DNA of 64,000 nucleotides, from NCBI GenBank assembly GCA_009103225.1, contig RHPI01003369.1, forward strand, positions 1,454,017 through 1,518,016, read 5' to 3'. The notes under the pieces were generated by a model that did no database searches, was not told where the DNA came from, and saw only the letters and a program-made list of their open reading frames with translations. Position 1 is the first letter of the stretch; each line of letters starts with the position of its first letter. This DNA comes from Chlorokybus atmophyticus. Lineage: Eukaryota; Plantae; Mesostigma and Chlorokybus algae. Of this stretch, positions 1-64,000 are shown one piece after another. The position numbers were made by a program, and so were the translations under genes.

Positions 1-699
1 GTACGAAAAGTGGCAGGGGAAGTAGTTGTGTACGTAGTACATAATGCTTTGGTTCGAGGGCCTCCGCAGGGTGAAAGTGCCTTGCCTACGCACTTGGACG
101 ACCTTTTAGTTAGTGCCGAAAATGGCTGGATTGAAGATGTTGGTGGTTTGCTTTATGCGATAGATTTAGTCTCCCATGTAAAACCACCATATATGGGGCA
201 CATTATGCCCATTGCAAATGTTTTCTTACTACAAAACGCCGAGGCGCATATCATGCTACTGAGCCACTTTAAATTTGGAAAAGGCCATGGGGTTGGACTC
301 TTTAGCAACACAACGCGGGCCATCAGCACCTTCAGCATGTGCGTGCGTTCATCCGACATTACATTTTGCCGTGGGGTGGAAACAACTCTAGAGCAATTTA
401 ACGGCGCCGCTTTATGTGCCAATCAATACAAAAAATACGCGGGCGGCGTTTAGCCGCCAAGTTTAAAATACCCGACGCGCGATTCACGCCATATTTCATG
501 AAAATGCCCCTTCCCCGATTTGAGTGGATTTTGCACCACGTTACCACAACTCTGATAATGCGCGGTGTCAAACGCCCTTAACATCGGGGCAAGGGCATTT
601 GTTGGCGGCAAAAGGTCACTGACTTGGCCGCGTTAGCGGCAAACCATTTGAATCGCTAGCTGCCATAGGCCAGCTCCCCTCAGCCAATCGCTGTATTTG

Positions 700-1330
700 G
701 TTGAAACCCCTGTGTGGCAGCGCTCTATTCGTTGCTGTTTAGCTTTACCTCAAAAGTCGTCACGAAGGTCTTATTGTGCAAATAATTGGGACTCTCTTGT
801 TTCCTTAACATGACAAAATGCAACGCGATGATGTTCGTTAAACACTCTATAGCATGACGGGCAAGGAACGGGAGCAGCGGCTCTCTCGCAAACATAAGGA
901 AGTACAAAGAGCTTGAGCGCAGGGTTGCTTGCGGAGTGCACCAGTACCCCAGCGCAAGCTAGGGCAGGTATTCATTCTCCTTGCTTGAGGATGGGTCACT
1001 TAGTGCCACCGCAAGGCTTTTGTAGTAGTTTGCACCATGCGCTCAGCGAGGACACTAGCTTGAGGGTGATCACACCTGATGTATCGTTGATTGATGAGCG
1101 CGCGGTTGAGCAAGACATTCAGCTCATTTAGAAATTCCATGCCTTGGTTGGTAAGGAGTTCTTGTAGGCGCCGTTTGTGCTGAGGATGTGGTCCATTAAT
1201 CATCCTGGAGGAGGACTTGCTTAACAGAGGCATCAGCTCAACCCATTTGCTTAAGTGCTCAATGGCGATGAGGACGTAGGTGTTGCCATGACACGTTGCG
1301 GGCTTTGCTGCTAAGTCCATGCTTAAGCGG
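700..1330 (-). mobile_element. Degenerate Ty3/gypsy integrase core fragment
   Basis: ORF 1000..1320 reads DLAAKP..GNTYVLIAIEHLSKWVELMPL...LTNQGMEF...HPQASVLAERMVQT; downstream frames read EYLP*LALGYWCTPQATL..SLYFLMFAREPLLP. Typical rve core motifs with stops and frameshifts. Confidence 0.85.
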
Positions 1331-1627
1331 TAACCGAGGCGCTTGATGGGAAGGGGCTGTAGCTAAGGGTGTTGCAATTTCAAGACTTGCATTGCCTCAG
1401 CACCTTAGCGACATTACATGCAAGTCCAACCCATAGTTATTGCAAACCATGTTTTTTTTATTTTTTTTAGGGGGGGGGGGGGGCATACTGAATTCATTAA
1501 GCAAAGTAGAGAGTGTGAGAGCTATCCACTGCCAGAGACTAAAGGGCTGCGTTGAAACGCTTTCCACACTCTACCCCATGGCAAATTCGGACAAAGCAAA
1601 TGCCAGCATCGCTAAGCCGCAAGCTTG

Positions 1628-2400
1628 TTAAGGAAGCGACGACTTAAGACGTGATAGCCCACTCGCGAAGTGTAATCCCACCAAGCCAATAGACGTGTGC
1701 TTGGCGGGGAGAGTTCCCCCCCCACTGAGTAGCAGCTGGGTTTGGGTGCAGATCAGATAGAGGAGCGCTACTAACAAGCATTCGACAGTATACCTGTCAT
1801 GCACCGGCAGCGAGCTCCATGCCGAGGTGTGCGGCGCTGGCGCTTGATGCCAACGAGCTGGAGGAGGTAGGACCCACACCCGCACAGGGGAAAAGAGAGA
1901 AGTATCATGCCAGTCTATTGGGGAGGAGAGAGTATCTGCTTCCGTGCCGTTCACATTATCGAAGACTCAGGAGCATAAGGTCTCCGACACGGACGTGACG
2001 CGCAGCGCGCCTGTCACAAGCCCTGACGCAGAAACAGGCGCCCACCATTCCTTCGGCAAGGGGCACCCTGGGCCAGCAGTTCCAGCCAGTACGCCGGGAT
2101 AGCACCCATAAGCAACGCAGAAGCTCCGCCGTTTTGGCTGCGACCGAATTGATGAGTTGGGAAGCCGTGTACGAACGGCGGTGAAGGCTGTCCCAAAGGT
2201 CTTGCACCCATTGGAAACCTGAAGCTGCCCAGGGAAGGAAGCACGCATGATACTTGCCCATCCCGAGCACTTTGCCATATGGGCCGATCATGAGCCCATC
2301 TTAAAGAGTGCTTAAGGACTTCATTGTAGTTGGTGGGAGGCAGAAGTTCTCGTGGGTGGACTTAATAAGCTATAGAGAAGGAAGCGCCGGTGGGGTGCTA
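1628..2400 (-). mobile_element. Degenerate DIRS/Ngaro-like pol fragment: RNase H followed by a putative N6-adenine methyltransferase-like domain
   Basis: ORF 1956..2291 resembles YR-retroelement RNase H (..W..Q.RS.TASQLIN...LLRCL...RV...A.HV..DL.LLS.R). ORF 1628..1954 reads GTEADTLSSPIDW...VWVLPP...APHTSAWSSL, like the DAF..DW..W.NPP..VP.W motif of DIRS MT domains. Confidence 0.5.
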
Positions 2401-2829
2401 CTTCTACATGCACGACCAGGCCCACTGCTTGTCATGTGGTCCGCAAGCAATTCTGTATATCCGAATGCCGTGGGTCTGGGGCCCACTGCCCGAGCTAAGC
2501 GAAACCCTAGGTTTTAGAGGCCCAAGTGGGGTCACCAAGGCGCGATGCCCACATAGCCAGTAGCGCCTGGGCTTGCGTCGCTGGGTCCAAAATGCCAAGT
2601 CCTCCTTCTTCGCGCGATAGACATGACACTTTTCAGCAAACTCGGCCCCTAACAGCTGGTTCTGCGCCATCGCATGAGGAGTGCCATAGTAATGTCGTGC
2701 ACGTCGTGTGTAAAGACCTCATATGGCAGCTGAGGGGTACGCCATGGCAGCTATGTATCACAAGCATGCGAGCACTAACTGCGATGCGACTAAGGACTTC
2801 CCAAGAAGAGAGAGATAGTGCTTTTATTA

Positions 2830-3041
2830 TAAAGAAAGACGGCCCATCTGCAGCGTGCTGTTGGTGATAGGCGCCATGTCCCAATAAAGTTGGTGACCAT
2901 CATTTGTGGCAAGCTACAATCTATGTTTTTAATGTTAGGGCCTGCAATCAAACTTATGACTTGGCATACACGCCGCTCGATTGAGACGCGCCGCTCCTGG
3001 AATTTACACATGGTGCTGCGCAAGGCGGAGATTGATGAGTT
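2830..3041 (+). mobile_element. DIRS-like reverse transcriptase C-terminal fragment
   Basis: Reads LQRAVGDRRHVPIKLVTIICGKLQSMFLMLGPAIKLMT...RRSW, homologous to 18117..18341 (VQRALSDKRHILVRLLARKYGKLHFMFVVLGPAVKLL). Truncated by the LTR at 3042. Confidence 0.7.
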
Positions 3042-3439
3042 TGTTGAGAACTAGTGATGCGCCTAGTGTGTGTGTATTTGCCTCCTACATACAAGTGTGC
3101 ACACACTAAGGACAAGTGCAGCAAGCACGCCAACTAAAGAGACAATGTGCGACCCACTGTATTAAGCAGTACACAGTGTCTTAAATACTATGCTACTAAG
3201 CACTAGTCAACTCTAGTCAACTCTGGTCAAAGTCAACACTAGTCAACACTAGTAAATGGTCAAAGTCAACGGTCAAAGTCAAAGTTGACCATGGTTGACC
3301 ATAACTGCCATAACTCCCGTAACTCCCGTAACTCTCGTAACTCATGTAACTCCCGTAACTATAAAGGTTAAGCTGATCGTACCAACTACATGTAGGCGCC
3401 GCCTATACATATACTTTTAACAAGCTATAACATCTAACA
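3042..3439 (-). repeat. 3' LTR of copia copy A
   Basis: Direct repeat of 4991-5388, preceded on the minus strand by a purine-rich tract. Confidence 0.95.
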
Positions 3440-4082
3440 CTCCCACGCGAGCAGCTTGACCTTGAACTCCAAGATCTTCTAGCAAGCTTACCCACATTAA
3501 CGTACTCCTTTGAACACTCCCACGGATGTGTTGCTCCCATGGAATTGATGCTTGTCTCCATGACACCATCTTTCTCCTCATGCTGTAAGACTACAAGGTT
3601 CCAATACTCCTTGTTTCCTCCTCATAGTTGTCGCATCAGGTTCCACAACGCCACGCCTGACCTTGCTTTGGTGGTTTCGAAGACTCCCTCAATGGCGAAC
3701 TACGCTATAAAGTACACTGAGTTCTCTACCTTAGCAATGCTGTACCAAAGTGTAGGCCGTGCAAGGGTTGATCAAACCCTTCTACCAAGGAAGCACCCCT
3801 CCCATCTTCTGTTAGCTAGCTATACAACTCAGTCCTTGCATGCTAATCAAGTGAAGTGTTCTAACTAGTACCGCACACCTGTGTGCTACCAGAAAACAAC
3901 TCCACAGCAATGCAACCTCTAGTGTATGCAGCTCAACACCAGCAACTACTTATAGGCTAGCAGTAACTCTCGCAGACCTTTGTGTCTGCGACCTCCGTTT
4001 ACGCATGTCCTTCACGCGCCCTTGCAGTGGGAGAGGACGGACGAACACCATCCACTGCAACTCCTTGAGGTCCTCACCAATG

Positions 4083-4868
4083 CTAGAAAGCAATTGCCAT
4101 CGTGGCGTGCTCCTCCTTGGTTGCCTCATCGTGGATCCTCTTCTGGCACTCGCGAATGAAGTGGCCCTTCATCTTGCAGTAGTGACACTCTTTGTCACGT
4201 GATGGCTTCCCACCACCCGCTTTGCTCCTATTTCGTGTGTGTTGAGAAGATGAGGCAGAAAGTGCAATAGGTTCTCCACCATTCTCTATCTCCTGAACAT
4301 CCAACTTGCCTTCCACAGCTAGCAGCTTAGGCACTACATCAGCAAACTTCAAAACCACATCTGAGGACTCCAACACAGTCACTAGCGTAGCAAAGCTCTT
4401 TCCTAAGCCAGCTAAGACTGCCCACATCACCTCCTCTTCCTTCACATCGTGGCCCACTGCTGCAAGGTCTTGCCAAAGCTCCCTTGCACGCGAGATGTAC
4501 TTCTGGATTGGCTCTTTGTGCTCCATCTTCAGAAGTGTCAGCTTGCGTCTCAGCTGCAACTTGCGCGAGTTGCTGTTGGCCTTGAAGAGGGTGTCGAAGA
4601 CCTCCCACGCCTCACGTCCAGTCTTGCAATCCGCAATATGAGGGAGATGGAAGTCGCTGACGTGCAAGCCTATCAGCGCAAAAGCTGATTGTGAATTCTC
4701 TGTCCAGGTACCAGTGTCACCTATTCTTGGTCGCAATAATGTGGAGGAGGTGGGATCGACAAAACTCCAAAGCTTCTTGCGGATCAGCACCAACTTCATC
4801 TTTAGCGACCATGAAGCGTAGTTGTGCAGATCAAGGGACTCGATGGGCATCCTATCCGTGTCAGCCAT
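4083..4868 (-). CDS. gag: Copia-type Gag (UBN2/Retrotran_gag-like) with CCHC zinc knuckle, 261 aa
   Basis: LDLHNYASWSLKMKLVL..KKLW; GREAWEVF..LF...SNSRKLQLRRKL; YISRARELWQDLAAVG; knuckle CHYCKMKGHFIREC. Confidence 0.9.
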   Translation of the reverse strand: MADTDRMPIESLDLHNYASWSLKMKLVLIRKKLWSFVDPTSSTLLRPRIGDTGTWTENSQSAFALIGLHVSDFHLPHIADCKTGREAWEVFDTLFKANSNSRKLQLRRKLTLLKMEHKEPIQKYISRARELWQDLAAVGHDVKEEEVMWAVLAGLGKSFATLVTVLESSDVVLKFADVVPKLLAVEGKLDVQEIENGGEPIALSASSSQHTRNRSKAGGGKPSRDKECHYCKMKGHFIRECQKRIHDEATKEEHATMAIAF

Positions 4869-4976
4869 TGCTTGCTACACAATAGTACAACTCACCCTCT
4901 CCCCAAGAACACTCTACTAGTAGGCGCCTATGCTCAACACTTTCTCTCACTAGCATAAGCAATCACACAAGCGAGT

Positions 4977-4990
4977 GTGGGCCCATAACC
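4977..4990 (-). promoter_or_regulatory. Primer binding site complementary to the anticodon stem-loop of initiator tRNA-Met (half-tRNA priming)
   Basis: GGTTATGGGCCCAC directly follows the 5' LTR. The plus strand reads GTGGGCCCATAACC, which matches the anticodon arm of plant tRNAiMet. Confidence 0.85.
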
Positions 4991-5388
4991 TGTTGAGAAC
5001 TAGTAATGCGCCTAGTGTGTGTGTGTTTGCCTCCTACATACAAGTGTGCACACACTAAGGACAAGTGCAGCAAGCACGCCAACTAAAGAGACAATGTGCG
5101 ACCCACTGTATTAAGCAGTACACAGTGTCTTAAATACTATGCTACTAAGCACTAGTCAACTCTAGTCAACTCTGGTCAAAGTCAACACTAGTCAACACTA
5201 GTCAATGGTCAAAGTCAACGGTGAAAGTCAAAGTTGACCATGGTTGACCATAACTGCCGTAACTCCCGTAACTCCCGTAACTCTCGTAACTCATGTAACT
5301 CTCGTAACTATAAAGGTTAAGCTGATCGTACCAACTACATGTAGGCGCCGCCTATACATGTACTTTCTACAACCTATAACATTTACCA
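4991..5388 (-). repeat. 5' LTR of copia copy A
   Basis: Direct repeat of 3042-3439, followed on the minus strand by the PBS. Confidence 0.95.
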
Positions 5389-5413
5389 CGCGCTCAAATT
5401 GTTTGTATCCATG

Positions 5414-5690
5414 TATCGACCCATAGCGACCCCGCAGCATGAGCTGTGTGTCGCATATAACTCGTGTGAAAGTTATATGAGTTCATGAAGCGCATGAAAT
5501 GCGCGCTTCTAAACTCAAAAAAACTCGTTAATGAGTTATGAGACTCTTGTGCCCTTACTGCCCTAGGCACTTGGGGGCACAAGCACCCATTAGAGTGAGT
5601 TATGAGTCACAAGCTCCTTGTCTAGTCGCTTGAAACCCTAGCACGGCGGCGCCATTCTTGGCATGGGTGGCGAGTGTGGTTTACTTTGCA
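5414..5690 (+). mobile_element. DIRS/PAT-like terminal sequences joined right-end-to-left-end
   Basis: 5414-5474 matches the right end seen at 26606-26666. 5474-5690 matches the left end seen at 24797-25000 and (reverse) 17030-17194. Confidence 0.8.
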
Positions 5691-5891
5691 GGTGTATCGG
5701 CTTCTCAGGCTTCGACTTCTGCGTCAGCAGCCATGGCGCCATCGACAAGTTGAAGACCAAAGAAGCGCGTGACTTTCGCACCTGACGTGAAGAAGTAGTT
5801 CCCATAGTTGTAGCCTAGCGCCCTAGTGCGGACTTGTGTATAGATCAACTTGTATCTATACACTTGTATATTTGTATTGTAATGCACTTAT

Positions 5892-5933
5892 AATACAATA
5901 CAATACAAATGTATTGTATTGTATTGTATTGTA
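5892..5933. repeat. Inverted pentanucleotide microsatellite (AATAC)n-(GTATT)n hairpin
   Basis: aatacaatacaataca (5892-5907) is the exact reverse complement of tgtattgtattgtatt (5910-5925). Confidence 0.9.
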
Positions 5934-5974
5934 ACGTAGCCACCGTGCTATCGACCCATAGCGACCCCCCAGCA

Positions 5975-6520
5975 TGATGGCATGATTACTCTCAGGCTAT
6001 GTTTACAGCATGATTGTATGAGAGTTCAACTGCTTATGCGGGTGCATTATTGAAGTGGTTCGCTCATGCAGTTAGGCCTTGAGCTTCAAGCTGATGATGA
6101 TGAACTGTACAAGGCATTGATAAGCAGCTTGCGCAGAGCTAATAAGTGTGCATATGCATGCATAAGCATGCATGCCATTAGTCACTTTATGTGACAAGGT
6201 ATTCGTGGCGTTTTAAAGGTCATGTGTGGCTTGTGTTGCCAAGAGAATTGTATGTGTAAGCACAAGATGGGCGAATAGGCTTTTTAGCTCTCTTATGGCC
6301 AAGTGGAAAGGCAACAACGAGATATGTACAAGGCTAGACCAGCATGGTGTTGGGGGTTCAATTGCACTCAGCCTGGTGTTTGGGGTGCTTGGCTTAATTG
6401 TTTACGGGCTTTGCTTACCCTCACAGGTGGGACTTTTGCAGTGGTTCACATAGAGTTTTGGTCATGCACCTTGGAGTTAACACCTGTGTTGAAAAAAAGG
6501 CGCTTACCATAGGGTTTAAA
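5975..6520 (+). repeat. Unclassified dispersed repeat, diverged copy at ~29470-30090
   Basis: Shared blocks such as gagttcaact..aagtggttcgctcat.cagtta..ccttgagct, ttatggccaagtgg.aaggc, cagcatggtgttgggg.ttcaattg and ggtgcttggcttaa. Confidence 0.7.
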
Positions 6521-8127
6521 GGTGATTTTACCTAGTGGTTGGCGTTTGCACTAACGGAGAGGTGCCTGGCTAGGGGTTTTGGTTGTTTACCTCGTGGTTG
6601 GCGCCTGTGGTAAAGAAGAGGCGCCTCCCACTTTTGTACCCGCGTGTGGTGTTGTTACTAATCTTCTGCTATTAAATCAGTAAGTTGATGTAGACAACCC
6701 CTATTTAACTGATTTTGCCCTTGTGTACCGTTGAGTGCGCATGCATGTGTATGTGCATGCTGTAGCCTTACACACTAGTAATGTACGCGTAAGCCTCTTA
6801 GCGTATGTCAAAGATGTGCATGGCCTGTGCGCATGCATAATAGCCTTGCACTTGAGTGCATGTGTGGTTGCATCCCGCTAGCCACTCCACAAGATACCGG
6901 GTTGTAACGGTGCTCGTGCCTTGTCGCCCGTAAGTTGGTCCAATCAACACCCCTCTCAGCAAGACACGGTATTCACACATGCCCCCTCTCAAGCTCACAT
7001 GTGCGTCCCGCCACTCGCATACGCACGCGCATGCGCTCGATGCTACACACCGACTTGTGTAGCGCCTTGCATGGTGACACAAGCAAGCACACACCAGTGG
7101 ACACACGCTAGCAACTTTTGCTAACCACCACTAAGCTTGCACACAAGACATTAGGGAGCTAAAGGTTGTTTTGCACATCGTAAGATGTCGTATGTTTACC
7201 TACAAGTCTGCACATGCTACTGTAGACGAATCCCGTGCTGCATAAAACTAAATGCTAAGATGCATAACCTTGTAGTATAATTTAAGACCTTTCTTACGCA
7301 CCAAGATCTCCGTGTTGGGTGCTCATATAGTCAAGTTATACTACTTGGCGCCAGGCCCTTTCAAAAATGTGGTTAAGCTCTTCTCGACTGGCCCTCCGTT
7401 TTCTGGCACCTGTCATACTGTTTTCGGGGCTTCGGTCGATGTCCGCGGCAGACTTAACTCGCCGATATTTGCCACAAGTCATGAAAAACGTGGTGCTCAA
7501 TAAATGGGTCAAAAAAGGTCTTAAACGCATGAAACTTGGCCTCGACTGTGACATAATGCATGCTCACACATGTGTGAGCCATTACTAGCAAAATCACAAG
7601 TTTAGATGGCTACAGATATGGAGTGGCTCAACCACCCTATTTATGGCTTGTTTCCAACAACGATGCTACAGGGCTACTGCATTCATGCACTGACTTGCAC
7701 TAAGTGGTTTACATCACATTGAGGTGGTGGTTGTGACAATAGGCTGCCTTTTCGTCCTAACCTTTGGCATGGGCAACAACCATTTTGACCATGTCACCTT
7801 TGCACACCATGCTTGGTGTCCCATCACGTCTTGTTAAACATGCGCACACATGTCAACTTAAGCAAGAGTAATGCCAAATGCATATTGCATTGGCGACGAT
7901 CTCGACAACCTTGATATGTCCACCATTATGATCTGTGCAGCTCAAGGCGGCCTCGAGACCATTAAGGGCGAGGCACGTCAATGCCTCCAATTTGCAAAAG
8001 GCTGGTTTGCGAGGGCCAAGCTAAGTGGGAGATGTTGAGAACTGGTGATGCGCGTAGTGTGCGTGTATGCGCCTCTCTTACACAAGTGTGCACACACTAA
8101 GGACAACTGCAGCAAGCACGCCAGCTA

Positions 8128-11100
8128 CAGTCTACCCTCGCTAAGAGCATTCTGTTCATCCTCAGCCATCTCATGCTCTTGGCGGGTTTATTCTGTAAGC
8201 GTTTATAAGCATAATATGCTATTGACTACCAAGAGCATACACATGCTATTAGCGGGGTCTTGTGTATAATACTTTTTCGCTTTAGCATAGTGAGCAATGA
8301 AGCTCAACAATGCCCATGTTGCTACATTCTTGCTTGAATACCATACAGTTGCGTTGCTATAGTCAGATGAATCCAAACAACATTCTTACCATTTGGGTGA
8401 CATGCAGCCAAGATGCTGCGGTGGTAATGCATTGTGTAATGTACATGTGCTAAGCCTGTCAATGGGCTTGAAATGTGTTTCAGTGTGTTGACTTTTGTGT
8501 GTGATGCAAAGCATGCACACTTGCATGCATGTCTCATGCCTTGAACATAATGAAAGTCACATGTACATCACACATCTCAGCCACTAGTCATCAACTACAA
8601 GAGGGTCTTCGGCCGTTGCGCTGGTGGTGGCTGCGTGTGATGTTGATGCCTCATTGCTCGAGGCAAGAAACGTGCAAGCGTGTCTGGTGCGAGGAGCCAA
8701 ATAGCTGATAACAAATTACCACATTGCGAATGTGCTGCAACGCCAACTGTAGATGCTCAGGCATAAAACACTCATTGCCAGCCACGAAGGCCTCAATACT
8801 GTCCAAGTGCTGAAGACACCCGAAGGTCGTCACAACCGGCGGTGCGCACTCATCATCACATGCAATGTGTTATGTGAAATTTATGAGAAGGAAAGCTACA
8901 TACGGTGTGCATGCACGCGTACACACCTTCCGCGTCGGGATCGGCGGTGTCGCCCGGTGGTGGAGTCAGTGCCCCAACACTCATAAAAATGTCCTCGTCA
9001 CATTGGCTAGCCTCAGTAGGAAGATGATCGTCCGCCTCGACGAACTCGACAGCGGAGAGCATGTGAGCACGTGGAATGGGCAAACGCTGCATCATCTCAC
9101 CCATGTCGTGTATCACCGCGTGAATGATGCGCTTGGTGTCGGCGGGAGTGGCCTCATACCATTCCGCGGGGGTAATGCCAGTCTTCCTCCAACAGTTGGC
9201 AATGGCTGTGGCAGTCATCTCGTCCCACGCCTCACGACTCCACATGATGGCTTCACGCATCTGCACCTTCACTTTACTCAAGTTGAGGGTGGGTCTGCAT
9301 CATATTGCTAGAAATGATGCTGCACAAGCTTCCGTTTGTACCTGCACATGAAGACCATCAACAACATGATGTACACCACAACAAATTCTGACAAACAAGG
9401 GGGGTTTGAGGGGCCGGGGCCCCAACCCAGAAACTTTGATATTCTCATAAAGAAAAAGGCTCTGTTTGTTCATAACACGGCATGTATTGTGACTTACCTG
9501 GCCTTGTATGCAGCGATGATGCCAGCATCCAAAGGTTGGACTCTGGATATAGTGGCCGGGAGAAATAGACACGTTATGTGGCTTAATGACAACATTTGGA
9601 AGCCTTTTTCCAAGCCCTGTTATGCATACACGCAGGCATGCGTTGAGGAGTTGTCCAACAGCAGCAAGATGTGGTTGTTTTGTAGCTTCATATTTAGATT
9701 GAAGGCACACAACCACCGGCTAAAGACCTGTTGCAAGCATCACAACAGCAAGTGATATGCACAATCAATGCATATGCAGCTGCAAAGGAATGTTGCACAT
9801 GCACATGCACTCACCCCGGAGTTCATCCAAGCCTTCTTGTTATAGTTGTAGTCAACGCCAATGCGGATTGGCGTCCAAGTGCTGCCAAAGGACTTCGGAC
9901 ATTTGTAGGTGCCAATGATGAGGATTGGTCGCTTTTCAGAACCGTCAGCATTGACACACAAAACTGCCGTGATTCTGTCCTTCTCTCGCTTGCCCCCTCT
10001 AACTTCCTTCGATGCAACTACTAATGTACAACGCGGACGTGCTCTATAGAACACTCCGCTCTCATCCATATTCCATACATTAATAATGCGATAGTTTGCT
10101 AAGATCAAAGGCAATCAACTACGAGCTGCATCCACACCCTCCGCATCTGCATCAGCTGCTTCGCCATACAGAGTTTTGCCAGCAAATGAATGATGCTTTT
10201 TAAAACGGTGCACCCAACCTTGCGAAGCGTTGAACCCTTCTATTCCTAACCGGTTGGCAAAATCCGATGCTTTCTCCATCAACAATGCATCAGTGATCAA
10301 CGCATTGCGTGCTCTGGCCTATGCAAACGACTCATACAATCCATCCTCTAACTTGGGATGAGCCCCAATCCGCATCCTTTTGTATTTGGCCGCATGCTTG
10401 CCACCCACAACCCACCCAACACATTGGCTATTTGCTGTCGCTGTTTGTTGAGAAGTTTGGAGAGCGAACTCTGCTTGATAGTGAACTTCAACTTAGTTCT
10501 AACAATAGCAACCAAGTCCGCTTTCTTAAGACCTTCATTGGCGTCACACAACCCAAGGATGCGCTACTTGTCTTTTAGAGGAAGGTTATAACGCTTGATT
10601 TGTGCGGCCATGCGGACCTACAACAACGATGACACACTACATTACTGTTTGTACATACACAATCACACACTGCATGTACGTGCATGCACTGCATGTGCAT
10701 TGCAAACCCTTACTTGTTGTGCGCCGCCAGCAGCGGCGCTGCGACAGCCGTGACCAGCTAGCCGCCCTACAAATTGAGCGGCATGCCCATCAACTATACC
10801 CCGCCCGCCATTGCTGCCCCAACCTGCGTCTCCTCACCGCCGTTGCTGCCCCCAGCCTGCGTCTCCTCACCGTCGTTGCTGCCGTCCGAAGTGGCGGCGG
10901 TGATGCTTTGCAATGCTAAGTTACATTAAGATACAGTGATTTACATGCATCACGCCCATCATGCTCATCATGCTGTGCGCCGTATGCATCACACTTGCAC
11001 CCCCCCGATACAAGCATATCCTCACTTAAACTTACGATTTTTTCAAGGAAAAAAGATATGCTCTTTGCGGTTGGTCATATTCTCTGAAGACGCGTAATTT

Positions 11101-11186
11101 GCCTTTTAAACGCTTAAATATCTCATTTTTTATGATATTAACGGGGTTATTCTCTTGAAACAAATTCCCTTGGCGGGGGTAGACTG
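8128..11186 (-). mobile_element. Full-length pogo/Tigger-like (Tc1/mariner superfamily) DNA transposon, 3059 bp
   Basis: 24-bp imperfect TIRs (cagtctaccctcgctaagagcatt vs cagtctacccccgccaagggaatt; 20/24 identical) and a TA TSD at 8126-8127 and 11187-11188. Confidence 0.92.
8651..10610 (-). pseudogene. Intron-containing pogo-family transposase (CENP-B-type HTH, HTH_Tnp_Tc5, DDE_1), disabled
   Basis: MAAQIKRYNLPLKDK*RIL; ITDALLMEKA..FNASQGWVHRFKKHH; NMDESG; DRITAVLCVNADGSEK; AWMNSG|VFSRWL; ILLLLDNSSTH; VQPLDAGIIAAYKAR|Y; AWDEMTATAIANCWRKTGI. Contains stops and frameshifts. Confidence 0.88.
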
Positions 11187-11625
11187 TACAGAGAATGTGC
11201 GACCCATTGTATTAAGCAGTATACAGTGTCTTAAATACTATGCTACTAAGCATTAATCAAAGTTAACACTAGTCAACGGTCCAAGTCAATAATCAAAGTT
11301 AAAGTTGACCATGGTTGACCATAACGGCCATAACTCTTATAACTTGCGTAACTATCATGGTTAAGCTGATCGTACCAACCACATGTAGGCACCTATACAT
11401 GTACCTCAACCTATAACCTTGAACACGAGGTGGAGGCATTCCTTAAGGACAAGCTGGTGGGAAGTGTGCGCAAGTACTTTGCGAAGTGGCTCGGCCATGC
11501 GATGCACGAGGCGACATACGAACCCAAGGAGAGCTTCACCGATGCCAATTAGTTTTGCAAGAGTACAAGGGCAGTACAAGGCACTCTTTAGCTTCAAGAA
11601 CGAAGCTCCCCCAGGAGGGAAGGGG

Positions 11626-12131
11626 TGTAACAGCATAGAGCGTTTTCTATATCTTAGTGTACATAAAGCACTTGCTGTGCCTTTGTTGCTGGCTTAATGA
11701 AGACTACTGTAAAGCTTTCTGAGGCCCTTTTTTGCACCGGCTTGGCTGCAGCGCGCAATTGCGCCTGCAACCCACCTAGTGACAGCTGCTTGTCAACGAT
11801 GAGACCTACTGCTAGGGCAGCTATAACGGCTTTGTTGACTAGCCCCGCGCTATGCACTGCCAAATAATGCGGACTCCAAAGTCAGATGCCGACATGTGAC
11901 ACCAAGGGGCACATGGTGTGACGCGGATTGCACAGTGCGCCAACTCGATGCAAGTGGCAGCAGCCTGCGCGTGGACTTGTCCTTTTGATGTGATAGTAAA
12001 TAAGTTGCCTGATACAAAGCTGCTACTTCATGGTGCTTGTATAATAGGAAAACCCTTTGTTTAGTACCAACTTTAGCTTTCTGCTTTTTATTGTAAGTAT
12101 GCTGGTGTATGCCCGAGAGCGTCGTGATACA
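11626..12131 (+). repeat. Probable 3' LTR of the chromovirus
   Basis: Begins TGTAAC immediately after the PPT. The right end (..gtgataca) is a guess because no second copy is present in the window. Confidence 0.5.
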
Positions 12132-12169
12132 ATACACATTCCTGCATTCGTGCTTGGCGTGAGAAGCAG

Positions 12170-13657
12170 TAGTGTTGTGTGCGTGTGCCTACTCAATGTG
12201 TTGCTCCCACGGACTTGATGCTTGTGTTCATGACACCATCCTTCTCCTCGTGCTGCCAAAAGGCTAGCAGTAACTCTCGCAGACCTTTGTGTCTGCGACC
12301 TCCGTCTACGCATGTCCTTCACGCGCCCTTGCAGTGGGAGAGGACGGACGAACACCATCCACTGCAACTCCTTGAGGTCCTCACCAATGCTAGAAAGCAA
12401 TTGCCATCGTGGCGTGCTCCTCCTTGGTTGCCTCATCGTGGATCCTCATCTGACACCCGCATATAAAGTGGCCCTTCATCTTGCAGTAGTGACACTCTTT
12501 GTTACGTGATGGCTTCCCACCATTTGCTTTGCTCCTGCTTCGTGTGTGTTGAGAAGATAAGGCAGCAAGTGCAATAGGTTCTCCACCATTCTCTATCTCC
12601 TGAACATCCAACTTGCCTTCCACAGCTAGCAGCTTAGGCACTACATCAGCAAACTTCAAAACCACATCTGAAGATTCCAGTACAGTTGCTAGCGTAGCAA
12701 AGCTCCTTCCTAAGCCAGCTAAGACTGCCCACATCACCTCCTCTTCCTTCACATTGTGGCCCACTGCTGCAAGGTCTGACCAAAGCTCCCTTGCACGCGA
12801 GATGTACTTCTGGATTGGCTCTTTGTGCTCCATCTCCAGAAGTGTCAGCTTGCGTCTTAGCTGCAACTTGCGCGAGTTGCTATTGGCCTTGAAGAGGGTG
12901 TCGAAGACCTCCCACACCTCACGTCCAGTCTTGCAATCCGCAATGAGGGGGAGATGGAAGTCTTTAATGTGCAAGCCTTTCAGCACAAAAGCTGATTGTG
13001 AGTTCTCTGTTCTGGTACCAGCATCACCTGTTCTTGGCCGCAATGATGTGGAGGAGGTGGGGTCAACAAAACTCCAGAGCTTCTTGCGGATCAGCACCAA
13101 CTTCATTTTCAGCGATCATGAAGCGTATTGTTGTGCAGATCAAGGGACTCGATGGGCATCCTATCTGTGTCAGCCATTGCTTGCTACATAATAGTACAAC
13201 TCACCCTCTCCCCAAGAATACTATACTAGTAGGTGCCTATGCTTAACACTTTTTCTCACTAGCACAAGTGATCACACAAGCGAGTGTGGGCCCATAACCT
13301 GTTGAGAACTAGTGATGCGTATTACACATAATTGTGCACACATTAAGGACAAGTGCAGCAAGCACGCCAATTATAAAGACAATATGCGACCCATTGTATT
13401 AAGCAGTATACAGTGTCTTATATACTTTGCTACTAAGCACTAGTCACCTCAGGTCAAAGTCAACACTAGTCAACACTAGTCAATGGTTAAAGTCAATGGT
13501 CAAAGTCAAAGTTGACCATTGTTGACCATAACTGACATAACTCCCATAACTCTCGTAACTCTGTAACTATGACTATAACGGTTAAGCTGATTGTACCAAT
13601 ACTACATGTAGGCGCCGCCTATACATGTACTTTCTACAATCTATAACATTTAAAGCA
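12170..13657 (-). mobile_element. Gag-only copia copy C (5' LTR 13300-~13657, PBS, gag 12390-13106, 3' part deleted)
   Basis: Gag is highly similar to 4083..4868, with an N-terminal frameshift. PBS gtgggcccataacc at 13286-13299. Confidence 0.9.
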
Positions 13658-13659
13658 CA

Positions 13660-14045
13660 TGTGTAGGACAAGCATGAGGGTGCGAACTTGACTCGTGAAA
13701 ACATGCACATGCGTGCATCATTGGCCTTATGAAGGTGTGGGCTCGTCATCTATGTAGAGGTATCCAAACAGATACCCATTCATCTATTTGCATCCAGTTG
13801 TTGCGCATCCCTCCTCCCCTCGCATCGGGTGGGGGGGGACGGCCCGCACTTAACACCTTTGCTTGTCCACCTCTGTATTCACATCATGACTATTCATATA
13901 TTACGGTAAGAGGGACAAGAGGTTTGCATTTGCATTAGCATGTGGGGGGTGGTGACGTCAATGTGGGTGCGCCTGGCGTTAAACCCAGGGGCTCAGAGCC
14001 TATGCATGAATGCCCGCAACCAGCGTTGCTTACATGTGCTTGATG
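13660..14045 (+). mobile_element. DIRS-like gag internal fragment, inverted relative to the adjacent element
   Basis: Matches 25750-26120 (plus) and 15860-16240 (minus). Abuts the RT of the minus-strand copy. Confidence 0.8.
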
Positions 14046-15618
14046 CACCAGCATTGCAAGTCTCTGAGCAAACCATCGCACTTCTTGCCGGGGACATAAA
14101 CAGTGCCAGCGTGTGTATCCCACACAAAGCCGAGGAATGATGACTAAGCTGAGCACAATCTGCGCCTTGGTGTTGATCACCAGCCCGCACCATGCTGCAT
14201 CCGCTTGCACAATGCAGGGGGTGCAGGCATGCTCCGCCTTGGAGCGAGCAGCAAATAGGAAGTCATCAATATATGGCAATACGTGAATGCCCTGCACACG
14301 CCAATGGCGCACCAATTGCTTTATAACCTTCATAAACACAAAGCAAGCCGTGCTCACCCCAAATGGCAACGAGCAAGAGTCGAAGACTTTGCCCGCAAAC
14401 AAGAACCCCTGGTAGCCACAACAGGCGGGCTGGATGTCCACATGATGATAGCCGGACTTCAAATCCGTAAAGAACAACCAATCCTCAGGTTGCAGCAAGT
14501 TCGGGATGCTGCGTACATCCTTATACTTGAACGGCGTGTTCACCATGTAGGAGCTAACATAGCGCAAGTCGACAATGAGGCGCAACGTGCGGCCATGGTC
14601 GACCACATTGAGTGGGCTCACCACGAGGGGGGTGTCACACACTCTTGTGCGGACCCACTATGCTTTAGGTTGGCAATGGCAGCTGCAGTGAAGCCTGCAA
14701 AGTCGTGCACACCCTTGTGGTTGGTGAATGCCCTTGGTGGTGGTGGGTCTTGAGCCCATGGTAGCTTGTACCCATACTTCACCCATGAGAGCACTATATA
14801 AGACTATCAGAATTCACGCCATGCTGGCAGGGCATCACGCAGGTGATGACAAATAGGACCCCTCGACATTGAGGTTGGCAGAAACGCGAGCAAACTCATG
14901 GTTCTTTATCCAGTCATGAACAAGGTCCTCCTCCGTGCTAGTATAGGCCACTGCACACGACCACAGTTTCCTCAACAATGGAGCTCAGCAAGAGCCTCAA
15001 CGGCATGGCGACCGGAAAACGACCACAACTTGTGCAAACAGTGTTGAAATTAGGTTTTATTTTGCTCGGCACAACGCTATCTGCGTCAATGTGATGGTTA
15101 CAACATGTTTCATTCCCACTCGTCCTGTTTAGGGATGTTTTGAGACCCCTAGCAAAAGTTACGAGCAAAATAGCGATATTTTTGGTACTAGATCAATAAT
15201 CCAACACTTTCATTCACCCAGCTCTCATGTTAATTCATCAAAGCAACAGTTGCAACCGCAGACTAGCGTCCCATCGGGCTATAGCATCAACGAGTGCAAG
15301 TGTACAGCTACTAGGCTGTCACAACAGCTACAAAGCTGCGCTACCAAACTAGTGGCCGCCACGGCCGGCTGAGGGCTTACGGCAATAGGCTCGCAAGTGC
15401 CCCAGCTCCCCACAGTTGCAGCAAGTGCGGGAGTTGCGGTGGCCCCCCGTAGACGTGGCTTGAGACTGCATAGGAGCGGTCCTGTAACTGGTATGCCCCG
15501 CTTCAGTTGCATAGAACCCAGAGTAGCGGGGGGGNNNNNNNNNNNNNNNNNNNNNNNNNNNNNNNNNNNNNNNNNNNNNNNNNNNNNNNNNNNNNNNNNN
15601 NNNNNNNNNNNNNNNNNN

Positions 15619-15653
<35 letters not shown>

Positions 15654-17194
15654 ACTGACCCACCCCTTGTTGGGAGTGTAGGCCACCTTTGCCTCCAGCT
15701 TGGGCTGCGCCGCAGCCGCCTCCTTGATTGCCTTCTTAAGGCACTTTGCCTCTGCATCATCCGTAGCTAGAAAGTATCTCGTAAGCTCCTCCACCACCTT
15801 CCAACTATGCTTGTTGGCCACTTTCACATGGTGGAACTGCTAGCACACCTTGTCAAATGCTGGTGCACATAGCACATGTGAGCAACGCTGGTTGCGGGCG
15901 TTCATGCATAAGCTCAGAGCCCTTGGGTTTGGCGCAAGGCGCACCCACATTCATATCACCATCTTCCACATGCAAATGCAAATACAACCTGCTGTGCCTT
16001 TACCTTGTAAATAGTCATTATGTAAATACAGAGGTGGACACGCAAGGGTGTTGAGTGCGGACCCTCCCCCCCCACCGGACATGGGGGGAGGAGGGATGCG
16101 GGACAAGTGTATTTATATAGATGACTGTGTACCTATACATGCCTTTACATCGGCAACGGGCCAGCCTTTATAAGGCTCATGATAATCGCATGTGCGTGTG
16201 TGCGTGGGTAAAGCCCGCACCCTCATATATTCCTACATGTATGCACGTGCTCAACAAAGAAGGAGCCCACCTTTTATGTTCTCTTTGCGGCCTTTGATGA
16301 AGTAAGGATCATCGGCGAGGTGAGCGGGTACACGGTTGAAGGAAGCAGCCGCCGAGGCAATGTACGCCGCCACGTCGTTATGTTGCCTAGCCCGCCTCTT
16401 CATGTTCTCCTTCCAAGGGACAGCGGGATCGTTAAAGCGCGTGGCCAACACCTCCGCACGAGCATTGGGTGTGGTGGAGTCGCCTTTGTCGCGGCGAAAG
16501 ATGCTCACGAGCAGTGGGTGGTTGGGCTTGTCACTGGGCTTATCGCTAGGGATGGCGGGCGCCTTCTCACTCTTAAAGCGCATGTTCTCCGCCTCCAACT
16601 CCTCCAACCTCCTTGCCATGGCCTCTGTGGGTGTCATGAACGGGGTGGAAGCGTTGGAGAGCGGGCTCGCTCCCTCTTCTTACGCTTGTAAGTGATGAAG
16701 GGCGGGTCCACATCGTCCTGCTCCTCCTTGCCGCCACCATCACCCTCCTTATTTACCTCCTCCTCTCCCCTCCCCATGGGGGGGCGCACCTCTCCCTTTT
16801 CCCTCGCCGCTCTCCTCTCCTCCTCCTCACTCATGGTGTGTCAATGCGGACTTGTAGCTCGCGCCAACCTATTGGCGGCAAGCCTAGCCGCCACGGCCGT
16901 GGCTTCCACGCCGTTTCCACCATCAAGGGCACTTGCTTGCGCCCGGATTTGAGGCATAGTGGAAGGCCGATCCTCCCCTACCTCCTCACCACACCCGTCA
17001 CCCAAGCCAAGGATGGCGCCGCCGTGAAAGGGTTTTAAGTAACTAGATAAGGAGCTTGAGACTCACAACTCACGCTTGGTGAATGCTTGTGCCCCCAAGT
17101 GCCCAAGGCACTAAGGGCACAAGAGTCTCATAACTCATTAACGAGTTCTTGAGTTCGTGGGCGCGTACTTCATGCGCTTCATGAACACATATAA
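14046..17194 (-). mobile_element. DIRS/PAT-like retroelement, 5' portion (left terminus, ORF1/gag, RT), truncated in the RT thumb
   Basis: Left terminus TTATATGTGTTCATGAAG starts at 17194. ORF1 16251..16940; gag with ..VVEELT..LATDDAEAK.LKKAIKEA and CCNCGELGHLRAYC; RT 14050-14900. Confidence 0.85.
14050..14900 (-). pseudogene. DIRS-type reverse transcriptase
   Basis: GYKLPWAQDPPPP..F.N; VVSPLNVV..LRLIVDLR; TDLKSGYHHVDI; LPFGVSTACFVF.K; HWRVQGIHVLPYIDDFLFAA. Confidence 0.9.
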
Positions 17195-17204
17195 GTTAAT
17201 GGAT

Positions 17205-17335
17205 GTGGCGCATACGGGTGGAACTACCATACAATTCTCTTTGTTGTTGACATGCTTGTGTGTTACACTTGGTGTTCCCCTAATGTGAGTGTTTTTATGA
17301 GGCAGGGCGCATACATGCACACTAGTTTTCAACAT
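17205..17335 (+). repeat. Fragment of the second copia-family LTR
   Basis: Matches 30325-30452 (tgtggcgcatac.ggtggaact...cacttggtgttcccctaatgtg...gggcgcatacatgcacactagtt). Confidence 0.75.
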
Positions 17336-17930
17336 CTTTTGGCGGCCGTGGGCGAAGTTGGCATCATTGGCAAGGTGCGCGGGCACACGGTTACAGGAGC
17401 TCACCGCCGCGCCGAGGTAAGCTGCCGCATCCACATGTTGCCTAGCCCGCCTTTTTTTTTTTTATGTTTTTTTTATTCTTCTCCTCAGGGATCGTGAGCT
17501 CGCTACAATGGTTGCACATTGCCTCCACCCGAGCATTGGGAATTAAAGACGGTCATGGCAAATGATGCTCACACATAGTGGGGGGGTGTGCACCAGCTCG
17601 TCCACTACCTACCAATCATGCTTGTTTGCCACTTTCACGGAGTGGAATTGCTTACACATCTCCTTCAATGCTGCGCACAGAGCACACATGAGCAACACAC
17701 ATTGCATGTTCATTCGGGCCCAAAGCCACCGGGTCTAGCGCCAAGCGCACCCGCAACCCATTCCCATACCTACCATGTGCATATGCGCATGCAAATGCAA
17801 ATAGTGCTCTGTTGTGCTTATTACCTTAATGTGATGTGGTCATTATGCAAATACAGTGGTGAGCATGCAAGGGGGCTAGGTGCGGGCCCTCCCCCCCCCT
17901 GGATGCGGGGGGAGGATAGATGCTGAACAA
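17336..17930 (-). mobile_element. Scrambled DIRS-like ORF1/gag fragments
   Basis: DAAAYLGAAVSSCNRVPAHLANDANFAHGR and VANKHDW match ORF1 and gag of the other copies. Confidence 0.7.
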
Positions 17931-17949
17931 TGCATCTCGTGCATCTTTA

Positions 17950-18740
17950 TAGTCAATGAAGCAGCGTCTTTATACGGCCCACAAAGCACGCATGTGTAAA
18001 TGGGCATGGACAAAGTCCGCACCCACATGATGGTGTTCCAACGATACTCGTGCACACACGTGGTGAAAGTACGCGCAGCTTCTTGCGGATTGGTCATCAA
18101 CGTCAAAGCATAAGCGGTGTTCAACCATGTCGCTATCCTTGGCTATGTGTGGGATATACACCCTGGCGTGGTACATATTCCCAGCGACAAGAGGGATGGT
18201 TGGCTCAGCGTTGTGCAGCGTGCCCTTAGTGATAAGCGCCACATATTAGTAAGATTGTTGGCTAGAAAGTATGGCAAGCTACACTTTATGTTCGTTGTGT
18301 TGGGTCCTGCAGTTAAACTACTCATGAGAAGAGACACATGACGTATAATTGAAACACGCCACACTTGAAGTTTACACGTGTGGCTACAAGACCATCTTCA
18401 TGAGCTTTGTGTGGCGCCCATATGGCCTTCGGTGTAGTTAGGCATTGTGCAGTTTATAGATGCTAGCGATACTGACTAGGGGCTGATGCGCCATGGTACA
18501 AGTATTCACATGGCTACAAGCACATTTTAACAGCCGCTAAGTGCCTGACTTTATCTACATACCGCGAGCTATTAGGCTGTGAGTGTCAACTACTTGTTGT
18601 GGAGGAAGAGCTGTGCTATTGAATGGTGTGCTCTACCATGGCAATTCCCGCAATGTACTACATCATGCACAAAGGGGCAATGAAGCCGCGCACTTGCAAC
18701 AAGTGACATGTATAGCCTCTTATATTGCCACTAGTATTGC
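17950..18740 (+). mobile_element. DIRS-like RT thumb + RNase H relic
   Basis: GLVINVK..ILGYVWDI..IPSDK..VRLLARKYGKL..LGPAVKL; FIDASDTD*G; LSTYRELL; YIMHKG. Confidence 0.75.
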
Positions 18741-18783
18741 ATATTACTTGATTACCATATAAGCTAAGTGAGCAGGCGGACAA

Positions 18784-21079
18784 TGTTAAAAGTTATAGGT
18801 TGTTTAAGGTACATGTATAGGCGGCACCTACACATAGTTGGTACAATCAGCTTAACCTTGACAGTTACGGGAGTTACAAGAGTTATATAGGATCAATGGC
18901 AGTTGTAGTCAACCATGGTCACCATTGGCTTTGACTGTTGACTTTGACCGTTGATGAGTATTAACTAGTGTTGACTTTGATTGGAGTAAACTTAAGTTGC
19001 CTAGTGCTTAGTAGCATAATATGTAAGACATTGTATGCTGCTTAATATAATGGGTCGCATAATGTCTCTATAGTCGGCGTGCTTGCTGCACTTGTCCTTT
19101 GTGTGTGCACACTTGTATGTGAGAGGCGCATACACACACATTGGGCGCATCACTTGTTGTCTATACCTAGTAGGTTATGGGCCCACACTCGCTTATATGA
19201 TTGCGTATGCTAGTGAGAAAAAGTGTTGAGCATAGGAGCCTACTAGTAGATGTTCGTTGGGAAAGGGTGAATTGTACAATTGCGTAGCAAGCAATGGCTG
19301 ATATGGATAGGATCCACTTCGAGTCCTTTAATTTGCAACTATGCTTTATGGTCGGTACAGACGAAATTGATGCTGATCCACAAATAGCTCTGGAGTTTTG
19401 TGGACCCCGTCTCCTCCACATTATTATGGCCAAGCTTAGGTTACACTAGTACATAGACAGAGAACTCATAATCAGCTTTTGCGCTAATAGGCTTGCACGT
19501 AAAAGACTTCCATCTCCCCTCAATGGCGGATTGCAAGACTGGACGCGAGGCGTAGGAGGTGTTCGACACCCTCCTAAAGGCAAAAAACACCTCGCGCAAT
19601 TTGTAGTTGAGACGCAAGCTGACACTCCTGAAGATAAAGCACAAGGAGCCAGTCCAAAAGTACAACTCGCGTGCAAGGGAGCTTTGACAAGACCTTGCGG
19701 CAGTGGGCCACAGTGTGAAGGAAGAGGAGGTAATGTGGGAAATTGTAGCTGGCTTAGGAAAGAGCTTTGCTATGCTCATAAATGTTGTGTCGAAGTCCTT
19801 CAATGTGGTGTTGAAGTACCTAAGTTGCTTGCTGCGGAAGGCAACATGGGTGTTAAGGACATAAAGAATGGTGGAAAACGTATCACATTTGCTGCCTCCT
19901 CTCTTTAATACACGCGAAGCAGAAGCAAAGCAGGTGGTAGGAAGCCATCAGGTGACGAAGAGTGTCACAACGGCTATGTGAAGGGCCGTTGCATTCGCGA
20001 GTGCCATAAGAGGATCCATGATGAGGCAACCAAGGAAGAGCACGCCACAATGCCGATTGCATTTTGATATTCGTGCGACCTCAAGAAGTTGCAGTGGATG
20101 GTGTTTGCCCGTCCTCTCCCATTGCAACGGCGCGTACAAGACATGCATAGACGTAGGTCGCAAACACAAAGGTCTGAATGACTTATCGCGTAGCGTATAG
20201 TAGTTGCTGGTGTTGAGCTGCATGCTGTAGAGTTTGCATTGTCGTGAAGTTGCTTCAAAAAAGCACAATGATGTGCAATACTGACTGGATCACTGTATGA
20301 GATAGGCATGCAAGGACTGAGTTGTATTGCTAGCTAACAAACAAAGGGAGGGGTGCAATGGTAGAAGGTTCTAATTAACCCTTGCACGGCCTACACTCTG
20401 GTACAGCATTGCTAAGGTAGAGAACTTGGTGTAGTGTATAGCATAGTTTAAACTATCTCAGCAAGGTCAGGCGTGGTGAAACCTGATGCGTCAACTATGA
20501 GGAGGAAACCACGAAGTATTGAAACCTTGTAGCTCTGCTGGCAGTATGAGGAGAATGATGGTATCAAAGAGTCAAGTATTTAATCTGGGGAGTGGCAGTG
20601 ATACATTCGCGGGAGTGTCGAATGGAGTGAGTTAATGTGGGTAAGCTTGCACAAAGAATTTAAAAATAAAGGTCAAGCTGCTCGCTTTGGGAATGTTAAG
20701 CTTTAAAGGTCGTTGAAGGTACATGTTTAGGCGGCGCCTACACGTAGTTGGTGCAATTAACTTAACTTCAATAGTTACGGGAGTTACGAGAGTTATATAG
20801 GATTAATGGCAGTTGTGGTGAATCGCCAATATGGTTAACCATGGTCATTTTTGACTGCAATTGTTGACTTTTATCGTTGACTAGAGTTGACTTTGATTGG
20901 AGTAAATTAAAGTTGTCTAGTGCTTAGTAGCATAATATATAAGACATTGTATATTGCTTGATATAGTGGGTCGCACATTATCTCTGTAGTTGGCGTGCTT
21001 GCTGCACTTGTCCTTAGTGTGTGCACACTTGTATGTGAGAGGCGCATACACACACTAGGCGCATCAATGGCTCTCAACA
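18784..21079 (+). mobile_element. Gag-only copia copy D, complete but degenerate
   Basis: 5' LTR 18784-~19170, PBS ggttatgggccc at 19173, decayed gag 19295-20070, PPT, 3' LTR 20694-21079. No TSD (gacaa vs cctcc). Confidence 0.88.
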
Positions 21080-22090
21080 CCTCCCACTACTCAGCTTGGC
21101 CCTCGCAAACCAGCCTTTAAAAATCGGCGGCGGACGAGGTGGCAGCTCCCGCTTGTAAGCTTTAAGGAGCGAGACATGAAAAACGGGGTTAAACAGGGTT
21201 GAACTCCTTTGGCTTCCCAGCAGCTGCCTTGCTTGCCGGCAATGTTGCTACGGGCTTGGAAGAGCTATTCTCCTCTGAAATCCCAAGCAACTTCAAACCC
21301 CGCTGCTGATCAATGTTGAGGTTTTTATGGTAATTTTCTGCCGTCTCAGCCACCTTAAAGACATTCGCAAGCATGTACATGCCGAACTCTTCCTGAATGG
21401 TCAAAATCCACCTTTAGCCTCAAGTCCGCCTCTAGTTGTTAAAGGTACACGATTGCTGCGGTCGGATTAGTCATCACCTTGTAGTCCGTGTCCGTCAAGA
21501 GCTTGAGCATGCACGTATACATCATCCTCGCCATCTCCGCAATATTGCGTTTAAAGAAATGCAGCTCACGAACATTGGCGGTGTTGATTGTGGGTAGACC
21601 TACCTCAAGAGCGTCTTGAACTTAGTGACGGGCTGCTCCTTCTTCCACTCCGCTTCAAACGCAGCCGGTACGCCGAGCCGCAACGCCCTCTTCGTCACCT
21701 CCAGCTGCTCCTTGAACTCTTCCCACGTGCCAAGGGCTCCTTGAGGAATAGAGGCAACATCTTCAAGGCTTTGTACTCGTCCCACCCCGACTTGTCTCAA
21801 TACTCCCATTTAACCATCTCGAGTGGAAGCGGTCGATGAAGTCCCGTAGATCCGTCGTGCCAGGCCTCCCACTGAACTTCGGTGTGCTATCTATGGTTGA
21901 CGCTGAATCAGGCATCACTGCACCGTCCTCCTCGATGTTGGACTCTTTATCACTCGACAACTCCACCTCTTCGGCAAGGCCCTCCTCCACCGGAATGATC
22001 CTTCCTTTTTGCTCCGCTTTTCGTGGGCGGCTTGGGTGGGCACTGCCAGTCCTCTTCAGATCTCGTGGGCATGAACTCGCCTGCAACTTG
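21080..22090 (-). mobile_element. Ty3/gypsy relic: gag-like region fused directly to the integrase C-terminal tail
   Basis: PKFSGRPGTTDLRDFIDRF..TWEEFKEQL (gag-like), then FNPVFHVSLLKAYKRELPPRPPPIF (GPY/F motif), then LVCEGQAE*WE up to the copia LTR. Confidence 0.7.
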
Positions 22091-22621
22091 CTTCTTCCTT
22101 AAGCAAACTCAGCTGATGGGTTGGATGCAAGTAAAAGTTGCATGTCCCCTTGCCAATAATAGGCAAGATGACCACAACTTAACTTGCAATCCGCCGTTCC
22201 GTCTTGTAGAGCAATCCAAACTCAATCCTCGCTCAAAATGCATGCTAAGGTAGCCCATACGGTGCGTTAAAGTCGCAACAATGACACACACTCTTCATGC
22301 ACAGCAACGAACACATGCACACACACCATTCATGCAAGCATATGCACAAGCATGCGCTCAGCTAAAAACCTCTTCCCAAAGGAGTTGTTTGCACTCTAAT
22401 CTGCCAACTTGCATCCAACCAAACTAGGAAACAAGCTAGCATAGCCTTATATAGCACCATTGAGCTCAAGCCCAACCAACTCTCCGACTACCCTAACAGT
22501 CCTGATGGCGTTGATAAGTAACGGTAGACGATTGGGAAAGGCTTATCTAAGCTCATCTTCTTCAAGTACACTTTAAGACGCTTCTTTTTACGCCAACCCA
22601 CGGCCTAACCGCCACTCCAAC

Positions 22622-22890
22622 TGTAAGTTATGGCTTCATTAAGTCACAACTACAATACAACTGCGCGGGATACTATAATGGCTGATATATGCTGTCAGCT
22701 CGATATCGGTATACTGCATGGTATTTAACTATAGACACGCCTCGAACACACCTCCCTCACGTCCATGAGGACCCAGACATCAATTCTTAGCGAAAACCCA
22801 ACACACAAACCTTGTAATTTGGCTATGAGAGCCAAATCTCAAGGTCCATCCATGCCGCCCGCCCCGAGGGCACCATGCACATGACACTAC
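22622..22890 (-). repeat. Possible 5' LTR of the gypsy relic
   Basis: On the minus strand it runs TGTAGTG...CTTACA and is followed by gtTGGAGTGGC (PBS-like position). No second copy was found. Confidence 0.3.
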
Positions 22891-22899
22891 ATGCTCGCG

Positions 22900-25800
22900 C
22901 ATAACAGTAGAAGGGTCTGATCAACCCTTGCACGGCCTACGCTCTGATATAGCATTGCTAAGGTAGAGAACTCAGCGTTGTTTATAACATGGTTTGCCAT
23001 CGAGACCTGAGCAAGGGCAGGCGTGGCGTGGTGGAACCTGATGCGACAACTATAAGGAGGAAACAAGGAGTATTGAAACCCTGCTGACAGCACGAGGAGA
23101 AGGATGGTGTTATGTAGGAAAGCACCAAGTCCGTTGGAGCAACACATTTGTGGGAACGTTGAACGGAGTGAGTTAATGTGGGTAAGCTTGCAAGAAGAAC
23201 TTGGAGTTCAAGGTCAAGCTGCCCGCGTGGGAGTGTTAAAGGCTATAAGTTGTTAAAGGTACATGTATAGGCGGCGCCTACATGTAGTTGGTACGATCAG
23301 CTTAACCTTAATGGTTATGGGAGTTATAAGAGTTATCGGAGTTACGGCGGTTACGGTCAACCATGGTCAACTTAAGCTTTGACTACTAATTATGACCAGT
23401 AACTTTGACTGTTGACTAGTGTTGACTAGTGTTGACTTTGACTAGTGCTTAATAGCATAGTACATAAGACACTATATACTGCTTGATACAGTGGGTCGCA
23501 CATTGTCTTTGTAGGTGGCGTGCTTGCTGCTTTTCTCCTTAGTGTGTGCACACTTGTATGTGGAAGGCGCATACACACACACTAGGCGCATTACTTCTCA
23601 ACAGGTTACGGGCCCACACTCGCTTGTGTGATTGCTTGTGCTAGTGAGAGAAAGTGCATAAGAGCCTACTAGTAGAGTGTTTTTGGGGAGAGAGTGAGTT
23701 GTACTATTGTGTAGCAAGCAATGGCTGACACATATAGGATCCCCTTCAAGTTCCTTGATCTGCACAACTATGCGTCGTGGTTGGTGAAGATAAAATTGGT
23801 GCTGATTTGCAAGACGCTCTGGAGTTTTGTGAACCCCACCTCCTCCACATTATTACGACCAAGAACGGGTGAAACTAGCTCCTGGACAGTGCACTCACAA
23901 TCAGCTCTTGCGCTGATAGGCTTGCACGTCAAACTTCCATCTCCCACTTATTGCGGATTGCAAAACTGGACGTGAGGCGTGGGAGGTCTTCGACACCTTC
24001 TTCAAGGCCAAGCAGCAATGCGCGCAAATTGCAGTTGAGGTGCAAGCACACACTCTTACTGGAGCACAAATAATCAATCCTGAAGTATATCTCGCATGCA
24101 AGGGAGCTTTGGCAAGACCTTGCGGCAGTGAGCCTCAATGTGAAGGAAGAAAAGGTGATGTGGGCAGTTTAGGCTGGCTTAGATAAGAGCTTTACTACGC
24201 TAGTAAGTGTGTTGAAGTCCTTTGATGCTGCATTGAAGTTTGCGGATGTCGTTCCTAAGTTACTAGCCTTCGAAGCAAAGGTGGAGGATGTGAACGGGGT
24301 TGGAAAGGAAGGTGGTGCAATTGCTTTTGCGGACTCAACCTCTCAGCACATCCGAAGCAAGCACAAGGGAGGCACAGCACATCGCAGTAGGGAAAGCCAC
24401 TATTGCAAGATAAAGGGCCACTTCATATGCAATTGTCAGAAAAAGATGAGGCAACCAAGGAGGAGCACGCCACGATGGCGATCGCTTTTTAGCATTGGTG
24501 AGGACCTCAAGGAGTCGCAGTAGATGGTGTTTGTCCGTCCTCTCCCATTGCAAGGGCGCGTAAAAGATATGTGTAGACGGAGGTCGCAGAAACAAAGGTT
24601 TGTGAGAGTTACTGCTAGCCTATAAGTAGTTGCTGGTTGAGCTGCATGCACTAGAGGTTGCATTGCTGTAGAGTTGCTTCTGGTAGTATACAAGTGTGCG
24701 ATTCTGGTTGGAGCACTATACTAGACTGGCATCCAAGGACTGAGTTGTATAGCTAGCTAACAGGAGATGGGAGGGGTGCTTTCCTGGGTAAAAAGGTATA
24801 TGAGTTCATGAAGTGCATACATTGCGCGCCCATGAACTCAAGAACTCGTTAATGAGTTATGAGACTCTTGTGCTCCTAGTGCCTTGGGCACTTGGGGGCA
24901 CAAGCACTCACCAGTGAGTTGTGAGTCACAAGCTTCTTAGCTAGTCGCTTGAAACCCTAGCGCGGCGGCGCCATCCTTGGCGAGGGTGGCGAGGGTGGTT
25001 TGGAGGAAGGATAGGAGGTCGACCTCCATGACCACCACACGGTCAAAAAGTGCCCGTGGCGATGGAGAGGACGTGGAAACCACGGCCAAGGCGGCTAGGC
25101 TTGACGCCAATAGATTGGCACGGGCTACAAGTCCGCGTCGCCACACCTTGAGTGAGGAGGAGGAGAAGAGCGGCGAGTGAAAAGAGAAGGGTGCGCCCCC
25201 CCCGTGGAGGTGGGAGAAGAGGAGGTGAACAAGGAGGGTGATGGTGACGAGGACGAGGACGAGGATGATGAGGACCCGCCCGTCGTCACTTACAAGCGTA
25301 AAAAGAGGGAGGCAAGCCCGCTCTCCAATGCTTCCACCCCGTCCATGACACCCACGGAGGCAATGGGAGGAGGTGGAGGAGTTGGAGGCGGAAAACATGC
25401 GCCTTAAGCGTGGGAAGGCGCCCGCCATCCCCCATGATGAGCCCGTCGACGAGCCCAACCACCCGCTGCTTGTGAGCATCCTTCGCCGCGACAAAGGCGA
25501 CTCCACTACACCCAATCCTCGTGCGGAGGCATTGGCCATTCGCTTTAGCGATCCCGCGGTCCCTTAAAAGGAGAACATCAAAAAGAGGGCTCGGCAACAC
25601 ATTGATGTGGCGGCTTGCATTGCCTCGGCGGCGGCCTCCTTCAACCGGGTGCCCTCTCACCTCGCCGAGGATCCCCACTTCGCCAAAGGCCGCAAAGAGA
25701 ACATGAAAGGTGGGCTTATTCTCTGTTGAGCATGGCCATTTGCACGAGCACACATGTAGGACACGCATGAGGGTGCGGACTTTACTCATGCAAACATGCA

Positions 25801-27377
25801 CATGCGTGCATCATCCGCCTTATGAAGGTGCGGGCTTGTCATCTACGTAGAGGCATATATATACATACATTGTTCCGCATCCCTCCTCCCCCCGTGTCCG
25901 GTAGGAGGGGGAGGGCCCGCACTTAACACCCTTGCATGTCCACCTCTATATTCACATTATGACTATTTATAGCAAGGTACAAGGTACCACAGGTTTGCAA
26001 TTACATTTGCATGTGGAAGATGGTGATGTTAAGCGGGTGCGCCTGGCGTTAAACCCAATGGCTTTAGCCTATGCATAAATGCCCGCAACCAGTGTTGCTC
26101 ACATGTGCTTTGCGCACCAGCATTGGACGAGGTGTGCACGCAGTTCCACCACGTGGAAGTGGCCAACAAGCATACTTGGAAAGCATATTGGAAAATGGTG
26201 GAGGAGCTCACGAGAGACCCTCTAGCTACGGACGATGCAGAGGCAAAGCGCCTTAAGAAGGCAATCAAGGAGGCAGCTGCGGGGCAGCCCAAGCCCAAGG
26301 CGAAGGCGGCCTACACTCCCAACAAGGGGCGGGGCCAGTACCCCCCCCGCTACTCCGGATCTGATGCATCTGGTGCGGNNNNNNNNNNNNNNNNNNNNNN
26401 NNNNNNNNNNNNNNNNNNNNNNNNNNNNNNNNNNNNNNNNNNNNNNNNNNNNNNNNNCCCCCCCCCCCCCCCCCCCCCGCTACTCTGGATCTTATGCATC
26501 TGGTGCGGGGCATACCAGGTACAAGACCGCTCCTATGCAGTCTCAGGCCGCATCCACGGGGGGCCAGCGTGATGCCCGCACCTGTTACAACTGTGGGGAG
26601 ACGTCTATCGACCCATAGCGACCCCCCAGCATGAGCTGTGTGTCGCATATAACTCGTGTGTGAGTTCTGATCAACCCTTGCACGGCCTACACTCTGGTTT
26701 AGCATTGCTAAGGTAGAGATCTCAGTGTAGTTTATATCATAGTTTGCCATGAGAGGAGTCTTTAAGACCACCTGAGCAAGGTCAGGCATGGCATGGTGGA
26801 ACCTGATGCGACAACTATGAGGAGGAAACAAGGAGTATCGAAACCTTTTAGCCCTGCTGACAGCACGAGGAGAAGGATGCTGTCATGAAGGCAGGCATAA
26901 AGTCCGTGAGAGCAACACATCCGTGGGAGTGGTAAGTGGAGTAAGTTACTGCGGGTAAGCTTGCAAAAAGAACTTGGAGGTCAAGCTGCTCGCGTAGGAG
27001 TGTCAAAGGTTATTTATTGTTAAAGGTACATATATAGGCGGCGCTTACATGTAGTTGGTACGATTAGCTTAACCTTGATAGTTACGCAAGTTACAAAAGT
27101 TACGGCGGTAATGGTCAACAGCCGTTACGGTCAACCATGGTCAACTTTAACTTTGTTCATTAACTTTGACCGTTGACTAGTGTTGACTTTCACTCAAAAT
27201 GACTAGAGTTGACTGGTGCTTAGCGGCATAGTATATAAAACACTGTATGTTGCTTAATAGAGTGGGCCGCATATTGTCTGTGTAGTTGGCGTGCTTGCTG
27301 CACTTGTCCTTGGTGTGTGCACACTTGTATGTGAGAGGCGCATGTACATACACTAAGCGCATCGCTAGTTCTTAACA
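22900..27377 (+). mobile_element. Tandem gag-only copia copies sharing an LTR; the second is interrupted by a DIRS-like insertion
   Basis: 3' internal region + PPT (22900-23233), LTR 23234-23603, PBS ggttacgggccc 23604-23615, decayed gag 23721-24490, internal region to 24796 resuming at 26667, PPT, LTR 27001-27377. Confidence 0.88.
24797..26666 (+). mobile_element. Internally deleted DIRS/PAT-like element with both termini, inserted without TSD
   Basis: Left end (T)ATATGAGTTCATGAAG; ORF1/gag to CYNCGE; right end TATCGACCC...GTGTGTGAGTT. The flanks rejoin to the copia sequence ..aaaagGTTctgatcaaccc. Confidence 0.85.
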
Positions 27378-27459
27378 GTAACAATTGCAAGGATGCATGT
27401 GATCATAAATGCACATATCATACACATCATGATGTATGTCTTTCTACCCATGGTTGTGC

Positions 27460-27627
27460 CTCGGGTTAACGCACTGGTAGTATATAAGACATTGTACCTG
27501 CTTAATACAGTGGGTCGCACATTGTCTCTGTAGTTGGCATGCTTGCTGCACTTGTCCTTAATGAGTACATAAAAGTATATGAGAGGAGAATACACACACA
27601 CACTAGGCGCATCACTAGTTCTTAACA
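27460..27627 (+). repeat. Partial copia-family LTR (R/U5 half)
   Basis: Matches 27225-27377 and ends ttcttaaca. Confidence 0.8.
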
Positions 27628-27649
27628 GACGCGCTCACCAATGCACTGG

Positions 27650-28070
27650 ATCACAGTGGTTGGACCTTGCAAACCCCATGGGTCCATTCGCCCGCCCATA
27701 GCTGAGACCTCACAATGTGGAGCGCTCCGCCAAAATACCAATGCTGTATTTGTGGCCTTCTACTCGGTGTTGCCGTGTCCGGGCTCATTGGGTAGTGCCT
27801 TTTTATTGCCATTATCGGGGTTGCAACAACTAGTACCATCCCCCACCGCACCGCATCGATGTGATTCTGTGTCATGTGCGCAAATGCAAGGCTCGCAGAT
27901 GCCTCATTGTATCTAAGTGGACCACCCAAACGTGATGGCGTAAGTAACTCTGCTTTGGAGGAGTGTGGGCGCCATTGGTCCTAAATGTTTGTAGCGTACC
28001 CAATGGCCCAGCCTCTTTGTGGCCTAGCCCATCAGTTACACGATTGCAATGATGCTTGTCCAATAGTCAT
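27650..28070 (-). mobile_element. Possible copia GAG-pre-integrase relic
   Basis: RLGHW.....L...L..RVT....ICEPCICA resembles the H..LGH...C..C zinc motif. Heavily decayed. Confidence 0.35.
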
Positions 28071-28570
28071 TATATGGGCATTGCGGATTGATTTTACACT
28101 TTAGCCATTGACACATGTTGTGTGCAACTATTCAGCGTAGTCTCCATTTGCTCATCCAAAGATGCTAACCATGAGTTAGCATCTATGAAAACCATGCGGA
28201 GATTGAGCACCAGCGTACCTTGTACCCGACAGTATCAGCGGCTTCGCGTGTTTTTGTAGCACATTATAGCACATATCATAGCACATTGCGGGACTTTGAG
28301 GGCTACTGGCATAATGAATGAGAATTCGCATGCCTGGTTGGGCAACCTTGCCGGCGGACCTTGCCATAATCGCCCTAATCGTTGACAAAGTGCTAATTGC
28401 TGATAGTCCTAGTCCTCTACCCTGGCACCTGTGAAGCATGCCTGAAAGGCCATGCATGCCATGACAGGCTAGACCTCGCCCATTGCAAGTACAATAATGG
28501 CAGTAGTGCGTGAGGCTGCTGCCCGGCTGCAACAAAAAAACACGCGAATGAAGGACGCTTGCACACCATT

Positions 28571-29460
28571 TATTGACCCATAGCAACCCCCCAGCATAAG
28601 CTGTGCACTGCAGATAACTCATATAATAGTTTCGAGTGTATGGGCGCATATTTTAGAAACTCATGTCAATTTCAAGTTCCTGTGGAATGATCAATCCTTA
28701 AATAGCAACATATAAGTCGTCACCTTGTTGCAGTGCTTTCACCTTGGCCATGCTCAGCCTTGGAGCTTGCAGCGAACCGCAAGTTGTCAGTGCATGGCAA
28801 TTCATGGATGCCTTATACACGCCAATGGCGCACCATTTTCTTCATCACTTTAGTAAACACAAAGCACGATGTGCTCGAACTAAATAGCTACGAGCGGAAG
28901 TTGTGCACCATCCACCCATAGCAATTCCCCAGCATGAGCTGTGTGTCGTCATATAGCTCGTGTGTGAGTTTGCTGCGGCCTCATGACCAAAACCGCAATA
29001 ATATTGCAATTTACAAAGTATGGAGCACAAAGTCATCCACTTAATCAATGCAGAGAAGTACTACATATAAAGCTAAATAAGTGTGTAAACACGGACCCGT
29101 TAAGGGGTTAATGGCCTCCTTGCCCTATAAAGGGCTTGCAAAAGTAGACACGCAGCTTAACCTCCCCGCATGTATAATCATAAAGTCATGCTTGCCTCCA
29201 ATAAGAGCGGTTTGAGACTGCATCGGAGCGGTCGTAAAGATGTTCGGCCCCGCTCTAGATGCGTAAGACCCTGAGTAACGGGGTGGGGGGTAGCCCCCCC
29301 CCTTGTCAGTAGTAGGCTTTGTCTTGGGTTTGGGTGTGCAGCGTGCATCTTGTTCACTGCCTTCCGCAAGCACAATGCGTAAGCATAGCTAGATGGGGGG
29401 TTGCATTCCACCTCATCCACCACCTTCCATGTCACGACTAACAAGCAAGGCATGCACTCT
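28571..29460. mobile_element. Scrambled DIRS-like relics (terminal motifs at 28571 and 28911-28970; RT 28733-28910 minus; gag 29125-29460 minus)
   Basis: Minus strand reads CFVFTKVMKKMVRHWRV*GIHELPCTDNLRFAASSKAEH and PKPKTKPTTDKGGGYPPPRYSGSYAS..TAPMQSQ. Confidence 0.75.
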
Positions 29461-29469
29461 CATGCTGCT

Positions 29470-30090
29470 AGGTTGACAGCATTACTGTACGGGAGTTCAA
29501 CTTCTTAAGGGTGTGCAATATTTAAGTGGTTCGCTCATACAGTTACTCCTTGAGCTCACAAGCATTGGGCAAGATGAACAATAGAAGGCAGTGATAAACA
29601 GCATGCACACAATTGAGCAGTGTACATGCCATCCGTATGCTACTGATGAGACATGTGTCACAATAATGTATTGTGTGCAATTCAATAGCTGGTAATAAAC
29701 ATGGATGAGGTGACATGTGTCACACCATGTTGGCATATACCTTTGGTATATGCTGGTACCTCTTGAAAGTAGGTATGGCCAAGTAAGTTTAATGTGTCAG
29801 CACAGTGTGGGCGAAAAGGTGTTGATGGTTGCTTAGCTTAATTATGGCCAAGTGGGAAGGCGTAGCGAGGAGTATGAAAGGCTAAGTCAGCATGGTGTTG
29901 GGGATTCAATTGAATAAGCCTAGTGCTCACTTGCTGTGTGTATAGGGTGCTTGGCTTAACTGGTGAAGGGGCCTTTCTTACCCTCTTGTGTGGGGGCGTT
30001 TTGAGGTGTTCTACATAGAATTTGGGTGTACATTTTGTGGTTAACGCCAGTAGTGATGAATAGGCGCCTTTGTTGGAGGTTAAGCATATG
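29470..30090 (+). repeat. Unclassified dispersed repeat, partner of 5975-6520
   Basis: See the 5975-6520 feature. Confidence 0.7.
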
Positions 30091-30132
30091 AGGTTTGCTA
30101 GTATAGTATGCTTATAGTATAATCAACTTGTT

Positions 30133-31093
30133 GATGTTACTTAGATTATGTGCAGCGGTTATACTATGGGAGTTACAGTCAACAGGAGTTATGGGAGTTA
30201 CGACAGTTATGGTCAACATTAACTTCGCCCGTAGACTGGTCTTGATTAATTTTTACTGGAGTCGACCTTATATGGAGTTGAATAGTTCTTTCTAGTGTTT
30301 ACTAGTCTAGAATATAAGTCACCGTATGTGGCGCATACAGGTGGAACTGCAATACATGTCTCTCTCGTATTGACATACTTATATGTTGCACTTGGTGTTC
30401 CCCTAATGTGTGCGCATGTATGAGGTAGGGCGCATACATGCACACTAGTTCTAGACAGGTTATGGGCCCACACATACTTAGGAGTGCATGAAGTTGTGGT
30501 TGTTGGTAGGGGAATAGGTTGCAAATTTGCGTGTAGTGGAGGGGCAACTGGTCCCGCAGGCATGGACAACATCAAGGTCACTATCGAGCCATTGGACGTG
30601 GACAACTACCATACGTGGAGCATCAGATGGAGTTGTTGCTAGTACACAAGGACATGTGGAAGTATGTGAACCCCGAGGAGAAGGTGCTATCAGGAAAAGA
30701 GGCAGTTTGGGCAAAAAAGGGAAGGCTTTAGCATTGCTGGGTTTGCACGTTGGTGAGCATCACTTGATTATGGTGAGAGAGTGCAAAGGTGCAAAATACT
30801 TGTAGGCAAAGCTTGAGAGCCACTTCTATGCCCAAAACATGGCGAGGAGGCTGCAGTTAAGGCAAGAGCTGAGTGCATTGCGCAAGGAGAGTGGAGAGAC
30901 TATCACCAAGTTTGTGGCGCGAGCAAAGGTGCTGTGGAAGGACTTGTTGGGTGTTGGGCACGAGTTGAAAAAACAAGAAGTAGTGTGGGTTGTGCTTTCA
31001 GGGTTGCAAAAGGAGTACATGGTAGTGGTGACCATTATGGAGTCTGCAACGGAAGAGTTAAGCCTTAATGGCGTGATACCACGGCTTCTTTAA
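30133..31093 (+). mobile_element. Second copia family: LTR (to 30457), half-tRNAiMet PBS (30458-30469), decayed gag
   Basis: ggttatgggccc; MDNIKVTIEPLDVDNYHTWSIR; ARRLQLRQELSALRKESGETITKFVARAKVLWKDL.GVG..VVWVVLSGLQKEY. The LTR start is approximate. Confidence 0.8.
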
Positions 31094-31742
31094 AAAGAGC
31101 AGCGCGTCCACAAAACTCCAGAGCTTCTTGCGGATCAGCACCAACTTCATCTTCACAGACCATGAAGTATAGTTGTGCAGATCAAGGGACTCGAAGGGGA
31201 TCTTATCCATGTCAGCCATTGCTTGCTACACAATAGTACCACTCACCCTCTTCCCAAGAACACTCTATTAGTAGGCTCCTATGCTCAACGATTTCTCTCA
31301 CTAGCACAAGCAATCACACAAGCGAGTGCGGGCCCAAAACATGTTGAGAAGTAGTGATGCGCCTAGTGTGTGTGTATGCGCCTCTCACATACAAGTATGC
31401 ATACATCAAAAACAAGTGCAGCAAGCACGCCAACTACAGAGACATTGTGCGACCCTCTGTATCAAGCAGTATATAGTGTCACATATATATGTATATACAT
31501 ATGTATATATATACATATATATATTGCTATTAAGCACTAGTCAACTCTGGTCAACTCCAATCAAAGTCAACATTGGTTAACACTAGGCAACGGTCAAAGT
31601 GAAAGTTGACTATAGTTGACCATAGCTGCCGTAACTTTTGTACCTCTCGTAACTCCCATAATTATTAAGGCTAAGCTGATCGTACCAACTACATGTAGGC
31701 GCCGCCCATACATCTACCTTCAACAACTCATAACTTTTAACA
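31094..31742 (-). mobile_element. Gag-only copia family fragment: 5' LTR (31342-31742), mutated PBS, gag start
   Basis: LTR homology; MADMDKIPFESLDLHNYTSWSVKMKLVLIRKKLWSF. Confidence 0.88.
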
Positions 31743-31975
31743 AATATGCTTTTGCCAAAACCATGATGCAAGCAGCGCAACGAACACTGCAATACTTGAT
31801 TATAAGCATTCATAGATATTTTAGCTCCCTCGACACTGTAAATGGGTTTGATATGCGGCTTTAAATGCGGAATGACTTGTTTTTATTGATTGCGTATACA
31901 ATATTGCAAGTGATGAAAACATGTTCTCCTGGTCATGAGTAGGTGGATAGTCACGCATATGGCACCATGAAAACA

Positions 31976-32095
31976 TGCATGCAATGAATCACACTACACG
32001 TTCTCCCCAAGCTGCTACATAACGCGCACTGAACAAATGCATGCAATGGATCACATTACAATTTCTCCCCAAGTTGCTACATAAGTGCGCATGAA
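31976..32095. repeat. Two-copy ~62-bp tandem duplication
   Basis: catgcaatg.atcaca.taca..ttctccccaag.tgctacataa is repeated. Confidence 0.75.
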
Positions 32096-33084
32096 GTCGT
32101 CAACAGTATCGTGGAGGTTAAGAACTTGGTTGGTGATGAGCTCTACCGCAGTACAACAACACACCACAACTTCCTATCCAAACTCGCACTGCTAGAAGTT
32201 TACAATAGTTGTCTCCCCTGAGCATAAGTTTGCACATGGTGTCCTTCATTACCACCTTTGTTGCTTGACCCTTGCTCTTAGTGTTCTCGCAAGTAATGCA
32301 ATGGCCCCCTTCACCAGAGTTTATAGTTCACCGCTATTCAGTTGCATCCAAGAATTGAGAGTCACTTGAACACGAGATTAGTGTCGTTGCTTAAGTTTAA
32401 ATGAATTAATGAGAACTTTACTTTTCGAATTGATCATAAGGTAGGTGGGAAAAAGTCCCTGATTACACTCCATATTAAACCCCCAGGCTTCAATACAAGC
32501 CCCCCCTCCAGAGGTTTTTTTTTTCAATAACAAGGGCTTATAGCTCTTGTAATATTATAAACTTAACATGGTCAACAACGGCATTGTTGCAATAATGAGT
32601 TAACTTAATAATGAAAACATGAGTCCCCAACTTGCCGACTGGTAAGCAAGATTTTGTCCAGATAGGTTGCCTTTCATTTAACCTTTAACCTTTCATTTAA
32701 GTTGAACCCTCATCATAATTATAGTTACTGCAAGTTTTACGTTTAACCATCTAACGATGTCTCTTTCGGCGCCTTATGTGTTGTTGCCCGATGATCGGAT
32801 GCTTCTCGTGTAACCGCATTGTGTGACAATATTAAGCGCATGATCAATGATGTAAACGCATGACTTCTGACTTTTCGTGGACCCCTCGCTGCGCTAAATC
32901 AACGCCTCCCATAAGGAACCTCGTACGCACAACTAGGTTCTATACCAATAAGTGTCCACTTTTTGAACGGCTCCTCTGACGGCCGCGTTACACGCGTTCA
33001 ACACATCGCGGCCGTTGCTACACATGTACTTTAATGTTGTTGATAATTATTGTAAATGGTGCCTATATGCACAAATACACACAG

Positions 33085-33275
33085 GGTTATATACATGTCT
33101 ATAAGTATGTACTTGCTTGAATGTGTATATCTATGTATATATACACATATATATTCAGATATACCAAATACACATGTGCATGTGTATGTACGTTTGATGT
33201 ATATATATATATGTATACATATATAATTGTATACACGACATACAATGTTTTATTGCAATATGTGTGCGTATGTAT
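33085..33275. repeat. TA/CA-rich low-complexity tract near the TE/gene boundary
   Basis: Repeated tata/taca/tgta units. Confidence 0.8.
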
Positions 33276-34988
33276 AGTTCATCAAATGCCATGTGCACAC
33301 CAGTCACTTCATGCAATAATTTGCCTATATTTGAGGAATATTATGAAACCTGAAGGTGTAACGGCCCAGATGTGTCCTTGTCGATCCAACAGTCGACAAC
33401 TACTACTATCACTCGCTGTCAGCCAATTGCACTCGCCGCCTGGCGTTTCTGTGTTGCCGTGTAGCGTGATGCGTCCGTAGTGAAGCGCGCGAACGCAAAC
33501 CGACAAGATTTAAACGGTTAATCAAGAGGGCAACCGGACCTTGCAGTAACCATCACTTCTGGCTTCTTATTCCTTTAGATACAATGTGTATGCTCGTACA
33601 ATACCTCTGGTACTTCATAATTTTTAGGTACTTTGCTAAGGAGTAACCCCGCTAAAAGTATAGCATACTCATTGATAGTTCTATTCTCGATGATATGCAA
33701 GAGAGATGCTTGTCCGCAGACACCAGATCTTATTGCTCGTAAACTCTCTTCCGCAAGTCTCACCCAGGGTATGCTATTAAGGAAAAAGAGCATGGCGTGG
33801 TGGGCGTGATAACCGAGCGTGACGGGCGTAATGAGTGTAAGGATGTAATGGACAAACCTCGTTCGACAACATGTTCATGCTGACGACGCTCAACCATGTG
33901 ATGCTTTACGGTGCCAGGAGCACATCCCCGCCAAGTAAATTAGATTGCAAAAGATGAGTTATGTATGCTCTTAGCGCGGGTTGACTGTGGAAAGGAGCAT
34001 GGCCTATGGCCCATAGGGTATGGGCATGACGCGCGGTGCGCTATGCAGCGTGCCGGATTGCGCGCCGCACTCCACGTTGCGCTGGGACCGCGGCATGCAA
34101 AAAGCGGTTGGCGGTAAGCTGATGATGCGTCAGTCACGACCCTGCCAGGCTGCCAGACAAGCAGTCCCCGGCCACGTGGGCAGCCAACTGCTTCCGCGCC
34201 AAGATTGCACCTACGAACTCCCTCGCGCATGCACTGCAGCACTATACTCACGCCGCAAAAAGACGCTCCAGCAAACCGGTGTTGTATCGGACAAAGACCT
34301 CAATGCATGGCTGATCTGCCCCATCAGTCCCGCCACAAAGTAGTCGGACACATCATAAACATTACGTCAGCAATCAATGGGTGCTTTGGGTTTGGAAAGG
34401 GCGCTGGAGCTGCTCTGGCGAAGATCTCTGCGACACGGTCTGTCGCGATGCCACGATGGCAAGCCGTACAGACTGATTAAACCAATTGTGTGCAATACGC
34501 AGCGTACACCGTTGCACTGAGTGTCAACAGTACGGCTCAAGATGTGAGCTTCTGAGGTCCGCGAGAGTTGAGGGAGGGCGCCAGCCAGCTGGTTGAGTCC
34601 TCCGACTCACGCCCCACAAACGCCCTTTTCATGCTTTCATGCCTTTAGCTGTAGGCCTAGGTTCTTCACACTACCGGTAGGTTCCTAACATGAGTCACAG
34701 AGGACCCGCATCGTAAGTCGCATGCAAAATTCGATCACAGTACAAGTGTACGACTGTAGGTCCCTGCACTTTCTCTCTGGTCAGATAGACTAGAGTTTAT
34801 CAATGCGTGCGCCGATGCAGTTGGGGTTCCCGGTCAGGCGTACGTTGCTAACCTCGAAGCCGGAGTGACATTGCAAAAAGGGCCCCCTGCGTGACCCCGC
34901 GCCGCGGCCCCCCCGCGCAAAAAGTCACACGCTGCCTTGCATTCATCGCCCACGATGCATTGAATCACGCACGCACGCACGCACGCAA

Positions 34989-36170
34989 GCCCGCCGCTGT
35001 GTCGTCCAGCTACACCCCCTCCTCGTGCTTCATGTGCATGTACAAGGAGGAAAGCACGCAGGCGAGCATTCACGCTCCTGTGCGCCTCAGCCTAGGCGGC
35101 AGTGAGTCTTGGCGTCATTGTCTACATCGATACGCTGCTAGACGGGCCAGACATAAACGACGGCTTGCATACTGCTGCTTGGCGTATCGGTTGCTTAGGC
35201 GTTGGTCTCCCGAACGAGGGTAGTGTTACCTTGCCGCCTGAGGCGTTGTGTATAGAGCAGAGCGAGGATGCTGAGTGTGGAGCTCAGGATGGAGGAGGGG
35301 TTGCCGCCTCCGGCACTCAAATCGCCAGGCAGCACTAAGTTTCCTGGCAGGCGACTCTCGTGGAGTGACCACCACGGCAAGCAGCTCGAACAGGTGCGTG
35401 TGTGACTGATCAACATCGACCACCAATCCGTCATCGCCTCCTGCATGTGCCGAGCTCTCGCCATTTCTTTGCTGTCCTTGTCTCTCCAAGAGGCACAATT
35501 TGCAGTGCAATGCACGTGTGATCAATCCCCCCCCCCCCCCCCCCCCCNNNNNNNNNNNNNNNNNNNNNNNNNNNNNNNNNNNNNNNNNNNNNNNNNNNNN
35601 NNNNNNNNNNNNNNNNNNNNNNNNNNNNNNNNNNNNNNNNNNNNNNNNNNNNNNNNNNNNNNNNNNNNNNNNNNNNNNNNNNNNNNNNNNNNNNNNNNNN
35701 NNNNNNNNNNNNNNNNNNNNNNNNNNNNNNNNNNNNNNNNNNNNNNNNNNNNNNNNNNNNNNNNNNNNNNNNNNNNNNNNNNNNNNNNNNNNNNNNNNNN
35801 NNNNNNNNNNNNNNNNNNNNNNNNNNNNNNNNNNNNNNNNNNNNNNNNNNNNNNNNNNNNNNNNNNNNNNNNNNNNNNNNNNNNNNNNNNNNNNNNNNNN
35901 NNNNNNNNNNNNNNNNNNNNNNNNNNCCAACCCGCCCCTTTGTTGCCTCACTGGTCACCGTCCACTCATCACCCCACCACACCCGCAGATTCTGATCATC
36001 CCCAACGTGCTGCAAGAGATGGAGTCTGCCGCAGCTGCTGGCTTGGAGCTGGACACTCTCTCCGGCAGGAAACGGGACTGGCCGACGGTGGTGTCGCAGC
36101 TCGTCGGCATCGTTTTCCTCATCGTCGTGTTCGTCATGATCGTCGCCGCGCAACAGCAGCAAAGGCAGTG
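34989..36170 (+). CDS. Small intron-containing protein with C-terminal transmembrane helix; possibly RING-CH/MARCH-like; middle hidden by an N-gap
   Basis: Last exon (after ..cccgcag at 35987) reads ILIIPNVLQEMESAAAAGLELDTLSGRKRDWPTVVSQLVGIVFLIVVFVMIVAAQQQQRQ*. An upstream GC-rich exon reads SSCFMCMYKEES (CxxC). Confidence 0.4.
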
Positions 36171-37419
36171 ATCGCTGCTCGCTGCCGCCAAGCGTAGTGT
36201 CCCTAGTTTTGTAGTTAGCTGTTTGGAATGGTAGTGACAGCAGCAGCAGCAGCAGCAGCAGTTCCAGCCAACCCGCTGTGGCTACCATTGGATGTCGATG
36301 GCGCTCAACCCAAGCCTGGCCCTTCCCGCTCAGCCACACGAACCTGTAGAAGGCACTCGTGTGTGCACCCCCTGCCTCCCTCCCTACCCCACCCTTCGCT
36401 GCTTGTACATACTGCACCGCATAAGGTGGAGGATATGTGCGCGAGGGTGCTCACGCCTGCCTCAGGTCAGTTGGTTGACCCTGTTCGCCAGTCATGAGTG
36501 GTGCACCCATCTTCCAGTGCCCTCATCTCACACGAACTACTATGACTGCAGGTCGTTTGCATTCCACCAGATCCTGCCCTTCTATGTTATCCTGCCTCAC
36601 GTACATACGAGCACGCACACCTGGCCCCAATCCCTGTCGTCTCACACACGAAGAAGCCCGCTGCGTAGGCAGTGGGCTCGCGTATAGCCCGCCTTTTTCC
36701 AGCTCCCCATACATTGGCCCCCCTTCTCCCTTTTCCCTTCCTCCCTTTCAGCTGAAGTGCTGCCTAAGCGCTGGCCTTGTTTAGTTATAGAGTTGATCTG
36801 TTCCCAAAGCATCACCAGCGCGACTCTGTGCATATGTTGTAGGCACCCTGCTGATATTATACTACCACAGCGCATATTATATGCGCTTATCAAACCAGTA
36901 TGAAGTGTTTTCATCCTAGGGCGCAAAGCAAGCACGCCTTGTTGTGGTCTGTAGGTGTACGTGTTTATGTTGTGCCCTGATTATTGTAATGTAACTTTCA
37001 TCAATGGCGGCAAACAAATGTCTCATATTGTTTACCTGAATTGAAGAATATGCAATCACCTTTCCACTTGAGTTTGTATGCCAGCTTTTAAAAAACAATC
37101 TATGAACTGTTGCCAACAGTGCAACCACTCAAAGCCAGTTACTTCGCACACCTTTTACAACAATGTGCAACAGTCACCCATAAACTACTGCACTAAGAAC
37201 GTTGTGACTTGTCAAACTCTCGCTCAAAATGTGCAAACAACATGACGCGATTCAATATGCGCCAATCATGTGGCCATCACGTGTACAGCAACGCTGAGCG
37301 TGGGAGTATGCGTGCAACCATGGGAAGCATGCACCTGCCCGTTGCAAGCCACGTATCATGTAATGCGGCACAACGCCAGAGAGTGCAGGTCTATGCCAGC
37401 CGAACGCGACCGTTTCATA

Positions 37420-38335
37420 CCCACCGACTATGATGAGGATGAGGATTAGGGAACTGTTGCCATCGCCGTTGCCCGAGTACGCTTGCTTAGGGACAATACA
37501 CGTCTGTTGCCATTGCTGTCCACATCGTTACTGTCGTTGTCGACGCGCGTGCCGATGAAGCGCAGACACCGACATGGCCGGCACACACCGCCACGTGCTG
37601 CCCCTTGTCGAGGACATGGCTATGGCAGTGGCTGTGCGCGTGCATGTCTGCTGGGTTGGAGATGCAGTGCGAGTCGCTAGATTGCGACGCGGGCGGCTAC
37701 CTGCAGAGGCGAGGGCGGGCACGTCAGCGACGGCTCGTCTCCGTGCGCACCAGGAACCTGCTGTTGTTGGCGTGCGAGGACAAAGGGGAAAACCCGAAGG
37801 CGGTGAGTCCCGTTAAGGCGGTTGCGGTTGACAATAAAAGGGGGATGATATGGGCGGAGGGAACGGCGTCACAAACACTGGTAAGGATACTCGCTGCTGA
37901 AGCACAGGCAATGGAGATGCGGCCGAGCTCCTCACTCCCAGTGAAGCCAACAGCCTTCTTCTCGTTGGACAAACCGCTCGCTTGCTTGTGGCGCGGGGAT
38001 CACCAACTGTGTGCGGCACGCAATCAAGTAGCGCATTACAAGCGCATGCACACAACATGATACACTGTTACATTGTTAGCATCAGTGGTGACACACTTCG
38101 ACTGACATGTGCACGCACGCACACGTACCCGCACCTGACTGGGCGTAGAGATGGTCCTCCCGCCATCCCAGCGCTGCCTTTGCTGCTGCTGTTGCTTCCT
38201 GCGGCCCGCAGTGGCGAGACTTCCATCTGCGATGACCTTGACCACCTGCTTGACTGAGGCCATGGGCGACATAGGGAGCGTGGCGGGCGCAGACCTCGAG
38301 CCCGCCACTGAGGCGACCCACACGCACACATATGT
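37420..38335 (-). pseudogene. Inverted, frameshifted duplicate of exon 1, intron 1 and the start of exon 2 of the HTTM gene
   Basis: ..GSRSAPATLPMSPMAS..RTISTPSQ|gt and LSNEKKAVG..PVLQQRVSLP align with 40860-41900. The start ATG is changed to GTG; stops and frameshifts are present. Confidence 0.8.
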
Positions 38336-38704
38336 TCACATGGTTCCCTCCCCCCTTTGCGCGCGCACGCACAGTGGTACACACATACGCCCACGCGCAG
38401 TCAGACACACGCACATACAGTCACACACAAGGTCACACACACACACGCATGCACGCGCGCGTGCGCAAACACACAGCGCATATGTCGTGGCAGCCACTTA
38501 CAGTGAACTGGCACGCAACCCACAGTGCAAATGCCTTTATCGATCAGTCCGCACAGCTGCCTATGTCTCATGCAGCCACGAAAACTGCTGCACCAACGAG
38601 GTTCAATTTGACATGGCTTGATTGGACAGTGAAAGCTACAAAACTGTCTCGCACTCTTGTGCAAGATCGAGCCAATGCGTGAGCGAGAGCGAATCCGTGC
38701 TTGG

Positions 38705-39890
38705 TCATGGTCGGAAGGCCTCGTCGGGGGGCGGGATGAGGTTGACGCCGCGCGTGTCGAGTAGCTGCACGAGGAGTAGGTACCCGACGCCCAGCAGCAC
38801 CGCAAACGCTCCCGTCAATATGGCCGTGAACTGGCCCTTCACGAAACCCTCCTGCTTTGGCTTCCCCTGCTGCCCAACACTGGACACCTCCCCTGCAAAC
38901 CAACAACCGCAATGCCGTATTGCATGAGCAGCCATACACAGCCAAAGTGTGTATGTCAATGCGCGTGTGGGAGTAACTGGTGTTGACTTGGCCAATGTAC
39001 CGGTGTTCGCGGGTGTGGTGGTGGTGGCGTTGGCTGCGACGTTGCGTCGGCGCTCGATCTCGTTCTGGATGGCCGCTTGGGCGTTGCTGTAGTCAACCTC
39101 CTCGCCCTCGTCGCCGCCGCCCCCCAGCGCACACCGGATGGGAAGGCGTCCGTGGCGGGACTGGCGGGGCGCACGGGCAGGAGATGGCGGAGATAAGGCA
39201 AGCGAAGGCCTGTGACGAAATGGTCGAGAGAGAGTGCATGGCCGCTGTTAAGTGTGGGAAGCAGCGGGAACTATGCACAGCGCGTCACTGACACAAGCAA
39301 ACAGGATGACCTGCAAGGACTGCGTACATGCCTGCAAGGCCTATTGCGAGTCACACAGAGAGTAGTCGCATGCTTGGGTGTGTAACGGGCATGGCCACGG
39401 CAACATGACAGCAGTCAGAGTGACTAGAATTCCGTTGGATGTCATCTGATGCAGTTTGGGTGAACATTGGAGAAAAAGTACTGTGCAGCGGGTCATGCTG
39501 TAATGGCCGTGCATTTGGTTCGTCCAGTTGTGTGCCGCTGATCACATGTCAACGTCAACCAGCAGTTTGCAGTCATATTGGGTTGATGTGAGCATCGCTG
39601 CTAGGTTACGCAGAATACTGCATGGCTCGAGTTCGTTCCATGCACCAAAGCGATGCCATCGTAACGCCACATTGAATAGGCGTGAGCTTCACCCAAACCA
39701 CAGCAGACCACGGCCTAGCACACCAGTGTTGTTGCCACGGCCACGCTCTCACTGACCTGTTTGGCCCCAACGATGAGGACGGGTAGCGGCTCCTGAGCGG
39801 CCGTCTTGCGGCGGGCTCTGCTCCTGCGACCAGGCCGACCGTCCCGACCGCCAGGCACGATGCCACCGCCGCCGACGCCATGACCGGCAT
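38705..39890 (-). CDS. Plastid-targeted small membrane protein with cyanobacterial-type C-terminus (exons 39890-39757, 39209-39001, 38892-38705)
   Basis: GT-AG junctions are in phase. Ala/Ser/Arg-rich transit peptide ending ..LPIRC-A. C-terminus TAILTGAFAVLLGVGYLLLVQLLDTRG..LIPPP resembles small cyanobacterial proteins of the type AIITGAISLLLAIAYLLLVQLLDFRG..PAP (from memory). Confidence 0.8.
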
Positions 39891-40871
39891 GACCTGAGCG
39901 GCCACGTACGCACAATATATATACGCGATGGGTAACGCGATACGGCGTGACGCACGTGACGCAACAGGGGGGGGGTTGTTCAATTTTGGGCTGTTGCTGC
40001 TTTCTCTGTGCTGTGCTGCTCTGATCTCAAGTTGCGCCTACTGCGGCGGCGGCGGTGGTGGCCAGGGGAGAGCGGACGGTTTGGTAAAGAGGCTCGCTGG
40101 GGGTTGGACAGAGACCCTCCTGCTGCTGACGTTGTTCTCTGCGGGGTGCCGTGAACCGCTGTATCGCTCAGTGGGTTTATCACGCCAGTGGGTGTGGATC
40201 TCCAGTGAGAGCGGGTGCGTGCGTGTGTTTCACACAGTTGTTGAAGCGCTCCCGGAGTTGTGTATCGCTATCGCTACATCTATGGGTTTCATCTATGTCC
40301 ATAACCACCGGCTGTCTCTCTGTCACTTCTTTACTCTTTCACACTGGGATTGTTGTGAGAGCTTGCAGCATCACCTTGTGGCAAGGATTGATAGCTACAA
40401 GACAGATCAGCAGCGTTAGCTGAGGGGCGCTGCCCCGACTGACTGTGAACGTCTGCGTCTGTGTGTTGGCAGGCGCCCCAAACCAGGCGCTTCCACATCG
40501 TATTTGCACTTGACGTAGGAATGTTGCAGCTGTGACGCGCACATAGCACACACACCCAACAGCAAGGTGCCATGCCTCCACTCCAGGGCCCCCCTTCTCC
40601 CGCTCACACTCCAGCACCGACCACATCAGAACCGCCCCCAACAACAACACCCTTACCAGCACCCCCAGCAACGACCACCACCACAGCCACCCCCGCCCCC
40701 ACCAGTCGGCCCAACTCCCCCGCCCCTCCTCCTCCCCCCATCCCTCCCTTCCCCCCTCCCGGCCACTTCACCCACCCTCTCCTCCGCACCTCACCACCAC
40801 AACCACAGCCCCCCCCCGTACCTCCCTTCCCTCCTCCCGGCCATCATGTGTTCCCGGGTGTCGCCTCGTCC

Positions 40872-43800
40872 ATGGCGGGGTCGAGGTCCGCTCCCGCCAC
40901 GCCGCCGATGTCGCCCATGGCGTCCAGGAGGTCGTCCAGGATGGAGGTGTCACCGCCGAGGGCGGCATCGCCGGCGGGGAGCAACAGCAGCAGTGGGAGC
41001 GGGATAGTGAGGACCATACCAACGCCCAGTCAGGTGGGTGCGCGTGCGCGTGCGCGTACGTGAGTACAAGTGCGCGGTGGAGTTGTGCGTGCGTGCACGT
41101 GTCAGTGCAAGCTTGTGATGAAAGTGTGCACATGCATGCGCCTACATGTACACGTTTACACCGTGTGCAATGTTGTGCATGCGCATCATCAGCATTGCTT
41201 TGTAACACACTGGTTGACTGCATGCCATACAGCTGGCGATCCCGGCGCCAAAGGAAGCGAGTAATCTGTCCAACGAGAAGAAGGTTGCCGGCTCCATTGG
41301 TATCGAGTCGGGAGGAGGCCCTTCCCCTTCTCCCTCCCCAATGCTTCAGCAGCGCGCCTCCTTACCCTCCCCCGTGACGCCTCCCCCTCCCCCCATCTCC
41401 ATCCCACCCGTCACCTCCACCACCCCCGCGGGTTCCCCTTCCTCCTCGCACGCCAACAGCGCCTCCCTCGCGCGCACGGTGCTCACGCGTGGTGGAGCCG
41501 AGCCAACATCACCGGCCTCCCCCGCGCACACGGCATTACAACGCACGTTGAGTGGAGGAAGCCGACCGCGCCATCGTGCATCGAGGTCAAGCGACTCGTG
41601 CATACCCAACCCAGCAGACACGCACGCACACGGCCACAGCCACAGCCAGAGTCACATTTCTGATGCGGGGCAGCACGTGGACTCGGACCCGGGAGGGTGC
41701 GCGCCGTCCACGTCGGGCCCACGCCTGCGCCCCATCGCCACGCGCGTCACAAACAACAACAACAACGCCAACAACCACGTGTCGAGCAACGGCAGCAGCC
41801 GCGTGTCGTCCCCGCACACGTACTCCACAAACACATCCATGGCTCCCGTCCCCTCCTCCTCTTCCTCCTCCTCGTCATCAGTCGGTTCGGAGCTGTCGCG
41901 TCTAGTTGGCGTGGACCTTCGCTCTCTTGCTCTGTGCCGCGTGCTAGCTGCTATGTGCGTCGCTCGGGACGCGTGGGGGCGTTCTTCCCACATACGCGCT
42001 CACCTATCCGACGCGGGCGTGCTGCCACGCTCGGCATTGCTCCATTTCTGGTCCTCAGCCACAGGACCATCACTATGTCTGCTCTCCGGCGCCGCATTCA
42101 CACAGTGTCTCATCCTCATCCTCGCCCTCGTCTGCGCACTCGCACTCGCGCTCGGGTACCGCACGCGCGCCTCGTTGTTCGCGTGCTGGGTGATCGTACT
42201 ATCAATGCAGCACCGCAACCCTCTCCTCGTGGACACGCAGGACGTCGCGCTGAGACTACTGCTCTTCTGGGGACTATTTCTCCCGCTCGGTGCGCGCTAC
42301 TCGCTCGACGACGCGTGGGGGAGTGGTAGTACGACCCAACGCACCCACCGGCACAACAACAACAACAACAACAACAACAACCAACCTCAGGGTGACCGCG
42401 TGATCTCTCTCGCCACGGTGGCCCTCTTCGTGCAAGTGTCTCTGAGCTACTATCTCAGCGCGTTGTTGCGATCGGGGCCAGAGTGGTCTGTCGAGGGTAG
42501 TGCGCTGTACTACCTTGCGCGTGCGTCCCTCGCCTTGCCCAACGCGGGTGCGGGCGTGGGGCTGGCGGGACGCGTGCTGGCGCACCCGGCGACGACGCAT
42601 CTGGTCATGTGGTGGGAGGCGCTGGGACCGAGCCTACTGCTCGCGGCAGGCATCGTTGAGGGCGCGCGTGTCCTCGTCCTCGCCGCCTTCGGGTGAGTAA
42701 TGTGCATGAAAGCTGCACACACCCACGCGCACACGCTCTTGCACGCAATCTCCGACTCATTTCCTTATGTTTCTCTCTCAACAGCGTGCATGCTGTGGTG
42801 ATGTCGGCCGCGGACCCTTCCGCTCTCGGCGTGTTGCCTGCCTTCGCCACCCTCTCGGCCTTCGTACCCGCCATCGTGTGGGACCGCGTGGGCGGCGATC
42901 GCAAAGTTGGGAGCGCTGGCGGCAGCGTGAGCGAAAGCAGCACGAGCGCGAATGGCGCCGCGGGTGCTGTTGCCAACAATAGCGGTGATGGGAGCGGCAA
43001 GCAGCCGCGTGCGATCACGCTGTACTATGACTGCGAGAATGAAGGCAGCAGGAGATTGGCGCTGGCCGTGCGCACTTTCTTCCTGAGTGCAGGTGAGTGT
43101 GTGTGTTGTGAGTCTGTCAGTGCAGTCGGTCAGTTCTGCTGTGATTGTGCATGGGCTCAAATACATGTGCGCGTGCAGACACAAGGGTACTGCCTGCTCA
43201 GCCCAACACGCCCGTGCGTGCGGACATGGAAGCCCAGCACGCCCGCTGGCTCTTGGTGGTGAGTCAAAGGCTTTCCATCATCTCCGATTACGCAAGTTAT
43301 CTTTGCCACTTCACTTAACTAGGTGTGTGCACACCCACACGCAGGTGGACGCGAAGGCGTCACACCACACGGGTCTCGCAGCGTTGGAGTGCGTTGCCGG
43401 CCACTCGCGCGTGCTCAAGCCGCTGCAGCCTCTCCTTCGCACCCTCAAACACCGCTCCAACAAAACCGCAACATCGTCCTCATCAACCCTCAAAACGGCC
43501 CTCAGCCACGCCGTGAAGGCCGTCGTCGTCGCTCTCACGTGGACCCGCACCACACTACTCGGCAAGTCCGAGGGAGGCACATACCGTCGCGGGTCGGTCA
43601 CAACACGTCGTCCCTCGTGGACATCACGTCGGGGTTCGATGTCCGAGGCGTCTCCCGCGGGAGGTGGAGCGGGTGGGTATGTTGGCAGCGGGTCCACGTT
43701 ACGGTCTCTGCGGCCGTGGGAGCGCATGCTGGTGGTGTTCCTCCTTGCGTACGTGGTGCTGTGGAACGCCGGCAGCGGGCTCGACACGCCGCTGCTGCGC

Positions 43801-44630
43801 GTGCCGGAGAGACTCGAGTGGGTCGGGAGAGTGACGGGACTCGAACAGTATTGGGGGAGCCACGCGCCGTCACCGCCACACCAAGAGGTAATGTGTGTGG
43901 CTGGTTGTGACACAACTATGTGTGGCACGGGTGTTGATGTTGTGTCCACGTGTGCAGGTGTGGCTGGTGGCGTCGGCGTCCACCGCGAGCGGGCACAAGT
44001 TGGACGTGTTGCGGGGGGGTGCGGCCACGCCCTCGCCCATGCATATCAGGGAGAGCCAACCGCAGCCGTATGCTTCGCCCTTCAGCGATAAACGGTGCGT
44101 CACTGTCACACCTCGAGGAGGGTTTGTGTACTGAGCTGACTGTGTGGCATCACTGAGTGTCTGGGGATATTGTGGCAGATGGGGGCGGTACCTTGCGAAC
44201 GTGGCCGTGTCGAGGAAGGAGCAGGCGCAGTACCTGGCGCACTACTTGTGCATGTGAGCACAAAAAACCCTCCTCCAAACACACTAGTGCCTATGTCAAA
44301 CAGCTTGTAGACCACCCCTTGTCGTATGTACTGACCCTTGCCTTATCTTTAACAGCTGGTGGAACAGCCTGGAAGCCCATGGCACGGGATCACCAGGTAT
44401 GCAGTGTCTAGTAACATAGCTTCCAAGGACTGCAACAAACTGTTATTGCACTCAAATGGCTGCGGTGTTGATGCGTGCAGTAATGGTATCCGCTGACAAG
44501 CCATGGCATGTGTGCAGTGCGTGCGTCGTCTGTGGATGTTGCCGTGTACTGGCGGGAGATTCTGCCGCGAGGGGCGTCATCGGACACGGCCGCGGCGTCG
44601 CTGTGGGAACAGCAGTGTCCGCAGCAATAG
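40872..44630 (+). CDS. HTTM-domain membrane protein with a DCC1-like (DUF393) module, bacterial-type architecture, multi-exon
   Basis: GVDLRSLAL.R; HLSDAGVLPR; LGYRTR; RNP..DV.LRLLLFWGLFLPLGARYSLD; SGPEW..GSALYY; TLYYD; WN...G...GLEQYW...APSP; RWGRY; LW..C. Exons 40872-41033, 41233-42692, 42785-43092, ~43179-43258, 43346-43888, 43959-44094, then further small exons. An in-frame upstream ATG at 40572 is possible. Confidence 0.8.
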
Positions 44631-45924
44631 CAGGACCAGTAGTGTAGGGATACGCGCACTGCAGTGGTTTTTGTGTTGCTGCTAACCAGGTCAGAACGTA
44701 GACACAGCCGAGCTACCACTTGCTATGGTGCTTGACAGCTGCATAGGGAATGCTGTTTGTTATGTGCACCAGCAGGTGCGGTACTGATCACAAGCAATTC
44801 TCAGCGCTCGTGTTGTGTTACAGAGGCCTCACATAGGCACTCTTCGTACACTGGCATGCACAATAGAGCCATGCCCGTTGCGTCAAGCATTCAAATTGTC
44901 CACACGCGCATTATTGTCAGCATTCCTCTTTAGCGTACTGTGCGCAAGATACATGCATCATGCTAGGGTTAACCCACCACAGCAGTGAGGGACATCCACA
45001 AAAGCAGGTCCGATCCATACACGTCATTTACTATGCCCAGGATGAGTGTTTGCTACTGCTTCGGAGGCGGAAACATACACTCAGCTGCTAAGTGGACATA
45101 CGGGTAGACCCATCGACAGGCCAATTATGGGAGGCAATGACGAGTTAGCAGCGCAAAGCTTACTGTTGCATCGAGGTTGTGTGCACATTCGCAGCTGCTG
45201 AAGTACCATCTTGTGACGCAAGCATGTACCACCCATAGACATAACAAAGAAACGAACGATTGCGGCACCGCCAAGCTGGGCGGCGCCAACTGTACATTTG
45301 CATGTCTTGGAGGACAACCCATTCAAACTGCGCTGCGTGCAATGATTTGGATTTACCACATGCGAGTATGCCGCATGTGCCACAGGTCCAAAGAGGCACA
45401 GGGAACTAGACAGTGCGCGAATGCCTCGAGATTTGTCCACAATGACTGCACAGGGGTTGTAGGAAGATGCAACAACTGGACGTGCCCAGTGCAAGTAAAC
45501 CCTCAACAGCAAGCCACTCGCGGAACACAAGCAATGACAACACTCTCAGTACCTGCGGCTGCTGAACACAATGCTGGCAACCCAATGCAAACTCTCGAGT
45601 CACAGGGGATACGCTACCTCCTCCACAACTCAACCATGCACAAACGAACGCAATGGGTGTGCAACGACAAGCACATACCCGCGCACAAGCTAGCAGACCA
45701 CTATGCAACTCCTCACAACCAATACAATGGCCACTGAAACTGCAAATTTCCAAACTCCGCTTTAGTTCACGTGTCCCATGTCATGTGACTCTGTAAACAC
45801 TGAATGAACCTCATCAAGTCTAAACCAGTGTCTGGCCTATGGCAGCATTAGCAGAAAGGAGCAAGCAAGCAGCTACACAGCACGGGGTGGAGTGCAGTGG
45901 AGTCCTCCTGTACAAGTCACCCGC

Positions 45925-46416
<492 letters not shown>

Positions 46417-46567
46417 TCACACGACGGCAACGGTCGCCCTTAGGAGCTGAGCACGCCCGTTACGGCGTACGCAGGTCCCGCCTCAGACGCCGCCGCCGCC
46501 GCCGACCCCGGCGACAAAGAGACCCCGTCTAGCCCTACCCGCCGCCTATTGTGCGGCGGAGCACAGC

Positions 46568-46576
46568 AAACCCTAA
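46568..46576 (+). promoter_or_regulatory. Telo-box (AAACCCTAA) in the RPS27A upstream region
   Basis: Exact motif ~170 bp upstream of the ribosomal-protein ATG. Telo-boxes are typical of plant translation-machinery promoters. Confidence 0.6.
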
Positions 46577-46749
46577 TTGCTCTCAGCGCATCCCGACCGT
46601 TCAACTCCGCTGCCCCATCGGACGGCTCGGCTAACAGATCGACCGCATGTTGTTTGGCGGGGTCGCCGCATGTCGTCAAGGCTGACGTTTTCGGATTTGT
46701 CGCACACGCACACATGTCACGTCCAGGGCAATATATTCTGTCCCCACCA

Positions 46750-49620
46750 GGCCATGCAGCACGTCGCCGCCGTGGCCGCTCTCAGGGGAGTGCTGGGGCG
46801 AGAGAACATACAGACATGAAGGTACGCGGTGGTACAGTGCCGCATGTGGAAGCGCTCCCGTCTCCCGGTTCCACGGTTGTGGCATCGCTGCCGCCGGTGA
46901 GTCTGTGAATGAGTTGTCGTGTGTCCTGTCCCGCAGAAAGGCTGAGCCGGACGAACACAACAGCAACAACACCCGTGCGCTGCTCGTCAAAACCAATGCA
47001 CTGCACATGGGGACGTGCTGCTCGTTGGGTCGTCAACGTCATTCTGTGCATATGGATGATGTGTTGAGTCTGCATGCACGATTGCGTTGTATATAGACCG
47101 TAAGCTGATCCCTTTGCGTGCGCGTCTGCGTGTGTCGCCTGGCAATGGCAGGCCCTGTGAGCATCACTACTGCTGCCGCTCAAGATGACGTCGCTGAGCA
47201 TGCCGTTGCCAGTAGCATCATCAACAACACTACCCCCATTGCAATACTGCGGCCTGCAGCGGGCGCACCACACTGAGGGTCGCTCCACTACCTCTCGAGC
47301 TCACCTCACTCTCAACCACAAAGTCCAGTTACACACAACAATAACAACAAGACACCGTGCCGATGGTGAAGCGCCGAGAGCGACGCGCAGGCAGGTGAGA
47401 CAAACTGTTCGGTGTTCGTCATCGGCCAGAGACTCATTGTCATCATGGTGTGTGTGTGTGTGTGTGTGGTAGGTGAGGATGGGCGAGTTGAGGAAGCGGC
47501 TCCCGTCCGTAGCGCTGGCGGCGGGGAGTTTTATTATCGGCAACGTCGTGCGGTCCGTCATCGGGCTCGAGTTCGAGACCGTCTTCATGGCGTGGCGCAT
47601 ACGACGCGCGCTCGACCGATGCTTCACACGACCCAAACCGCAGATACTCAACACTGGTACGCGCATGATATCAAGTCTCATGCGTCATCACTCTTGTGCA
47701 TCACACGGAGTTGGGCAATGACTCGTCAGTTTGTGTATGAAACAGTGTTGCCTGAGATCCCGCGCAAGGCCGTGGCGGAGCGTCTCTTCAATGGCATCCC
47801 CACGCTGTTCGTTGGAGCATCAGCAAGCGGCAAAACCACTGCCATACACCAGGCACGTGACGTGTGCATTGGAACGTGGGTGCAAGCACCCACGTTCCAA
47901 CATACACCCGAGCGCACACCACAAAGTACACTCCCACAATCTCTGTCGCCAAGCTCACACCTGGCTGTGGCTGTGTGCAGTGTTGTGAAGGCCGCATCGG
48001 CATAGCGTACATGTCCTTCAGGCAAGCCTCTCTTCAAGCCGCCGTCACGCAGGCCTTCGGTAAGCATACGTAACCCAATATCCACCCGCATCCCACACAA
48101 CACTCGCTCGCTCTATTCATATTGCAGCAGCAGCGGTTGTGGCCCGCGGCAGGTGTCGGGGACCTCGCCACGCAGACCACGCTGGACAAGCTGCTCGACA
48201 TCATCCTGCGGGTGGCCAAGTCGTTCGCGAAGCAGGGCAAGAAGGTGGTGCTCATCATCGACGACGTGCACGACCAGGTTCGTCTGTGCACATCAGTTTG
48301 GGACATGCATGTCGACAGTGCCACAAGCTAGTGAGTAACACGGATTCGATTGTCTCAGGTGGTGTTTGACGACGCCCCAAAGAGGTAAGCCGGCAATGTG
48401 GTGATGTAGCGGGTCCCTGTGCTGGTGTGGAAGGTTGCTGTTGACATGAGGTGGCTATGCACACAGGGGCGTGTTCAAGCCTGAGGCGGAGCAGCTTTTG
48501 AAGTGGGCGCTCGAAGCTCAGACGCACGGCTACCTGGACCTCAACCTGTTCACGTCAGAGTACTGGCTGCAAGAAGTCGTCGAGCGCGGTAAGCATCTGT
48601 TAACGACATCATAATGATGTATGTCGCTCCTTGTGTGTATCGGTCACTCAGGTGCACACACGTACGCACATATACACACACGCGCTTGCATACGCACATG
48701 CACTCCCTCATTCAGTCTCTGCATCTGTGTGTCTGATGCTTGTGTGCAACATCGTTTGCAGTTTCCGGGTTTGGCAGCCGCCTCGACACGTACAGCTTCT
48801 CCTACATCAAGGAGTCCACGGCTCTTAGCTACTTGCGCGAGCACACCCCGTTCACGCAGGAGCAGGTGGCGCGCGTGTACGGCGTCACGGGCGGCCACCT
48901 CGGCGACATCACGCGCATCGTCGCGTCGTTCCTGCCGCAGAACAACCGCAACAACACCGTCACGGACGAAGAACTGCAAGGTGTGTGCTCGAGGTGGTTG
49001 TGCAACATGTTGTGCGACATATGCATGCATAGTTGACGTGTTGTGAACAGGTGTGCTCAATTGCATCATCTTCCGCAACCGCAACATGATGAAAGCCGCG
49101 TGCACGGGCAAGTCTGCTGTAGACGTGGACGCGCGTGACTTTGCTGAGGTAAGGTGGATGCTTTATGTTGATGTGTGCCAACAAAAGACACATATCTACA
49201 TGGCAGTGTTCGCGTTGCTTGTTCGAGGCGATATACAAGAACGAGGGCCGGCCGGTATCCATCACGGCCACCTCCAAGAGCTGCCGCCTCAACCCGCTCA
49301 CGCTCAGCCGCGTGGCCGAGCAGCTGACCCGACTCAACCTGCTGCGGGACTTCCCCGCAGACTGCGTGGCGTTCGACGCACCGCGCCAACTGGTGTGTAC
49401 TAGTGTCACGCACGCACGCACGCACGCACAAACCACATTTCGGCAGACTAAGTATGTGTGCGCACACAGGTCACTTACGAGCAGATTCGCGACAGTTCTC
49501 TGGTAAAGGCGATATCTTTGATGAATAAACACAAGGAGCAACAGTCACTTGACGGCGAGGATGAGGAGGAGGAAGTGCCTAAAGAGGCGCAGCATGCGCA
49601 GCCTCCACAGGTGTGAGGCA
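46750..49620 (+). CDS. Multi-exon P-loop NTPase, STAND/archaeal-ATPase-like, probably organelle-targeted
   Basis: Hydrophobic segment LPSVALAAGSFIIGNVV; Walker A GASASGKT (47815-47838); Walker B VVLIIDDV (48246-48270); C-terminal ..VYGVTGGHLGDI.. helix bundle. 5' and 3' exon limits are approximate. Confidence 0.7.
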
Positions 49621-50643
49621 CACTGGAAAAGCCGCGGATGCAGATCAATTGGCAGGTACTTGACAATAAATGATGCGAAGCTAGTGGTGCGTTGATACCA
49701 TTAGTTGCGCTGTGTGGCACAGCAAGACATACCAGCAGAACAGAGCAGGCACAGCAACAAGCAGATACATCAAAACGAGCCCCCATGGGCTAGACTTAGT
49801 GCACTGGGACTCTAGTACAGCTGAGAACATGAGAGCAGCGGATTGCAAGGGAGAGGGTAGCAGTGTCACTCGCTGTACGTCCAGCACTACACAGCATTGT
49901 CTCGTGTTTGCTTGTGGACATTGTGTTCCTCTGGCAATGCTTGTGGACCACAGTCAATGCATCCAACACATTGCCAGTGTCATATGCAGCAGCGATGTTG
50001 GTCTATGGTTCACATGTGATGGATGCTGCCTGCCGCCACACCACTGAAGTGCTTGCGTACACCACACCCTAACAAACATTTCCACCAATATGCCGGCCAG
50101 TGCAGATGTTGAATGTTGGTGCAGCCTGTCAAGCGTGGCACTGATAATGCTGTAAAACCATGCGATAATACGCACCAGTGTGTACAAAATGAATGCATAC
50201 CTACTTTTCGAGGTGGAGGAAGGAACACATTTGCCTTTGCTGACATAATGTCATCGTCATTATTCTCCCCCCCCTACCCCCGCCCTCCCTCTCTCTTCAA
50301 CTAAAAGCACTGTGCATCTGCGGGCACAAGGACCATTCAAGTCAGAGTTTCCCTGAATAAGACACTAACAAGGCGGTGTAACAGTTTTGCTTGTGAAGGC
50401 CAGAGAATCCGGACTTTGCCACGGCATGGTCAGAAGGCCAGATGTGCAGAGGCAAACATTACCACCAGACAAGTGTACCCATTGCCAGCCATGTAAACCA
50501 AGCACTCCTAGACACGCGTGTCGTATGCACGCTCGCGGTTGGATTATGTTGCTGTTGCCAACCTCTGTGCGATGGTTTGGACATCACCACAGCCAACAAA
50601 AGCACATTATCTGCGGCGTGAACAGCCACCAAAAACACCGCTC

Positions 50644-52500
50644 TCATCGAAAATCGATCACCGCAAGTGTCACGTGCTCTACCCCATCCCCAACCCCTTC
50701 CAATGCCACCGATGGCGGCCACTCCACTGTGACCCGCGAATCTTCAACAACAACCCTCGCACGTGTGGGTTGCAGAACCAACTCACTATCATCTTCAATG
50801 TCACGCCCGAGCTCCGTCACCCCGACACGACACGTCCACAAACACACCACAGCGGCCTCGTACTCTCCATCGCCGGGCGGCTGATTCAGCAGCTTTGTGA
50901 CACATGTTGATGGTGATAGGGAGTCCTGATCCAACACGCCAATGAGGCGATACGGGCGTGCGAGCAGCGAGGCCACCTGGCTCATATCCCCTTTGGCAAG
51001 GGCTCCACGCACACGGGTGGAGGATACCTGCTCGCCAGACCCGTTGTTGCTGCTGTTGTCTTCAACTAATTCAACGATTGAGCACGCGATCCCGCACTCT
51101 TTGGCTAGTTCACACAACAAACCCGCATCGCCCGCGGCCCGAAAACCGAAGCGGTAGTTGCTGCCGGCCACAACGCCTCTCACACCCAGGTCCCGCACCA
51201 ACATGGACACAAAGTCCTCAGGGCTCTGCCTCCTAATGTCTGCAAGATGAGAGAGGGGTTGGTTGAGGAGTGTGATGCACAGAGCATGAGGGTGATGTTT
51301 GCGCCGACCTTTGAAAGGTAGCCAAAGTTCTGTTGGCGTGAGTCCGCGGCAATGCTCGCGCCACAGCCTCATCACGCGAGGGCGGTCGGGTGGGGCCACA
51401 AGGGGAAGACGCGGCTCCCAACCAAGCACCTCCGCCATGCCTGTGTACGTGTGCGCGTGTGCGTGCGTGCGTGCGTGCGTCTCTACGCCACAAAGCCACA
51501 AGTGCACATACAGTACGCACCTGAGAAGGACAGCATGCACGGCGTGCCTTCGCCAAGGCTTGCAGCAGCTGCGGCCAACGCTCTGTGGCCCGTATGAAGC
51601 GCATCGAACTTGCCCAACGCCACCACCGCACCCTTACCCAACTCACCCTTTTCGCTCCTCCCACCCCTCTCACCCTTCTCACCCTCTTCTTGCACAGCCG
51701 CCCCTCCCGCTCTCGCTGTGACAACACTCGTGTGCGCTGTTAACACCCCTTTTCGACGACGCATACGCGGCCACATCCTCACACCATTGTGTTGGGTAAG
51801 CTTCATCATCTTCATGTTGGAGCTGGAGTGTGAGATTGTTGTTGACGATGATGCCATCAGGTTGGGGGAAGATAAGCCCTGATGATGTTATTGCTCACGG
51901 TGGCGGCGGTTGAACTCTTCGTGACAAGCGCGCAGCGCAGCCACCTCTGTGTTGGTGTGTGTGTGTTGTTGGTAGCAAAACAACATGTTGGCTTGTCAAC
52001 CAAAAGCATGTGTGAGATTGGACTATGAAAGACAACGTTAAGCACACCAACCTTTCTGGCACTTGCGCCAGTCGCGGCTGTGTTCGCCCATGCACTCCTG
52101 CGCAATTGCAGACACAATATCTGGTTGAGAAGTGGAGAAACAACACCATACTGTGTACACATGACACATGCGCATCATCACCATGCACACGTGTCCACAT
52201 GCAGCATGACAGGCAGAGCTATCACAACACCGCAACCAGCATCATCATCATTCCAGCATAAACCGCAGTGTGTGCAACAAGACATGTGATTCTGACGTGA
52301 TCACCAAGTCGGCGTTGCATGCATGCAAACTCAGCGAGAGAGAGGCCCGCCAACCACGAGCACAGCGGACCAATAAACTGAACTGACCTCGAGGGCGGCG
52401 TAGGCTCTGCCGCAGCCCTGCTGGTTCACCATCGCCTCCACGTCGTCGCCGGCCGCCGCTGGATGCACCGACACGGCCGCCGCCGCCGCATCGCCGTCAG
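50644..52500 (-). CDS. Plant-type (plastid) FAD synthetase / FMN adenylyltransferase, RibF N-terminal-like
   Basis: VVALGKFDALHTGHRALA (HxGH); LSFSG|MAEVLGWEPR.PLV; SPEDFV..L..LGVRGVVAGSNYRFGF.AAGD; VSSTRVR.ALA.GDM..V..LL.RPYRL. 5' exons are uncertain. Confidence 0.9.
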
Positions 52501-53262
52501 CATCGTTGTCCTGGAGGAAATGAGCGAGGGTGGGGTGTTTGTGTATGTGTGTGGTCAGCCCATGTTGAGGGTGAGGCAGCACACAGAGAGCCAAGCACAG
52601 CACGGCGCACTCACCTCCGCACGCCGCCTCTGTGCATGCATACTCCACCGCCGCCGCCGCCGCCGCCCTGGTCTGGACGGTTTCTGTGTATGTGATGGCG
52701 TTGGGTTGTGGGGTTTACAACTTGGAGGGGATGATGCTTGCTAGTTGAACTCAACTGACATTGGAATGGGTGGATGATGTTGAGCTGCTGCTGCTGTAGA
52801 TGAATTTGTGCAAATTGCAAATCAGTGCAAAAGCTGGGTAGTGTTTCACGAAAGTTTTGTAAGGAATGTCTGCAAGGCAGCTCCCTTACATCGTGGAGAT
52901 GGCTTGTGTGTTCAGCGCGCGCGCAATCGCAAATATGCAGACTCTCACTAGCACAGTACTGAGCTTGTAATGCTTGGAGTGGCTACCCAAGCAGACGTGC
53001 AGGCGCGTGCAGTTTACTACAACATACACGCAAATGCACATGTGCACTACCCAGTGATCTTATGCATTGCATGCATGCATGTGTGATGCAAGCACACGCA
53101 CACGCACGCGTATTCAGACGTAATCATGCAGTGCGCATGCACACGCGTGTGCACGTGTGCACACGCGCGCGCATGCATGGACTGACGCACATACGCACAA
53201 ACACGACTGTCACTGTCATGTCTCAACCGATTGTTTCCATCTCAAAACACCTCCCACGCATT

Positions 53263-53678
53263 TCAACTATCCGTCACAATCAGCTCAGCGCACGCGCACG
53301 CCGCGAGTGGCGGTTCCCGCGCGCCGCCGTAGCTGAGTGCCTGCACCCCAAACACCACCTTGCCCACGTCACTCGGCACCCGCAGCCTCGACACCCTGAA
53401 ACGCGGTACAAACGCCGCCCCGAGCCACTCCCACACGGGAGGGGTTGTATCATCAACCACATCACCATCCACATTCCCATCGACATCGACGACAGAGATT
53501 TTCTCCAAGTGGTAGAACACGTCCCAACGCAGAGGTGCCACGTCGCACATGTCCACGTCCCACCCGAGCGTCACGCTAAGGGTCTCGGGGTCGGTCCAGA
53601 AAGGGTGCTTGCAGTACACGCTGCTCGCGCGCACGTGGCCCGCAGCTTCCGCTATAGCCACCATACCGATCCTCGCCT

Positions 53679-53726
<48 letters not shown>

Positions 53727-56373
53727 GTTGGTTGGAGCAGAGTGCGTAGACGTACTTGAGTCTGCAGCCTGAGAATGCCAGACCCGGCACGCAGTGGTAC
53801 CGTACTTGCCAGTCTGATGATGATGATGAGGGTGTGTCGTCCTTCTCATTCTTTTCCTCATCGTTATTGGATATTATGCGCGTGGGGCGGAGGGTGTAGT
53901 CGTCGCCGGACACGGACACGTACGACCCCGCGGAAGGCGAGGACAGCGTCACGCTGCGCTCGCGAGACAACGAGTCCACAAATACCAGCTGCAGGCTCAC
54001 CTCGCTGTCCTCGCCGCACTTCACCTGAGAGCCACGTGTGCGTGCGTGTGCATGCGTGCGTGTGCGCGCATGCGCGCTCGCGCCTTGTTTGAATGAGTGT
54101 TTGTGTGCACGTCTACACACACATGCACAAACGCGCATGTGCTTGCTCTGCAGCTTTTTGCACAACCGCAGAAATGCACGCGACGTGACAACAAGATGGA
54201 CACACATACCGCATATGACACTCTGAGGGCGCTCTGCTCGTGCGCCGCCATCGCAAAGTCCACATCAAACAGCAGCACCTTCTTCACCTTCTCCTCATCA
54301 CCATGCATGCTTCTCTTCCATGCGAGCAGAAGGGAGGACCCGCCTTCGAACGCGTCACCAAAGTCCACCCGCGCACTCACACTTCTGTCATCACCATCAT
54401 CGTCTTCGTTGTTGTTGAGAATTGTTAGTAGGCTCGGTTGGACTGTTTGACACGACAGGTTGTGCCATGCGACGGAGCTCACGGACTTGCCCTGTATGTA
54501 CACCGCGTCGCCCACGCCCTGATGAAGGAAGAGTAAGGAATGTGATGATGCACACATGCACACACGCACACGCGTGCATGCGTTCGCACGCACATACAGA
54601 GTCTCCTGCGCACACCTGGTCGAATGTGCTGATGAACGGTAGCACTGTTGCGCACGGCTTGTGTGGGCCGCCCCAAACCGCAGTAATCTTCCCCCAAAAT
54701 TTCTCCTGCAAGGGATGAAAGGGATGATGGTTGTGTGTAGAATGCAAGCGAGGCATTTGTTTCATGCGCATGCGTGCCTGGTTCTCGGTGAAGGTGGGCT
54801 CGTCCTTGGCTCCGCACTCGTACACCCAACCGGGGGCGAAGATGGCCGAGGACAGGCCAGCTCGCCTGGCCGCCGCCACATCCGCACCGGTCTGGACAAA
54901 TTGTTGTTGAGTGTCACCCATGCACACATGCGTGCGCAAGCACACGCACACGCACACGCAAAACATACCGCCCATTTCCCGCCGCTGACTGTGCCTCGTC
55001 CAAACACGTCGCTTCCAAGGAACACGTCATGTGCACGTTCTGGTCCCGCTGCGCGTGCGCTGTCCTCGGGGTACCCTTCCTTCCATGTGTAGTTGAGTAG
55101 GACGGATATGTTGGGATCCGCGTCAAAGAAAGGGCGATTGAGTTTAGTCAGACGGTCCTGCCACGCAAGCTCACCGCTCGACGTCACCGCGTCATACCAA
55201 ACCACTTCTGCACCCTGCGACGTGTGCATGTATGCGTGTCAAAGTGCCAGATGTTGCACATGATGTTGATGTTGATGTTGATGCTGATGACTACTCACCC
55301 TGATGAGACGCGGCATGACCGTGGATAGAGTGCGCAGAAACTCTATCACGTTGGGTATCTTCTTCTTCGCAATGGGGACCTCAATGTTGATCTAGCCAAC
55401 AAGTCAACATAACCAAGGACGTTGAACTTGAGATCAACAACAACAACACCAACAACGTTGTCAACATACCAGCCATCCGTCGAAGTTGTAGAACCGTGCT
55501 AGTGCCGCTAGCTGTCTTGCGTGATGTCTCGCCGCGTGTTTTGACCTAAACACTGTCTCGCACGCGCGTTTGCCACGCTCGTGCTCGGCCACAAAGGACC
55601 CCAAACATCGCACTCCGTGTCGGTGAGCCGCGTTGGTCCAACCCGCCGGTGGAATTGTCACCAAGGAGTGACCGAAGTAGACGAACACGTCTACCAGCTG
55701 CCAGTGCCAGAAACGGTACACGTCCTTACCCTCACCACCTGAGATGGGTGTGGTGTCAACGCGTGCGCACGCGTGTACACGTGTACTTGCATGCGTGCAT
55801 GCACTTGTGGATTGGTGGCAGTGAAATTAAGCTGGGCAAGAGCAATGTGCATGCTCATGCGTTGATGCATGTGCATGCACATTGCACCTTGTGCGTGCGT
55901 GCGCTTGCGTGCTCTTATATGTGTGCGTGTGTGCACGTGTGTGTGACTGCGTGTGTGCAAGTGTGCGCGATGGTGGGTGTGCGTACATGCAATGTAACCA
56001 CACCTTGTGCATGGGCATCATCGCCATAGCCGCCTTGCATATCATGGCACACCATCATCCTCGCCCTTCTCTTCTCCTCCTTCTTCTCCTCCTTCTCCAC
56101 CTCCTCCGCCACCCTTAACGGCTCCGACGCCATCAGGAAATCCGTTGCTCTTGATGTGGCGATGAACGGCCATCGCGTGAGGCGATGGAGTGAGGTGATG
56201 GGTCCCGCCACGGGCTCATAGTCCTCGGGAGCAAAGGCGGAGAGCTTGTTGGTATAAGACTTCTTGTTGTGGCCGCGACGCACGGTGCGAACGCGTACGG
56301 TCGTGGTGAGGGCAGCCAGCAGAGCTGCAGCGGCCGCGCACGCCCCCACCCACGCGAGCACGACCGCAGGCAC
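53263..56373 (-). CDS. ENGASE: Endo-beta-N-acetylglucosaminidase, glycoside hydrolase family 85 (ENGase)
   Basis: MVCHDMQGGY.DD; VDVFVYFGH.LVTIPP.GWTNAAHRHGV..LG; YNFDGWLV|NIE; WYDAVT..G.L.WQ..L; LNYTWK; DVF.GSDVFGRG..GG; S.AIFAPGWVYE; LPF.S.FDQG.G; AFEGGSSL. The true start codon lies upstream of the acceptor at 56374. Confidence 0.93.
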
Positions 56374-57138
56374 CTGATGACGGCATGGTTGTGCTGTTGT
56401 TGTACTCGTCGTGTTGGAAATGCTTGATTGTTATTGAGAGACACGACCGATGGATCTTGCAATGGGGCATGCATGGATGAGTGGATGACTCGTTCAATGA
56501 GGATGGGTGAGTGGAAAAAGATTGCATGCGTGTGTGGACGAATGAATGACTGCATGGCTACACTGACTGGAAGAATGAAGGGTTCAACAAACAATGCAGT
56601 GCCTGCACTAGTGATTGGTGAATGCATGATCGAGTGGATGAGTGCACGAATGAATGGCTGAGCGACCGCCTGAATGATGGGATGAAACGCTTAATCAAAT
56701 CAATGACTGAATGCGTGCACCAACAACATTCAATCGGGTGGGCAACAACAGCACGACAGAAGCTCACAAGCAAGCTCTGCAGGTCTGAATGAGCATTGCC
56801 AGTACCGAGTGACGATGAGCTGTTTGTGACGTTTCAGCGAGGGTGTGAACGCAAAGAACGCAAGCTCAGCAGCAGAGCGTGAGAAGGCCGCTCACATGAC
56901 ATGCGCACTATCCTGGCAACATCATCATCATTATCATTGACATGAGGCGCCACATGAGGCGCCGCACATCCATCCCAGTCAGCGTGCATGCCAGGACAGG
57001 ACACCATCATGCCCACGAGACCAACCCGGCATGCAACCTCATGCACCTGTCATGACTATCATCGTCATCACCTTCATGTCCTTGTTGTCAAGCTCAAGCG
57101 CCAAGTGCTAGCCTACTCGTCAAACAAGTCGCTACATG

Positions 57139-57170
<32 letters not shown>

Positions 57171-58292
57171 GGCTGCCGCCTCGTCGTTGAGCGTGTCGCT
57201 GCTTGTCTGCGCCACACGCATGCACGGCAAAACTCGACACTGCCACTGCCAGTCAGAAAGCAGCAGCATTGGTTGGTTGAAACCTGCTTTCAGCGGCCCC
57301 GTCAAGCACAAGCGTGCATGCAGCTCACAGCAGCATAGGTTAGAGGAGGACACCATGGCACACCATGCAGCTGATGATATACACGCTCAGCTTCCATACA
57401 CGATCACCACAGTTAAATTCACCATTGCGCTGGCCAGCTTCGCCGACTTCGCTCGGCTGTGCGCGGTTGTTTGCTTGCGCACACGAACGTGGTATCACAC
57501 ACACAAGGAGCATGCCGCTTCTAGCTACTGGAAACAGTTGATGGGTTGTGTGACTTCCGCAGTATACCCCAAGCTCATCCGCCAGCAGGTGCAGATAGCA
57601 ACAATGCTGGACTGATGGTGGATGCTTGCAGTTCTTGCGTGTCTCCAACTGACCCGCATGCAAACCACACTGTGCATGCCATCAACATGCAAATTAATAG
57701 GTTAATGCTACCCGCTGCTTGCATGCATGATCGACATGGTCAACACTGCAAGTGAATGAAGGCAGCAGCAGCAAAGAAGCAATCCATGAGGCGAAATGGA
57801 CTAAGGCTAAAGGAGTTGCGTGTCCATGCAAGCAGCACCCTGCGTGCTGCATGCTGCCTAGCCAGTCTGAACTGTGTGAAGCATGACACTCGCACATCAG
57901 CCCAGCCAGCATTTACTCAAGACAGCCAGCGAGGCTTGGGTGCTTGCTGAGGGCCAGGACAGCAATTTTGTTGCACCCTGAAGCTAATGCCAGCATATGA
58001 TGTCGCTGCCAGTCCTTCGGGTCGAGAGACATGGATGAAGTGCAGCACCCAATTTCCAAGCAGCGATTGTTAGCAAGTGCTCAACCTCAATTACGTAATG
58101 CTGCTCGGTTCACGTCTGGCAACAGTCAGTGTCCGTCCCACTCCCAGCATCGAACCACTGCCCTTTGTTCCAGACTCCAATGTAAGGCTCCGCGAATGGT
58201 AAGAATCAGCTAGCAAGCAGCGGTGCAGCAACATGCTTGCTTCACGCTCAACGCACTGTTGAGCGAGCAGCTAAGCATGCGCATTGTGTCGC

Positions 58293-59426
58293 TCACAAAT
58301 GCAGACTCCGTTTGAGTTGGGAGGAGAGCGCCTCCGCGTGTCGGCTACTTCTACTGCTGCTGCTGCTTGAGGCTGATGATGATTGTGCGAGGGCGCGTGC
58401 CTGGGCTGCGAGTGAGGCGCGGGCGATGTCAACAACGGTGCGAAAGGAATACGGCTCGCAGGCGGCCAGCTCAGACAACACCTTGCGGTTCAACGCCACG
58501 TTCTCGCGGCTCAGACCGTGCATCAACTGAGAGTACTGCACCTGCTCGCAAACCAACGACATTGACATTGGCGGGTTGGGGGTGTATGACAACTCTTGCG
58601 TGCAACTTCTACTGTGCCACATTTGACATGCAGCTCACAGAGCAGAGAATGGCATGCATACCCTTGGTGGGTCCTCATTAGGCGGATGTTCAGCAAGAAA
58701 CGCACGCACCCACGCATAGACTCTCTGCATTTTGCATGCACATGAAATTTGTTCCAATATCATATTCCTTAGCATAAACCCGGCACCCGTACTGCTGACA
58801 TGCGCCTAATGCTGGAATGCAAGCATGGTCAAGTACATTAACTGGGCCGTGCTGATCTAATTGTATAGGATATGTGAAGGAAGTGCTGTGTGGCACACGC
58901 ATCACCATGCAACTACAGCCACACTACACCAGCAGTTCTATACAAGGGGTTTACACTGTCACCACCGGGTTGTGTTGGTGACACGAATGCGGTCAAGGCA
59001 ATGCTTGTTCATTGACGCCTTCGCATTTGAACTGCCACACTATCAAAACAAGCCAGAAACCAAACAAGACACAAGCTACCACAACCCTAATGCGTTGCAA
59101 CCTGAGCATACGCGCGCTTCACAGCAACAACTGACTAACAAACGAGAGATCGCTTGCTTACCCACGACATGCATTGCAGATGACCGAGAATGGCATAAAC
59201 ACTGCACGATCAAACAAACACAATTGCTGACCCCGTGTAGGCGTGAGGCGGCGGATACCCTCTGTATCCACAGCGACCGCATGTCTCGCTTCTTGTTTCG
59301 TCGGTCTCGGTAGGCGTACTGCAGCGCCTTCTCCACCCGCTGCCTGGCCGACTTGACGCAGTTCTTGCTCCGGCCCCTGAACCCCTTGGCCAGCGCGAAA
59401 AGCTTCTTACGGCCCATGCCACCCAT
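58293..59426 (-). CDS. RPL20: Organellar (mitochondrial-type) ribosomal protein bL20, two exons (59426-~59232, ~58542-58293)
   Basis: [17 protein letters not shown].....[36 protein letters not shown]|[28 protein letters not shown]. Confidence 0.95.
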
Positions 59427-61235
59427 CCTGGCTGGGGCTGAGGCGACAGCGTCTCACTCCTGGACACTTGACCCTGGTTGTACAAGGTCTACTCGAGCTG
59501 TCCTTAACAACGATGACGATGTTGGCCGTTACCGCCGCCGCTTGTCTGTGTAAGCCCCGACAGCTGCCGCCCAGCGGACGGCGACGGCGACGGCGGTGAT
59601 GTCGGCGACGGTGACCGCATTACTTGTTATAGGCATATAGACTCACCCACTGCACCTCGTTGTAAGGGTGGTTATTGCGGCTGGTTGCTGATTGGTGTTG
59701 GCTTTCATGTAGGGATGGGGTCGAAGACGCATATGGGCATCCAAGAACGAAGAGACCACATGTTGCATACCGATGACATTGCTTTAGTTAAATATTTGTC
59801 TACATACTATCATCGTCACCCTAATAAATATCAATATTACTTTTTATTTAATACATAACATACGCAAACGTGCTGCTGTTATGGAGATTATGACAATAGA
59901 CTTGGGAATCCCGGTAAGGCTTCAAAAGTAATGTACAACAGCACAATCAGCACATTATTTTACAGTTTAAAAAGGCGGTAATTAAGATCACTTGATTTTA
60001 AGCATGTGATAAAAATCATGCATAAAGCAGTGCATATAATGTGTCGTTACATCTTTTGCACATACGTTTTACGTTCAAGCAAGTGTACTCTCATACTTGA
60101 AGCACAATGAATAGTTGTAACACTTGTATATACATGCACTTTCCCCATTCTTAACTTGGTCTGAAAATCGCCTTTTCTTCATGTGAACTATTAGGATGCA
60201 TTCCTACTATCGTCAACGGTGTAATTATTACGGCGAGGTATGCTTCACATACTACGCAATTGCATACAAGGTATCCGCTATGTAGGAATTAATGGATTAT
60301 GAATATACCATGTGCCGCGTAAGGGAAAACAAATCCTAATGGTGTACAATGAAAGTACTCAAAGCTTTACATAGGCAACAATTATGCAAGCAATGCACAC
60401 AATCATAAAAAGTGCTACTATTGTATAAACGCTAGCTTAAGTGGCTATTGTACAAAGAATGTGCAAATGTGTGCATAAAAAGGGGAGGGATTGATAAAAA
60501 TGTTCGAAATTGCATGCCACCGTGGTTAGGGCATGGGGTATGGGTGTGGTGGGCTACACCAAACTTGTCAACATATGGTCATCTCTATCGTGCATTATAC
60601 ACTTAGCGGCTTGGGCCAGCCCGTGTTTGTGGTGGTTGTCGCTGTTGTTGTTTATCATGTTGGTTGTGAACGACATACACACTGAGTAACAGTGTGTCAG
60701 CTCAAGTACGTTCGCACACAACTACTTTTGCACTGTGATACCATATTGGAAAGTGTTGTTGTTGTTGGTACTTGGTACACGATGTGTTTGTTAGATTTGT
60801 ACTCCAACCCTTTCTGATTTACCTTATATCAGTGTGTAGACGTGTGAGATGGTCAAAACGACATGTAAAGTTACCCGTCATGTAATATCAATGTGCGGTA
60901 AAGCCTGGTACTGCTCATGATCAGTATGCAATATGTAGATTGTAGCGGAGGAACTGCTGCATATGTCTGCACTATTCGCACTTCTGCTGAGTTTCAATGC
61001 CAATAGGGTTGCTGTGAACTGAGTGTACTGGGTAGACAGCTACGTGTCATGCAGCTTGCACTCATTGTTATGGCCCTTACCCAACCAATTCCTGGTTCAG
61101 GGTGTGCCAAACACGTTGTGGGTATAAACTTCCTTACATGCAGGTGCTCACTCTACATACATGTACCCGACGTGCGCAACAGAACCCTTACAATGACATT
61201 GGTTTGTATATGTACAAAGCCAGTTGCATGTACAA

Positions 61236-63400
61236 TTATTCGCACACTCTGCCAGCATCTACATAGCATTCAGCATCAACACCATCGTCTTCGCCACTGT
61301 CTGCACCCTCCGCATCGTCCGGGCTAGACAAAACCTCGGAAACAAGCGTGGCGTACACTCCGCGCAGCTCATCGGTGTCCACATACTCTGGCACATCAGA
61401 TGACGAGACAACATTGGCCACAATCACCGTTATGTCATCTTCCTTGCCACCTGCAAGCAAATATTGTGAGACGCGTGCGCTGCTCGCAACAATATCACAT
61501 ACACGTGTATCAAACCTGATCAGGTAGTACATTAAACATGAACGAAATGACATCTACACAACTGAACAAGCAGGTCGTTACAACTGCCGTGCATGGACGC
61601 CGAGTGACAGTACCTCTCATTCTGGTGAACATGCGCTGCAACAAGGGAACCTCGCCCTGCACAGCAAAAATGTGTTCATTCTCAACAGCCATTGCAGTAT
61701 CTCAGAAAACGTGTGCATTGTGGACTGACACTGTGCGCACCTCTGTCACTGCTCTTTGGTAGAAAGGAGACTCATATTTTACGTCACGTGAAAGAGCAGC
61801 AGCACGTTCCGCCAGAGCAGTTGCTGCGCAAGCAAGAGCACCAGTTGTTAATGTTGTGAGTCTACAGGCCACAGCACATGTACAATGAGGTCATAAAGAC
61901 CCACCAACAAGAAGTTGATGCTCAGCATTCAGTAAATGACATACCTGTTTGTTGAGCGCTCGCTATCGTGCGCAACTTGTTGTTCTGTGCACATGGAATC
62001 ACGGTGAAAGTTTATGACTGCACTGCAGCAGCTCATGACAATTGCTGGAGTGCGTGTGATTGATTGCATTGCGTACCTCTTGCACAATTGTCACAACCTC
62101 TTTATCAAACAGATTGTCCCACAAACCATCCGTGGCCAAGAGAATTGTGTCTCCAAGCCTCAGCTGGTACTCGATCACCTGCAGACACACATAACTTATC
62201 CTCCGCTGTCATGTTGCACATGCACGTAACAGTGAAATACTTACATCCGCATCCACGGCCAGATCAGCAGCAAACTTGAAGCTTCCGTCACTAGCAAATT
62301 GTAGGGGGCAGTTGAAATAATGCTCAAGCACAGGACTGGAATACACTATCCGATCATTTCTGATTATCCTGAAGCCGCTATCTCCCAAATTGCCCGCAAC
62401 CAAATCGCCTTCTGGTGACAGTGTAATCACGCACCTGCCATGCAAATTGTTATAGGTTCTTGCATCTGAACAGACACCATCCATGAAACAGCCTTGCAGA
62501 GACACCAGGCCACAATTGCACCATTAGAGTCTACTCATGCAGGGGCAAAGTGTATCACCCCGGACCCCAACAGGTCATACAGGCAGCTGGGTGAACGCTG
62601 CTGCCTGAAACTGATGACTTCAGCTGTCAAGAACATAAGCCGAGTGCGCCCCCATTTGTAAACGATTGGGGTACACTCGGCTTTTGCTTGGTGCATTTGA
62701 GGTGAGGTAAACTTGCAATGCTCGGTATAGGTATGATCGTGCCATACATGGTTGCGGCGCCTGGTGCTGTTGTCCTGGCTTGAGACAGAGCCAACATGCG
62801 CCGTGGATGACCATCTGCCTGCCACGCATGCATGCATGAGCGGTGTGAACACTGCAAGTGCCCACACGGATGATGTGCTTAGCATGCACTCACTTCACCG
62901 TCCTCAACGATTATTTGCGCTGAGGACATCAACTGTTGTGCAAAGATCTTGGGGTCCACTCCATCCGCTGCACACCTGACAATCTGTACATTAGGGAGTG
63001 CCCCCCGCATGTCTTTCTTGTTGGCACGTCAATATGGACAACCTTGACAAACTGCCAACACGCTAGCAGTATGTTGCTGGCATTCATCACTGGCAAACCA
63101 CCCACACAAAGACTCACCCGCTCACGCCGTCTGAAACACCAATCGCTCCACCCCTCCTTCTTGATATGAACCACGCATCTTCACCACCTTTTGCAGCCTA
63201 GATTGGAAGCAATGAGTGTGAACACAGTGTACAGTACATAGCTGACATTTCCAATGATGAGTGCTGCCGCGCTCACCTTGTCTTTATGAGGAATGTTAGC
63301 CACTCCCACAGCCAAGGCCACTGGAGGGGCAGGTAGTCGAGGTGGCTGCTCCCTGCCAAGTCAGGGACATTTTGTTGGCCACTGGCACAAACATTTCAAG
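61236..63400 (-). CDS. PP2C-family phosphatase, PTC7-like, multi-exon; 5' end beyond or obscured by the gap
   Basis: GVANIPHKDK; L.AGNLGDSGFRIIR....SS..EHYFNCPLQ; GDTILLATDGLWDNLFD; A.ALAERA...SPF; GGKEDDITVIVA. Confidence 0.9.
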
Positions 63401-63449
63401 CAAAGTCACAAACAAAACCCTGCAGCTTAACTAGCCAAGCAGCCCCCCC

Positions 63450-63688
63450 CCGTAGCTGAGTGCCTGCACCCCAAACACCACCTTGCCCACGTCACTCGGC
63501 ACCCGCAGCCTCGACACCCTGAAACGCGGTACAAACGCCGCCCCGAGCCACTCCCACACGGGAGGGGTTGTATCATCAACCACATCACCATCCACATTCC
63601 CATCGACATCGACGACAGAGATTTTCTCCAAGTGGTAGAACACGTCCCAACGCAGAGGTGCCACGTCGCACATGTCCACGTCCCACCC
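63450..63688 (-). repeat. 239-bp apparently identical copy of 53327-53565 (ENGase last exon) next to an N-gap
   Basis: Base-for-base match by eye, bounded by a C-run and a gap. Probably an assembly artefact. Confidence 0.8.
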
Positions 63689-64000
63689 NNNNNNNNNNNN
63701 NNNNNNNNNNGCCCTGGGAACAAAGGAAAGAGATTGTGCAAAGAAGAGCATCACAGACAGATGCCTTGACTATCAACGTTGTGAAGGCAATGGTGCAAGG
63801 GTCAATTCATCCATCATGCAATGTTTCTGTTGACGCCATGTAGTAGCCAAGGTTGTAATTCAATTTAATTCAAGTTAGCAACGTGTTGGATCCTCAGCAA
63901 TGTATGAGTGCGTGCCTGCCATGAGCATGCACAATGGGCAAGGGACTGGCTGTTGACCTATGCCCATTGGGAAAAGCAATTGCGCAAAAACGAGCACCAC

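Follow-up and report, generated by a model that had tools for sequence, protein, structure and literature searches.

Results and Discussion

Features of the locus

The first 32 kb of the window (the whole 64,000-nucleotide stretch of Chlorokybus atmophyticus DNA analysed here) form a repeat graveyard that holds several copies of a gag-only copia family (Pfam Retrotran_gag_2), as well as fragments of a second retroelement with a CCHC knuckle in its gag and YIDD in its reverse transcriptase (RT). The left-end and right-end modules of this second element are called A and B, respectively. The features discussed below are the following:

2848 to 3039, plus strand, same orientation as the joint: fragment of a DIRS-type pol (the post-YxDD 'thumb'), located by tblastn with three DIRS-type pol proteins
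3042 to 5388, plus strand: gag-only copia element with LTRs 97% identical, between the pol fragment and B1; flanks gagtt vs cgcgc
5414 to 5474, plus strand: B1, 61-bp right-end module
5454 to 5479, no strand: palindrome across the joint, two 10-base arms (9/10 complementary) separated by 6 bases; the left arm is wholly within B, the right arm has 5 bases in B and 5 in A
5472 to 5474, plus strand: GTT, putative crossover or overlap trinucleotide at the boundary of B and A, from the empty and filled copia site
5475 to 5682, plus strand: A2, left-end module, a chain of hairpins rich in GAGTT and AACTC
5522 to 5537, no strand: second AACTC-N6-GAGTT site, a paralogue of the junction site about 61-63 bp downstream of it
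5683 to 5948, plus strand: u, 266 bp, ending in a microsatellite palindrome of TACAA and TTGTA
5949 to 5977, plus strand: B2, a second B by similarity, cut after 29 bases by an unrelated repeat at 5986-6503
13938 to 17193, minus strand: copy 2, with A1, gag with the full CCHC knuckle and RT with YIDD; 3' part lost
24798 to 26666, plus strand: copy 1, consisting of A1, a gag truncated within the CCHC knuckle, and B; it interrupts a copia element, whose alignment defines both termini
28571 to 28631, plus strand: divergent B module (79%), with no A adjoining on its right
28910 to 28970, plus strand: B module (90%), bordered immediately on the left by an antisense RT fragment

B1 is 58/61 identical (95%, E 7e-19) to the right terminus at 26606-26666. 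The adjacent A2 matches the left terminus at 24798-25001 with 85.6% identity over 208 bp (E 2e-56), and a second left terminus at about 17192-16988 on the minus strand with about 84-86%. The two modules are in direct contact at positions 5474 and 5475, with zero intervening bases. These matches bear out the preliminary description, in which a right terminus was said to be fused straight onto a left terminus, and they support the assignment of 5414-5682 as the right-end-to-left-end junction of a DIRS-order element. Such a joint is an expected and known structural hallmark of DIRS/PAT-type elements, encountered here in a new, decayed family. It is present once only, and no further joint of B with A is found in the window.

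The repeat family of 5986-6503, which recurs approximately at 29455-30067, has a sharp left boundary and adjoins a cut B in one case and a cut antisense gag in the other. Two fragment pairs combine an RT fragment with an inverted gag fragment of the same element type: 13654-14056 (plus strand) with RT at 14028-14657 (minus strand), and 18042-18332 (plus strand) with gag at 17601-18054 (minus strand). These pairs correspond either to fold-back rearrangements or to nested insertions on opposite strands.

Termini and insertion site of the element

The termini are readily apparent from copy 1, which interrupts a copia copy at 23233-27377 (minus strand): positions 3774 and 3776 of the reference copia align to 26668 and 24797, respectively. 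With a slash marking the boundary, the empty site in the alignment of three other copia copies reads ..GGT/CTGATC, and the filled site reads ..GGT/ATATGAG ... GTGAGTT/CTGATC; a target-site duplication is absent at the 24798-26666 insertion. The comparison of filled and empty site identifies 24798-26666 as a mobile unit with A at its start and B at its end, and the termini recognised previously are thus genuine ends. The element ends in GTT on the right; on the left it is preceded by GGT or, in copy 2 (17193 downward), by CTT before ATATG. Element and target overlap by 1-3 bases (N[G/T]T), at the copia site by at most T (GGT vs GTT). In DIRS1-like elements, NTT at both ends recombines with an identical target trinucleotide and generates no duplication (PMC3266345, PMC7192593). 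The ends of the window element and its insertion without duplication agree with this published NTT rule (PMC3266345, PMC7192593).

The same site bears on the reading of B plus A as an ordinary LTR, with 5414-5682 as a solo LTR. Although the 269 bp of the joint form a discrete unit between unrelated sequences, the copia insertion is bounded by the start of A and the end of B, not by the start of B and the end of A. Furthermore, the target duplication is missing and B occurs again 266 bp after A. Contradicted by the filled and empty copia site, the solo-LTR reading is extremely improbable and was rejected.

The 61-bp B module starts at the identical base beside five unrelated left neighbours (5413/5414, 5948/5949, 26605/26606, 28570/28571 and 28909/28910), which include the middle of the gag CCHC knuckle in sense orientation and the antisense RT fragment at 28753-28909. 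No convincing left extension of B is common to the copies, and template switching at the B boundary may account for its identical start. Splicing was rejected as the origin of the join between knuckle and B in copy 1, because GT/AG boundaries are absent. B itself is unconvincing as antisense RT coding sequence, with only 3-5/20 residues similar, and the B pair at 28571 and 28910 was rejected as a second B-A-B locus, since the 278 bp in between are the antisense RT fragment and not A.

Two further observations concern the gag region. Divergent gag copies at 17194-17440 and 30312-30605 are broken at almost identical positions, with ..ACTTATAT at either boundary; the interrupting sequence is the left end of copy 2 in the former and a copia-like LTR end in the latter. 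This common boundary reflects either a shared target site or residual homology. The assembly gaps (N runs) at 15535-15618 and 26379-26457 coincide in the two gag copies, falling within a poly-proline (CCN) tract.

Class assignment

The RT of the window element, found in copy 2, matches Pfam RVT_1 (E 1.2e-14) and is 41% identical over 162 aa to the pol of a metagenomic element, sharing also the upstream GY.LP motif. A Dam-like methyltransferase is part of that metagenomic pol, and a recombinase-like ORF comes after it; a weakly Phage_integrase-like ORF after pol is present in the related metagenomic family of L050. On these similarities the window element is assigned to the DIRS order, and from its sequence the RT would belong to the DIRS clade. 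The best named relatives in the homologous-protein search with the RT are unnamed or hypothetical Closterium proteins with 46-49% identity; this search returned only such relatives (Closterium, JGI entries) and no same-family copies. Exact-pattern scans for B and A in metagenome and viral collections gave no match, and Rfam gave none in the window.

PAT-like elements carry a methyltransferase domain after RNase H, and members of the DIRS order a tyrosine recombinase in place of a DDE integrase. None of the copies in the window reaches past the RT thumb. All of them are without their 3' halves, and tblastn with two recombinase-like ORFs from relatives finds no tyrosine recombinase in the window at E below 1.

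In the published split-direct-repeat layout, A1 stands at the 5' end and B1, A2 and B2 at the 3' end (PMC6681497, PMC4157794). The window element shares with the PAT-like/TOC1/kangaroo and Ngaro elements of this layout a joint of B and A, probably near the 3' end, with B following again, as well as a gag with a CCHC knuckle, a DIRS-type RT and the absence of a target duplication. It differs from them in that an intact copy, a recombinase and a methyltransferase are missing from the window, in the 266 bp between A2 and B2, and in the length of B, only 61 bp. The inverted terminal repeats and the long internal complementary region of DIRS1-like elements, on the other hand, are not found: A and B are not inverted copies of each other, and the segment resembling such a region spans 10 bases only.

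Layout of the block and origin of the joint

Beyond 5682, at about position 205 of A, the locus no longer resembles the 5' UTR and gag of copies 1 and 2. The following 266 bp, u, have no second copy within the window. B then recurs 536 bp after the first B, which gives the layout B-A-u-B. Upstream, the pol fragment at 2848-3039 is matched by the L001 pol with E 0.01 over the whole window, and by the pol proteins P0011 and P0009 with 5.5e-5 and 5e-4, respectively, against 3.1 kb. Between this fragment and the joint lies the copia element at 3042-5388, which has no target-site duplication, the pol fragment directly before it and B1 25 bp to its right. It is probably a recombinant between two copia insertions. 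Recombination of this kind would have removed the RNase H, methyltransferase and recombinase of the element, and it would explain both the loss of this part and the absent duplication.

Two origins had been envisaged for the joint, an integrated circle junction and the internal B/A junction of a split-direct-repeat element. The B-A-u-B layout and the upstream pol in the same orientation make the internal junction the better fit of the two, and the integrated circle the less fitting one. It is thus probable that B1 and A2 meet here inside one decayed split-direct-repeat (PAT/TOC/kangaroo-type) element, at its 3' end, in the order A1...body...B1-A2-u-B2. Considered as a sequence, 5414-5682 is best explained as a copy of the circle junction of a DIRS-order (PAT/TOC/kangaroo-like) retrotransposon. 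It would serve as the template, or be the image, of a closed circle which the recombinase integrates during the replication cycle.

Some features speak against an internal joint. B2 is cut after 29 bases, the membership of u in the element lacks confirmation by a second copy in the window, and the unrelated left neighbours of B at 26605, 28570 and 28909 are not predicted by the layout. No single intact A1...B1-A2-u-B2 copy is found in the window, where the A...B termini of copy 1 and the block of B-A-u-B (cut) at 5414-5977 with its upstream pol never occur together in one intact copy.

Metagenomic DIRS-order loci were compared with the window element. L051, with the layout B(98)-A(150)-u(213)-B, and L010, with B(20)-A(115)-u(203)-B, are unrelated DIRS-order families with the same B-A-u-B block, in which u measures 203-213 bp. 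The automatic search for the split-direct-repeat signature among 80 fetched loci found only L010; in the family of L047, L056, L060 and L063 the right end was not delimited in this comparison. Most contigs of the metagenome families are plain A-body-B, so that the internal joint may not be obligatory in these families, or may have collapsed in assembly.

These contigs, most of them plain A-body-B with different flanks, leave room for a second origin, in which the right end of a resident copy was the exact integration point of a circular copy, or of a small non-autonomous A-u-B element, and the junction lies between two elements. Recombinase integration at the element's own half-site would produce exactly such a base-perfect joint. 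Three or four contigs per family are plain A-body-B with unique flanks, and the A-u-B block follows the full copy in L051 but precedes it in L004. Moreover, tandem copies are reported for TATE (PMC6681497), and DIRS-1 inserts preferentially into DIRS-1 (PMC7192593). However, unrelated families also contain B-A-u-B, with a u of about 200-270 bp, which would be expected of a built-in module, u is not derived from the element body, and the plain contigs are possible assembly shortcuts through repeats. Taking these points together, such a tandem is unlikely; structurally, it differs from the internal joint only in whether the block transposes with the body.

Other contigs of the same collection show the following. 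The 4441-bp element of L049, L050 and L052 and the 4139-bp element of L001-L003 and L005 are 99.6-100% identical between contigs, while their flanks differ. At both ends, AAA or AA is common to element and target, and most of these contigs are without the internal B-A block carried by L051 and L004. The contigs L012 (period 4457) and L009 (period 4303) read as head-to-tail dimers of a DIRS-order element; they represent either true tandems or circles, or assembly paths through repeats.

Structure and significance of the palindrome

The preliminary description also pointed out a palindrome created by the joint, with 10-bp arms around a 6-bp spacer. This is borne out at 5454-5479 with 9/10 pairs, and in the composite obtained by joining the ends of copy 1 (26646-26666 to 24798-24802) with 10/10. 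B alone already contains AACTC-N6-GAGTT, to which the join adds 5 pairs (chance about 1 in 1000). Folding of B (5414-5474) gives its own hairpin of GCGAC and GTCGC besides AACTC-N6-(G/A)AGTT, and A folded as RNA (copy at 24798-25010) reaches z -5.45.

As DNA, the hairpin at 5445-5490 has -5.5 kcal/mol and z -3.05. The gain on joining amounts to only -1.8 kcal/mol, which is matched by 10-27/100 local shuffles. Arms of 9/10 with a 6-base spacer occur 15 times in the window; consequently, what sets this palindrome apart is its position and not its mere existence. The innermost (closing) pair is missing from two of the four B copies, with no compensatory changes, and arm covariation, proposed earlier as a check, is not visible among these four copies, all of which are decayed. 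The palindrome at the joint is real but weak.

These properties bear on whether the palindrome has a function of its own. It could be a by-product of the AT-rich start of the element (ATATG) falling beside a repeated pentamer motif, and the 15 palindromes of equal quality, the small energy gain on joining and the decay of the arm in 2/4 B copies are consistent with this. On the other hand, 5/5 extra pairs at one pre-specified position have a chance of about 0.001, and analogous helices span the junction in three other families. A mere by-product is rather doubtful.

These three families (L051, L004 and L010) are unrelated metagenomic DIRS-order families, and the joint is bridged by a helix in each of them. 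That of L051, which has a loop of 25 bases, is formed by a stretch of 20 bases within B, paired with the final 9 bases of B and with positions 4-13 of A (z -4.2 vs +0.2 for B plus flank). In L004, the final 6 bases of B find their partner immediately behind the first A hairpin (z -2.7 vs +1.2), and in L010 there are 7 pairs across the joint (z -3.1 vs -0.6).

The palindrome as a proposed recombinase site

Cre, FLP, Xer and lambda Int exchange strands at the edges of the spacer. The palindrome had been proposed to be a tyrosine-recombinase core of this kind, with inverted arms flanking a spacer of 6-8 bp, and its geometry, with 9/10 arms and a 6-base spacer, is indeed similar to that of loxP, FRT, dif and the attP core. 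The position of the exchange is different. The boundary GTT/ATATG between element and target lies 5-8 bp right of the dyad centre, inside the right arm; expressed as GAGTT/ATATG, it falls 5 bases past the 6-base spacer, whose GTGTGT is absent from the target. Neither strand exchange at the spacer edges nor spacer homology to the target is thus found. Because the putative crossover at GTT lies inside the right arm and not in the 6-bp spacer, the reading as a Cre/FLP-like core fails, and the filled and empty site give no support to a classical tyrosine-recombinase core. In comparison with the known sites, the arms of the palindrome are also short and AT-rich.

A less strict version can be considered, in which the palindrome is a candidate duplex binding site for the tyrosine recombinase or another protein of the element. 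It would be one of two paralogous AACTC-N6-GAGTT sites in a field of GAGTT and AACTC pentamers, and cleavage would be shifted to the GTT that borders the right half-site on its outside. The second site (5522-5537) has 15/18 bases in common with the junction site and is invariant in all three A copies (columns 48-63), which are otherwise about 85% alike. The pentamer occurs 6-7 times in the 269 bp of B plus A, a 6-7 fold enrichment matched by 0/20000 shuffles, and arms of 5-10 bp with a 6-bp spacer resemble the geometry of dif, loxP and FRT. Against this stand the exchange at the spacer edges by Cre, FLP, Xer and lambda Int, compared with a boundary outside the spacer here, the mere 1-3 bases shared by target and element, and the lack of dyad symmetry around GTT. 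Furthermore, the junction helix of L051, with its 25-base loop, cannot be a core site. To our knowledge, no DIRS-order tyrosine recombinase has a biochemically defined site. Altogether, a duplex binding site appears somewhat unlikely. The joint at 5445-5495 together with the filled and empty site pins the putative crossover of this family to a GTT and provides a defined sequence for binding, cleavage and circle-detection tests.

The left arm as a possible end splint

The single-stranded hairpin, the other option considered in the preliminary description, fits better than a core site, although the gain of -1.8 kcal/mol and the shuffles of equal energy temper it. Read in order, the left arm CATAT.AACTC complements bases 1-5 of the element and then its final 5. 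Owing to this complementarity, it could act as a splint that brings both termini of a linear single-stranded cDNA or RNA together. The 5+5 split would be explained by the need of a splint for duplex on either side of the nick.

An arrangement of this type is reportedly present in DIRS-1 of Dictyostelium as the internal complementary region (ICR) (Cappello, 1985). In the DIRS-1 ICR, 33 bases complementary to the left end are followed by 55 complementary to the right end (PMC7192593), and these 88 bases are essential for retrotransposition via a linear single-stranded cDNA (PMC7192593). The window element is similar in having a segment near the right end complementary first to the 5' end and then to the 3' end, and an NTT-type trinucleotide at the joint; the left arm would be a miniature of the DIRS-1 ICR. 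In contrast to DIRS-1, the segment comprises 10 bases instead of 88, the element has no inverted terminal repeats, and the function is only proposed. In addition, the segment lies 6 bases from the right end and so forms a simple hairpin.

The hairpin or mini-ICR reading is plausible and has modest support; with an energy gain of only -1.8 kcal/mol, the splint stays a hypothesis. Only 5+5 AT-rich pairs are available for it, and an alternative of the L004 type exists in the window element itself, where the GAGTT that ends B has a potential partner in the AACTC behind the first A hairpin. Extended to other families, it is possible, if tentative, that PAT-type elements in general carry a mini ICR, that is, a short segment at most about 50 bases from the joint, complementary to the last bases of B and the first bases of A, which would juxtapose the ends of the linear single-stranded intermediate. 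If true, a mini ICR would bring the end architectures of DIRS1-like and PAT-like elements together in a single end-joining mechanism, and the position of the joint in the middle of a palindrome arm would be explained. If it fails across families, the locus is no more than a commonplace remnant of a known type of element among decayed repeats.

Other coding remnants of the window include minus-strand ORFs judged from their translations only: those at 8859-10114 are pogo/Tigger-type DDE transposase-like, with a CENP-B-like part, and the one at 1000-1320 is integrase-like.
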